Positions 1 through 64,000 of a DNA stretch of 64,000 nt are shown here, piece after piece. This DNA comes from Eledone cirrhosa (taxonomy: Eukaryota): assembly GCA_964016885.1 (NCBI GenBank), contig OZ024752.1, positions 10,230,001-10,294,000 of the forward strand, given 5' to 3'. Positions within the stretch are counted from its first letter, which is position 1; every line of letters starts with the position of its first letter. Under the pieces are notes generated by a model, which searched no databases, had not been told where the DNA came from, and was given only the letters and a program-made list of their open reading frames with translations. The translations under genes were made by a program, and so were the position numbers.

Positions 1-175
1 ATTATATATATATGATATATATATATATATATATGATATATATATATATATATGATATATATATATATATATGATATATATATATATATATGATATATAT
101 ATATATATATATATGATATATATATATATATATATGATATATATTATATATGATATATATATATATATATATATA

Positions 176-214
<39 letters not shown>

Positions 215-252
215 TATATATTATATATATATTATATATATATATATATATA

Positions 253-295
<43 letters not shown>

Positions 296-399
296 ATTAT
301 ATAATATATATATATTATATATATTATATATTATATATATATATTATAATATATATATATTATTATTATATTATATATATTATATATATATTATATATA

Positions 400-450
<51 letters not shown>

Positions 451-534
451 ATATATTATATATATATATATATATTATATATATAATATTATATTATATA
501 TTATATATATATTATATTATATATATATATTATA

Positions 535-633
<99 letters not shown>

Positions 634-636
634 ATT

Positions 637-670
<34 letters not shown>

Positions 671-872
671 ATATATATATAATATTATATTATATATATA
701 TATTATAATATATATATATATATTATATATATATATATTATATATATATTATATATAATATATATATATAATATTATATATATATATATTATATATATAT
801 ATTATATATATATATATTATATATATATATTATATATATATATATATATATTATATTATATATATATTATAT

Positions 873-953
<81 letters not shown>

Positions 954-1035
954 ATTATATATATATATTATATATATATATTATATATATAATATATATA
1001 TATAATATATATATTATATTATATATATATATTAT

Positions 1036-1079
<44 letters not shown>

Positions 1080-1126
1080 ATTATATATATATATATTATA
1101 TATTTATATATATAATAATATATATA

Positions 1127-1182
<56 letters not shown>

Positions 1183-1786
1183 TATATATATATATATATA
1201 ATATATAATAATATATATATATATTATATATTATATATATATATATTATATATATATTATATATATATATAATATATATATAATATATATATATTATATA
1301 TATTATTATAATAATATTATATATAATTATATTATAATATATATATTATTATATAATATATTATATATATATATATATATTATATATAATATATATATAT
1401 ATATATATATTATTATATATATAATATATATAATAAATTATATATATATATAATACTATATATAATATACTATATTATATTAATATATATATATTATATA
1501 TATATATTATTATAATATATATATATTAAATATATAATATATATTATATATTATATATTATAATNNNNNNNNNNNNNNNNNNNNNNNNNNNNNNNNNNNN
1601 NNNNNNNNNNNNNNNNNNNNNNNNNNNNNNNNNNNNNNNNNNNNNNNNNNNNNNNNNNNNNNNNNNNNNNNNNNNNNNNNNNNNNNNNNNNNNNNNNNNN
1701 NNNNNNNNNNNNNNNNNNNNNNNNNNNNNNNNNNNNNNNNNNNNNNNNNNNNNNNNNNNNNNNNTTATATATATATATATATATTT

Positions 1787-1818
<32 letters not shown>

Positions 1819-2055
1819 ATTATATATATATATATATTATATATATATATTATATATATATATATATTATATATATATATATATATTATATATATATATA
1901 TATTATATATATATATTATATATATATATATATATTATATATATATATATTATATATATTATATATATATATATTATATATATATATATATATAATATAT
2001 ATATATATAATATATATATATATATATTATATATATATATATATATATTATATAA
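1..2055. repeat. Degenerate (TA)n microsatellite field containing an assembly gap (N run about 1565-1763)
   Basis: Directly visible; the 202-aa I/Y ORF is its translation. Confidence 0.98.
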
Positions 2056-2061
2056 AATAAA

Positions 2062-2133
2062 GGGTCGATAAAATAAAGTACCAGTAATGTACTGGGTAAT
2101 TACTGGCCTTGTGCCAAAAGTAGAAACAATTAT
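2062..2133 (+). mobile_element. 5'-truncated SINE family 1
   Basis: GGGTCGATAAAATAAAGTACCAGTAATGTACTGG...GTAGAAACAATTATT matches the 3' half of the full copies. Confidence 0.85.
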
Positions 2134-3177
2134 TAATGTGAAAAACTCGGATTACATTTATATATATAAAGGGAGAGTGCGAGTGAGAGAGAGAATGTTA
2201 CATGGATGTTGGTCGTTGTGTAGCTCATAATTTGCGAATACAACTTCTAATTGAATAGCTATTTACTGTTGGAGAGAAAGAACACAGGAAGAAAGGAAAT
2301 GTTTTTGCAATGGAGGAATTCGGTCAGCAATTAGCTGAATGTTTAATGTAAAACACATTTAGATAAATACGTACACTACACAAAATAACTAGAATCCTAT
2401 ATTTAAAGAGACAGAATATACTTTGAAAATAGAAACATTATTATCCATATTTAAATGAATGCAAGAAATACTTAAGTTATATGGAGTTTAACTATGAATG
2501 ACCTCACTTTATATTATTTTTAATTTAATGTTGGTTTCTATATATTTTTTCCTATCTATAATGATTATGTGACAATCTAGAACACGGTAAACAAATCCGA
2601 ATACATGAAATTATTAAGATAACTATAGTCTCTTTAAAATTTGTTCAGCAATCAGTATCTATGGTTTTATCTCACATAATAAACAGATGAACCAAGTGAT
2701 AAGTTAATAGGCCTAAAATATTCTAGAAATTCTTCAATATCAGTGATAATCCTATAATTGTAAATATGAACTTATCTAACTTAATTTCGGAATCAATAAT
2801 ATTATTATTATTATTATTATTTCTGTGACTTATAGAGCTTCTCGAAGTTTGTATAATTTTGTAAATCTCCTTAAATTGATAATGTCAGTATCATCACAAC
2901 TATTATTGACGAACTAATCGCATAAACTACACCTATTGTATGTCACTTCAGACTTTCGAACTAATCGTGAAATAACGTTTAAGAAAGTTATTGCACTGAT
3001 GTATATTTACATATATTTTGATAGCACTTATCATTTACTCTAGATGTGTCTTGCTGTATACCTTAATTTCTTAATTAAATATGGAGTAGGACCCATAGTG
3101 TAAAACTCAGTCGCTGAAAATGGAGGCTATAGATATGCGTTGAAGCATTCTTACACAGCAGATAGATATATGCATAA

Positions 3178-3245
<68 letters not shown>

Positions 3246-5405
3246 CCAGTATTCATAAATACACACACACAGACACTATTCATGAATAGGATCACATACA
3301 CAAACACACACACACATATATATATACACACACACACACACACACGCATACATGAATACATAAATGCATAACACATACATGCATTATATACATAAATACA
3401 TACAGACACACATGCATGCATTATATACATACATATAAGTATAGATACATGCATACATTCATATATTGATACATACGCATACATCTTTAATATACACCTC
3501 GTATGATATCACACGTCTTAATATATATCTTAATTACCAACACGAACGCTATTTATATGCAGTTTAATACGTCCATTTCCAAAAGTTGCCATTGGCCACT
3601 AAAGGAAGGTATACACCTGAACACAACCCGAAACATCGAGGCGACGTGGTTGTATGTATACCTTCTTTTATGCCCCCTATGCGTCTTCCCATACATTGAG
3701 GGATAAGCCGTTTTGTGTCGCCTCGGTCTCAGCAACGCAGTCTTTTATATATGTTTTATATGACAAACATTATACCATATCAGGTGATCATAAAGCCATA
3801 CCTGTGTATTGTTCTGAGAATGGATGTTCGTTCAAATTATATATTTTTTGAGAATGTTCCAAGATAATCGGAGTCAGAATTGTTTTAATTGCACTGCATT
3901 TAACACACAGACAATTAAATAAAGTAAACTGAGCCGTATTTAGTTGGTGGAAGAACGAGCTACCCATTTTAGAAACAAGTTTAAAAATATGTGAAGTATG
4001 TTTTTTGTAGTTGATATCATTTTATTTATGGAATATATGATGTAAATACAGTTTAACAGTAAAAGAAAAAAATGTAAATTCAGATTTAGATGAAAGGAAT
4101 GTAAAATAGGAAAATATAGAGCGAGATTTAATATGTTCTTCTTTTCCAAGAATAGAACGGTTACGTACCAGTTATATACGTAGAACTAAGCAATAGACAC
4201 TACGTCTTAACTTTAGATTTTCTTCTTTGTGTATATTTCGAAATCGATGGTAATGTTACATTATATGTTTGATGCTACATAATATTCTATCCATTATTCA
4301 TCTACGGGATGAATAATTAATTTAATAGGATTCATACAATTGAGAATTTGAATTTGAATAGCATTTATCTCGATATTCACAATAACAAATAACAGTATGT
4401 TGGTAAAAGATATGGGACTGTTTGAAAAATTAATTTAATAAAGAATTCTACAAGAGTTTCAAAACCTATTAAAGGAAATAAACAATTTGTTTCACAAATT
4501 CAAGAAAACATTCAAATAAGATTCTAAGTCGTTAAATGCGTCAGTGTAAGCACTAATTTGATTAGAGTAAATAGACATTAAAATGCTATTAGTGTAATTG
4601 TTAAATATATAGTAGTGCAGAACATCATGTATAGTTTGTAACGAATGTTTATTGGCCAATATTGATTTATTACTTAATCAAAAGTTTTGTGATATCCAAC
4701 ATATATATTTTATATGTATTTTATTTTATATTATATTACAATCTGTAGAGATATAGCGCCGTTGATTGCTGGTTCATTGAAATTCTGATTAGGAGTGTGA
4801 CACGTGCGTAGCAGTAATTCAATTAAGTCTGTTCGAAGAGCACCGTTTTCATACCGATGTTAACATTCTCCAGATATATACACACTGAAGTATATAAGTA
4901 TATATACAAAAGTGAATATATGTTGGCTATCAACTTACTGTCATGGTTGTTATGTAACCTCTAAATCTTGCTGCTTAGCATCACGTCATATTACAGACCG
5001 TAGTGCTAACTAGTGCCGTCATAAAAATGATTGTCTGCTGTTGGTATGCTGCAAATCTATATGTTCTCTTATATGTTCGAGTGATACATATCATTATGAG
5101 TTGGGTATATATAATACGTGTCTGCCTCGCATGTGATTTCAAGAAATTAACCGATCAAGTTTACGATATCAGTGGTCTATGTCCTGTATACACCACGCAG
5201 TTCTATGATTTCTAGCTTTAGAGTTTCCCCTGGCTCTAACAATTTTCCGTGTTTTTTCTACCGCAATTTTAAGCTACTGCTACTGTAGTTACCCAAGAGT
5301 TTAAATCGACATGTTTAGTTAACACAATAATACGCCTTTAGAAGTTTTATTTATTTATTTATTCAACGGCATATTATTTGAATTTATTAAATACTTCACA
5401 CTTAT

Positions 5406-5526
5406 CTATCTATCTAAGGCGGGTAAAATTCCCGAGATCCATGGACGAGTTCTCTCCAGCGGTCTCTGTCCTTCATTATCGCTGCCATATCCTGCATCTC
5501 CAACAGACCAGTGTCTGTCCTTAGGG
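5406..5526 (-). mobile_element. RTE-like LINE extreme 3' end with target-site duplication
   Basis: Minus strand reads LRTDTGLLEMQDMAAIMKDRDRWRELVHGSREFYPP* followed by a (GATA)n tail; CACACTTAT is duplicated at 5397-5405 and 5527-5535. Confidence 0.75.
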
Positions 5527-5599
5527 CACACTTATACCGTATAAAAATAGTGATTAATTATGTAACAGGATTACGTTGAACCTAAACATATAATAATAC

Positions 5600-5850
5600 A
5601 TACAGGAATCGCAAACACAAGGTTCTAAAAACCTTCGCTAAGTACAAGCCACTTCCTCCCTACAGACAACTGACGCTGCACACCAGGTCCGAACACAGAA
5701 TTACCGAACTCCCACCGTCATCGGATCCATCTCGCTCGCCCTCCCCATCTCTCTGTATTATGAGAAAATGATGTCCCACCTGCTGGCCGTCCTATGGGCC
5801 CGCTGGACAGAATGAAGAAGGCGTTTCCCCGGCGGATGGTAAGGGAGTCG
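5600..5850 (-). mobile_element. CRE-like non-LTR retrotransposon 3' fragment, family A
   Basis: Homologous to 28350-28745 (CACAAGGTTCTAAAAACCTTCGCTA, GAAGGCGTTTCCCCGG). Confidence 0.7.
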
Positions 5851-6562
5851 CTGTGCTCTGTCCTACCGGAAACACTTGCCTTGACAAAGAAAATGCTATA
5901 GATGTCATGCTCTGAACAACAAAGTTCGTAAGATCTAACATTAGATGCTCTCTTAATTTATAGATACCGTGTTATCACCTTATATGTACATGTCTTCTTT
6001 AATGTTACATATTTACATAAAAAGGTGTTCATATTCAAGTTTCTGATAAGCCGATAAGTAATAGTATTTGTCTTGCTGTGTACTTCACTCTACAATATAC
6101 AATTTTCAATTATTCGTAAATTGAAACTATTATATGTGTCTAAATAAAACTAGATAAAAAGAGGAATTGAAATTTTCCGATCTTGCGGAAGAGCCCAGTA
6201 GAACAGGGTCCGAGTACACTTGATGACTTAACGGTGACTGGTGCGAAGAGGGAGCGGGCGGAGAATCTTCGTTATTTCTTTCTCCTTCTTTCCTCTGCAT
6301 TGGAGCCTGCATTACTGCGATTTGTAGCCGAAGCGCCTAAGTTGGAGGCGGAGAATGTGTCACAACATGTGGTGTCTAATTCCGTTGATCACCCAGCATA
6401 ATGTTTTTTGGAATCAAGTTTCTTGGCGTCGTTTGACGTACGTTTTATTCTTCATCAGTAAACATTTTGACAACAGAGAGAATGCGATCTGTACAAACAA
6501 ATGCACAATATTCCATTGACAAATATGTTCTTTCATTTTGCTTTTACTCATATTATTAACTT

Positions 6563-6736
6563 CGGTAGAAGGTCGGACGCCATGCTTTGACGCATAGAGT
6601 TACGGCCCTTGCCATTCTGAGTTAAAATCCCGCCGAGGTTAACTTTGCCTTTCATCCTTACGGGGTCGATAAAATAAAGTACCAGTAATGTACTGGTTAA
6701 TTGCTGGCCTTGTGCCAATAGTAGAAACAATTATTA
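6563..6736 (+). mobile_element. SINE family 1 (tRNA-derived head, MetaSINE-like central domain)
   Basis: B-box-like GAGTTAAAATCC, central CTTTGCCTTTCATCCTTACGGGGTCGATAAAAT, TTATTAACT on both flanks. Confidence 0.9.
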
Positions 6737-7469
6737 ACTATATCACAAGTACACTTCAGTTTGACAGCGTCAATTATTTTCTCTTTTAATTTTTTTTCTC
6801 GTAACTTTTCCAGCTCATGTTTAAAGGAAGCTGTTATTAACGGTGGAAATGTCCTTAATATTTGGTAACTGTTCTTCAGACTCATACGCAAGATAATTGT
6901 AATATCATCCCCTATATAAAAGCAAAAATGCCAATCGCTAATAAATTTAACTATTGTGATCGTGTTGAAATTATATTCCACCATTTGATATAAAATAACA
7001 ACTCAAACAAAACTGATATAAACAACTTTAGAAATATTACTGCACCTCAATCCTAACATTCAGCTGCAAGAAGCAATGAAAATAATGATAATGATATTCT
7101 CTTTATCTGCCATAAATGCTACTTATTACCAAATAAAACAAATAGCAACTGAAAGCAACTGAAATTATGTAGGAATATACGGAAGAAAATGGAATAAATC
7201 ATAAAAAAAGCCCTGAAACTTATAATCGAAATTATTAGAGAAAATTTTTGTATATAACAACATTCCTAATAATTGGTGGTTATCAAATATATATGACATT
7301 TATAAAGCAACATACATTATTATTCTTATCCGAATCCGACATTCTAGCGACTCTGCTCTTTTTTGCAATAATTTATTTCGTTATAATTTATATCTGCGTC
7401 ATAAAAGGTACAGTTTGCTCACGACCTTCAATTGGAACCGTGATTACAATGGGTATGCGACATCTGAGA

Positions 7470-7915
7470 AACACATCTCTTGTGGCGCTAATGTCAGCCA
7501 ATTGCAGACTGAGCATCAACATAGAAAATCTCTCTCCACAAAGTTTGATCACCAGCAGCAGAGTTTAAAGAGCAAAGATCACGTCCAGTCCATAGGTTGA
7601 CATTATCAAGCCATCGTTTGGGCTGTCGGCCTCATCTTCTCTTACCAGCCAACCTTCCTTCCACGAGTTAATCTTTTTATATGACTGTATAGTTTGTATA
7701 CTCTTGACATGGCGATTGATATAATTGGACTAAGTTTGGTAATGTTGAGCAGCTCACTGATACAGCTACGGCCGCTGAGCCGCTTGCCAGTAATAAGTCT
7801 CATGATGTGGTTCTGGAATGTAGAGAGCTTCTCTAGTGACCTTGTCTAATTGACACAGTCAAGACCAAATAATACAACTGGTAGGATATAAGTATCGAAG
7901 ATCTTAGCCTTCAGA
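7470..7915 (-). mobile_element. RTE-clade LINE 3' fragment (decayed)
   Basis: Minus strand reads KAKIFDTYILPVVLFGLDC...KLSTFQNHIMRLITG...GKRR*GRQPKRWLDNV...DQTLWREI; a partial duplicate lies at about 7950-8015. Confidence 0.85.
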
Positions 7916-8819
7916 TGTTAGGAAACTCGTTACATATATAACCTACTCACACCACGAGTTGATCTTTTTGTATGGCCGTATAGTTTGAGTACTCTTGACA
8001 AGGCAATTGATTTAAATGGTGTGTGCGTGCGTGTGCGTGCGTGTGTGTGCCAGCTCACACATATGCAGGTTGAGCTAGCCTCCTGTAAGTTATATCTCAT
8101 TGGAGGTGTCTTGGGTGATTTAATGATAGGGACCTATGTTTGGTAATGTCTGTTTGGTAATGTCTATGTTTGGTAATGTGAAACACATATGTGTTAATAC
8201 CGCAAGGTAATTGCACCTGAGTAGCAGATACTACACAGATTGCTATTGCAAAGTTAAACATCCATAGCTATTAGTAAGCTATGACATTCTACATTCAACG
8301 TAATGGATATTCATGTTTCGGAGATAACAGCTAATTCTTCACGTTTTGTTATAATTACCATCATTTACAACTGTTTCTAAATGCCATCGTATACGTTCGG
8401 CCTGTTTCTATGTCTACTATCTTTCCTCTTTTATTCTTTTTGACAATATGGTTTCTTTCAGCTTGTTTTTAATTAATGTATCCTTGTTGCCATTGATAAC
8501 CTGAAATAAGGGAAATCACTTCATCCCATTATGTCATTCCTGGCCGACGATATATCAACTGACATTTGGAACAATTGTGTTGACTAATGTCGGTAAACGA
8601 CTAATGTCGGTAAACGACTAACATATTTAGATAACTACTGGAAAGAAAACTGTTTGAGATAAAACTGGACTATGTAAATAGGTTGTGGTGAGACTAAAGC
8701 AATACGACGTCGCTTACATCCTCGAGTTATGAAATATTTAATCAGATTTTGTCTGGAATTATTAACTGAGTAAACATTGGGTATCGATAATAAAGCTTCC
8801 AAACTGTGACGCACACGTA

Positions 8820-8856
8820 TACACACATATATATATATACACACACACACACAGAC

Positions 8857-8894
<38 letters not shown>

Positions 8895-8966
8895 ACACAC
8901 GCACACATATATACCCACATATATATATATACAGACGAACAAACATTTATACACACGCACAAATAC

Positions 8967-9015
<49 letters not shown>

Positions 9016-9054
9016 CATATATATATATACATATACACATATATATATATATAT

Positions 9055-9085
<31 letters not shown>

Positions 9086-9219
9086 TACATATATATACAT
9101 ATATATACACATATATATATATACATACATATATATACATATATATACACATATATATATATACATATATATACATATACATATATATATATACATATAT
9201 ATACATATACATATATATA
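8820..9219. repeat. (TA)n/(CA)n compound microsatellite
   Basis: Directly visible. Confidence 0.95.
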
Positions 9220-9832
9220 CAGCAACATTAACATTTTCGCTGATGATTCCAAGCTCCAAAAGGTCATCAATGGCGTGGATGACCGGATAAGCCTTCAGTC
9301 AGACCTTCTGGCTGTTACCCAATGGGCAGAAAAGAACAACATGTTACTGAACGAAGACAAATTCGAACTGATCCACTTTGGAAAAGAGGATGCTCTGAAA
9401 CTCCCGTACTCCCTTCCCTCCGGGGAAACTCTCGTGGCATCTAACAACATCAGAGACTTGGGAGTAACCGTGGACAGCAACATAAGCTGGACCACGCATA
9501 TAAGCAGCAAAGTTGACATGGCCCGCAGAATGTGTTCCTGGATCCTCAGAACCTTCCAGTCGAGAGATTCCCGCACCATTATCCTTCTCTTCTCTACTTT
9601 TGCCCGACCACACCTTGAATACTGTTGTCCACTGTGGTTTCCCCACACGAAACAAAGTATCATGAAACTTGAAGCTCCTCAAAGGGCAATCACGAAAAAG
9701 ATAGATGGCATGTCAGACCTTGACTACTGGGGTCGATTAGAAAACCTGAAACTTTACTCACTCCAACGTCGCCGTGAGCGTTATATTATCTGCATGATGT
9801 GGAGAATGTTCCATCATCACTGCCCAAATGAT
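9220..9832 (+). mobile_element. CR1/L2-group LINE, C-terminal reverse transcriptase region
   Basis: Open frame with [45 protein letters not shown]. Confidence 0.93.
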
Positions 9833-9873
9833 AGACATATATGTATATATATATATATATATACATGTCTATC

Positions 9874-9912
<39 letters not shown>

Positions 9913-9921
9913 GTCTATCTA

Positions 9922-9952
<31 letters not shown>

Positions 9953-9961
9953 GTCTATCTA

Positions 9962-10011
<50 letters not shown>

Positions 10012-10014
<3 letters not shown>

Positions 10015-10407
10015 CTTTGAATAACTTTGAATAACTTTGAAATGTTTTGGCCAGTATCGGCCCAGGCCATGTCTAACTTAATAGCACCACCTGGCGAAGT
10101 CTTTCAATTCAGGATTTGGGCACCATGGCCCATTCGAGAAGAGAATTACTGTTTGCGGAGACATATCCGGGTGTGGGTGGTTTGTCCGGGATTACTTGGA
10201 GGAATTTGTCCAAAGACTTCTTGAATTTTGTGTGGTCAGTTTCTGTTTTGACGTGTCCTGGTGTAATGTTGAAGAGAGCAGGGCCGATTGAGGTGAAATA
10301 ATTGTGCCGTATTGTTGTTATGAGTTGCGATTTAGATTTTTGAATGGGACGGATAGCACGGGGCCCAAGCCTTGGGTGTATCTTGAAGGCGATGCCAACA
10401 TCATTAT
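10012..10407 (-). mobile_element. Inverted 3' end of the same CR1/L2-group LINE
   Basis: NDVGIAF...GPALFNITP...[27 protein letters not shown], then stop and a (TTCAAAGTTA)3 tail. Confidence 0.9.
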
Positions 10408-10432
10408 ACATATATATATATAGATAGACATA

Positions 10433-10464
<32 letters not shown>

Positions 10465-10468
10465 GATA

Positions 10469-10506
<38 letters not shown>

Positions 10507-10692
10507 GACATATACATATAGACATATATATATAGACATATATATATAGACATATATATATAGACATATATATATAGACATATATATATAGACATATATA
10601 TATAGACATATATATATAGACATATATATATAGACATATATATATAGACATATATATATACATAGTTCTATACATACATAGTTCTATACATA

Positions 10693-10732
<40 letters not shown>

Positions 10733-10734
<2 letters not shown>

Positions 10735-11000
10735 TAATATAAAACGAAAAATCAGTGATGCATCTGGACTCAGTTTATTGTGTCTTACAATTGTTTCGTC
10801 GGCAGGTAGCTCGAGACACGATTATTGTATGGATCTGTCTGATTCTAGATCTGCAGGTTCTTCGGACACATGCAATAAACACACAATAAACTGAGTCCAG
10901 ATGCATCACTGATCTTTCGTTTTATATTATATCCCATTCTGCTCTGTAAGAACAGTGTTCAACTGGCATACCACTATGGAAGCATCATAGCTACCATTAA
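10733..11000. mobile_element. (TA)n-embedded fold-back element with hammerhead-like motif (minus strand)
   Basis: Arms about 10733-10783 and 10881-10931, then a roughly 70-nt tail; minus strand has CCGAAGA...GAAACAATTGTA. Confidence 0.7.
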
Positions 11001-11002
11001 AT

Positions 11003-11044
<42 letters not shown>

Positions 11045-12164
11045 TGGCTGCCAACTCGTTTTCGAGTACGGCCACTACTTTATATCCATATAGGAGAACC
11101 CCTACCGATGCACTGAACGAGTGTGACCTTTTAGTCCAGCCAGCGACTTGAAAACTCTGGTACAAACACTACACTTGTGACAAATATTGACACATAGTGC
11201 TGGGGCCATGGTACCCTGTGACGACAAGTGCAGAGAGATCTCCAGATATAAAGCAATGCCTGTGCCGTGAAGCTTTTATAGTGAGCAAAGGCACTGCACA
11301 AAGCCAGTCCCACTCTCTTAACCAAGATGATATTTACCAAAAAGAAGATATATACCAAAAAGAAGGTATATATATATATATATATATATACATACACGTA
11401 TGTATATAGATATAAGTATGCATATATACATACATACTTATATACTTACACATATGTATATATGCAGAAATATATATATATATATATAGAGAGATACATG
11501 AATATTTAAATACATTTATACATATATATATATATATACATATTTTTCACGTATTCATTAAAATCCAAATATGCCTTAATATTCTTTGATTGCAGCTATG
11601 GTCCAGGGGAAATATAGAAGGAAAGAAACCCCCAAAATGCGTATAATAGATGTAATTGACGTAAATAATATACATATATTGCAAACTGTAATACATATAT
11701 GTATGTAATGTTATACATGAATTCGCTTGTGTGTAAATGTACAGCTACATATGTGTGTATCCATGTGTGTACTCATGTATGTATTTATGTATGGGAAAGC
11801 ATGTGTATGTAAGCTAAATTCAGTCTCGCCGTATATGACACATATATGGTGCACACTCTATTAACCCTTTTGCTTTCACATTATTTTCTATATACTATTA
11901 TATTTTCATGATAAATGCTTTATCTCACATAATATCGAATCTATGAGATTTTGAAATTATTTATTTTGAGATCAATAGCTTAATATCAGTTTGAGGGACC
12001 AGTTACAGCCAGTTTCAACAGAAAAAGGTAAAGATTTTGACCGGTTTGAACCCTAAAGGTTTAATTGTCAGCTGATCTGAATTGATCTGAAATAATTTCG
12101 CATTGTATGCATTCTTCTTTTCTATCGTGTATATATTTCAATTACAATATTAGGCTCTAATGTG

Positions 12165-12340
12165 CGTTGGATTGGCAGTATCGGTAGAGGGTCGGACGCC
12201 ATGCTTTTACGCATAGAGTTACGGCCATTCTGAGTTCAAATCCCGCTGAGGTTAACTTTGCACTTCATCCTTACGATAAAATAAAGTACCAGTAATTCAC
12301 TGGATATTTGCTGGCCTTGTGCAAAAAGTAGACATTATTA
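12165..12340 (+). mobile_element. SINE family 1
   Basis: Near full length; TATTAGGCTCTA on both flanks. Confidence 0.9.
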
Positions 12341-12419
12341 GGCTCTAGTATAAGAGTGTGTTTCTTGGTGCTCAAGTATATAGTATGATGTAACCGAGGT
12401 GCTGACTAATCTTACGTAT

Positions 12420-12630
12420 TGGTTTCTGATTTAGACACAAAACCAACAATTTGGGGGAGGAGAAAGTCGATTAAAACGACCCCAGTACGTTACTGGTGCT
12501 TTGTTTTGTCGACCCCGTACGGATGAATTGTAAAGTTAACCTCAGCGTGATTTGAACTCAACTCATAAAGGGCCGTAACTCTATGCTGCAAGGTATGGCG
12601 TCCGACTCTACCAGTACTACCCATGCGCCG
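12420..12630 (-). mobile_element. SINE family 1, older or variant subfamily
   Basis: Reverse complement shows the B-box, the GGGGTCGAC core and an extra GGGGTCGTTTTAATCGAC block. Confidence 0.75.
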
Positions 12631-13277
12631 CAACAGCAATATTAGTATCAAGAACACCACCACCAACAACACCACCACCAACACTTGGGTTTCAATTGTA
12701 CTCTTAATTCGTAAGAGTTCGCTTGGTTAAAACCGAACTCTCGAGAGAGATCTCACATAGGCTGTTGGCGACATCGCATTCCGATAATCGTAATTCAGCG
12801 ACACTCATAGCTCTGTTCGGTAAAGTTTCCATGAATTTCATCCAGCTATTTTTTGTAGTCACAGAAGACTGTAAATGATTGTAAATATTCTCTAAATACA
12901 GCATCATTATGTTATCATTTACATTATTGACTATTTTGGAAACTTTTGTTAAATACATACACATTATTTAAGATGAATGCATACCTTTTATTACTTGTCA
13001 TATTTACAACCCAATTAATAGATCTGTATATCATGGAGTCTCTAGATTATTAATGTTATGAGATGTGGTGGAAATCAAAGTAACTATATATAGTATAAAT
13101 TGAAATTCAATTTGTAAATTGATATGAATTTATGAGGTTTGTATTATAAGACTATAAGAGCAATATCTAATGATGCATTTAAGATAACTGCTGTTTATAT
13201 GAGCGCACACACACAGTGACACACACACGAAATCAGGAGAAGCACCGGCCAAATGAGCCTTCTGGCTTAAGACAGAC

Positions 13278-13310
<33 letters not shown>

Positions 13311-13364
13311 GATCTATCTATCTATCGATCTCTCTCTCTCTATATATATAGAGATAGATAGATA

Positions 13365-13580
13365 AGTGTGTCTTAAGCCAGAAGGCTCATTTGGCTGGTG
13401 CTTCTCCCGATTTCATGGCGTAAAGCGACTGAGAGTACAAGACACCCGCCAGCTATTGTTGGTACTGATTTTCAGCTGAGTATATTGGAGCAGCATGAAA
13501 TGAAGTGTTTTGCACAAGAACGCAGCACGCAACCCAGGAATCGAACCCACACATTATGATCTAAAGTCCAACACCCTTAT
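13365..13580 (-). mobile_element. SINE family 2, with an inverted copy of its 3' tail at about 13230-13285
   Basis: B-box GGGTTCGATTCC, GTTCTTGTGCAAAACACTTCATTTCA, tail AAATGAGCCTTCTGGCTTAAG followed by (TATC)n. Confidence 0.8.
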
Positions 13581-14029
13581 ATGCGTATATATATATATAT
13601 TCAAGACGCATATATACAGTATGTGTTTGAGTAGTTTGGAGAAATTAATTATCTAACGGGTTTGAATCAGTGAGCGATAGACAATTAAATATTCGTTTTG
13701 TCTTAAACACAGATTTGTGCTGTAAACTCAATTCAAGCAAATTAAAAAAGAAATAAAGATAGACCAGTATTTGTAATCTCACTGGTTTATTATTTCTTGA
13801 GACAAACTGCTACACACACCACGTAAATAATACCTAGATCACATGTAGATATATTAAACGCAATATGTTAACCATTCAAGGAATACTTATGATTTTCATG
13901 TTTGTGTCTTTGTTTAGAAAATTGACGAGAATAAGTCTACCTAGCACAACAAGTGTTTGCTTTAGCATATGTCGTTGATGTCATTGTCCATGCAGCAGGC
14001 TAAATTTACAAACCTAAACTGCTGTGTAC

Positions 14030-14172
14030 GTTGGGTCATGGCCCCTTCCAAAACATTTTTTTAAAATCATCTTCACATAAAAATAATTTTTGAATAATTA
14101 AAATATACACCGACATGTATATAATGTGAAATGAAACTGGAAGGCCCATCTATATGTGTGTGTGTATATACA

Positions 14173-14224
<52 letters not shown>

Positions 14225-14557
14225 GGTGGCTGATCTATATACACTGGTCATAGACACGTACACATGTATACACAACAACACCATCCGCTCTCTCTTCCAT
14301 TCCCCTTATCTGTCTCCTCTCCCTATCTTTCAATCTATCTTTCTCTCTCTCTCTGTTTATGAAGGTACACGGAAAAAACCCATATCTCGGGCACCCTTGG
14401 TCCAATTTACGCAAAACTTGTTTTGTTCCATTTGTAGTCCCATTTCTGTGTCAACTTCATTTCAAAGTATTTTCCAATTATGCGCCCTTTTGGTTGTATT
14501 AATGACAGACAAGCAAACAAGCAAGCAAGCCAGCCCAGACTTTTAGTAATATGTGGA
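14030..14557 (-). mobile_element. Non-autonomous Helitron-like element
   Basis: Reverse-complement homologue of 36786-38401, with an internal (TA)n tract and a 5' (GCTT/GTCT)n block. Confidence 0.65.
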
Positions 14558-14849
14558 TATATATTATATGTACCACGACAATCAAAAACAAAATGCGTCT
14601 ATCTGAATTTCAATTCAAATTTGCAAGAACTATAATAAATACTATAATTTATATAATCAAGCTAAGCAATATTTTCTACTCTACAACCATTGTAATCTTC
14701 CTAAATTGCTGATTGTTAACTTATATCCTTTCTGATATTTTCAATTCAAGTCACATTTATAAGTTTCCTTTAGCCAATTATAACCTGTAAACAGATTTAT
14801 AGTATAAGCTCGTAATGTGGGATTTCAGAGTAAAAATGGGTGGCTGTTG

Positions 14850-15160
14850 CAGCGGGTGCCACTCCACCGTAAGATCGGAGCGTCGGCAGCCCGTCTGAGG
14901 AGGGAGCCTCGCGAGGTTCTGTGGCTGTTGCAACGGGTATCACTGGCCATCGTACCTGGGAATGCTTTTGCCGTCTTGTCAGCGGGGGGCAGAAAATCAG
15001 CCCTCTTGCCCTAGACCCAAAGACCAAGCACCCTCCCTCTTTTCTGTGACACCAGAGCTCTTGCCATCTCCTCTTGTCTTTCTTTTTCTTTTTTTTTTAT
15101 ATTTTCCTATTCTTTCTTTCCTTATGTTTCCCCATTTTTCTCACTTTTTCTTACTAAATT
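14850..15160 (+). mobile_element. CRE-like retrotransposon 3' end, family B
   Basis: REPREVLWLLQRVSLAIVPGNAFAVLSAG resembles the C-terminal QRxSxxxxRGNA motif of CRE restriction-like endonucleases; pyrimidine-rich 3' UTR. Confidence 0.75.
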
Positions 15161-16732
15161 TTACAGGATTATACAATAAAGATAATTGTTTGTTAAAAAC
15201 TTAAACAAAAAACAAAAGAATGTATAGTTAATAGATTCGACAATGTTTGCAATAAGTTTGAAATAGTTATCATTCATGTCATTTTCTCGGAATTATATTC
15301 TCTTTGCTAATAGAATTCCATTCGTATTCCAGACGAAACGCTGGACTTTTCACTGGTTTGTGCTTCATTTTCTCCTATGATAAATACTCTGGCAAAATTA
15401 TTCCAAAGTGGATATAAAACAATTGCATAAATCAACTGGTTCTTAAAAGGATTGAATATCTAGGGAATAAATATCTGTGTATTATTAGTAGAAATGTGAA
15501 TATCATTATATGATATATTAATACCACATAGGATTGTTGAATTATATATTTACTAAATCTAGAATCTGCTAGAATCTGTATTCAAGAAGGGTGTGAATAA
15601 CTAATCTGGATACATATTCAAGAGATTGCTTATTTTGTCTGAGTTCTGTAACTGTTCTGAATTAATACGTCAATATATTTATGATATTATTCTCGTAGGC
15701 ATTATGGTAAATAGTCATGTCCATACGGTTATGTCGAGGTACAATTACATACACATATATTAATCTATAACGTGTACTATGAATATAGCAAGTATTTTGC
15801 TCACAACCGTATATTCTGACTTGAATATCGAAAGAGGATATAAAGAAAATTACACGTAAAGAGAAAATATTTTAAAACGTTTTCACATTACGTTGTAACA
15901 CATATTTTAGAAATGATTTTAGAATCATGGCAACTATCGATCATCGTAAATAAAAAAGAGTATTTGTAGCGCAACAAACAACAGCCAGGTTTAACACCAA
16001 ACCTTACCCTCAATAACCTTCGATTAAGGAAAGATATGCATACTAATTTTCTCATGAAGATTATGGCTGAAATAAAAGGCATGGTAGATGCGAACATGTA
16101 GAAAGAATTCTGATTGATGAAGTCGTAACTGAGGTTAATGTTTAATATAAAAAACTTGATTGTATGATATATCAACATTGCTTATTGAAATGTTGTGCGT
16201 ACAAATATATACATGAGCAACACAAGCATTCAATGAATTACATGGTGAAAGCAATAGTTGGTATACTGTAGGTTCATTGCACATAAATACACAGCATTCT
16301 AATACACAAATGTATTCAATAGTTCATGTTATTAATCTGAAAAGTATGTTATTAGGAATAATTGTCTTAACAGTTTTATCTACATGAAATGAAAGGGGCA
16401 AACGGAAGCACGTACACACACATGTACACATGCACTTATGCAAATATGAGCACACACACACACATATATATATATTTATATATATATATGTACTTACGGT
16501 AAATATTGATGCAATTCAATTGAAGCACACAACGCACTTTTTCCACATAGGAGTGACGGAGTTACCTATTATATAAGAAGCTGTCTGGTGATGTCATAAC
16601 ACTGGGTACACGGAATCGAGTCGCTCCTGATGTCAATGAAATATATATCACAGTATAATCATTAAAGGACTTTAACATCTGAAACTACTTCGCATTTTCT
16701 ATAATATATATATATATATATTATTTAAAATA

Positions 16733-17132
16733 TTGATAAATGAAAAATATTCTCATAACCAAAATATATATTTTATTATACATATTTCAAAGGTACAATG
16801 GTGTTTCAGTACGTTTTCATCAGATAAAATATATGAGAGATTGGATATGCGACATACCGCTAAGGTTTCGATTATTCAATTCCACTACAGGCATTGAATA
16901 ATCAAAACCTTAGCGGTATGTCGCATATCCAATCTCCCATATATTTTATCTGATGAAAACGTACTGAAACACCATTGTACCTTTGAAATATGTATAATAA
17001 AATATATATTTTGGTTATGAAAATATTTTTCATTTATTAAAATTAAATACTACAGATAGATCACTGGAGTGCTTCTAATCTATTGTAAAATTGTATTCGT
17101 TGAATAATCAACAAACCATATAAACTTTTGGT
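16733..17132. mobile_element. Fold-back Penelope-type terminal-repeat element: about 148-bp arms, 12-nt loop, about 90-nt tail, flanked by (TA)n
   Basis: 16733-16880 is the near-perfect reverse complement of 16893-17040. Confidence 0.85.
16940..17006 (+). ncRNA. Minimal type-I hammerhead ribozyme (mirror copy at 16767-16833, minus strand)
   Basis: Helix I TATATTTTAT/ATAAAATATA, CTGATGA at 16950, helix II AAAcGTAC/GTACcTTT, GAAA at 16985, quasi-palindromic helix III ATATGTAT, AUA cleavage triplet. Confidence 0.8.
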
Positions 17133-17555
17133 TATATATATATATATAGACATGTAACGAACGCCACAGAAACCTGGATTGTAGGTCATTCTCGTAGTCT
17201 TTATAAAACACTTGGTGTTTGGAAAACACAATTGTAGATTCTTGTCAAGATTATTCGGAATAGCGAATTATCCACATACCTGAAAATAAATAATGAACCC
17301 TTAAAATAAGCGATTAATGCTGAGCTTATATTGGTAAATGATACGGCTATTCTACAGCTTGTGTTGAAACCGTTGAGAAAAATTAGTATGTTTTTATATG
17401 ACAAATCACCTTCCACTTTCTCTCTCTACACACAGTACATATATATATAGATAAGTGGAGGCTTAGTAAAATCAAATCTTTGGCGTGGGCAAGCAAATTC
17501 GACCTACAATATGAATGAGTTAGCAAAGCACTCGATAAGGGTAGGTCCTTAGAGT

Positions 17556-17744
17556 AATAACTGTTTCTACGTTAGGCACATGGCCAGCAATTACCAGTGC
17601 ATTACTGGTACTTTATTTTATCGACCCCGTAAGGATGAAAGGCAAAGTCAACCTTGGCGGGATTTGAACTCAGAAGGTAAAGGGATGTAACTATGCTGGA
17701 AAGCATGGCGTCCGACCCTCTACCGATACTGCCAATTCACCGCT
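17556..17744 (-). mobile_element. SINE family 1, full length
   Basis: Reverse complement matches 51085-51270. Confidence 0.92.
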
Positions 17745-18099
17745 CTTAACAATGATAATAATAAAGGCAAGTTATTTTACATATTCATTTCATTGTTTTG
17801 CGAATGTTTCGGAGGGTTGATCATATTGATATATTGACTGATCTATAGCAGTTCGAAAACTGTATACTATCAGACATAATATATAGGTTTGATCAGACTG
17901 TCTCCTTCAGAAACACTGAAGTTAGATTCTTTATTGTTAGTATATAAACAGGGTATTATATATATATATATATATGGTATGTTTATTCTTATATTTCAGA
18001 TTGCCTCCTTAGAACGATAAGTGGAAGCAGTGAGTTAGGACACTGTCCCCACTATTTATGGAGTAACTGGACAAAAAGAAGAATAAGGGGGATAAAAGA

Positions 18100-18288
18100 A
18101 GGGCAGTGGATTGGCAGAGGGTCAGAGGCCATGCTTTGCCGCATAGAGATAAGGCCCTTTGTGATCTGAGTTCAAATCTCGCCAAGGTTATCTTTGCCTT
18201 TCATCCTTACGGGGGTCGATAAAATAAAGTACCAGTAATGTACTGGTGTAATTGCTGGCCCCTGTGCCCAAAGTAGAAACAATTATAA
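18100..18288 (+). mobile_element. SINE family 1
   Basis: GTGGATTGGCAG...GAGTTCAAATC...GGGTCGATAAAATAAAGTACCAG. Confidence 0.9.
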
Positions 18289-18404
18289 TTACGAGCGTCT
18301 GTATATATTGTTGTGTATTTTCAATTCATTTTATGATGAATTTCTTTCATTGAAGGAATACAGAAGATATGTAAACTGTGTTGCCTTTCAGGAAAAGAAA
18401 ATAT

Positions 18405-19557
18405 CGTGAGAGAGAGAGAGAGAGGGGGAGAGGGAGAGAGAGAAGGAGAGAGAGAGAGAGAGAGAGAAGGAGAGAGAGAGAGAGAAAGAGAGGGAGAGAG
18501 AGAGAAAGAGGGGGATAGCGAGAGAAAGTGAGGGAGAGCGAGAGAAAGTGAGGGAGAGCGAGATAGAGATAGCGAGATAGGGAGATATAGATAGGGAGAG
18601 AGAGATAGGGAGATATATAGATTGCGAGAGAAGGAGAGAGAGAGAGAGAGAGAGAAGGAGAGAGATAGAGAGAGAGAAATAGAGAGAGAGAGCAGAGAGA
18701 GAGAGAGCAGAGAGAGAGAGGAGAGAGAGAGAGAAATAGAGAGAGAGCAGAGAGAGAGAGGAGAGAGAGAGAAGGAGAGAGAGAGGAGAGAGAGAGAGAG
18801 GAGAGAGAGAGAGGAGAGAGAGAAGGAGAAGGAGAGAGAAGGAGAAAGAGAGAGAGAAGGAGAAAGAGAGAGAGAGAAATAGAGAGAGAGCAGAGAGAGA
18901 GAGGAGAGAGAGAGAAGGAGAGAGAGGGGAGAGAGAGAGAGGAGAGAGAGAAGGAGAAGGAGAGAGAAGGAGAAAGAGAGAGAGAAGGAGAAAGAGAGAT
19001 AGAGAGATAGATAGAGAGAGAGATAGATAGATAGAGAGAGAGAGAGAGGAGAGAAAGAGCGAGACAGAGAGACAGAGACAGACAGAGAGACAGAGACAGA
19101 CAGACATACAGTGACAGACAGACAGACAGACAGAGACAGACAGAGACAGAGAGACAGACAGACAGAGAGACAGACAGACAGACAGAGACAGACATACAGT
19201 GACAGACATACAGTGACAGACATACAGTGACAGACATACAGTGACAGACAGACAGAGACAGACAGACATACATAGACAGACAGAGAGTCAGACATACATA
19301 GACAGACAGAGAGTCAGACATACATAGACAGACAGAGAGTCAGACATACAGAGACAGACAGACAGACAGAGACAGCCATACAGTGACAGACAGACAGACA
19401 GAGACAGACAGACAGACAGACAGACAGAGAGACAGACAGACAGAGACAGAGAGACAGACAGAGACAGACAGAGACAGACAGAGAGCCAGAGACAGACAGA
19501 GAGACAGACAGACAGACAGACAGAGTCAGACAGAGACAGACAGAGAGACAGAGAGAG
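18405..19557. repeat. (GA)n then (GACA)n compound microsatellite
   Basis: Directly visible; source of the L/S-rich ORFs. Confidence 0.97.
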
Positions 19558-19714
19558 TATGTGCTGTAAATAATGTTGAATATGTTTTAACATATATAGA
19601 AATAATGAAATATTTTGAAAATTGAAATAACTAAAGTGAATACATGAATCGTTAAAAACATTCCCTTGGTATAGATATATTGGTATAATTGAATAGAAGA
19701 AACGTGGCGGGGGG

Positions 19715-21310
19715 ATACACACACACACACACACACCCTCTCACACACACACCCTCTCACACACACCTTCACACACATTCTCTCTCTCTTACTCTCTCTC
19801 CCCCTCTTTCCCATTGCCTCGTGCTCAACATTGTATCTATCAATTTGTATATACTTCTTATTAGTTTTATCCATACTCACTATTCGGTTTTTGCTCTCTC
19901 CCCACTCTCTCTCTCACTCACACTCTCACTCAATCTCTGTACCCCCTCTCTCTCTCTTTAGCCCCTTTCTCTCTCTAGCTTCTCTAGCCTCTCTCTATCT
20001 CTTTAGCCCTTTTCTCTCTCTGGCCCCTTCCCCCCTCTCTCTCTCTCTCTGTATATATATATATATACATATATATATACATATACACACACAAATGCAA
20101 GCTTAGTAAAATCGAAGCTTTGTCTGTGGCCAAGCTGTATATATATATATATATATATTTACATCCATTGAGTGCTCTAAATCAGTTATAAACATTTACG
20201 TTTGTATATATATATATATGTGTATGTACAAGTTGTATTTAATTTGTTGGAATTCCGACAAACGTAAATGTTTATAACTGATGAGCACTCAATGGCGGTA
20301 AATATTTATATATATAGCCTCCCACAGACAAAGCCTCCATTTTACTAAGCTTGCACTTGTATATATATATGTATAGATATATATACAGAGAGAGATAGGG
20401 GAAGGGGTTAGAGTTAGGGGGGAGGTGGGGGAGAGAGAGAGGTGGGGGAGAGAGATGTGGGGGATAGAGAGAGAGAGAGAGAGAGGTGGGGGAGAGAGAG
20501 GTGGGGGAGAGAGAGAGGTGGGGGATAGAGAGAGAGAGAGAGGAAGGCGCCAGAGAGAGAAAGTGGCTAAAGAGAGAGAAAAGGGCTAAAGAGAGAGAGA
20601 GAGCGAGATGCTAGAGAAAGAGAGATAGGCTAGAAAGAAAGGGAGAGAGGCTAGAGAGAGAGAGGCTAGAGAGAGAGAGAGAAAGAGTGAGTGAGAAAGA
20701 GTGATTGAGAGAGTGAGTGAAAAAGAGTGATTGAGAGAGTGAGTGAGTGGTAGAGAGAGAGAGTGATAGAGAGAGAGTAATAGAGAGAGAGAGTGATAGA
20801 GAGAGAGAGTGTGAGTGAGAGAGTGTGAGTGAGAGAGTGTGAGTGAGAGAGTGTGAGTGAGAGAGTGTGAGTGAGAGTGTAAGTGAGAGTGTAAGTGAGA
20901 GTGTACGTGAGAGTGTAAGTGAGAGTGTACGTGAGAGAGTGTGAGGCTAGAGAGAGAGAGAGAGAGAGAGAGAGTGGGGAGAGAGCAAAAACCGAATAGC
21001 GAGTATGGATAAAACTAATAAGAAGTATATACAAATTGATAGAAACAATGTTGAGCACAAGGCCATGGTAGAGAGGGGGAGAGAGAGAGTAAGAGAGTGA
21101 GAGAGAGAAGATGTGTGAGAGAGAGAAGATGTGTGAGAGAGAGAAGGTGTGAGAGAGAGAAGGTGTGAGAGAGAGAAGGTGTGTGAGAGAGAAGGTGTGT
21201 GAGGGTGTGTGTGAGAGAGAGAAGGTGTGTGTGAGAGAGAAGGTGTGTGTGTGTGAGAGAGAATGTGTGTGTGTGAGAGAGATGGTGTGTGTGTGTGCCT
21301 GTGTGAATGT
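19715..21310. repeat. Large nested inverted duplication centred near 20235
   Basis: 19813-19905 pairs with 20975-21066, 20097-20129 with 20322-20355, and 20157-20214 with 20257-20306; (CT)n/(GA)n tracts are mirrored. Confidence 0.85.
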
Positions 21311-22624
21311 GAGCAAGAGAGATGGAGGGAGACAAAGAGGAATACCGAGTCAGTATGGCACTGGTAACAAGGAATATATAAAGATTTATAGAAGGTAGAG
21401 TATTATGAAAGATAGGTGTACGTATTAACTTATTTGCGACATAGGATTATATAGAATAATAGGAAAGACAGTTTCTCTGATTAATACAGAGAATGTCTAT
21501 TTATTTCCAAAACACCTTCAGCCAATACAATTATTAAATAGCAGAAATGATGTTTGCAACCGATTTAAGGATAATTTATCCAGCGAGGCATGCTTCAGCA
21601 AACAGCATTTCTTATTCCTGTCAACAGAATAATATTACGATTTCATTATTGTAAAATAAATAAAGAAAGCATTATTGTAAAATAAATAATATGATACATA
21701 AATAGCAAAGAAACAACGCAAATATTAGAAAGTAAAAAAACAGTGACTGTGAGGAATCACACCAAGAGAACTTAAATGGTTTGGATAATTATGGATCGGA
21801 AATTGGTTTTCAAACGCTTATTGACCAAATATTATTAGAGGCATTCACAGATGTAAAATTAATTAAATCATTAAATTCTACACGATTTTATGCACTCTTT
21901 ACCGACTTATTACATTTTTTTAATGTATTTTATGTATATAGAAAGTGTGGTAAATTTTATTTGAACTATATGTTATAATACGTTCCATTCCATTTATTAC
22001 CATCCTCGTTTATACATTAATGTCCTGTCCCTACCGTTAATTATCACAGACACAAAGGCATACTTAATACAGCAGGGTAGCAACTAACACTATACCACTC
22101 AGTACTAAGCCGTACTTCAGTTTCACCACCACTACCACGCTCCTATAGTGAAACACATCGCAGCCATTAACAGAAGGAAAGACACACACACACACACACT
22201 TCCCCAACAAAAAAAAAAAATAACAACGAGAACACTCAAAAACAAGTAATCAAATAAACAAACAAAACATATTTCTCGTACAGCATCACCATCTAAACAA
22301 TTGCGGTAAATGATGTAACGGTACATTGCTTCCGTTTTCACAGTATTTGATGTTTTGAATTAAACTGCCACTATTTATGAAATATAAAATCAATTTCATT
22401 GCGAATTTTCACATCAGTATTACAAACGCTGCAAGTGACAAGGTCTTCTGGTCTGTTTAAAATAAATGGCGACTGTGATGGTTTCTTGTGTAGTGTACAA
22501 TATAAAGCAGTAGTAAGTTGAAGTCGGTTAAACTCTTGTGAATAATTTTAGTATTGTAATAAACTAAAGTACCAGTAATGCACTGGTATAACTGTTGGTC
22601 CTGTGCCAAAGGTACAAACAATTG

Positions 22625-22860
22625 TATCAATGCTTTTGCCGTCTTGTAAGCGGGGTGTAGGGTTTCTGCCATATTGCCCGAGGTCCCGCCCAATCCCCTC
22701 TCTCCTTCATCCCCTTTCACCCTCCACTCTTCTGTGACACAACAGCTCTTGCCTTCCCCTTCCTTTCCTTCTTTCTTTCTTTCTATATTTTCCTATTCTT
22801 TCTTTCCTTTTGTTTCCACTTATTTTTTTGCTTTTTCTTACTAAATTATTATTAAAAATA
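22625..22860 (+). mobile_element. CRE-like family B 3' fragment, preceded by a SINE 1 tail at about 22545-22625
   Basis: AATGCTTTTGCCGTCTTGT and TTCTGTGACAC..AGCTCTTGCC are shared with 14960-15160. Confidence 0.7.
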
Positions 22861-23139
22861 AACATTGATTAATTAACCTCTTAAAACAAAAACATACGAA
22901 TAGAGCTGTCTTTATATTATGTTGTGGGTGTTACAATAGGATATTCCAATATATTTACAGATACAGGGCATCGAATAATTTTTAATGAGGCTACATTCTG
23001 AAGATGGGGTTTAAGAAATTTCGGTATACTCGCCCTACCAGAGTTCTGCCATGTTTCATATGACTACAACTATTTCTATAGTACGTCGTAGGCGTTACAA
23101 TTGCACATGCCAATATCTGCACAGGTATTAGGCATGAAG

Positions 23140-23410
23140 TGGTGGCATGTGGCCAAGTGGTAAGGATGTTGGAGTTATAATCATAATGTCAAGGGTTCGA
23201 TTCCTGGATTGCGTCTCGTGTTCTTGATCAAAACACTTCATTTCACGTTGCTCCAGTATACTCAGCCAGCTGAAACTGAGTACCAGCAATAGCTGGGGTT
23301 TAACCCTGCGATGGACTGGTATCCTGTCCAGGGGGTAGTTTTGTACTCTCAGTCGCTTCAAGATATGAAACCGGGATAAGCACCGATCAAATGAGCCTTC
23401 TGGCTTAATG
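23140..23410 (+). mobile_element. SINE family 2, full length
   Basis: A-box TGGCCAAGTGG, B-box GGTTCGATTCC, tail AAATGAGCCTTCTGGCTTAA. Confidence 0.85.
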
Positions 23411-24614
23411 CATACTTTAGACTTTTATAGGGTATGAAACATGCATGTTTAAATGAAGCTGCATTTCCATGTTGCATAAAGTGAAAATAGAGTTGATAAA
23501 ACAAGATCAGGACAAAGTGAACGCACAGAGGGACACAAATAGTCATTGAGGAGGTCGTGGATTATGTGACGAAAGCACTTTAACAATTACAAAAGATACC
23601 TAACAAACAACCCGGTTACGAAAAATTAATTAAATACCAAACAGACTAATATTACTAAAACCGAAGTTATAAACTAGTGTGCGCGTTTATATTTGCAAGA
23701 GGACCCTTCTGAAATATATATGAGGAAAGGAGTAGGTAAATGTGTTCTTATACATAAAATGTTTGATATGTCTTACTGTGAATATGTATATATCTATGTG
23801 TGAATGTATATATGTATATATTATTTCTTTATGTTCTGTGTGTATTTGTAATATAGATCCATACGTGGGCTTATGTATCATATGTACATGAGGGAAAATG
23901 GAAATATTAGAATTCAATCTATGTGTGCTGCAAAACTTTCTTATTACGGAAATCATTTGGGAATCTAAGAACAAATGAAACGGAAATTGATTTCTTCTTT
24001 TAAGCTAAAAGCGAATTATTGAAATGAATACTGAAAATAAGAGAAATAATAATAATAATAGTAATAATAATATCAAAATTAACAATAATAATAATAATAA
24101 TAATAATAACAACAACAAGGCTACTAATGTGTAGAAGAAAAATGATAAAGTAAAAGGATTAGTGTAAGTAGTAGTAGTAACGTTAGTATTATTATTATTA
24201 TTAGTAGTAGTAGTTATAGTAGTAGTACCACCACCACCAAGAGGAGGTGGAGAAACGTATAAAAAAGAGAAATTCATATATTCTACAGAGGAAAAAAATA
24301 TAAAATCCCATAAATAGGTAGAATCTCCTAAAAATAATTGCATACATTATGTTTTGTGCAAACTAAATTCGCATGGAGAGTTCATAGCATAATACGTCAT
24401 CCAACGAATATGTGCTCGGAATGCATGGGTTGCTTCATGTAAGATATAGTTGAAAAAGTAAACAAAAACACATTTAAACATTTAAAAAAAAAAAAGAAAA
24501 CGTTCAATGCTAATTATTACGAAGGCATATATAAAGAGTCCAGTAAATCTAAACATTATAAGCATAGAGGGATGTGGTCTTAGCTACAAAAACCTAAACA
24601 AAATATGTTTTCTA

Positions 24615-24815
24615 GGCAGAGCCCCTACTTCTGCGGATTGAGAGATCACAGCTCAGATACTATGGGTACGTGGTTAGAATGTCACAGGAAAGAATCCCTG
24701 GACAGATTTTATGGGCAAAAACAACCGCCAAGAGTCCCAGGGGTAGACCCTGTGCAAGATGGCTGGATAATATCCATGAGCTTGACTGGTCAGGCTTGGG
24801 GATAAAGGCAGATCA
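24615..24815 (+). mobile_element. RTE-clade LINE fragment
   Basis: IERSQLRYYGYVVRMSQERIPGQIL...RGRPCARWLDNI; same family as 53800-54840. Confidence 0.88.
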
Positions 24816-25637
24816 GGCAGAGAAGGCAAAGAAGAAGGCAGAGAAGGAAAAGAAGAAGGCAAAGGCAAAGAAGAAGGCAGAGAAGGAAAAGAAGAAGGCA
24901 AAGGCGAAGAAGGCAAAGGAGGCAAAGGCGAAGATGGCAAAGGCGAAGAAGGCAAAGGCGAAGAAGGCAAAGGCGAAGAAGGCAAAGGCGAAGAAGGCAA
25001 AGGCGAAGAAGGCAAAGGTTAAGAAGGCAAAGGCGAAAAAGGCAAAGGCGAAGAAGGCAAAGGCGAAAAAGGCAAAGGCGAAAAAGGCAAAGGCGAAGAA
25101 GGCAAAGGCGAAAAAGGCAAAGGCGAAAAAGGCAAAGGCGAAAAAGGCAAAGGCGAAAAAGGCAAAGGCGAAAAAGGCAAAGGCGGAAAAGGCAAAGGCG
25201 AAGAAGGCAAAGGCGAAAAAGGCAAAGGCGAAAAAGGCAAAGGCGAAGAAGGCAAAGGCGAAGAAGGCAAAGGCGAAGAAGGCAAAGGTGAAAAAGGCAA
25301 AGGTGAAAGTGGAAAAGGCGAAGAAGGCTAAGGTGAAAGTGGAAAAGGCGAAGAAGGCGACGAAGAAGACGACGACGAAAAAGACGACGACGACGACGAA
25401 AAAGAAGACGACGACGATGAAAAAGAAGAAGAAGACGACGAAAAAGAAGAAGACGACGACGAAAAAGAAGAAGAAGACGAGGAAAAAGAAGAAGACGACG
25501 AAAAAGAAGAAGAAGACGACGAAAAAGAAGAAGAAGACGACGAAAAAAGAAGAAGACGACGAAAAAGAAGAAGAAGACGACGAAAAAGAAGAAGAAGACG
25601 ACGAAAAAGAAGAAGAAGAAGAAGACGACGACGAAGA
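24816..25637 (+). repeat. Purine-rich tandem array: 15-bp AAGGCAAAGGCGAAR units grading into (GAA/GAC)n
   Basis: Directly visible. Confidence 0.95.
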
Positions 25638-26185
25638 GTTTTCGGCAGTACAGATGTAGGGTGTATATCTAGATAATTTATTCGTAACGCAACGTGTTCG
25701 TCCGAGGATTTTGGATTTCTACCAATCGCCAAATTGCTCCTGAATAATCTGACTGCCATTCTATATATATTGTTAACTAAATGGAATAGCCATGACATTC
25801 TTTTAAGAGATACATTTTCGTGAGTGGTGGTCACAGAAATCGAATATTAATAACGCCAACCTCACAACTATTTTTTTTTGGGGGGGGGGGGGTAAATGCT
25901 CAGGTAGACGACTCAACTCTCCCTGTCTGAAGGGGAGATCCAATCCACTTTATGAGGGTGAGAGATGTCTCCTCTTGTTAAAATGGGTATAGCTTTCATT
26001 ATGTAAAATCGCCCCATTTTGTCACATTTCTCCGTTTGTGGGCACTTTTTATCATGGCACTCCCCGGCTAGCTTTTTAGAGTATGGCAGGTAGAATTTCT
26101 ACCTGGTAGAATTTCTAACCACGTTATGATTCCCAACAATTTCAAAAAGCGTTTGTTATTCCAGGTTGATATACCTGATTAGTAA

Positions 26186-26711
26186 TATATAGAAATATAT
26201 ATACATAAGTGGCAATTTCTGTCTGTTTGTGTGTGTGTGTTTGTTTGTTGTGAACCGAAAACTCAAAAACTACCAAACCGATCTTGATGAAACTTGACAC
26301 GTGTGTGGGTCTCATGCCCATTTGATTTCTTACGTATATTTCATTTTAGTCAAAGGGTTGCCTGGGGGCTGAATCTCCCGCTGAAAATGTTTTCCCTTCG
26401 ATTTATATGAAATTTAAACCATAGTTAAATGACAAGATATGATGCCTATTCACAAATGTTTTGAATTGATATTTTGAAAAAACAAATATTTACAAGAAAG
26501 AAAATAAGAATAATTTTTAATAATATAATTTTGTTTTCATATATTACAAAAATTAATGTTTCCCAATTTTCATGCATTACATTTTAGATTGAAAAATGTA
26601 ATATTGAAATGCAGAGTTTTTCTCAAATTATATCACTGATTTAAAATCAATCATCATTTTCTTACAAAAAAAAATGTGTGAAACGCAGCAAGGCGCGGGT
26701 AATTCGGCTAG
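26186..26711 (+). mobile_element. Non-autonomous Helitron-like element
   Basis: 5' TCTGTCTGTTTGTGTG microsatellite followed by CTCAAAAACTACCAAACCGATCTTGATGAAA; 3' GCGGGTAATTCGGCTAG then T. Confidence 0.65.
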
Positions 26712-27229
26712 TATTTAATATTTTCTCCTGTTAAACGCCATCTTTGTATTAACAGTAAATATAATAACAGATAACAACTATTCCCGCATATTAAATATTC
26801 TGATTATCATGGAACATAATCATTTATATATTAATTATTTCATGTATTGATGCATGTCACTTGGTGGGATACTTTTAATTAGAACTACTTTATTACCTTA
26901 TATCATAATTAATACATATTAATGGATCCCAGGAACTTCCAGTTTTTTTAAACTAAGTTAATAATATGTGATGTAACGACTGATACCAATACAATAATTT
27001 CACTTCTAATGAGTTTCATCAGTTAGCGCAGGTCCACTGTCTTTGTCTATAATTTATATCATTAGTACTGGTATTATTTCCTTTGATGGGAGCTGTACCA
27101 TATTTGCACCATATTTTAAATCATCATTTTCACAGATGGTGATAATTGCAAATATATAAGCCCTTGGTTACTAAATTATGATTAGTTCTATATATATATT
27201 AGGTCATCAAGTATGAAATTTGTAACAAT

Positions 27230-28205
27230 TGGTTTTATTTCTACAGATTTCATACTTGACAACCCAATATATGGTGCAACATACATTATGAAATGTAGGA
27301 GATCGTACAATTCAGAAAACTTAAACATATTTACCACACTCTATAATCTTTGATATTTGCGTTTCTTTGTTCCCTTTATTACCTTTTCTTTTTAAATCAC
27401 CTAATAAATTAATTTATTCAAAAGCAAAAAACAAAGCTTATTTAGTAAGAAAAAAAAGGGAGGGAAACAAAACGAAAGAAAGAATAGGGAAATTTAGAAA
27501 AAAAAGAGAAAGAATGAAGAAAAAGAACGGGAAAGGGAGAGGATGGCAAGAGCTTTGGAGTCGCAGAAGAGAGCAGGGCGATGGCGCAAGATGATTGGAC
27601 TTTGGCCCTAGGGCAAGGGGGCAAAAGTGATGCGCCCCATGGACAAGACGGCAAAAGCATTCCCCCGAACGATGGCCAGTGACAACCGCTGTAACAGCCA
27701 CCCAACTTCACGGGGCTCCCTCAAGATAGGGGCCGCCGACGCTCCGACCTTGCGGAGGAGCTAGCATTATTTCAAATTTCATTCTTACGCTGAGTATAAG
27801 GACAATAACATATCTAGAAATATTACAAGCTTCTCACCCGTCTACTATACAACTGTCCATGGAAATTTAAGTTTAAGAGAGTGAATGCAGAATGAACGTA
27901 CGGTTACAAAATTTCTACAAATTTCATACCTGACAACCCAATATATGGTTGTAACATACACTATGCAATATAGGAGATCTTACAATTCAGAAAACTTTAA
28001 AATATTTACTACACTATATCTTTGATTTCTGCGTTTCTTTTGTTCCCTTTATTACCTTTTTTTTTTAAATCACCTAATAAATTATTTTATTCAAAAGCAA
28101 AAAAGAAAGCTTATTTCATGAAAAGCTTCTCACCTCTCTACTATACACCTGTCATGGAAATTTAAGTTTAAGAGAGTGAATGCAGTATAAACGTATGGTC
28201 ACAAA
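27230..28205. repeat. About 300-bp tandem duplication, first unit interrupted by an insertion
   Basis: 27230-27442 matches 27905-28116; 27825-27905 matches 28122-28205. Confidence 0.8.
27443..27760 (-). mobile_element. CRE-like family B 3' fragment
   Basis: Reverse complement of 14870-15160. Confidence 0.75.
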
Positions 28206-28349
28206 ATTTGTGTGGCAATTATTATTATTTGGTCGCAGGTGTATCGCATAGAAACACTAATTTTACGAAGAATTGAAAGTAAGTTAGCTTATATTAAGCT
28301 GCTACAGGTAAATATTGAATCTGAACAACTGCATTTACATAATACATAC

Positions 28350-28745
28350 AGCAATCACAAACACAAGGTTCTAAAAACCTTCGCTATGTACAAACCACTT
28401 CCTCCCTAGGGACAACTGACGCTGACACCAGAGCCGAACTCCCACTGTCATCGCTTACATCTGTCACCCACCTCAACCTCATCTCTCTGTACTATGAGCA
28501 AATAGGAACAAATATGCTGGACGCCCCACGACCCTGGCGGAGAGATTGGAGAAGGCCTTTCCCCGGAGGATGGTAAAGGAGATGTGCTGGAAGAACCATT
28601 CTAACTCGCGAGACACACACCTGTGGCTATCCAGCTCAGAGCCTATCGTGGTAAGTAGGGAGGTAGCCCTAGTGCCAAGGACAGAAGAAATCTCCACTGG
28701 TAGGGAACAACGGAAAAGCTGTCGGAGAGAGACAGATTGCATGCT
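28350..28745 (-). mobile_element. CRE-like family A 3' fragment
   Basis: LGTRATSLLTTIGSELD...RELEWFFQHISFTILRGKAFSNLSA. Confidence 0.75.
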
Positions 28746-29423
28746 ACGTTAGGCATAAATAGACTAGCAGGTTCTTCCATTTTATGAAAAAATGGAACAC
28801 ACATCATCAAATATGGAGAATATGATTCCAAGCATTACTCACCCATATATTGAACTATGTTCGGTAATGTTTTAACAGAACCTATACAGCTATTCAGTTC
28901 ACATTACTGACGTATGTTTACATCAATTAAATATAATCAAAGACATCATATGAATAAATACTGTTTACAATTTCAATCATGCGTATCAACTAGAATTTTA
29001 AAATCTTTGTGATGTTCTCTATAGATGAATTGGTAAATTTATTTAAACAAAATAAGGGACGAGACCAACTTTAGTGCAACCAAGTTGTTATTGGTCTAGC
29101 TTTTCATACTACTATATAATTACAATTACTATATCATTTCATTTGACTGAAAACATTATAGTTTTAGGATATATAACCAAATGTTTTGAATAAGTTTTCT
29201 GGAAAAGAAATAAAATATGTAAGAACCTTTTCAATACTGATGAAAGAATTTCCTTCCAAAAAGCTTTTACATATATTATAATTCGATTATATGTCATGTT
29301 CGAATATACATATTTATGGGTACAGTGTGGGGTAGTGAATATTTAAGGGACTTTAAATACTATTGTGATTATATCTCGTTTCTATTTACAGTTAATGTGG
29401 TGTGGTAAAAAAAAATTAACACA

Positions 29424-29456
<33 letters not shown>

Positions 29457-29457
29457 C

Positions 29458-29670
29458 GTGAAGGCACGTGGCTGAGTGGTTAGAGTATTGGATTCGCAAT
29501 CATGAGTTCGATTCCCGGACCGGACAATGCGTTATGACCTTGGGCAAGACACTTTATTTCATGTTGCCCCTTCTACCTGGAATTGCGACCGTTAGATAGT
29601 ATTAGCAATTGGAAAGACAAATGGGAACATTGTTTCCTCGGTCCGATTGGACGAAAGTCGATCGACTGAT
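29458..29670 (+). mobile_element. SINE family 2b
   Basis: A-box TGGCTGAGTGG, B-box GAGTTCGATTCC, CCTTGGGCAAGACACTT, 3' GAAAGTCGATCGAC. Confidence 0.85.
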
Positions 29671-29724
29671 ATATATACACCAGCATGGAACACAATGGAA
29701 CCAAACTCCTGTCACTTCATCCTA

Positions 29725-29990
29725 GACTCCCACTCTCTCCATATCTCACTATCAGGAATAAATGCGGACCCACGTGCTGGCTGCCCCTCGGCCCCAGCAG
29801 ACAGAATAGAGAATGCGTTTCCTCGGTGGATGGAGATAAAGCCGCGCTGAAAGAGACATTCCTGCTCCCGAGGTGCACACCTACGTGTAACCAGTGCTGT
29901 GTCGATGATGGTGAGTAGAGAGCTGGTTGTTGGGCCAAGGGCACTAGAATTCTCCATTGCTACAGCGCGACCGCAAAACTCTCGGTGAGC
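29725..29990 (-). mobile_element. CRE-like family A 3' fragment
   Basis: ALGPTTSSLLTII...PREQECLFQRGFISIHRGNAFSILSAG. Confidence 0.78.
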
Positions 29991-30329
29991 GGGCGATGTA
30001 TTGAATCTTATAAATTATTGACTGAAACGAAATATTTCGATAATAAAATTTAATTTTCATAAATGAGTAGATTTATAAAATATATAATAAATATGTTGTA
30101 ATGAATCACATTTGAGAATATTAATGTTCACAAACGAAACACGTTAATACTCTGCAGCTATGAGTAATATGTTGTTAAACAAACATTAGCGTTCTGATCG
30201 TCTTAATCAGAAGAATGTTTGTTATTATAACTAGATTTGTAATATCATATTCGCATTACATATTAAATTAATTTAAATCAAATTTTGTCTAGCACTAAAT
30301 ATTGATTTTTTAATCCAAATATCATAGAA

Positions 30330-30620
30330 TTTTTCATTAATGTCTTCTTTGAAACGTAACCTCCTGCTAACGTTGACCACATTTTAAAATATAGAATCGG
30401 TGGCATGGAATCTTTCCTGTTACAATACCAATCACAAAGGATTAGGCATGCTGTCAGTTTAGGTGCGAACAGGATACCAAAATCCTTCATGTATATCCAG
30501 CTCCATGATGGAAGGAGAAACGTGAGAACACCAGGGCTAGGGTGAATGATACGCTCAAGCCTAACACGAAATCATCAAAAATTCCTTCAGAAATATTTGA
30601 AAGATCTGCGTTGCATCTAA
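30330..30620 (+). mobile_element. Highly decayed RTE LINE fragment
   Basis: MESFLLQYQSQRIRHAVSLGANRIPKSFMYIQLHDGRRNV resembles RTE QLRWxGHVxRM..RIPK..LYGEL..GKR. Confidence 0.6.
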
Positions 30621-30627
30621 CTATAGA

Positions 30628-30973
30628 CAGTCGATCGACTTTCGTCAAATCAGACCCTGGAAACAATGTTTCCATTGGTCTTTCCAATTGCTAATACTAT
30701 CTATTGGTTGCAACTCCCGGTAGACGGAACAACATGAAAAAAAGTGTCTTGCCCAAGGACATAACGCATCTTCCGGTCCGGCAATCGAACTCACAACCTC
30801 ACGATTGCGAATCCAATTCTCCAACCTCTCAGCAACGCGCCTTCACGATTCAGCCACGCGCCTTCACGACTCAGCCACGCGCCTTCACGACTCAGCCACG
30901 CGCCTTCACGACTCAGCCACGCGCTTTTACGACTCAGCCACGCGCTTTTACGACTCAGCCACGGGCCTTCACG
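30628..30973 (-). mobile_element. SINE family 2b with a 21-bp head repeated about 7 times
   Basis: Reverse complement of 29458-29670; (CAGCCACGCGCCTTCACGACT)n at about 30830-30973. Confidence 0.88.
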
Positions 30974-31962
30974 CATCTAAATGTATGGGGATTAATCTGT
31001 CGTAAAGCCAGAACAATTGATATAGTAAGCAGATTGGAGCATCTTCAATGATTCAGAGTGTAACAGTCTAACTATGGCTCCTTTCTCATTCGACCTTAAA
31101 CCAATCAACGGTTTGCAAACTAGAACTCCTGTCGATATAAGTGTCATAAACATCAAAACCAGAAGAAGCGAAATATAGATGTTGGATCCTCATACATGGA
31201 AATGTTCTACAAGAGAATCCATTAATATATTGTAATATATAATAATATAATGGAATAAATATAATATGATATTATATGCATAGAAATACACAAAGACGCA
31301 AGTACTCAAACAAACACACACATGATTACAGATGCATACATATACACACACACACACACACCCACACACATATATATATATATATATAATATATTACACA
31401 GTGTTACGCGATAAATAATGCACTGATATGGTTTCCATTTTCTTGAATGAAAATTGTATTACTGTATGAATCTATTAAATCAGAAAAGGATGTTTGTATC
31501 ATCCATTTCTTCTTGAAATCTGCAATCCATGCACAATGCAATCATGAATATAGCATTCAACAAAGATATGCATATTCATGTCAATAATGCATATGTATAA
31601 TTTCATATATTTCTCCAATACATAGAAAAGTGTCCATGCTTCGACGTCTTTTTCTTCAGTGATCCACCCACGGAAAGTAAAGCGTTTGCTTTTTTGGCGT
31701 GGGTGGGGTTAGAATATATGCAGCTCGTCACGTCTGTATACTTATAGATTTCTCGGCTGAGTGCAGCAGTTGTGCCAACCCATTGCCGGATTAATTATAG
31801 ATTATCTGGGAAGCCACTGATGCACACGACGGCGATGTTTTAGAATTAAACAATGTCGCCGCATGAACTACTTCTTGTGATGAGAAAATCAAGATTTTTT
31901 CAGTAAATGAACAAATTTGAAAGAATGAAAGAATTATAAGATTATATATATATATATATATA

Positions 31963-32176
31963 TTAATTAAAACAACAGATTAAAGTTTAAGCAAAGAATC
32001 GCTACTTTCACCCTTAACGGGATCTTCTGAAACTAAAAAAAGTATATCTGTGAACGCTAGTGTAAATGGCGATACTTTGCTTAAACTTTAATCTGTTATT
32101 TTAATAAATATTTGCTCTACGGTTCTTATATATTTGATATATATATATATTATCCTTATCGAGCCCTCTTTGGATT
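31963..32176. mobile_element. Fold-back element, same family as 58658-58830
   Basis: Arms AACAGATTAAAGTTTAAGCAAAG / CTTTGCTTAAACTTTAATCTGTT, then a tail; (TA)n on the left. Confidence 0.75.
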
Positions 32177-32464
32177 TTAGTCTTCAAATTTATTATGAAA
32201 AACAAGATGGCGTAGGACAGAACAAAGGAGAGGCACACAACAAAGAAAATCATCCCCGGTCACTGATGAGGTCACAGACTGTGTGACGAAAGACCTTTGA
32301 CAATATATGAACAACTGTCTGGTTGTGGAACCAACCAACCAACCGGAAATGTATAATGCATTGGAGTGAAAGCAACTGGTGCGTGTCTTTCTTATTGGCA
32401 ACATGACCCTCCTAAAGTATAACAATATATATATATATATATATATATATTTTCTTTTTTTTGT

Positions 32465-32680
32465 TGATCGACTTTCCTCAAAGCGGACCGAGGAAACAAT
32501 GTGTCCGTTGGTATTTCCAATTGTTAATACTATCTATCGGTCGTAACTCCAGGCAGACGGAGCAACGTGAAATACAGTATCTTGCTCAAGGACATAACGC
32601 ATCGCCCGGTCCAGGAATCGAACCGACAACATCACGATTGCGAATCTGCTTCTCTAACCAATCAGCAACACGCCTTCACG
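32465..32680 (-). mobile_element. SINE family 2b
   Basis: Homologous to 29458-29670. Confidence 0.85.
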
Positions 32681-32715
32681 TTCATATATATATGTATGTG
32701 TTAAAAAGTTAAGGG

Positions 32716-32883
32716 AACACAAACATGATATAGACATTTCCCCCTTCATCAGTTGCCTACTACGGGTCACGGATGATGCAGCGCATTGAAACATCCATCA
32801 CCCGTAGTAGACAACTGATGAAGGGAAATGTATATATCTTGTTTGTGTTATCAGTTAACACTACCCCTCACCCCTCACAATCC
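32716..32883. mobile_element. Fold-back element
   Basis: Arms about 32716-32775 and 32791-32849, short tail, then (TA)n. Confidence 0.7.
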
Positions 32884-32906
32884 ATATATATATATATATA
32901 TATATA

Positions 32907-33142
32907 TAGGAACGAGTAGGACCCCGACGGCTGAGCTCAAGCCGTTTCGACGGCTAATTCTGAACTAAATGAACATTTTTATTTAGATAAAAATGTTTCA
33001 TTTAATCAAGAATTAGCCGTCGAAACGGCTTGAGCTCAGCCGCCGGGGTCCTACTCGTTCCTATTACCCACTCTACTACCCTAAGTATTGAGTACTTTGG
33101 TGCGTTATGGTCCACCTGGTTCCTTACCAGGTTTCCTTCGTT
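32907..33142. mobile_element. Fold-back element carrying the 3' half of a hammerhead
   Basis: Near-perfect palindrome 32907-33063 with GAAA-CGGCT..AGCCG-TC; roughly 80-nt tail; (TA)n on both sides. Confidence 0.8.
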
Positions 33143-33157
33143 ATATATATATATATA

Positions 33158-33352
33158 AGTTTATCCCGGGTTCAATCGGGGGTAACCACAGTAAGCAAGG
33201 TACTCAATACAAAACAGAGTATAAATATTTAATATAGAAAAGCTACAGGACTACAACTGTTTCATTCGTGAGAAATTATCAGGAGATTCCGGATGATTTC
33301 TCACGAATGAAAAAGTTCCATTTCTGTAGAAGCTTTTCTATATTAAATATAT
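33158..33352 (-). mobile_element. Fold-back element with a degenerate hammerhead
   Basis: Arms about 33230-33285 and 33290-33350; minus strand has CTGATAA-tttctcacgaat-GAAACAGTTGTA. Confidence 0.7.
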
Positions 33353-34155
33353 ACATACTGGTATATATATATATATTTCTTCTTGTAAGATAGAAGGATA
33401 TGCAACGCTCCAACTCATCCGAGAAATAATCCACTGAATCGACGATCTCTTTCTTGAATGAGACCCAAGATAAATCTATTGGATGCTCATGAGTGGGACA
33501 TTTTAAAATGAGAATACTTGAGATCAGCAGAGGACGGTCAGCACGTTCACTGGTGTAGTATCAAGTATCATTAACAAAAGAAATTAGATAGTAATAATTG
33601 GAACCCTTTTGACTAGAGAAAAATTAAAACAGGGAGAAGATGAGAAGATGGGCGCAAATTTCATAAAAATGACTTACAAGTTGAACCGGGGGGGGGGGGT
33701 ATCGTATTAATCAGTAGCACCTCTTGAACATAAACAATATATACAAACATAAAAAAACTGTATAGAAGTTATGTAGATGTTTAAACCTAACTACTTGATA
33801 TATCAATTTCATCAGTGGTATTTTCACATACTTTCAATATATAGTAAGAATCAAAAATTGAAATAATATGTTACAAACAATCTTAGGACAGGAAATATTT
33901 AAGATATATCTAATTCTAAATACTATTATATTTTAATGATTATTTATTAACGAAATCTTGATTCTGACAATTGAAAATTACTCCATCAGACTGCGACCAT
34001 GCTAGGAGAACGCCATGAATTTAAATAATATCTACTTAACTGATATATGAGGGGTGGTTTTTATATCAGCCATCACTATTAACGGAGATTTAAGTTACGG
34101 AACAGAATCATGGTAACACATATACACACAGACACTGATTTATACAGGTGGTGTG

Positions 34156-34204
<49 letters not shown>

Positions 34205-34213
<9 letters not shown>

Positions 34214-34999
34214 TTACACAGAGAGAAGTGTGTTACACAGTGAGATGTGTGTAAAGAATTATTACATGTGAGTTTAACCTGTAGATAGTGTTCTCTATAC
34301 AGTAACGGTTAAACTCACATGTAATAATTCTTTACATACATCTCACTGTGTAACACACTTCTCTCTCTGTGTAATATATTTGTATTTGAGCTCAGATGAA
34401 AATTCTCTGTTCTTCTTTGAGTTAATATTATTATTACTGTGAACTGCGGAATACTCTAATTCCGATCCTTGTATATTTAACGGGCTCCAAATTGTTGAGC
34501 TTACACATTCGAATGGTTGGGCTGCTCTCTCTAGCATTTTCCCCAACTCATGAGAGCCCTTATATGAGGCAAATAACACGTGATTTCGCCCTACTCTTGG
34601 CAGCGTGTATATTTGCTTTCTCTCTAACCATTAGTCTAGGTGTGTGGTGAACAACACCCATACTTGCTGACTGAGTAGCCTGTGGGCTGTTAAACTGCAC
34701 ATTGCTGTGGCGACACGAACTAAATTCGTTTCAGCAAACTTATAGTTATAAGATTGGTAATTTAAAACTCTACTTCAGAGATTTGATTCTGACATAGTTT
34801 TTTTCTATTTAATTGCTAACCTGTAGGGATTGTTCTCCATACAGTAACGGTTAAACTCACATGTAATAATTCTTTACACACATCTCACTGTCTAATATAT
34901 TTGTATTTGAGCTCAGATGAAAATACTCTGTTCTTCTTTGAGCTAATATTATTATTACTGTGAACTGCAGAATACTCTAATTCCGATCCTTGTATATTA
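34205..34999. mobile_element. Non-coding element with a 5' inverted repeat and a roughly 540-bp-period direct repeat
   Basis: 34210-34280 is inverted at 34307-34378; 34276-34480 is repeated directly at 34817-34999. Confidence 0.75.
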
Positions 35000-35132
35000 A
35001 GAGTTACGGCCCTTTATGGTCTGAGTTCAAATCCCGCCGAGGTCAACTTTGCCTTTCATCCTTACGGGGTCGATAAAATAAAGTACCAGTAATGCACTAG
35101 GTAATTGCTGGCTTTGTGCCAAAAGTAGAAAC

Positions 35133-35137
<5 letters not shown>
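34999..35137 (+). mobile_element. SINE family 1, 5'-truncated
   Basis: Matches the other family 1 copies. Confidence 0.9.
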
Positions 35138-35168
<31 letters not shown>

Positions 35169-35807
35169 TCACACATATATGCACATACCTGTGTATGTAT
35201 GGAGGGAGAAAGAGAGAGAAAGAGTGTGCGTGTGCGTGCGTGTGTGTGTGAGTGTGTGCATACATACATTTATGAATCAGCTATACTAGGGCAATATAAA
35301 ATGCTAATATATATATACACACACACACACATATATATATACGTACATATATATATATATATATATAAATGTATATATATATATAATTGGTAGTAGAACT
35401 AAGAGAGCGTTTAAGCATATTAGAGATGTACATTAACATATTTATAAAGATATATGATACCTTTATATACAATAACAAATGGGTTACCTAGCAATCGAAG
35501 AAAATAATTTTTCTTTACCAAAACAATTTTTTTTTTCTTGGTTTTCCTCTGTGAATATATCAGAGTTGCCATTAGGTTTTGACAAGGTTAGAAAATATTG
35601 TTTTATATGTACAAGGTATATATACAATATATATGTGAGTGTGTGCCTATATATGCAGGTATACATAGACGTGAACGCATGTATGTATATGAATGCAGCT
35701 TGACCGGATAGTTAAGGTATTCACTTTCTAGTAACTTCGTGTCACTGTTTTCATTACTGCACTAGGGCTTTGCTGAACGCAACCACAAGGATATAGTCCG
35801 ACGGTGG

Positions 35808-35985
35808 AAGAGCCGAACTCCCACTGTCATCGCCTCCATCTCTCTCGCCCTCTCCATCTCTCCGTATTATGAGCAAAAGCTGTCGGAGAGCGACCGGTAC
35901 TTGCAGAGTTTGGCCTCCTCAGCCGGACGTGCAGCAGGATCTGGGTTAGTCTCAGACTGCACCAGGCTGCGGCTGGAGAAAGTGT
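35808..35985 (-). mobile_element. CRE-like family A fragment between two copies of a roughly 120-bp repeat (35605-35725, 35995-36118)
   Basis: AGAGCCGAACTCCCACTGTCATCGC and AAAAGCTGTCGGAGAG are shared with 28430-28730. Confidence 0.65.
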
Positions 35986-36785
35986 CGCTGTTGTATATGT
36001 ACGAGGTATATATCTACAATATATATGTGCGTGTGTGCCTGTATATGCAGGCATACATATACGTGAACGCATGTATGTATATGAATGCAACTTGGACGGA
36101 TGGTTAAGGTATTCACTTCTCAGTTATGATCCAGGTTCGAACTCGCTGCCTGGTATCTTGGCCAGGTATCATTTACCTTAACGATGGATCCATCTAAACT
36201 TTCTGAGCTAACCTGTGTAGGCAGAATTTATTTGGAAGTCTGCCGGTTGGATTGTAAGTGAATTATTCTGAATCTCCCTGAGAAATACTTTAAGGATATA
36301 CGTATCTGTGTAATGCTCAAGCAGTTACATAATAATTCCATGAGCAGATGATTCTCTTGATCGTACAACTAGAATATTATTATCGAAACTGTAGTTAATC
36401 TAATCTATTCCATATATAGATGAAAGAAATGTTAAAAAAAAATCTACCATAAACCTAATTAAGTTTTTCTCTTGAAATATGTTGCTCCTCTTTGCTACCC
36501 CCAACTCCCCCTCTCTAGCACACCACACACACACTTCCTCACGCATTCACCCATGCACTAGATCTCAGGAAAATATCTGTATAATTCATATAATTCAAAT
36601 GCAACATTTCAGGGATTTCATTTCGATAAAAGATTAGCTGATAATTATAGACAGATATTCTTGGAAAAGACTAATGTGGATAGATATTACACATTTTATA
36701 TCCACGAACCTCTATTATACATTCATAAAAAGGACTGAGCAATATATAAAAAGGTTTAGAGCAATATATAAAAAGGTTTAGAGCA

Positions 36786-38401
<1,616 letters not shown>

Positions 38402-38415
38402 TATATATGAATATA

Positions 38416-38454
<39 letters not shown>

Positions 38455-38461
<7 letters not shown>

Positions 38462-39284
38462 CAGGAAAATACTTAATAGAAACAATATCAAAGTATCCTT
38501 CTTTACCACCCCCAATATAGCTGACATCATAGGAGCAACTAATCACAGCACCTTAGCACATATACATCTAGACCCCACAACAATACTAATAACCTTAACA
38601 ACTCCGTAACAGCACCAAATAGTGTTGGTGGCATCCCCGGCAGACGAAACCCACATAACCAAGGCGAGACTGGGGAATATACTGATGACCGGCACGGGAA
38701 ACCCACCGGCAAAAGAACGGGCTGCAGCGTGCGGAGTGATTATGGTACAACACCGCACGCCTCGACCGATGACCGATGACATAGATAACAACATAGGTAG
38801 CAATAGTAATAGCATTACTTCAGGAACTAGGAGCGACCGTGACAGAAAATGTAACTGTCGTGACAGGGGGGGGGGGGCTCCCCTCTCAGGGGAAACTGCC
38901 TGACTGATGAGGTTATTTATAGGTGCACCGTAACTAGCCATAATGGAGTTAAACACTATATAGGGGCCACCTCTGGCCAGTTTAAAACGAGATTTAGAAC
39001 ACATTTCCACTCTTTCAGAAAAGAAAAATCTAAGGCACTCCACGTCACTTGCCAACTACGTCACCACATTACAAGACGCCAACATCAGCTTCTCCACACA
39101 CTGGGATATTGTCGGTAGGGCTGCACCCTACAATTTCAAGAGGAAATGCGAGCTCTGCCTCATGGAGCTTTACTACATCATCAGAACACCCCACGAGCTC
39201 ATAAACAGCCGAGCGGAATCAGTCATAAATTGTAGACACCGAGTGCAGGCGTCGTACTTTGCCTGGGAAGCGACTGCGGCATGA
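38455..39284 (+). pseudogene. Penelope-like element ORF 3' part: RT thumb, Cys linker, GIY-YIG endonuclease
   Basis: YRKILNRNNIKVSF..PNI, KCNCR, PLRGNCL, VIYRCTV..HYIGATSGQFKTRF..H, CELCLME..LINSRAE..CRH, TGA at 39282-39284. One stop at 38607 and a frameshift in the poly-G run. Confidence 0.92.
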
Positions 39285-41372
39285 CAACTATAAACTGGGT
39301 CCACTTGCCCTAACCATAACACCCCGGTGGGCAGGCGGTATAAACAAACATCGGAACCAAATGTACATCGCAGACCCTGCTCGAACAAGCATTAGTGAAG
39401 CAACACCCATTAAATAATAAATGTGAATCCCAGACCCAACTTAAACCGGCACTAGTGAAACAACAACCATAATATAAACATACAAAACACCATCATATGG
39501 TATAAAAAAACAAGTGGGACCAGATTCCTTTGCGTAATATTCCATGTAATGTGAAATATGTACGATGCTGAGCATTAAATATAGATTGGCGTGCTAAAAT
39601 GACATTTAAAATCTCACAAGAAATAAATTATTCTTAATATAATGATCTACGTTTCCTATACCGATTACTGTCTATTTCCCATCCATAAATACAACCTCTG
39701 GTGAGGTTCGTTGATTAGATTAATCAATACACACGGATGCCTTAGCTCTTAAATTCATTTGAAATGTATTGAAAAATGATTATGATACGAAAGTGAAGAA
39801 TTAACGCTAACATTTAGATTAATTGCAAAGTTATATTACAGCAGATACTACATTAATATACTGCTCGGTAATTTAGAATTTAAAATTAGGCTCATAAATA
39901 TCTTTTATATATGTGAGTTAATTCATTGAGTAATGCGACTGGTTTCATCATTTGCATTTCCATTGCTATATATTATTTCAAGAGGAATTAGCCCACATCA
40001 GAATGTTGGCACCTATTCATCATTTGCATATTAATTTACATCCAACGGAAAATTTGTAATAAATTAAAATGAAATCAAATAGGTGCATGTGTCTTGTTTG
40101 GCAGTATGACCCTCCAAATTTAAATTATATCTTTCTAAATGACATCCCTTTTAAATGATTTTCTAAATGATATTTTGATATTTTCTATTTGATAAATATT
40201 TATGTAATGGTTTTAGTGATGTTTTCTGAATATACTTTTAATGTCTGGAATATTTCTTCCTAATAGACTATATTGACAACAATACATATATATGCTTAAT
40301 ATCACTAACATATGCATAAATATAAGGAATGCTATCTAAATACATATAGAACATAATTTTTAACTTAGCAAATATGTAATATATAATACTGTAAAATCAT
40401 ATATAAAATAATATATATTTTTTACCTATATTTTATATATATCTGAATCGGTAAATATAAATATTTTAACTAAAAAATATTGGAGTTATCTTTTCATTTA
40501 TAATGTAACACGCTTAAACATTTTTTCTAAGTAACAACTAAACTTTACATAAATATTAAAATTGTTTTCTATGATTTTCGTTAACTTAGTAAATTGTAAA
40601 TGTATTCCTATCTTGATGCAAATATTGAATGTACAAAATAATCTTCTATAATAAAATAGAACTACTTCCTTTTTCTTAAATATATATTGAAAATGTAAAC
40701 AGGAAATTCCTCGTAACTATTCACATATAAACGCATTAAATCTATTAATAAAAACAACATATATACTCACTAAAATTATTTATATAAATATTTATATAAA
40801 TAACCTGTTCTAATATAACAAAATAAAATATACTTACAACCCTAATTCTTCATAAAATATACTTATAAATATTATCTCAATAATACAAAACTCAATATTA
40901 GAATAGACCCAATAATTAGTAGTATCTCTGGTTTTTTTAAATTTGATATTCTACCACTTCAACACATTCATAATTCTCATATTATATTATAAACACTACC
41001 AAAGTATATAATTATATAATTAAATAAATAAATATAATTATTTCACACTCTTTACACCATAACTAATACGATTCATACATTTATATATTAATAATAATAG
41101 TCTATTTCTAACTATAATATATATTTTTTCTTATAATCTTTCTCTTAAATTTTCTTACACCCTAATATTAACCTCTCTCTCTTATTCTCTTAAAAAATAA
41201 AACTAATAATTATTTAAATTTACCTAGCGCCTAAATATAACGGTCTTTCTCAACTTTACATTACCCTAATTAACACATTCATCCTAAGATTTGAATTTCT
41301 TTCGCTATTCAAACAGAACTTAAAACGATAAGTTCTTGTTCTTGAATATGTCAATATCTATAAAACAACTTT

Positions 41373-41436
41373 TGTATTTTATCTGATGAGGGCGTACCAA
41401 AAAATGTTGGTACCTTTGAAATATATATAAAATAAA
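41373..41436 (+). ncRNA. Hammerhead motif in the presumed 3' terminal repeat of the Penelope element (helix III register shifted)
   Basis: TATTTTAT-CTGATGA-GGGcGTACCAA..TTGGTACcTTT-GAAA-TATATAT-AAAATA; homologous to the 16.9 and 43.3 kb motifs. Confidence 0.65.
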
Positions 41437-41476
41437 TATGGTTTTATAAAGATAGTTTCCATTTATTAATAATATT

Positions 41477-42582
<1,106 letters not shown>

Positions 42583-42585
42583 AAT

Positions 42586-42987
42586 ATTATTAGAAATGTT
42601 AGCTATCGCCGTATTTTGACTAAAGAAATTAAAGAAATTAAAGAAATTATTTAGCCTGATAGTGGGGTTAAGAACCCTCGGAGAAATGGAAAAAGATGAG
42701 TATTGACGTACATAAAATATTCTTACTTGACATTAGAGTCGCTAAGTTTCTAATTTGAATGGAAAAAGACGGGTGATGTGTTGGTGTAAATGGTAGCACA
42801 GTGGTCCAGATAACCAAAGATGTGGGTTCGACTCCCTTGTACGTCAATACTCATCTTTTTCCATTTCTCCGAGGGTTATTAACCCCACTATCAGGCTAAA
42901 TAATTTCTTTGATTTCTTTAGTCAAAATACGGCGATAGCTAACATTTCTAATAATTTCAAATCCACTCGTTGTTTCGAAAATATTCT

Positions 42988-42990
<3 letters not shown>
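42586..42990. mobile_element. Fold-back element, about 120-bp arms around a roughly 125-nt loop
   Basis: 42586-42712 is the reverse complement of 42838-42954; short tail; microsatellite on both sides. Confidence 0.82.
42774..42847 (+). tRNA. tRNA-like cloverleaf (pseudo-tRNA or Pol III cassette)
   Basis: Acceptor TGATGTG/TACGTCA, D arm GTGT-AAATGGTA-GCAC, anticodon arm TGGT-CCAGATA-ACCA, T arm GGG-TTCGACT-CCC. Confidence 0.55.
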
Positions 42991-43021
<31 letters not shown>

Positions 43022-43025
<4 letters not shown>

Positions 43026-43468
43026 GATATTAAATGGAAATTAAATTTATAAAACCATATTTATTTCATTATACATATTTCAAGGACACCAAGTTAAATT
43101 ATGGTGTGCTTTCATCAGATAAAATATAATATAGAGCAGTTTTATAAATAAATATTGACATACCCTTAAAGAATGCAACCATTACTGTTGGAAGCTCCCG
43201 GGATCTTCCAACAGTAATGGCTGCATTCTTTAAGGGTATGTCAATATTTATTTATAAAACTGCTCTATATTATATTTTATCTGATGAAAGCACACCATAA
43301 TTTAACTTAGTGTCCTTGAAACATGTATAATGAAATAAATATGCTTTTATAAATATAGTTTCCATTTGTTAATATCGTATTGTTACTCCAATTATTTGTT
43401 CAGTGCTTTATATCAGTTATAAAATATATTTGCTTGTTGTATCCCAACAATTTAAATACAACTTTTAC
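43022..43468. mobile_element. Loopless palindrome of about 360 bp plus a roughly 88-nt tail (Penelope-type fold-back)
   Basis: Symmetry axis at 43199/43200 (TCCC|GGGA); arms span 43022-43380. Confidence 0.88.
43271..43337 (+). ncRNA. Minimal type-I hammerhead (mirror copy at 43062-43128, minus strand)
   Basis: CTGATGA at 43281, helix II AAGcACACCA/TGGTGTcCTT (intact in the mirror copy), GAAA at 43318, AYATGTAT-A, helix I TATTTTAT/ATGAAATA. Confidence 0.8.
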
Positions 43469-43601
43469 ATATATATATACACACACAAACATAAATATAT
43501 ATATAAATATATACACACACACAAACATAAATATATATATAAATATATACACACACACAAACAAAGAAATATATATACAAATATATATATACACACAAAC
43601 A

Positions 43602-43657
<56 letters not shown>

Positions 43658-44572
43658 AACACACACACACACACACACACATGTACATATTTGTAAATCC
43701 CTTTTCACATATAGGAAGCCTTGTTTACCATACTATTTTCATGTTTATAGAAGACATTTTTCTATACTGATCGACCATTGTACGGACACGCTATTTTTTG
43801 TTTGTGTTTCAAATATTAGATTTACTAGCAGAAAAACAACCCTTCCGGTGGTATCTGCTGGCATGAGTAAGGTGTATATTGATATTATACGCAAATATAT
43901 ATGTATGTAGATATGATACGTCAAATAAAATCGTAATTGCTAATGTCCACAGAAATTGAAGAGAGACTGTTACACTGTATTCTGTAATGAGTAAATAATC
44001 CATGATACATTAAAATACATCGTAATGCAGGTTATATATTACATATATAACCTGCATTACGATGAAATGTAGTGTAAAACCAAACGGATAACATTAGTGA
44101 CAAAAATATAAACAATTCTAGTCCTCTAGAAAACATTTAACTTTTGTTCTACATACATATATACAACCTATAAAAGGTATTTAATTACCGACCGAGATCT
44201 GTGCTCAACATCCTGGTTGAAGCAAGTAAATGTAAATGAAAAAAAAAATACCTTTGATATGCTGTATATAATTGATTCTGGTGATTTCTCTACAAATGGA
44301 TTGAAAAGAATATTTTTCGGGTCATGAAACATATGTAAACTAAATAAATAATGTAGTAATGTTTAAATCAGCTCCATTCCTTGCTTTATCGATGCAAATA
44401 TATGAACGTGTATATAGGCGATATGATATAGTGTACATTATATCATAACCGGAAGTATTGACATTTGAACATTTTAAAAGAAGTGAATCTTAAAATAAGC
44501 AATCATTATATATAAATATAGTCATGTTTACATAACTTATGTAATATTCATTCATTATTTATTGAAAGTAAT

Positions 44573-44753
44573 GGTGAGTGGATTGGCTGTATCGGTAGAG
44601 GGTCGTACGTCATGTATCGAGTTACGACCCTTGCCATTCTGAGTTCAAATCCCTCCGAGGTTAACTTTGCCTTTCATCCTTACGGGTCGATAAAATAAAG
44701 TACCAGTAATGCACTGGGTTTTGCTGGCCTTGTGCCAAAATTAGAAACAATTA
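44573..44753 (+). mobile_element. SINE family 1
   Basis: Full length; TTTATTGAAAGTAAT duplicated on the flanks. Confidence 0.92.
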
Positions 44754-45014
44754 TTTATTGAAAGTAATCTAACTTATTTTTCTAACGGAATAAAAAAAAA
44801 AATATTCAGTACACAATCCCGCACTCCTTCCTTTGTTATATTATAATAGGAAAATAGCGCAGATCTTCTTCATATATTTTTCTTCTATGCGAAGTAAATC
44901 TACTAATGTTGCTGTAAAGCATGCGTTTAGAATCGAAGCAAATTACTTTTTATTGTAAAATCATTTAATCTTTACTTCTACAAAATACTTCAACAATGCT
45001 GGTATATTCATGGC

Positions 45015-45515
45015 CTGCGTCTCTACCACTCTCCCTATATCTCACTATTATAAGTAAATGGAGGCCCACATGCTGGCCGCCCCTTTCCCAGTCGGACAGA
45101 ATAGAGAAGGCGTTTTCCCGAAGGATGGTGATGGGGACCCGCTGGAAGAGCCATTCACGCTCGTTAGGGTCATACCTGCGTGCAGCCAACCCCGTACTGA
45201 TTGTGGTGTGTAGGGAGGAGTTCCAAAGGCCAAGACTCTAGAGGCCTTCACTGCTACTGGCATGACCGCAAACCTATCGTAGAGCTGCTAAAGTCTCTGA
45301 CTGTCTCTCACTCTTCCCATCTGTCATTAATATAAGTAATCCGGGGCCCAAACGCTGGCCGCCTCTTTCCCCGTCGGACAGAATAGTAAAGGAATTTCCC
45401 CGGATGGTGAGGAAGACGTGTTGGAAGAATCATTCCATCTCGCTAGGCTCACACCTGCGTGTAGCCAACTCCGTGCCTATGGTGCTGAGTAAGGAGCTGC
45501 TCCTAGGGCCAAATA
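45015..45515 (-). mobile_element. Two tandem CRE-like family A 3' fragments
   Basis: AARRYDPNEREWLFQRVPITILRENAFSILS; second copy at about 45300-45515. Confidence 0.78.
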
Positions 45516-45674
45516 CATCAGTTAATAGTTGTGTGGTAATGATTATTTGTGACAGTATAATATAGAAATTACAGAGTTTTGCGGGACAGTATAAAATAAA
45601 ATAAATATAACACTGTGTAATACCAAAGACGAAAATATTTCTGTTCTATCGAATGATACACGCATTATTATTAT

Positions 45675-46312
45675 TATTTGTAGAGATAGACTGATTATTG
45701 TGTAGTATATTTTAGTAAGGCGTACGACTCACAAATTTGTATATTTTGTGGTGAACTATTACAGTATGCTAGAATTTTACTGAAAGTTAATGTCATAGTA
45801 AAAATATAAATGTGTTTTAGAATAAACCAACTTCATCATTCGTTGCTTTATCATCATAACACCAATACGTCTATAGAATGATAGGCATGTTATTCTTGTT
45901 TGTAGGGACAATTTATTTTGATGTATATTTGTGTAAAGCGTATGGCTCACACCTCTGTATATTTTGGGGCGAACTATTAGAATGTGTTAGAATTTTACTG
46001 AAACTTAACGTGATAGTAGAAATAACAAGTTATAGAATAAACCAACTTCATTCCTTGCTTTATCATCATAACACCCATACGTATATAGATTGATAGGCAT
46101 GTTGTTGTTATTGTTTGTAGAGATAGACAGTGTATTTTGATGTATATTTGTGTAAAGCGTACAGCTCACAATTCTGTATATTTTGGGGGTGAACATTTTT
46201 GAATATACTAGAATTTTACTGAAAGTTAGCGTAATAGTAAAAATAAAAATGTATTATAAAGTAAATCAACTTCTTTATTCCCCTTCTTTATCATCATAAC
46301 ACCAATACGTCT
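45675..46312. repeat. About 230-bp tandem repeat, roughly 2.7 copies
   Basis: TAGAATTTTACTGAAA and CTTTATCATCATAACACC each recur three times. Confidence 0.85.
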
Positions 46313-47603
46313 GATTTTACTTCATCCTTTCATAAATTTAGAATATCTTCCAAGAGCAACAGAGCATTATAATATGATTTCTGTAGTATTTGTATAGTTA
46401 GTAATGCCAGTATTATTTTATATTTAGACATGAATCAATATTTATTGATTTATCGCTAAAATTATGCATAGTGTTTCGATGTACATATAGCCTTCGACAA
46501 ATATGTTTGCTATTATATTTCTGACACATTCTACTACTTTAATCTACATTTCACAATGTGTAAAAAGCAAAACTTCTTCAAATTGGCACAAAACTAAATG
46601 TGATTTTTCCTCTGGGAAATAATATCTAAACTTATCTGAAATAAATGTTTTATGTTTCATATTATCAATCAATGTTTTTCCCGCTGCCTTTCTTGGTCGT
46701 AGATAGACTTGAGTTGTTGAGTTTATTGTAATATATATATATATACACACACACACACACGCTTATACAGATATATATATACACACACACACACATATAC
46801 AGATATATACACACACACATATACAGATATATATACACACACACACATACACACACACATATACAGATATATATATATACACACACACACATATATATAT
46901 ATATATAAACACAAACACGGGTGATAGACAATTTTCTGTGAAAAGGGCGTAAAATACCGATACACAATAATAATTTAAAACATGTAAATATAACTTCAAC
47001 GTCCTTATTAACATATGTCTAAGCAAGCCTCTGTATTGAGTGCTTGTTTTGGAAATACCACCAGTAATTCAGAAACTCACACACATATCTATGCACCCCA
47101 GTAAATTCACTGAAAGGTGGGTGAGTGTGGAGAAAAGTGTCCGAGTGAATGTGCCTTCTCTGTATATAAACATGTAGGTTGAGGAAGACGAAAAGAGGGA
47201 AGACGGGAACACCTACAAAACATGCTTCTGCTGATGAGGGTTATTCTTTCTACGGGGTGTAAAGCAACACCGCAGTAACGTTACCCCCTGCTGGGATTTC
47301 GATTTATTTTATATATATATATTTTATTATTATTTATTAATGTTAAAGTTATGATTTATTTCCTGCAAAACCCTGCCGTCACGTCTTGTAATGTCCCATT
47401 TTTTTTAATAAAGAAATATATCCATCTCTCTCTCTTACTATATATATATACTTGATCAACTATCCGTATTTATTGATCCTCACAATCGACGTATAAATAA
47501 GAATTGTATCAAAATTTAGAGACGATTCTATGTTTACATAACTCAATTATTATATATATCATTTATAATGTATATTTCAGATTTATTACACTGTATAATG
47601 TGT

Positions 47604-47660
<57 letters not shown>

Positions 47661-47662
47661 TA

Positions 47663-49556
47663 ATATTAAGGATACCATTTATGGTTATGTTTATACTAAA
47701 ACTTTTTATAGTTATATATATTTTAAACCCTAAACAGTGAAGGTCAGTAATTTATTACTACCTTATTACCAGTAAGATAAATAGCTCAATGTAATTACAT
47801 CAGTTGTTCTACAGAGCAGTTATATAGAATTCACAAGAATCAAAGCTATGTTCAAAGCATTTATTCACTTAAAATTGTTTCATCCAAACCTAGGCTTGGA
47901 GTCTTCGGAGCATTTTTCAATGTTTGTACACATGATTGACCTCCTTTCCAACGCAAGAGACATACAGATACATATGTATATATTGATGTACAGTTTAGTG
48001 ACATATATTATCTTATTTCCGTATAGCAATTCAAATTCAAAGTCAAAATCAATATTAAAATTAAAACAAAATTAAAATACATTCGGCAGTTAACATAGAG
48101 AATGCAAGAGGTTAGTTTGTTAGTCAGGTGTATTAGTTATTGTATGCGTTAGTTACGTGTGTCTCATTTATATATGATTATTGTGAGGCAGGTGTTACAT
48201 GTAATACAAGCACTTTACGTGGGTAAGTAAGAGTATTATGGAGGTTGTAGTGGTAAGGTATTTTTTGTATATAATAAAAAAAGAATGTGTGCAGAAAAAT
48301 ATAAATAGAAAGGAGAAGCAAAAGAAAGTTATGGTTTTCGTATCCACCACCATTTTCACATTCAGGAAATGTAATATATAGTTTATACATCCATCACATA
48401 ATTAACGATGATTCCGTATTGGATGTTTGATGCATTAAATTAAATTATTTTAACTTATTGCGGCTCAGTGTTCTTTAATCCAATTTTATAGGGTAGGTTG
48501 TTTCTGCTGCGAGAATTTACATCGGTTTATTATCCGGAAGTATGTGTGTAATTAAGGGGGGGGGGTTAATGCGTAAGGGGAGGTAACTAGCTGATTTCCA
48601 TAACTAAACTATTTTTTCTAACATACATTATAAGGTGTCTCAATAGAGTCCCTTATATAGACGGTTATCTATTTATATTCAGTTTCCAATTTTAAACACA
48701 GTCTACTCTATCATGATGTACTAAAGGTATTTATATTAGGATGATTACTCCCTATCATAGAGTGCTACAACTGATTATTCCATACAAAGAGCCATATCTT
48801 TATATCAAAGTTCCTTGCAAATGTAGTCTACTCACAGAACATGTCAGGGGACCTATTAGTACTATGTCTACTTAACCCCTGGTAAGTTCTGGAGCAGCGT
48901 ATGGCTGTCTGCATGGCAAAGCCAAATACATCTCTATGGCAGACAAAAACATCCCTCATTTACAATGTCATTAATCTATCCATCAAGTTGTACTTGCTAA
49001 TATAACTCACTTACCATTCATACATAATTCATTGCACTCAACATATAGGTTATACAGATCTCTTATGTTAATAAATTAATCTTATATATATCCAATGTTA
49101 TCACTCCATACATACAAATACATTTGCATAAATAATTCATTGTCGAATTTGGTGTTTAAAGCTTACATAGACTGTATTGTATATACCCATGTAAAGTGCT
49201 TGTATTACATGTAACACCCTGCCACACAATAATCATATATAAATGAGACATACGTAACTAACGCATACAATAACTAATACACCTGACTAACAAACTATCC
49301 TCTTCCATTATCTATGTTAACTGCCGAATGTATCTTAATTTTGTTTTAATTTTAATATTGATTTTGACTTTGAATTGCTATACGGAAATAATATAATATA
49401 TGTCACTCCACTGTACATCAATATATACATATGTATGTCTCTTGCGTTGGAAAGGTCAATGTGTACAAACATTGAAAAATGCTCCGAAGACTCCAAGCCT
49501 AGGATTGGATGAAACAATTGTAAGGGAATAAATGCTTTGAACATAGCTTTGATTCT

Positions 49557-49565
<9 letters not shown>
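47663..49565. mobile_element. Long fold-back element: about 380-bp arms (47828-48217 and 49194-49565), about 1-kb spacer, tail 47663-47827
   Basis: Arms are reverse complements (duplicated MFKAFI.. ORFs); microsatellites at both ends; CCGAAGA..GAAACAATTGTA hammerhead-like motif at 49484-49522. Confidence 0.8.
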
Positions 49566-49612
<47 letters not shown>

Positions 49613-50631
49613 GTAGATAAATCTACTAAAATAAACGGTAGTGTCCAATCTGTATGAAGAACTCAATGTAATCCAAATTTAGAAGATATCATGAAAAGAG
49701 AAAGTGCATTCAAAATTTAACGATAAAAATCATAGGAAAACATTCAAGATAAATTAATAAAAACAATGAAATAAAAACAAAGAGCAGGTTCTTTATATTG
49801 AAAGAATCACCATTTTACGATCGTTTCTGGGATATATATGTGTGTGTTGGTATGTATATCATATTAAAGATCTATGTAAACAAATATTACAAATTATCAG
49901 AGGAGATATACATACCTTCACCTAAATATGCCATCTTCAGAAATGATGAAGTATGTTCATTGAAAGAAACAAAGTATTAATACAAAAGTCTGTTTGGGAA
50001 CAGGTTTTGAGTTGACCAATAGAAAAGAGTTAGAGGTCAAGTTAATAGAATAACAGTAGTAGAACCTTTTGCTAGGAGTGGAGGAAATTAAATTTATGCT
50101 TTGAATGAAAAGAATACTATGGGGAAGAGAAAGATAGGGTTTAAAATGAGGTCAAGTCAATGAGATAGTGAAGGATTCCTCCAAAACAATTGCTGTTATT
50201 AAAGAATGTTAAAAGTGAAGGGAAAATAATTTGTTTGTGGAATGAGAGTGTTAGTGAGAAATACTACTCCTGTTTAAATTTCAAGGAACCTAGATACATA
50301 AAATGAAATTAAATTTATTGATAGGTATACTTACAGAGTTAAAATTATATTAATTCTTATGAATAAGATAAGTAAAGAAGTAAAAAAATAAAAAAATAAA
50401 AATATATATAGAATGACTGAAATAGATAAAATGTTATAAAAAGTAGTGTATCTATCTAAACATCCATAATATTAAATATATTAATTATATTTACTAATCC
50501 TAGGTATTAAATGTGATAGATAGGCAATGCTGTTAAAAGAAGTAGTGAGGTTAAAGATAACTTTAGGTAAAGCAAGCTGCAAGAGGGAAATAAAATTATG
50601 AAATTCTTTGTAGTAAATATCTAATTATAGG

Positions 50632-51860
50632 TTAACTAAAATAAAAAAAAATAAAAATGTTTTTAATTAATTTTAATAATTTGTAAAATATAAGAGTGAG
50701 GTATATATTAATTACGTTTATAATATTTGAAGGTTTTCTATGATTGCATGATATAAATAACTCCTGTCGCTTATTTAATAGGATATCATTAGATTTCATG
50801 ATTTCAAATAGTTCTTGGGAGCATAACCTACACTTATATCTGCTATTTTGATAAGGGGTGGCCGTTTTGAGCACGCTCCAGGTCAGGTTGTAATCAATAT
50901 CCTTCTTTCTATAATTATTAATTGCTTCAGCCAAGGAGGTTGTATTAGCTAATGCGGCAATTTTAAAGCTGTTTGCGGGTATTAAATCTTACTTTAAATT
51001 GGTTAGACGTAGCTCCTATATATGAATAAGTGGAGTCCTTAGTGCTAATTTTACATTTATAGACTATGTTATTAATAAGACAATAGGGCGGTGGATTGGC
51101 AGTATCGGTAGAGGGTCGGACGCCATGCTTTCCAGCATAGTTACGTCCCTTTACGATCTGAGTTCAAATCCCGCCGAGGTTGACTTTGCCTTTCATCCTT
51201 ACGGGGTCGATAAAATAAAGTACCAGTAATGTACTGGGTAATTGCTGGCCTTGTGCCTAAAGTAGAAACAGTTATTAATAAGACAATTTCCCTTTAATGG
51301 GCAATTTATTTTGATTCGACAGTTACAGCCGTAAATATTGTATCAGGAGAGTTAATTGTGTTATCTATAGTGGTATTTGTGTTATTATTTTCATTAATGT
51401 ATGATTTAGATGGGTTGTAATTAGATTAGTATGGTTAGACAGGTTGTTGGTGGGTGATAGTTTAGAGGATGTGGCGCTAGTGGAGTTATGTTTGTTTTGG
51501 AGGTTATTAGTCAACATTGGTGATTAGTCAAAATAGGTGAAGAAGAAGGTGGTTTGTTTTTGTTTTCTTTAGTATTATTATGGTTGGTTTCATGTATTGG
51601 TGGTATATTTATGGTTTTTTTACACTTATACGTGTTGTAAGTACTTATATTGTGTTGTAAATTATTGATAGTGGAGTAGGAAAATTTGACAGTAGCTCTA
51701 TTTAAAATGTAATGGTATTTATGGTTTGGTGGGAAATTTTTCTCTAGGATATCAAAGAATTTTTTAGGGATATGGTCTTTAATCTGTAGATTAAATGGAG
51801 CATTATACCAAGTAACCCGTCTATTACGGTTTCTACATTGTTTCTTATATTTATGTGATG
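50632..51860 (-). pseudogene. Second Penelope-like element ORF 3' part, interrupted by a SINE
   Basis: RRVTWYNAPF..KFFDILEKNFPPNH..ILNRATVKFSYS, GCNCRIKINCPLKGNCL, IVYKCKI..YIGATSNQFKVRF, CRLCSQE..LLNKRQELFISCNHR. Confidence 0.92.
51085..51270 (+). mobile_element. SINE family 1, full length, 17-bp target-site duplication
   Basis: GTTATTAATAAGACAAT at 51068-51084 and 51271-51287. Confidence 0.95.
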
Positions 51861-53799
51861 TATCAGGGGTTTACTGAGAGAGTTACTATTAGTGATGTTA
51901 TTATAAATAGGTTTAGTTATATATATACCAGGTAACTAACGTTTTCGTTGCCTTCATCTTATCGCCTTTTTAGCCTTATTACATATATCACTCTCCTCAT
52001 TATACATTATATATTATATACAATGCTTCAGGTAAACTACAACGTTTTATTATTAATAGTAAATATATATGGCAGAACTTCTGCATATTTCGTAATAAGT
52101 TCTCCCCATCTATCCCCGATGAGGGGAATTCATCTGGGGTGCGCCTCTATATGAGGAGAGGTATTCAGGATAGGTGGAAAGAATACATTGCTGATCGCCT
52201 GCATACGTTCAAAACAGCATCTAATGTATATGAGGTGCCTTTAGGGGCGACGATATGTTGGAGTTGGTTTGGTATAATAAGAGAAGGTAGGTAGGTAGGT
52301 AGGTAGAGGGAAAATAAAAACTCGGAAACTTCAAAACTGTGTTACTAACTACCATTATCAAGCATTACCCAGCATTTATCTCTGCTGATAAAACTAGAGT
52401 AATGGCCGAAATAATACTATCAAGAATATAAGCGACCGAAATTGTTGCTTTTAAAGTATGTCATCTTTTCATATTTATAAATCTATTTATTTACACACTA
52501 ACTTATAATGTTCAATATATGCATACGTTACCTATTTTCAAATCATGTTAACTATCCGTGCATTATTCATACTTATTGGTGCTCTTTATAGTCTTTGAAA
52601 ATCAATCTAGTACCATGGATTAATATATATATATATATATATGTATATATATTAAACGATATTTATTGATTTCATATTGTAGAGTAGTTTATACGATATA
52701 ACTTTCCATCTTTATCTACTAACAGATATATCTATAAAGACTTAAATTTCGAAAATAGCACAATGCAATGATTTTAATATACTTTCTCTAAGTTTTCATA
52801 TTTCTAACAACGAGATTGGTTCGATAAATATATTTGTATCTGGATCATTATATACAGCGTTGCTCTTAATGTATAACCTTTACATACTTATGAATATATA
52901 TGTACTTACACAAACATGTTAAATATATACATGTTTCATATTTACGAAAGTGTTGCTTACTCATTAATATATTTCTTCAATAACATTTTACTTATATATT
53001 TGTATCAGAAATATATTTTTGATTGCGTTTGAAGATTTTATGACTCAATTTACTTCTAAAATTTTCTTGAATATGAAAAATACGACACGCATGATTAGTG
53101 AAAACTAAAATTACACATCTGTTCACTTGCATTCATCTATGTTTATAATCATGTGACGATATAATAATGAAGGAATTACTACACTACCTTTCACTCCCAG
53201 AGCTTGTTCTTTTTTTATTTGTTCACAGAATCTAATATTTCAAATTAAGAGCGTCAGATTTAATATCTCTCTGATTTCTTTCATCGTTCAAAGTTTAGAT
53301 TTCTAAACATCTAGTTAGATATATGACAATTTCTTCATGTTTTCCTTCTTGAAAGCAATAATTTAATTTTCTTGAGTATTTAGCAGCTTCTCTTATTTTT
53401 TTTTGTTTTATAATCATCGTTATCGTTTTTTTTTGTTTTTATTTTTTGCTTTAAATATCAACTTACACGAATGAATACCTTTTTGACGTAACTATTTAAA
53501 TGTTTATATTAATCAAATGTTGGTTTACCTTGACTTTACAGACGTTACGTTTTACCATATTATATAAAATAATATACAACTAATTTCATCTTAAATAACT
53601 TATAACAATTTACCTGAAATGTAACATTAATCCATTTATATAAAATATATATTTAAGAGACTAAAACCCTGACAAACAAGAAATAAAGAACAGCAAAATT
53701 CTTCATCTCACTCAGCATCATCATTTTCATCATCATCCTCATTGCCTTCATTATCTCTTTCATTATCTATTTAATCCCCACCATCTCCTCCTCCTTTGT

Positions 53800-54840
53800 C
53801 AACGTATTCCCAAGAGGGTCAAGGGGTCAGCGTCCTAAAATATTCCATCCAGTGGGTCCTGTTAGAAGCAACCGTCTCCAACTGATTCGGCTGGATCCCC
53901 TAACGTGAGTAGCCTAACTCGTGGATGTTATCCAACTATCTTCCTCGGGGTTTACCCCTGGGTCTTTTACCTGTTGGTTTTGTCCGTAAAATCTGTCCAG
54001 CAATTCTTTCCTGAGACATTCTAACCACATGCCCTCAGTATCGGAGCTATGACCTCTGAATTTGAAGATGCAGCGTCACGACCTTGAGTGACTGATCTCC
54101 GAGCTACGCCCTTTAGCCTGTAACGTTATTCCAAAGACCCTTCGGAGAAATCCCATTTTGGCCGCTTGCATTCGTGATCCAAATCCTTCGGTCATTACTC
54201 AAGTTTTATGACCATAGGTAAAACTTGGCATGAATAACAAATTGAAGATAGAGAGTTTGGCTTTCATGCCTGCCTCGCTTCTGCTTACTGGATGTCGAAG
54301 CTGGCTCATTACTGCACGCCCCAGCCTGCAATTCTTGCGCTTAATTCAACCCGCTGCCTTCCATCACTCGTGAAAGCGGTCCCACGGTACTTGAACTTAT
54401 CTACCTGATTCAGGTAGATAAGTTATGTATATGTAGAGTTTACTGCACAGGTTACCTCGAGATGACGAGCGTGTCAGGTTTAAGAGCACTGATTTTCAAT
54501 CATACCTTGCAGCACTCGGCATCAAAGTTATCGAGTGCAAGTTGGAAATCAACTTCTGTTGAGTTAAGTAACATCATATCTTCTGCAAATTACAGCCAAT
54601 TGTTATCGTAAAGTGTTATCGCAAAGTGTTATCGCAAAGTGCTATAGTAACCGGCGGGTGATTTTTCACCCACCGGTTACGATAACACTTCCAACGTGGC
54701 AGCGCATGTCAATCTTGTTCATGTAAATTAACAGGAGAAGTGACAATACAACTTCCGCATTGAATGACCTCTAGTTAGCACCATTTATCCGAACATAGAT
54801 ACTTGGGCATTCGTATAGAGACATTAGGACAGCATGAAGC
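53800..54840 (-). mobile_element. RTE-clade LINE 3' portion (decayed)
   Basis: QVDKFKY, TYGHKT*VMT..RMQAAKMGFLRRV, GHVVRMSQERI..GKRPRGKPR; followed by a (GAG/GAT)n tail. Confidence 0.88.
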
Positions 54841-55021
54841 TGACCGTTCACTCACTCACACTCGTGAGAGACAGTATTTCAGCAAATAATGGCTGACGTA
54901 GAAAGCAAGTGGAGAATCCATTTGTCAAATTTGCACATTCAAATGCAAATGAGGATGATAAAAATAGTCGAGGGCAGTAATTAAAAGATTCAAGCAAAAT
55001 AACCACAAGATAGCGGCGTAA

Positions 55022-55562
55022 CGAGGGTGTGCAACATATTCCACTGGCGGGCCAGTTCTGAACATTGGATCAACTATTACGGCCATTAATATTTATTGAG
55101 CACTATTCCAAAGATTCACCACAACTTCTTTCCATAAAACGGAACTGGGAAATTAAAACACACAACCCTATCAGAACAACTATTAGAGCCATTAATATTT
55201 ATTGAGCACTATTCCGAAGATTCACAACTTCTTTCCATCACATGGAACTGGGAAAATATAACACACATAACCCTATCAGAACAACTATTAGGGCCATTAA
55301 TATTTATTAAGCACTATTCCAAGGATTCACCACAACTTCTTTCCATAACATGGAACTGGGAAATTATAACACACACAACCCTATCAGTGAAGCCCTTTAG
55401 TATAGGTCAATTAACAGAAAATTGTATTATGGTTACGAAAAAAATTCTAAATAAGCCTAAAAGGTAAAAAATAAAAAAAACAGTTATCGTGGGGCACTCT
55501 AGCTGTTCTGGCGGAGGGGGGAGGGGGATTGTGGCCCGCGGGCCACCTGTTGCACGCCCTTG
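55022..55562 (-). mobile_element. hAT-like MITE containing about three 115-bp tandem units
   Basis: Terminal inverted repeats AGGGYGTGCAAC, subterminal GGCCCGC motifs, internal repeat 55070-55386. No clear target-site duplication. Confidence 0.6.
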
Positions 55563-56459
55563 CTTTAAACAATAATCTAAGGAGCCGCTCTCCATCGTGT
55601 ACGAATATGTGTATATTTAGATGTTTGTAGCCATAGCACCAACGCAATTTAAAATGCCTGTTTATGATCAATAAACATTGTATATGCGTTAATATATACA
55701 TCCATTCTCTTTGAAATTGTTTATACGTTTCAGATATTGACTTAGTATCCGTCGCATTTGTTTGCATCTCGTAACCATTAAATTGGATATTAAGACAATT
55801 ATTAGACACTAAAATTATGGTGTGCAATTTCGATAAAGATTATCATCTCACAAACATTATTGATCAGAGATGAAATATGCGAACAAAATTTCATAACAAA
55901 ACGGGAAATAGAGAATAGAGAATGTACGTGAAATAACTTCTCAAAGCAATATTGTTAATCTATTCTAAAACATATTAATTGAGCTTCCATGAAAGCGCGT
56001 GATGAAGTATATAAACGAAACAACAATCCTAAAACCACCATACGTCGAAAAATGCCCCTGATGGGTATTTCGGGTTCATATTTACCATTTACATGAACAC
56101 TAAGCATTGTTTATTTCCATAATAATATACGAAATTAATTTTTCCTCTAATTCCCCTAATCCCAATTTTATTGCATCTTAAATGATAAATCACCCCAGTC
56201 ATATTCTAATCCAACATTTTGCTGACAATAAATTCACCCTCAGTTATACTTTAACCGGCATCACTATGTTCTTAAGTTTATTGATTTCACTGTCTAAAGT
56301 GTCAAGCAGGGGGTCGTTTGATAATCCCTAATGTTCATTTATAATTAAATCCTAACTTATCCTATATTTTATTGGTATTATAACAGCTTATGTTCAGGCA
56401 AAAATGAAATATTAGTTTTCAAATCGATGACTTTCAAAACCGAAGACAACTTAGTGGTA

Positions 56460-56509
<50 letters not shown>

Positions 56510-56712
56510 CAGCGCGATCGTATTTTGGCGGGGCCAAAAGCAAAACGAAACCCAATCCTCGAGATATGCGCTAGCGCTCAAATGGACTAAAAAAGGCCAG
56601 AGCAATTAACATACTTTATAAAGGCCAGATAAAATGAAAGCAGTTGTCGAGAGGCCACCAGCCCCCGGAGCCCAAAAATGAAGCAAGCTAAACAGGTTAA
56701 CAAAGGAATTTA

Positions 56713-56751
<39 letters not shown>

Positions 56752-56912
56752 CTTTCGTATACTGTACCAATTGTGTTGTCATTTCTGTTAACCTTTTACA
56801 CACACACATTATATATATATATATAATTATGGATTGAGGGAGGAGAGACTGTGTGGTTACTGATAACGAGTCCTAGAATGTAAGACGACACATACAAGAG
56901 ATGGACACTTTC

Positions 56913-56965
<53 letters not shown>

Positions 56966-56977
56966 ATATATATATAT

Positions 56978-57198
56978 AGTATTGAGCCGTTTCCAGCCTC
57001 TGCTCTTCTCTCTTCGCTGTAGCCCAAGTTTCACTGCCATATAACATTGTAGGTAAAACTGTGCTATTGAAGTGGTTGGCACGGGTGGTGTTGTCCAACC
57101 TCCCCTTGAGCACATCCCTTATGCAGTTGAACGCCTTCCATCCGGCCCTTACTCTCCGCAAGATCCCCCTCTCAATGTCTCGGCGCGTGTTCACTTCT

Positions 57199-57203
<5 letters not shown>
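56978..57203 (-). mobile_element. RTE LINE fragment (inverted upstream half)
   Basis: RRVRAGWKAF..FNSTVLPTMLYGSETW..EEQRLETAQ. Confidence 0.9.
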
Positions 57204-57247
<44 letters not shown>

Positions 57248-57261
57248 GTATATATATGCAC

Positions 57262-57622
57262 ATACCATGGAGAGATCAATGCTAGGAATCTCGTTGAGAG
57301 ACCACATCAGCAGCGAAGTCATCAGACCGAAGTCCGGCGTGAGGGCGTCATCACGGAATATATGCGCAGCAAGTTCAGATGGGCTGGACACGTCGCCCGG
57401 TTCACCAATATTCGGTGGACCCGTGCAGTTGCCGAGTGGTACAGGCGCAAGCGGAAACGACCACTCGGAAGGCCTCCACGAAGGTGGAGTTACAATTTTA
57501 GGAATATGATTGGGACTACATGGATGAGGAAAGAACGACCCAGAGAGGAATGGACGGCGTACTGTGACCAGCGGCGCCGCATGGACGCCCGACAGACTGG
57601 TCGGTCAAGGTGATCAAGGTGA
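57262..57622 (+). mobile_element. RTE LINE 3' end (downstream half)
   Basis: MERSMLGISLRDHI, KFRWAGHVAR, RKRPLGRPPRRW; TCAAGGTGA tail repeated twice. Confidence 0.92.
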
Positions 57623-58506
57623 TATATAGCATTGGAATACAGAGTGGCTACAAAATAAAAAATGGACTGTAAGATGAGGTAACGAAAAGTAAAAGTTACC
57701 TGGTAATCGTTGATTTGTTTTGTTTCATCTGTCCAATATTTTGGGACGTAAAAGTCCCTTCTCCGGGATTAAGGAACATTCAGTGGATAAAGTTCCAATT
57801 TCCTCTCTTTGGGATAAAATTCTGATTTTGATTAACATTTTTTCTAAGTCGTTCTCAAGCGTTTTTCGATGGTGAATTGGAGAGATTTTGATCTCAGAAC
57901 GTAAAGAATCGTAAACATCTGCCGCAAAACATGGTGACCGATGCTCTACCGATATAGGCAATCAACCGCCATATCAATAATATAAGCAATCTAACATAAC
58001 TTGCACAACTAGCTTTCTTAATGATGAATCTACCAATCCTCTACCAGACTATTTAGAGACTCCGCTCGGTCACGAATGTCGATAGTTTTGCACGTAGAAA
58101 GTTTCCCTACGAGGTTCGTGTCTCATGTACACCAATAGTCAACCTTTTTTTCCCATGCAGAGGTTTTTTTTTAAATCCCAACAGACTAGAGTAATAACTA
58201 TTTTCAGTTGCTTCAACTTAACTACAATATTGTCTTTTTATATGTATATATTTATTCATACATTTCGAGAGCATTAAGATATCTACACATACCTATTTTA
58301 AATATGTATTTGTAAGTAATTCTGGAAAAGGATTGTTTATCTCTCCTTCTACATCTATTTTATTGTATTGTATTATATTATAAACAATATTAGTACATGT
58401 GTAGTATAATATTTTAAAAAAAACGTGATCCTAATGTTTTCCTGTAACATATTTTTCTGTATTTTGTGGGAGTCAACTTATTCTTGTTTGAAAATATTTT
58501 TTTTCC

Positions 58507-58630
58507 TGGCTGTATCAGTAGATGGTCGGAAGCCATGTCTTGCAGCATAGAGTTACGGCACTTTATGATCCGTGTTCAAATCCTGCTGAGATTAACTTTT
58601 CCTTTATCCTTACGGGGTCGATAAAATAAA
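58507..58630 (+). mobile_element. SINE family 1 fragment
   Basis: Matches the other family 1 copies. Confidence 0.8.
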
Positions 58631-58657
58631 CAGTCACGGTTCTATTTAATCGAATTT

Positions 58658-58824
58658 AATCCAAAGAGGGCTCGATAAGGATAAATATATATCAAATATA
58701 TAAGAACCCTAGAGCAAATATTTATTAAAATAACAGATTAAAGTTTAAGCAAATAATCGCTGCTTTCACCCTTAACGTTAAGGGTGAAAGCAGCGATTCT
58801 TTGCTTAAACTTTGATCTGTTGTC

Positions 58825-58830
<6 letters not shown>
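58658..58830. mobile_element. Loopless fold-back element, same family as 31963-32176 in opposite orientation
   Basis: Axis CCCTTAAC|GTTAAGGG near 58777. Confidence 0.8.
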
Positions 58831-58863
<33 letters not shown>

Positions 58864-58867
<4 letters not shown>

Positions 58868-59052
58868 GTTCCACAATTGTTATTAAACCATTTCCTAGGA
58901 CGATTTGTTTCTCCTTAACGGATCATCTGCTCGATTTAAACCAATTGTCTTCAGAAATGGTTTATTAACTGTCGTGGAACTACATCTACCAAACTCGTTC
59001 CATGAACTGAGTGCGCTACTACTGCGGATATTTCCAACCTCTGTTCTGCCCC
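58864..59052. mobile_element. Fold-back element with imperfect arms
   Basis: GTTCCAC..AAACCATTTC / GAAATGGTTT..GTGGAAC; (TA)n on both sides; minus strand has CAGATGA-TCCgttaaGGA-GAAAC. Confidence 0.65.
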
Positions 59053-59460
59053 TATATATATATATAGTGGCAGAACACAGGTGGGTTATATATATATATA
59101 TATATATAACCTCTCATAAATTCGATAGTTTTCCTCCAGTGTTTGCCAAGGGCATGGCTAACTATAAAACAGTGGATCCCTATTGATAATGGTTGAGATA
59201 ATTTGTTAACTTAAATTCACAGACGGTGGGGGGGGGGGGGTAGTGAGGGAACGAAAGAAAGAAAACGAAATAGTTCATACACGCAAGCAGCCCTTTTTCT
59301 GTTTCCGACGATCTCAGAGAGAGAGAGACAGAGACAGAGAAACAGAGAGAGAGAGATATACAGACAGTGTGTGTGCGTGTGTGCGCGTGCGCGCGTGTGT
59401 GCGCGTGCGCGCGTGTGTGCGCGTGCGCGCGTGTGTGCGCGTGCGCGCGTGTGTGCGCGT

Positions 59461-59500
<40 letters not shown>

Positions 59501-59689
59501 TTAAGGATACTATTTATGGTTATGTATATACTAAAAGCTTTTATAGTTATATATATATTATACCCTAAATAGTGAAAGACAGTAATTTATTACTATCTTA
59601 TTACCAGTAAGATAAATAGCTCAATGTACCAACATCAGTTGTTTTACAGAGCAGTTATATATATATATATATATATATGTAGATAAGTA

Positions 59690-60225
59690 TTTGAAAGTAT
59701 ATACTTTCCTTGCATATTAACGGTTGAGCAGCCGCCAAATTTGCATATCGAGTGGGCTAGTCGGCCGGGCATACCGAGAACGATAAATGGAAAATAATGA
59801 AATTTCATTTCTCACTCTTAGTACGGCTGATACTTAAATATAAGTATGTATACGTACATACATATATGTATACAGACGTACAGTAGTATATACAGACGTA
59901 CAGTAGTATATATAAACATACATACATGCACACATATATGTACGTATCGGTACGCCCGGCCGACTAACTCATCCGATATGCAAATTTGACTGTTCAGCCG
60001 TTAATATGCATAAGGAAAGTGTATACTTTCAAACATTAAATAGACTGACAGGAAGGTATACGGTGCTGATGACAGCTAATAAGCTAGAAACTAGTTCATC
60101 CTTACTTTGTCAGTGTTGAGCAAAAGGGCAACGATTGTTGCCGAACACTCTACGACTTAATTCGGTTTGTTTGTTTACAAACGAACCGAACATTATAATA
60201 AATGTTCGGTAAACCCATACGTACG
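59690..60225 (+). mobile_element. Inverted repeat (59690-59777 and 59946-60033) followed by a hammerhead-bearing segment
   Basis: Arms are visible by eye; microsatellites on the flanks. Confidence 0.7.
60044..60114 (+). ncRNA. Minimal type-I hammerhead ribozyme
   Basis: ACTGACAG-G-AAG..GGTG pairs with CATC-CTT-A-CTTTGTCAGT; CTGATGA at 60066; AGCT-AATA-AGCT; GAAA at 60087; palindromic ACTAGT; GUU triplet; one mismatch at the base of helix II. Confidence 0.75.
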
Positions 60226-60307
60226 AATATATGTATGTGTGCATGTATGTATATATGTACATACTACTGTACGTCAGTATACATATATGTGTATATATAT
60301 GTATATA

Positions 60308-60371
<64 letters not shown>

Positions 60372-60844
60372 AAAATAAATAAAGAGTGGTTGGGTGGGTG
60401 TGTATGTATGAGAGAGGGAGTGGGGTGGTAGAGAGAGGGGATGTGGGGAGAGAGTAAAGAAAGAGAGATATAACACGATATATATTGCTTGTTTAAAATT
60501 TAATTGAGGCATTTTCTCTTTAGTATTCAAAATATTATACTGATAATTCTTTGATATTCTCTTAAGTAAATGAAAGTGTAAATATCTGATGAAGACGTTA
60601 ATTGATTTAAGATTGCGTTAGAAAAAAAAAAAAACAATCCCGATATTCTTAATAATTATTTGCTCGAAAACAGAAATTAATGGTTTTGCATATTTTATGG
60701 GTGTGTAACATAAGATTATTTAATTACACATCATTTGTCAATGTTTAAATTCAAAATTTAAAAGTACGTTTAACAACGACTAAGTATGTGTGACTATTGA
60801 TAGCATATATTTGGATTGCAAAATGTATAGCTATCAGACATATG

Positions 60845-60985
60845 ATTGTTTCTACTTTTGGCACAAGGCCAGCAATTATCTCAGTGCATTACTGGTACTT
60901 TATTTTATCGACCCCGTAAGGATTAAAGGCAAAGTTAACCTCGACGGGATTTGAACTCAGACCGTAAAGGGACGTAACTATGCTA
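60845..60985 (-). mobile_element. SINE family 1, 5'-truncated
   Basis: Matches the other family 1 copies. Confidence 0.9.
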
Positions 60986-61666
60986 GAAATCAACCTAAGA
61001 CTAATCTAAGATTAATCAACCTAAGACATTTCTAGAATTAGCATGAGAAAATACCTACAACATATTTAGATATCAAAACATATCTGTTAATAGGTCTAAA
61101 ATTGTCGAGCAGCTTACGGCATCGTACGAATAACTACGTGAATAACCAACCTTATAACAAATAACATTAGATAGAATGTAATCTGATCCACATACATAAA
61201 TAACATATCTCTTGAAGATCAATGATTTACTAAAAATAAAGTGAAGAATCAGAAAATGATATTGTCAACAAGATACCACTTATCTAGAGTACATATAACA
61301 ATGACAGGTTATAAATATAGGATTGAATCGGGGTTATAATTGTAGTGATATGATGAATACAATTTTACTCACTACACATACAATATATAACACTGCAACG
61401 TACCTAAAGAAAATATTTAATTGTTGCTGAGATAACATATCATATACCCAGTGATATATTCGTGGTCATATCATTAAGAACATCGAAGTCATTTTAACAA
61501 TGGTAATATCAATCTACAACAATGTACATATACTGGAGATTTTGATGAAATTATGTCGATGTTATATATGAGATATAATAAAATATTTTATTCTCTTCGT
61601 TCAAGGAATAAAGATTTGCTGAAATAGAAATGCTTATAACATGCAATCACTATTTGTATTATTGTA

Positions 61667-61968
61667 CGGTGGATTGGCATAATCGGTAGAGAGTCGGACA
61701 CCATGCTTTGAAGAATAGAGTTACGTCCCTTTATGATCTGAATTCAAATCCCGCCGAGGTTAACTTTGCCTTTCATCCTTACGGGGTCGATAAAATAAAG
61801 TACCAGTAATGTACTGGGTTATTGCTGGCCTTGTGCTTAAAATAGAAACCATTATTTGTATTATTGTAACGAGGTTGACTTTGCCTTTCATCATTACGGG
61901 TTCGATAAAATAAAGTACCAGTAATGCACTGATTATTTGCTGCTCTTGTGCCTAAAGTAGAAACAATT
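61667..61968 (+). mobile_element. SINE family 1, full copy plus a truncated tandem copy
   Basis: TATTTGTATTATTGTA occurs before, between and after the two copies. Confidence 0.92.
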
Positions 61969-62864
61969 ATTTGTATTATTGTACATAACTATATGCTGAC
62001 CCTTATGTAAAGCAGTTACATCTAGGCTTGTACAGTACCACTGCTATTATAGGTACAATAATAAGACTAACATGTCTTGTAATATAAAATTAAATGTCTT
62101 AATAAATATCAGTACATATATATTAGAATTATCATAATATAATAAAGGAAGGAGTGCGGGACTATGTCCTGAATATCATTTGTTATCCCGTTAGTAAAAT
62201 AAGTTGGATTATTTTGAATAAATACTGAATGAATATTGCATAATTTATGTACTAAATTTTGTAACACTTGATTAAATATAAATAATTTTATTGCTTATTT
62301 CAAGATTTACTTCTTTACATTTTTTGAAATGTCAACTCTTCCGGTTAGCGTCCGTTATATTATAATACTTATTACATCGTTTATATAAACGTTCATATAT
62401 TTGCATCGTTATATAAGCTTTATATTTTTGTCACTAATTTTCTCCTCACGCAGTCTTTTTTAAATGTGTCATGGATTACTTTACTGATTACAGAAGAGTG
62501 TGTAACACAGTCTCTCTTCAATTTCTGTGTATAGTCTCAATTGCGATTTTATTTTACATATATATCATATCTAAATGCATGTATAGTTGCGTATAATATC
62601 AATATATACACTATACATAGTAGCTGAAAACCCTACGGAGCATATATAAATGTACATGCCTGAAATACCGTTGTCTTGATTTTCGTTTTATACTTCTTCT
62701 GACTTACCATATATTTGACGATTCACCCAGCCCTGGTGATTTCATCACATAGTCAGGCACAGTGCATTCAGAAATTATATAATGTGTTCTTTTGTTTATT
62801 GTTTTTAGAGGTTTCTTATATTAGGAATATCATTCCAGGCGATTCCCAAATATTGAGGTTTTGT

Positions 62865-63095
62865 TACAGAACAGATGTGGGTTCAATTCCTGGACTAGGT
62901 TGTGTGTTGCGTTCTTGAGCAAAACACTTCATTTCATGTTGCTCCAGTATACTTAACTTAAAATGAGTACCAGCAATAGCTGGGAGTATAGCTCTGCTAT
63001 GGACTGACGTCCTGTCCAAGGTGAAGGATTGCGCTCTTTGTCTCTTAACACTACAATAACCGAGATAAGCACCAGTCAGCTGAGCATCTAAGCTT
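62865..63095 (+). mobile_element. SINE family 2
   Basis: Homologous to 23140-23410. Confidence 0.82.
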
Positions 63096-63214
63096 GAGAC
63101 AAACTTTACTCTAGACATTATATTAAGGATTTCCTGGAACATATACACCATCGAGGGCAATAACCTATCATACACAATACATATATTGTAATATTCTCGA
63201 TATCCTATCAATTT

Positions 63215-63612
63215 GAATGTTGCTTATATGTCATTATGTAATTACACAATCTTATTACTTTTCCGCGTGTATAATGTTACCTATATGTCATATAATTACA
63301 TAATATTGTCACTTTACCGCGTCTATAATGATACCTATATATCATTATACAATTACAAAATCTTACTACTTTACCGCGTCTATAATGTTACCTATATGTC
63401 ATTATATTATTACATAATCATACTACTTTACCGCGTCTATGATACATATATGTCATTATATAATTACACAATCGTATTACTTTACCGCGTCTATAATGTT
63501 ACATATATGTCATATATAATTACATAATCTTACTACTTTACCGCGTGTAAAATGTTACCTATATATCATTATATAATTACATATACTTATTACTTTACCT
63601 CGTCTATAATGC
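63215..63612. repeat. About 54-bp minisatellite, roughly 7 copies
   Basis: TACTTTACCGCGTCTATAATGTTACCTATATGTCATTATATAATTACA recurs. Confidence 0.92.
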
Positions 63613-64000
63613 TATACGGTTTGTACAAGCATAGAATTTACTGTTATTTGTAAGAATGCATGCATATATACATATACATATATATATATATTCATATGTG
63701 TATAAATAAAAGTGTGTGTGGGAGTGCGTTGATATTATTTATAATTCAAGAAAACCCTTCAAAGTATAACATACATACATATATATATATATATACAATA
63801 TATATAATATATATATGATTATTTATTTAGTAATCAACATATATATTCCATTGTAAACACTTTCATTCGGAACGTAATTATGTGGGAAATATCATTTCCA
63901 CCCTCATAGGATATATTGCATACTATACAATATATTACAAACTATACAGAATTCGAGAAGAAAAATATTCTGTTTAGTTCAACATTGAGTCAAATAACGT

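What the first reader, a model, noticed from the sequence alone, without database searches (positions are those of the whole stretch)
33064..33230. Shared tail motif CTCT(G/A)...TTGAGT(A/G)C just beyond the end of the inverted arm
Unrelated elements carry it: CTCTACTACCCTAAGTATTGAGTAC (33071, +), CTCTGTTTTGTATTGAGTAC (about 33200-33219, -) and CTCTGTATTGAGTGC (47029). Weaker versions occur at 10942 (CTCTGTAAGAACAGTGTTC), 17050 (CTACAG..CTGGAGTGC), 43386 (CTCCA..TTCAGTGC), about 47782-47817 (-), 59008 (TGAGTGC) and 20168. Its placement relative to the arm end suggests a cis signal for RT binding or nicking, which is inference.
Basis: partly seen in the sequence, partly recalled or inferred. Interest (0 to 1): 0.72.

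Follow-up and report, generated by a model that had tools for sequence, protein, structure and literature searches.

The report
Paired hairpins set retroelement copy ends
The short motif is part of a small bulged hairpin shared by one group of Penelope-like jumping genes in several animal phyla, and their inserted copies end a few bases before one of usually two such hairpins, so the hairpins likely tell the element's enzyme where to start copying, which would explain these elements' puzzling one-sided tail.

Summary
The motif is real but misdescribed. It is a hairpin, RCTC-[variable inner stem-loop]-T(N)-GAGY-RC, in the tails of fold-back stubs of Hydra-clade Penelope-like retroelements (RT + GIY-YIG).

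It is found in 7 of 14 held-out families against 0.08 in shuffles. Inner pairs covary, and it starts -2 to +10 nt from the arm end in 19 of 21 families. Full-length elements mostly carry it twice. One end of an insertion lies just before hairpin 1, the other just before hairpin 2 (16 of 16 pairs in the main family), so tail length follows hairpin spacing. It recurs in other animals' elements and in published Hydra consensus sequences.

Against: the family of the finding's second element has only a stripped second hairpin, and a Neptune-like family makes tails without any.

Best reading (inferred, 0.6): RNA anchors that set two reverse-transcription starts on the two target strands. Six literature searches found no description. 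This scan already reported the same reading on other pieces of this genome; I reached it before looking.

The parts
32906..33064 (.). Element 1: head-to-head inverted arms (two 5'-truncated copies of a Hydra-clade pLTR) with a variable central junction
   Evidence: 2062 first-look candidates genome-wide; long copies carry RT + GIY-YIG
33021..33049 (+). 3' half of a type I hammerhead ribozyme (GAAAC, stem III, cleavage triplet GTC here GCC at 33042-33044, stem I 3' strand); the 5' core is absent from this stub
   Evidence: read by eye; Rfam listed no hammerhead hit among the 150 rows shown of 159
33060..33064 (+). Site A: point at which the inverted copy ends into (TA)n, 5 nt before hairpin 1
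   Evidence: 19,257 exact site-A ends genome-wide
33070..33096 (+). Hairpin 1 of element 1: ACTC / inner stem TAC:GTA / TT bulge / GAGT, followed by AC-T
33065..33144 (+). 80-nt tail of element 1, ending at site B; in full-length copies hairpin 2 starts 3 nt further on and the ORF about 90 nt further on
   Evidence: 24,392 site-B ends against 329 read-through copies
33143..33158 (.). (TA)n target shared by the tails of elements 1 and 2
33158..33224 (-). Tail of element 2 (a second Hydra-clade family)
   Evidence: family tied to a Hydra ORF
33202..33220 (-). Hairpin 1 of element 2, 4 nt past the last base shared with the inverted copy
33222..33353 (.). Inverted arms of element 2
34390..34422 (+).
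34484..34500 (+). Hairpin 2 of the same element; a sister copy (34842-34998) ends 6 nt before it. No Hydra ORF is recognisable downstream in the window
   Evidence: no window hit to the Hydra profile
47784..47817 (-). Intact hairpin; inverted partner at 49438-49566
58993..59012 (+). Intact hairpin with a 1-nt bulge
43385..43406 (+). Decayed hairpin 1 of a family whose full-length copies (L062, L189) have both hairpins and a Hydra ORF
17049..17072 (+). Decayed hairpin; intact in family relatives
10936..10960 (+). Decayed hairpin; intact in family relatives L083 and L111
47029..47043 (+). Internally deleted hairpin of a repeat family, no inverted arm here
20168..20292 (.). Two tail-to-tail remnants, each with only the 3' strand of the hairpin
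32114..32164 (+). Intact hairpin of a further Hydra family (also at 58670-58715, minus strand)
   Evidence: (L131)
17530..17555 (-). Intact hairpin, family not traced

Best explanation
The motif is a conserved bulged hairpin that Hydra-clade Penelope-like retroelements carry, usually twice, between their ribozyme and start codon, and each hairpin likely anchors the element's reverse transcriptase on the RNA so that copying would start at the TA-like site a few bases upstream of it. SHOWN: hairpin anatomy and covariation; two copies in most full-length 5' UTRs examined; insertion ends 2-10 nt before hairpin 1 (site A) or hairpin 2 (site B); one A end and one B end per head-to-head insertion; (TA)n targets. 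INFERRED: the GIY-YIG domain cuts both strands of (TA)n; two RT active sites, one on each hairpin, prime from the two cut strands using TA microhomology; both cDNAs run away from their hairpin toward the RNA 5' end, stop early and are joined head to head. The result is a fold-back whose B arm is longer by the hairpin-to-hairpin distance, which is the tail. The hairpin that set a start is never copied at that end, so stubs keep hairpin 1 only and would be unable to make a new B end.
For: Held-out enrichment 7 of 14 families against a shuffle mean of 0.08, reverse complement 1, arm interior 0. The top unbiased k-mers are motif parts, and a 2-nt 3' bulge is found in 14 families against 0.56 shuffled. 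Inner pairs 3 and 4, not required by the descriptor, are paired in 27 of 31 (shuffle 12.7) and 18 of 25 (10.9); the core varies to GCAC:GTGC in L233 and L237. Median distance arm end to hairpin is -2 to +10 nt in 19 of 21 families, while the distance from the ribozyme's GAAAY to hairpin 1 ranges over about 48-89 nt. Hairpin spacings of 78, 90, 138 and 94 nt match the tails of those four families. Pairs with one A and one B end: 16 of 16 in the main family, 10 of 13 in a second. Genome-wide 19,257 A ends, 24,392 B ends, 329 read-throughs. Same layout at 36-43% protein identity in other animals. The published Hydra-1_Ajap consensus starts 2 nt before hairpin 1, holds both hairpins, and ends in a TA-like run with no hairpin after its ribozyme, i.e. 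apparently at site A. In vitro, Poseidon PAc cuts and extends both target strands, starts at two internal RNA sites that flank the tail, needs RNA downstream of the starts and is predicted to be a dimer (PMC11167929).
Against: No binding or activity was measured. The family of element 2 reads through site B into only a stripped GCAC-loop-GTGC stem 7 nt on, with no inner stem or bulge (9 of the 10 fetched loci read on toward the start codon), yet its B end is precise. A Neptune-like family in the same genome has two precise ends and a 60-nt tail with no such hairpin (0 of 24 loci within the element), and by eye the PAc stem-loop lacks it. Six of 21 ORF-linked windows failed the strict descriptor. 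RNA versus single-stranded DNA is not resolved: G-T against A-C at unselected pairs is only 7 to 3. (TA)n directly in front of hairpin 1 in L240 and at 59619-59661 shows that site A can also be a left junction or a DNA target.
Confidence: 0.6

Rival explanations
1. The hairpin acts as DNA. The GIY-YIG domain binds it in a single-stranded or extruded cDNA intermediate (or in the element's own duplex) and cuts at the TA-like site a few bases upstream, trimming a longer intermediate to ends A and B.
For: Craig et al. ascribe the tail to endonuclease-mediated resolution (PMC8557442 passages). The D. virilis tail is needed for endonuclease recognition (as cited in PMC11167929; original not read). 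Sites A and B look like the (TA)n target, and (TA)n runs sit directly in front of hairpin 1 in L240 and at 59619-59661. GIY-YIG enzymes cutting at a distance from their binding site is recalled, not tested.
Against: Covarying inner pairs, core swaps and loops of 7-106 nt do not fit a duplex recognition site. In PAc the tail's two ends are RT start sites on RNA. The bulge is strictly on the sense 3' side.
Confidence: 0.2
2. The hairpins direct RNA processing or termination just upstream, giving two RNA 3' ends (A and B) that are then copied by ordinary 3'-end priming.
For: It fits the same end positions and the exclusion of the hairpin from the copied end.
Against: PAc starts internally whatever the RNA 3' end. 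A mix of two RNAs should give many A+A and B+B pairs, but 0 of 16 and 1-2 of 13 were seen.
Confidence: 0.1
3. The hairpins serve translation or RNP assembly, and the ends are set only by TA microhomology with the target.
For: Hairpin 2 lies 15-70 nt before the start codon. Ends always fall in TA-like sequence. Element 2's family and the Neptune-like family have precise ends without a canonical hairpin.
Against: The UTRs are AT-rich with many TA-like sites, yet ends cluster just before the hairpins, and tail length follows hairpin spacing from 78 to 138 nt.
Confidence: 0.08
4. Chance similarity among AT-rich tails.
For: The loose descriptor gives 30 hits over the whole window, many not at element ends.
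Against: Held-out, shuffle, reverse-complement, arm-interior and covariation controls and presence in other phyla.
Confidence: 0.01

Closest known systems
Hydra clade of EN+ Penelope-like elements (Craig et al. 2021, PMC8557442; I read section 11, search passages, and supplement parts 2 and 53 plus search passages)
   Same: C-terminal GIY-YIG, RWK-like and DKT motifs, CxCX5C linker, hammerhead in the pLTR, (TA)n targets, inverted 5'-truncated copy and one-sided tail. The published consensi of coral and sea cucumber elements contain the hairpin; the copepod one has variants (read by eye).
   Different: The paper does not describe the hairpin ('hairpin' 0 times in main text and supplement). Tails here are about 60-140 nt, not 30-40; the intact unit is 3531 bp, not under 3 kb.
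Two internal RT start sites and tail of Poseidon PAc (Frangieh et al. 2024, PMC11167929; text parts 1-2 of 4 and supplement file 1 read, figures not seen)
   Same: Tail equals the stretch between two start sites; both target strands are cut and extended; RNA downstream of the starts is needed; dimer predicted.
   Different: PAc starts within one AC-rich stem-loop in the ORF, at sites not homologous to the target. Here the sites are in the 5' UTR, resemble the (TA)n target, and each has its own downstream hairpin; the PAc RNA shown lacks the motif by eye.
Inverted pLTR plus optional tail of Adineta and Drosophila Penelope (Arkhipova et al. 2013, PMC3846280; passages read)
   Same: Head-to-head pLTRs with a tail on one side.
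   Different: That paper explains the inversion by self-priming on an antisense template; the fixed A and B ends with a variable centre here fit two separately primed copies.
RT-anchoring RNA stems: hepadnaviral epsilon, LINE/SINE 3' stem-loops, telomerase RNA stems (all recalled, not tested)
   Same: A small bulged stem that positions a reverse transcriptase.
   Different: No sequence or Rfam likeness seen; the hairpin lies on the uncopied side of the start and comes as a pair.

Membership tests
Hydra-clade Penelope-like element | Single ORF with RT and C-terminal GIY-YIG endonuclease | tested here: met
   Intact 717-aa ORF in L221 with YRDD and YIG motifs; 2049 homologues, several annotated PF26215, the best also PF01541; the Pfam scan of the ORF itself gave 0 families
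Hydra-clade Penelope-like element | RWK motif and DKG changed to DKT | tested here: met
   RWR and DKT in the L221, L062, L187 and L296 ORFs; definition
Hydra-clade Penelope-like element | CxCX5C linker, CxxC and CxH around the E and N residues, CCHH absent | tested here: met
   Read by eye in the L221 ORF
Hydra-clade Penelope-like element | Hammerhead ribozyme in the pLTR | tested here: met
   Core and stems read by eye in full copies; in the main family the core reads CTGAGA rather than CTGANGA; activity not tested
Hydra-clade Penelope-like element | Insertion into (TA)n | tested here: met
Hydra-clade Penelope-like element | Tandem pLTR-ORF-pLTR arrangement with inverted 5' copy and tail | tested here: met
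   L221/L222 array of 3531-bp units with an inverted 5' copy
Hydra-clade Penelope-like element | Placement in the Hydra clade of an RT tree | not tested
   No tree built; assignment rests on motifs and on likeness by eye to the published Hydra proteins
Hydra-clade Penelope-like element | Length generally under 3 kb | tested here: not met
   Unit is 3531 bp because of a long 3' UTR; stated as a tendency in the paper, not as a definition
PAc-type internal initiation | cDNA starts at two internal RNA sites that flank the tail | not testable with these tools
   Genomic ends fit but no reaction was run
PAc-type internal initiation | Start site not homologous to the target | tested here: not met
   Sites A and B are TA-like and overlap the (TA)n target
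Universal signal of all tailed Penelope-like elements | Hairpin present after both ends in other clades | tested here: not met
   Neptune-like family (CX4CxxC linker, CCHH-type endonuclease) has two ends and no hairpin
Strict two-hairpin rule within Hydra | Canonical hairpin after site B in every family | tested here: not met
   Element 2's family has only a stripped stem; L223 and L239 second hairpins have one inner pair

The most novel reading that the evidence does not exclude
Hydra-clade Penelope-like elements, relatives of telomerase, use a pair of conserved bulged RNA hairpins as a ruler: each docks one half of a dimeric RT-endonuclease and fixes one cDNA start on each strand of the cut target. 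The tail and the inverted pLTR of these elements would both be direct products of this paired priming, and the signal is conserved across molluscs, cnidarians and echinoderms.
Probability: 0.45. Interest if true: 0.8.

Novelty: new variant of a known kind. Interest (0 to 1): 0.62.

Why it matters
How Penelope-like elements make their inverted repeats and one-sided tail is an open question that Craig et al. 2021 and Frangieh et al. 2024 both flag. A clade-wide structural signal whose position predicts both insertion ends turns it into simple experiments (break, repair, move a hairpin) with an intact, recently active protein. It would also give the first defined RNA anchor for a telomerase-related retroelement enzyme, a rule for annotating element boundaries, and a reason why tens of thousands of stubs in this genome look like dead ends.

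Tried and rejected
Rfam scan: only sub-threshold miRNA-like hits from the palindromes and one tRNA; no family for the hairpin in the 150 of 159 rows shown. Pfam scan of the intact ORF: 0 families. Viral contigs: no relatives. A DNA search with L085:3180-3420 found nothing, which is uninformative because common words are skipped. Sequencing runs: no RNA holder listed, so no reads were laid and expression is untested. First search for a second hairpin in element 2's subfamily: 18 heterogeneous hits, no read-through; the larger subfamily gave 116 hits with only a stripped stem. A homodimer prediction for the Hydra protein was not obtained, so the dimer rests on PAc only. Rejected: a DNA transposon or MITE origin (the centre varies, the ends are asymmetric, long copies encode RT); the motif as ribozyme stem III (it lies 20-60 nt past the cleavage site); the ribozyme cut as the ruler for the ends (its distance to site A varies between families). 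The ATG at 34513 was not shown to be an element start. Rows dropped before the covariation count: families 18 and 23 (distance over 10 nt, arm end probably mis-called); one probable false hit (family 12) and one doubtful hit (L233 3') were left in.

Full report
Setting. The window is G000:C12:10230001-10294000 of a 3.0-Gb animal genome rich in (TA)n. The finding covers the tails of two adjacent fold-back elements, 32906-33144 (+) and 33158-33353 (-), which meet tail to tail in one (TA)n run.

What the elements are. Element 1 has 2062 first-look candidates genome-wide. The 30 loci viewed, some being the same insertion twice, show (TA)n, arm, variable centre, arm, a fixed 80-nt tail and (TA)n; one (L016) has a tail on both sides. 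Longer copies lead into a broken RT plus GIY-YIG frame (L032, L037). A tandem array of 3531-bp units holds an intact 717-aa ORF of a sister subfamily. Its RWR, DKT and CxCX5C motifs, C-terminal endonuclease, hammerhead and (TA)n targets match the Hydra clade of Penelope-like elements as defined in PMC8557442 section 11; I built no tree. Element 2's family also leads into a Hydra ORF (E about 1e-100 against my profile), as do three more hairpin-bearing families (L062/L189, L187, L131). The fold-backs are therefore the known inverted-pLTR-plus-tail insertion in its shortest form.

The motif is a hairpin. From 1.34 Mb (window, neighbours, spaced samples and search loci) I called 324 fold-backs, 150 one-sided tails and 70 clusters, some of them noise. 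The shared feature is RCTC, an inner stem-loop, a T-led bulge of 2 nt (sometimes 1) on the 3' side, GAGY, then mostly RC-T. I wrote the descriptor after seeing these tails, so the training figure (14 of 70 clusters against a shuffle mean of 0.5) is circular. On 400 kb fetched afterwards it hit 7 of 14 families against 0.08 in shuffles, 1 on the reverse strand and 0 inside arms. For the 6 families not seen before it hit 2 against 0.01. An unbiased k-mer count over 76 clusters put CTCTG, TTGAG, AGTGC, GAGTGC and CTCTGT on top, and a relaxed scan gave a 2-nt 3' bulge in 14 clusters against 0.56 shuffled. In 34 hairpins, inner pairs 3 and 4, which the descriptor does not require, were paired in 27 of 31 and 18 of 25 against 12.7 and 10.9 when partners were shuffled; pair 5 and the pair outside the core were not enriched. 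The enclosed length runs from 7 to 106 nt, and L233 and L237 swap the core to GCAC:GTGC. Relatedness among families was not corrected for. The loose descriptor alone is not specific (30 hits in the window); position gives the power.

Position. The median distance from arm end to hairpin is -2 to +10 nt in 19 of 21 families with a hit. Full-length 5' UTRs hold a second copy just past the tail end and before the start codon: L221/L032, L062, L187, and window 34390 plus 34484. Exact shared-base distances of ends were mostly 2-10 nt, with a few at 12-19. Hairpin spacings of 78, 90, 138 and 94 nt match those families' tails. In 1.594 Mb of unselected sequence the main family gave 16 of 16 head-to-head pairs with one end at site A and one at site B. 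A second family gave 10 A+B, 1 B+B, 1 B plus a full element and 1 A+A that is probably a cross-match to another family. Genome-wide exact patterns for the main family count 19,257 A ends, 24,392 B ends and 329 read-throughs toward hairpin 2, with reversed controls of 5, 2 and 0. In the L221/L222 array the inverted copy carries the tail and the last direct copy matches only up to about site A, so either side can bear it.

Other animals. Among 8 metagenome loci, L223-L225 are one element at 36-37% identity with both hairpins and an end 2 nt before hairpin 2; of the 5 decayed fragments only L229 shows a decayed hairpin. Among 14 loci of animal-type DNA in genome bins, 10 show the hairpin or a variant; L231 stops at the ribozyme, L241 shows none, and L243 and L244 lack UTRs. 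Ends lie 4-6 nt before a hairpin in L238, L240 and L242. By eye, the published consensi Hydra-2_Amil and Hydra-2_Ajap end with hairpin 1 plus tail, Hydra-1_Ajap starts 2 nt before hairpin 1 and holds both, Hydra-1_Crog has two variants, and Hydra-1_Obim ends with no hairpin after its ribozyme.

Results against a strict rule. In element 2's family, 116 pattern hits were found, nearly all of the 100 listed with one shared read-through past site B. In the 10 loci fetched, the read-through holds only a GCAC-5 nt-GTGC stem 7 nt on, without inner stem or bulge. Six of 21 ORF-linked windows missed the strict descriptor. A Neptune-like family has two precise ends at AATAT and a 60-nt tail inside its reading frame with no hairpin, so the signal is clade-specific. 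(TA)n directly before hairpin 1 in L240 and at 59619-59661 leaves a DNA-level role open.

Mechanism. Shown: structure, pairing, position, end pairing, distribution. Inferred from these and from the PAc biochemistry in PMC11167929 (both strands cut and extended, two internal starts flanking the tail, downstream RNA required, dimer predicted): each hairpin docks an RT active site and sets a start at the TA-like site just upstream, and the two cDNAs are primed from opposite target strands and joined head to head. I put this at 0.6, endonuclease guidance on DNA at 0.2, RNA 3'-end processing at 0.1 and a role unrelated to ends at 0.08.

Novelty. The element class and tail are known. Six searches found no description of the hairpin. 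'Hairpin' does not occur in PMC8557442 or its supplement. For PMC3846280 I read passages only. Subscription papers, Repbase Reports and the original D. virilis endonuclease work were not seen and could hold a prior note. This scan has reported the same paired-hairpin reading at least ten times on other pieces of this genome; my reading was recorded before that, and those notes are not independent support.

Verdict. A real feature; new variant of a known kind; interest 0.62.

Noticed in passing
window 32255-32430; L253-L276: A Neptune-like Penelope family (CX4CxxC linker, CCHH-type endonuclease) has two ends, both at AATAT followed by CG, and a 60-nt tail lying inside its reading frame; no paired structure was seen. 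Its own start signal is unknown.
   Followed up: partly
L303 (G000:C3:36231900-36233000): A 211-bp tandem unit with ribozyme, hairpin 1, tail, stripped second stem and start codon but no ORF, the last copy ending at site A: a retrozyme-like non-autonomous derivative.
   Followed up: no
L221/L222 (G000:C1:437197001-437217000): Array of four 3531-bp units, each with an intact 717-aa ORF; many further copies with long open frames are listed, so the family is recently active.
   Followed up: partly
L240:2340-2430; window 59619-59690: (TA)n run directly in front of hairpin 1, so site A can also be a left junction or be re-targeted.
   Followed up: no
L123:3809-4016, L134:8872-9255, L099:3163-4065, L091:4934-5935: Fold-back families whose tails carry an ATGCAAAT octamer-like word (label recalled) and no hairpin; clade not traced.
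   Followed up: no
L304 (G000:C4:46552800-46553900): A copy of element 2's family that runs past site B and the stripped stem and ends in (TA)n about 35 nt later: a possible third end point.
   Followed up: no
G000:C1:132947050-132947578: Tandem array of at least 12 copies of a 46-bp unit containing the Neptune-like tail end.
   Followed up: no
window 32716-32849: Fold-back built on a minimal hammerhead-like core, next to element 1; family not traced.
   Followed up: no
window 42775-42846: tRNA-like Rfam match (36.4 bits, above the gathering score) inside an inverted repeat; possibly a SINE head.
   Followed up: no
L231-L244: Bacterial genome bins contain animal retroelement DNA with (TA)n flanks, most likely host contamination.
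   Followed up: partly
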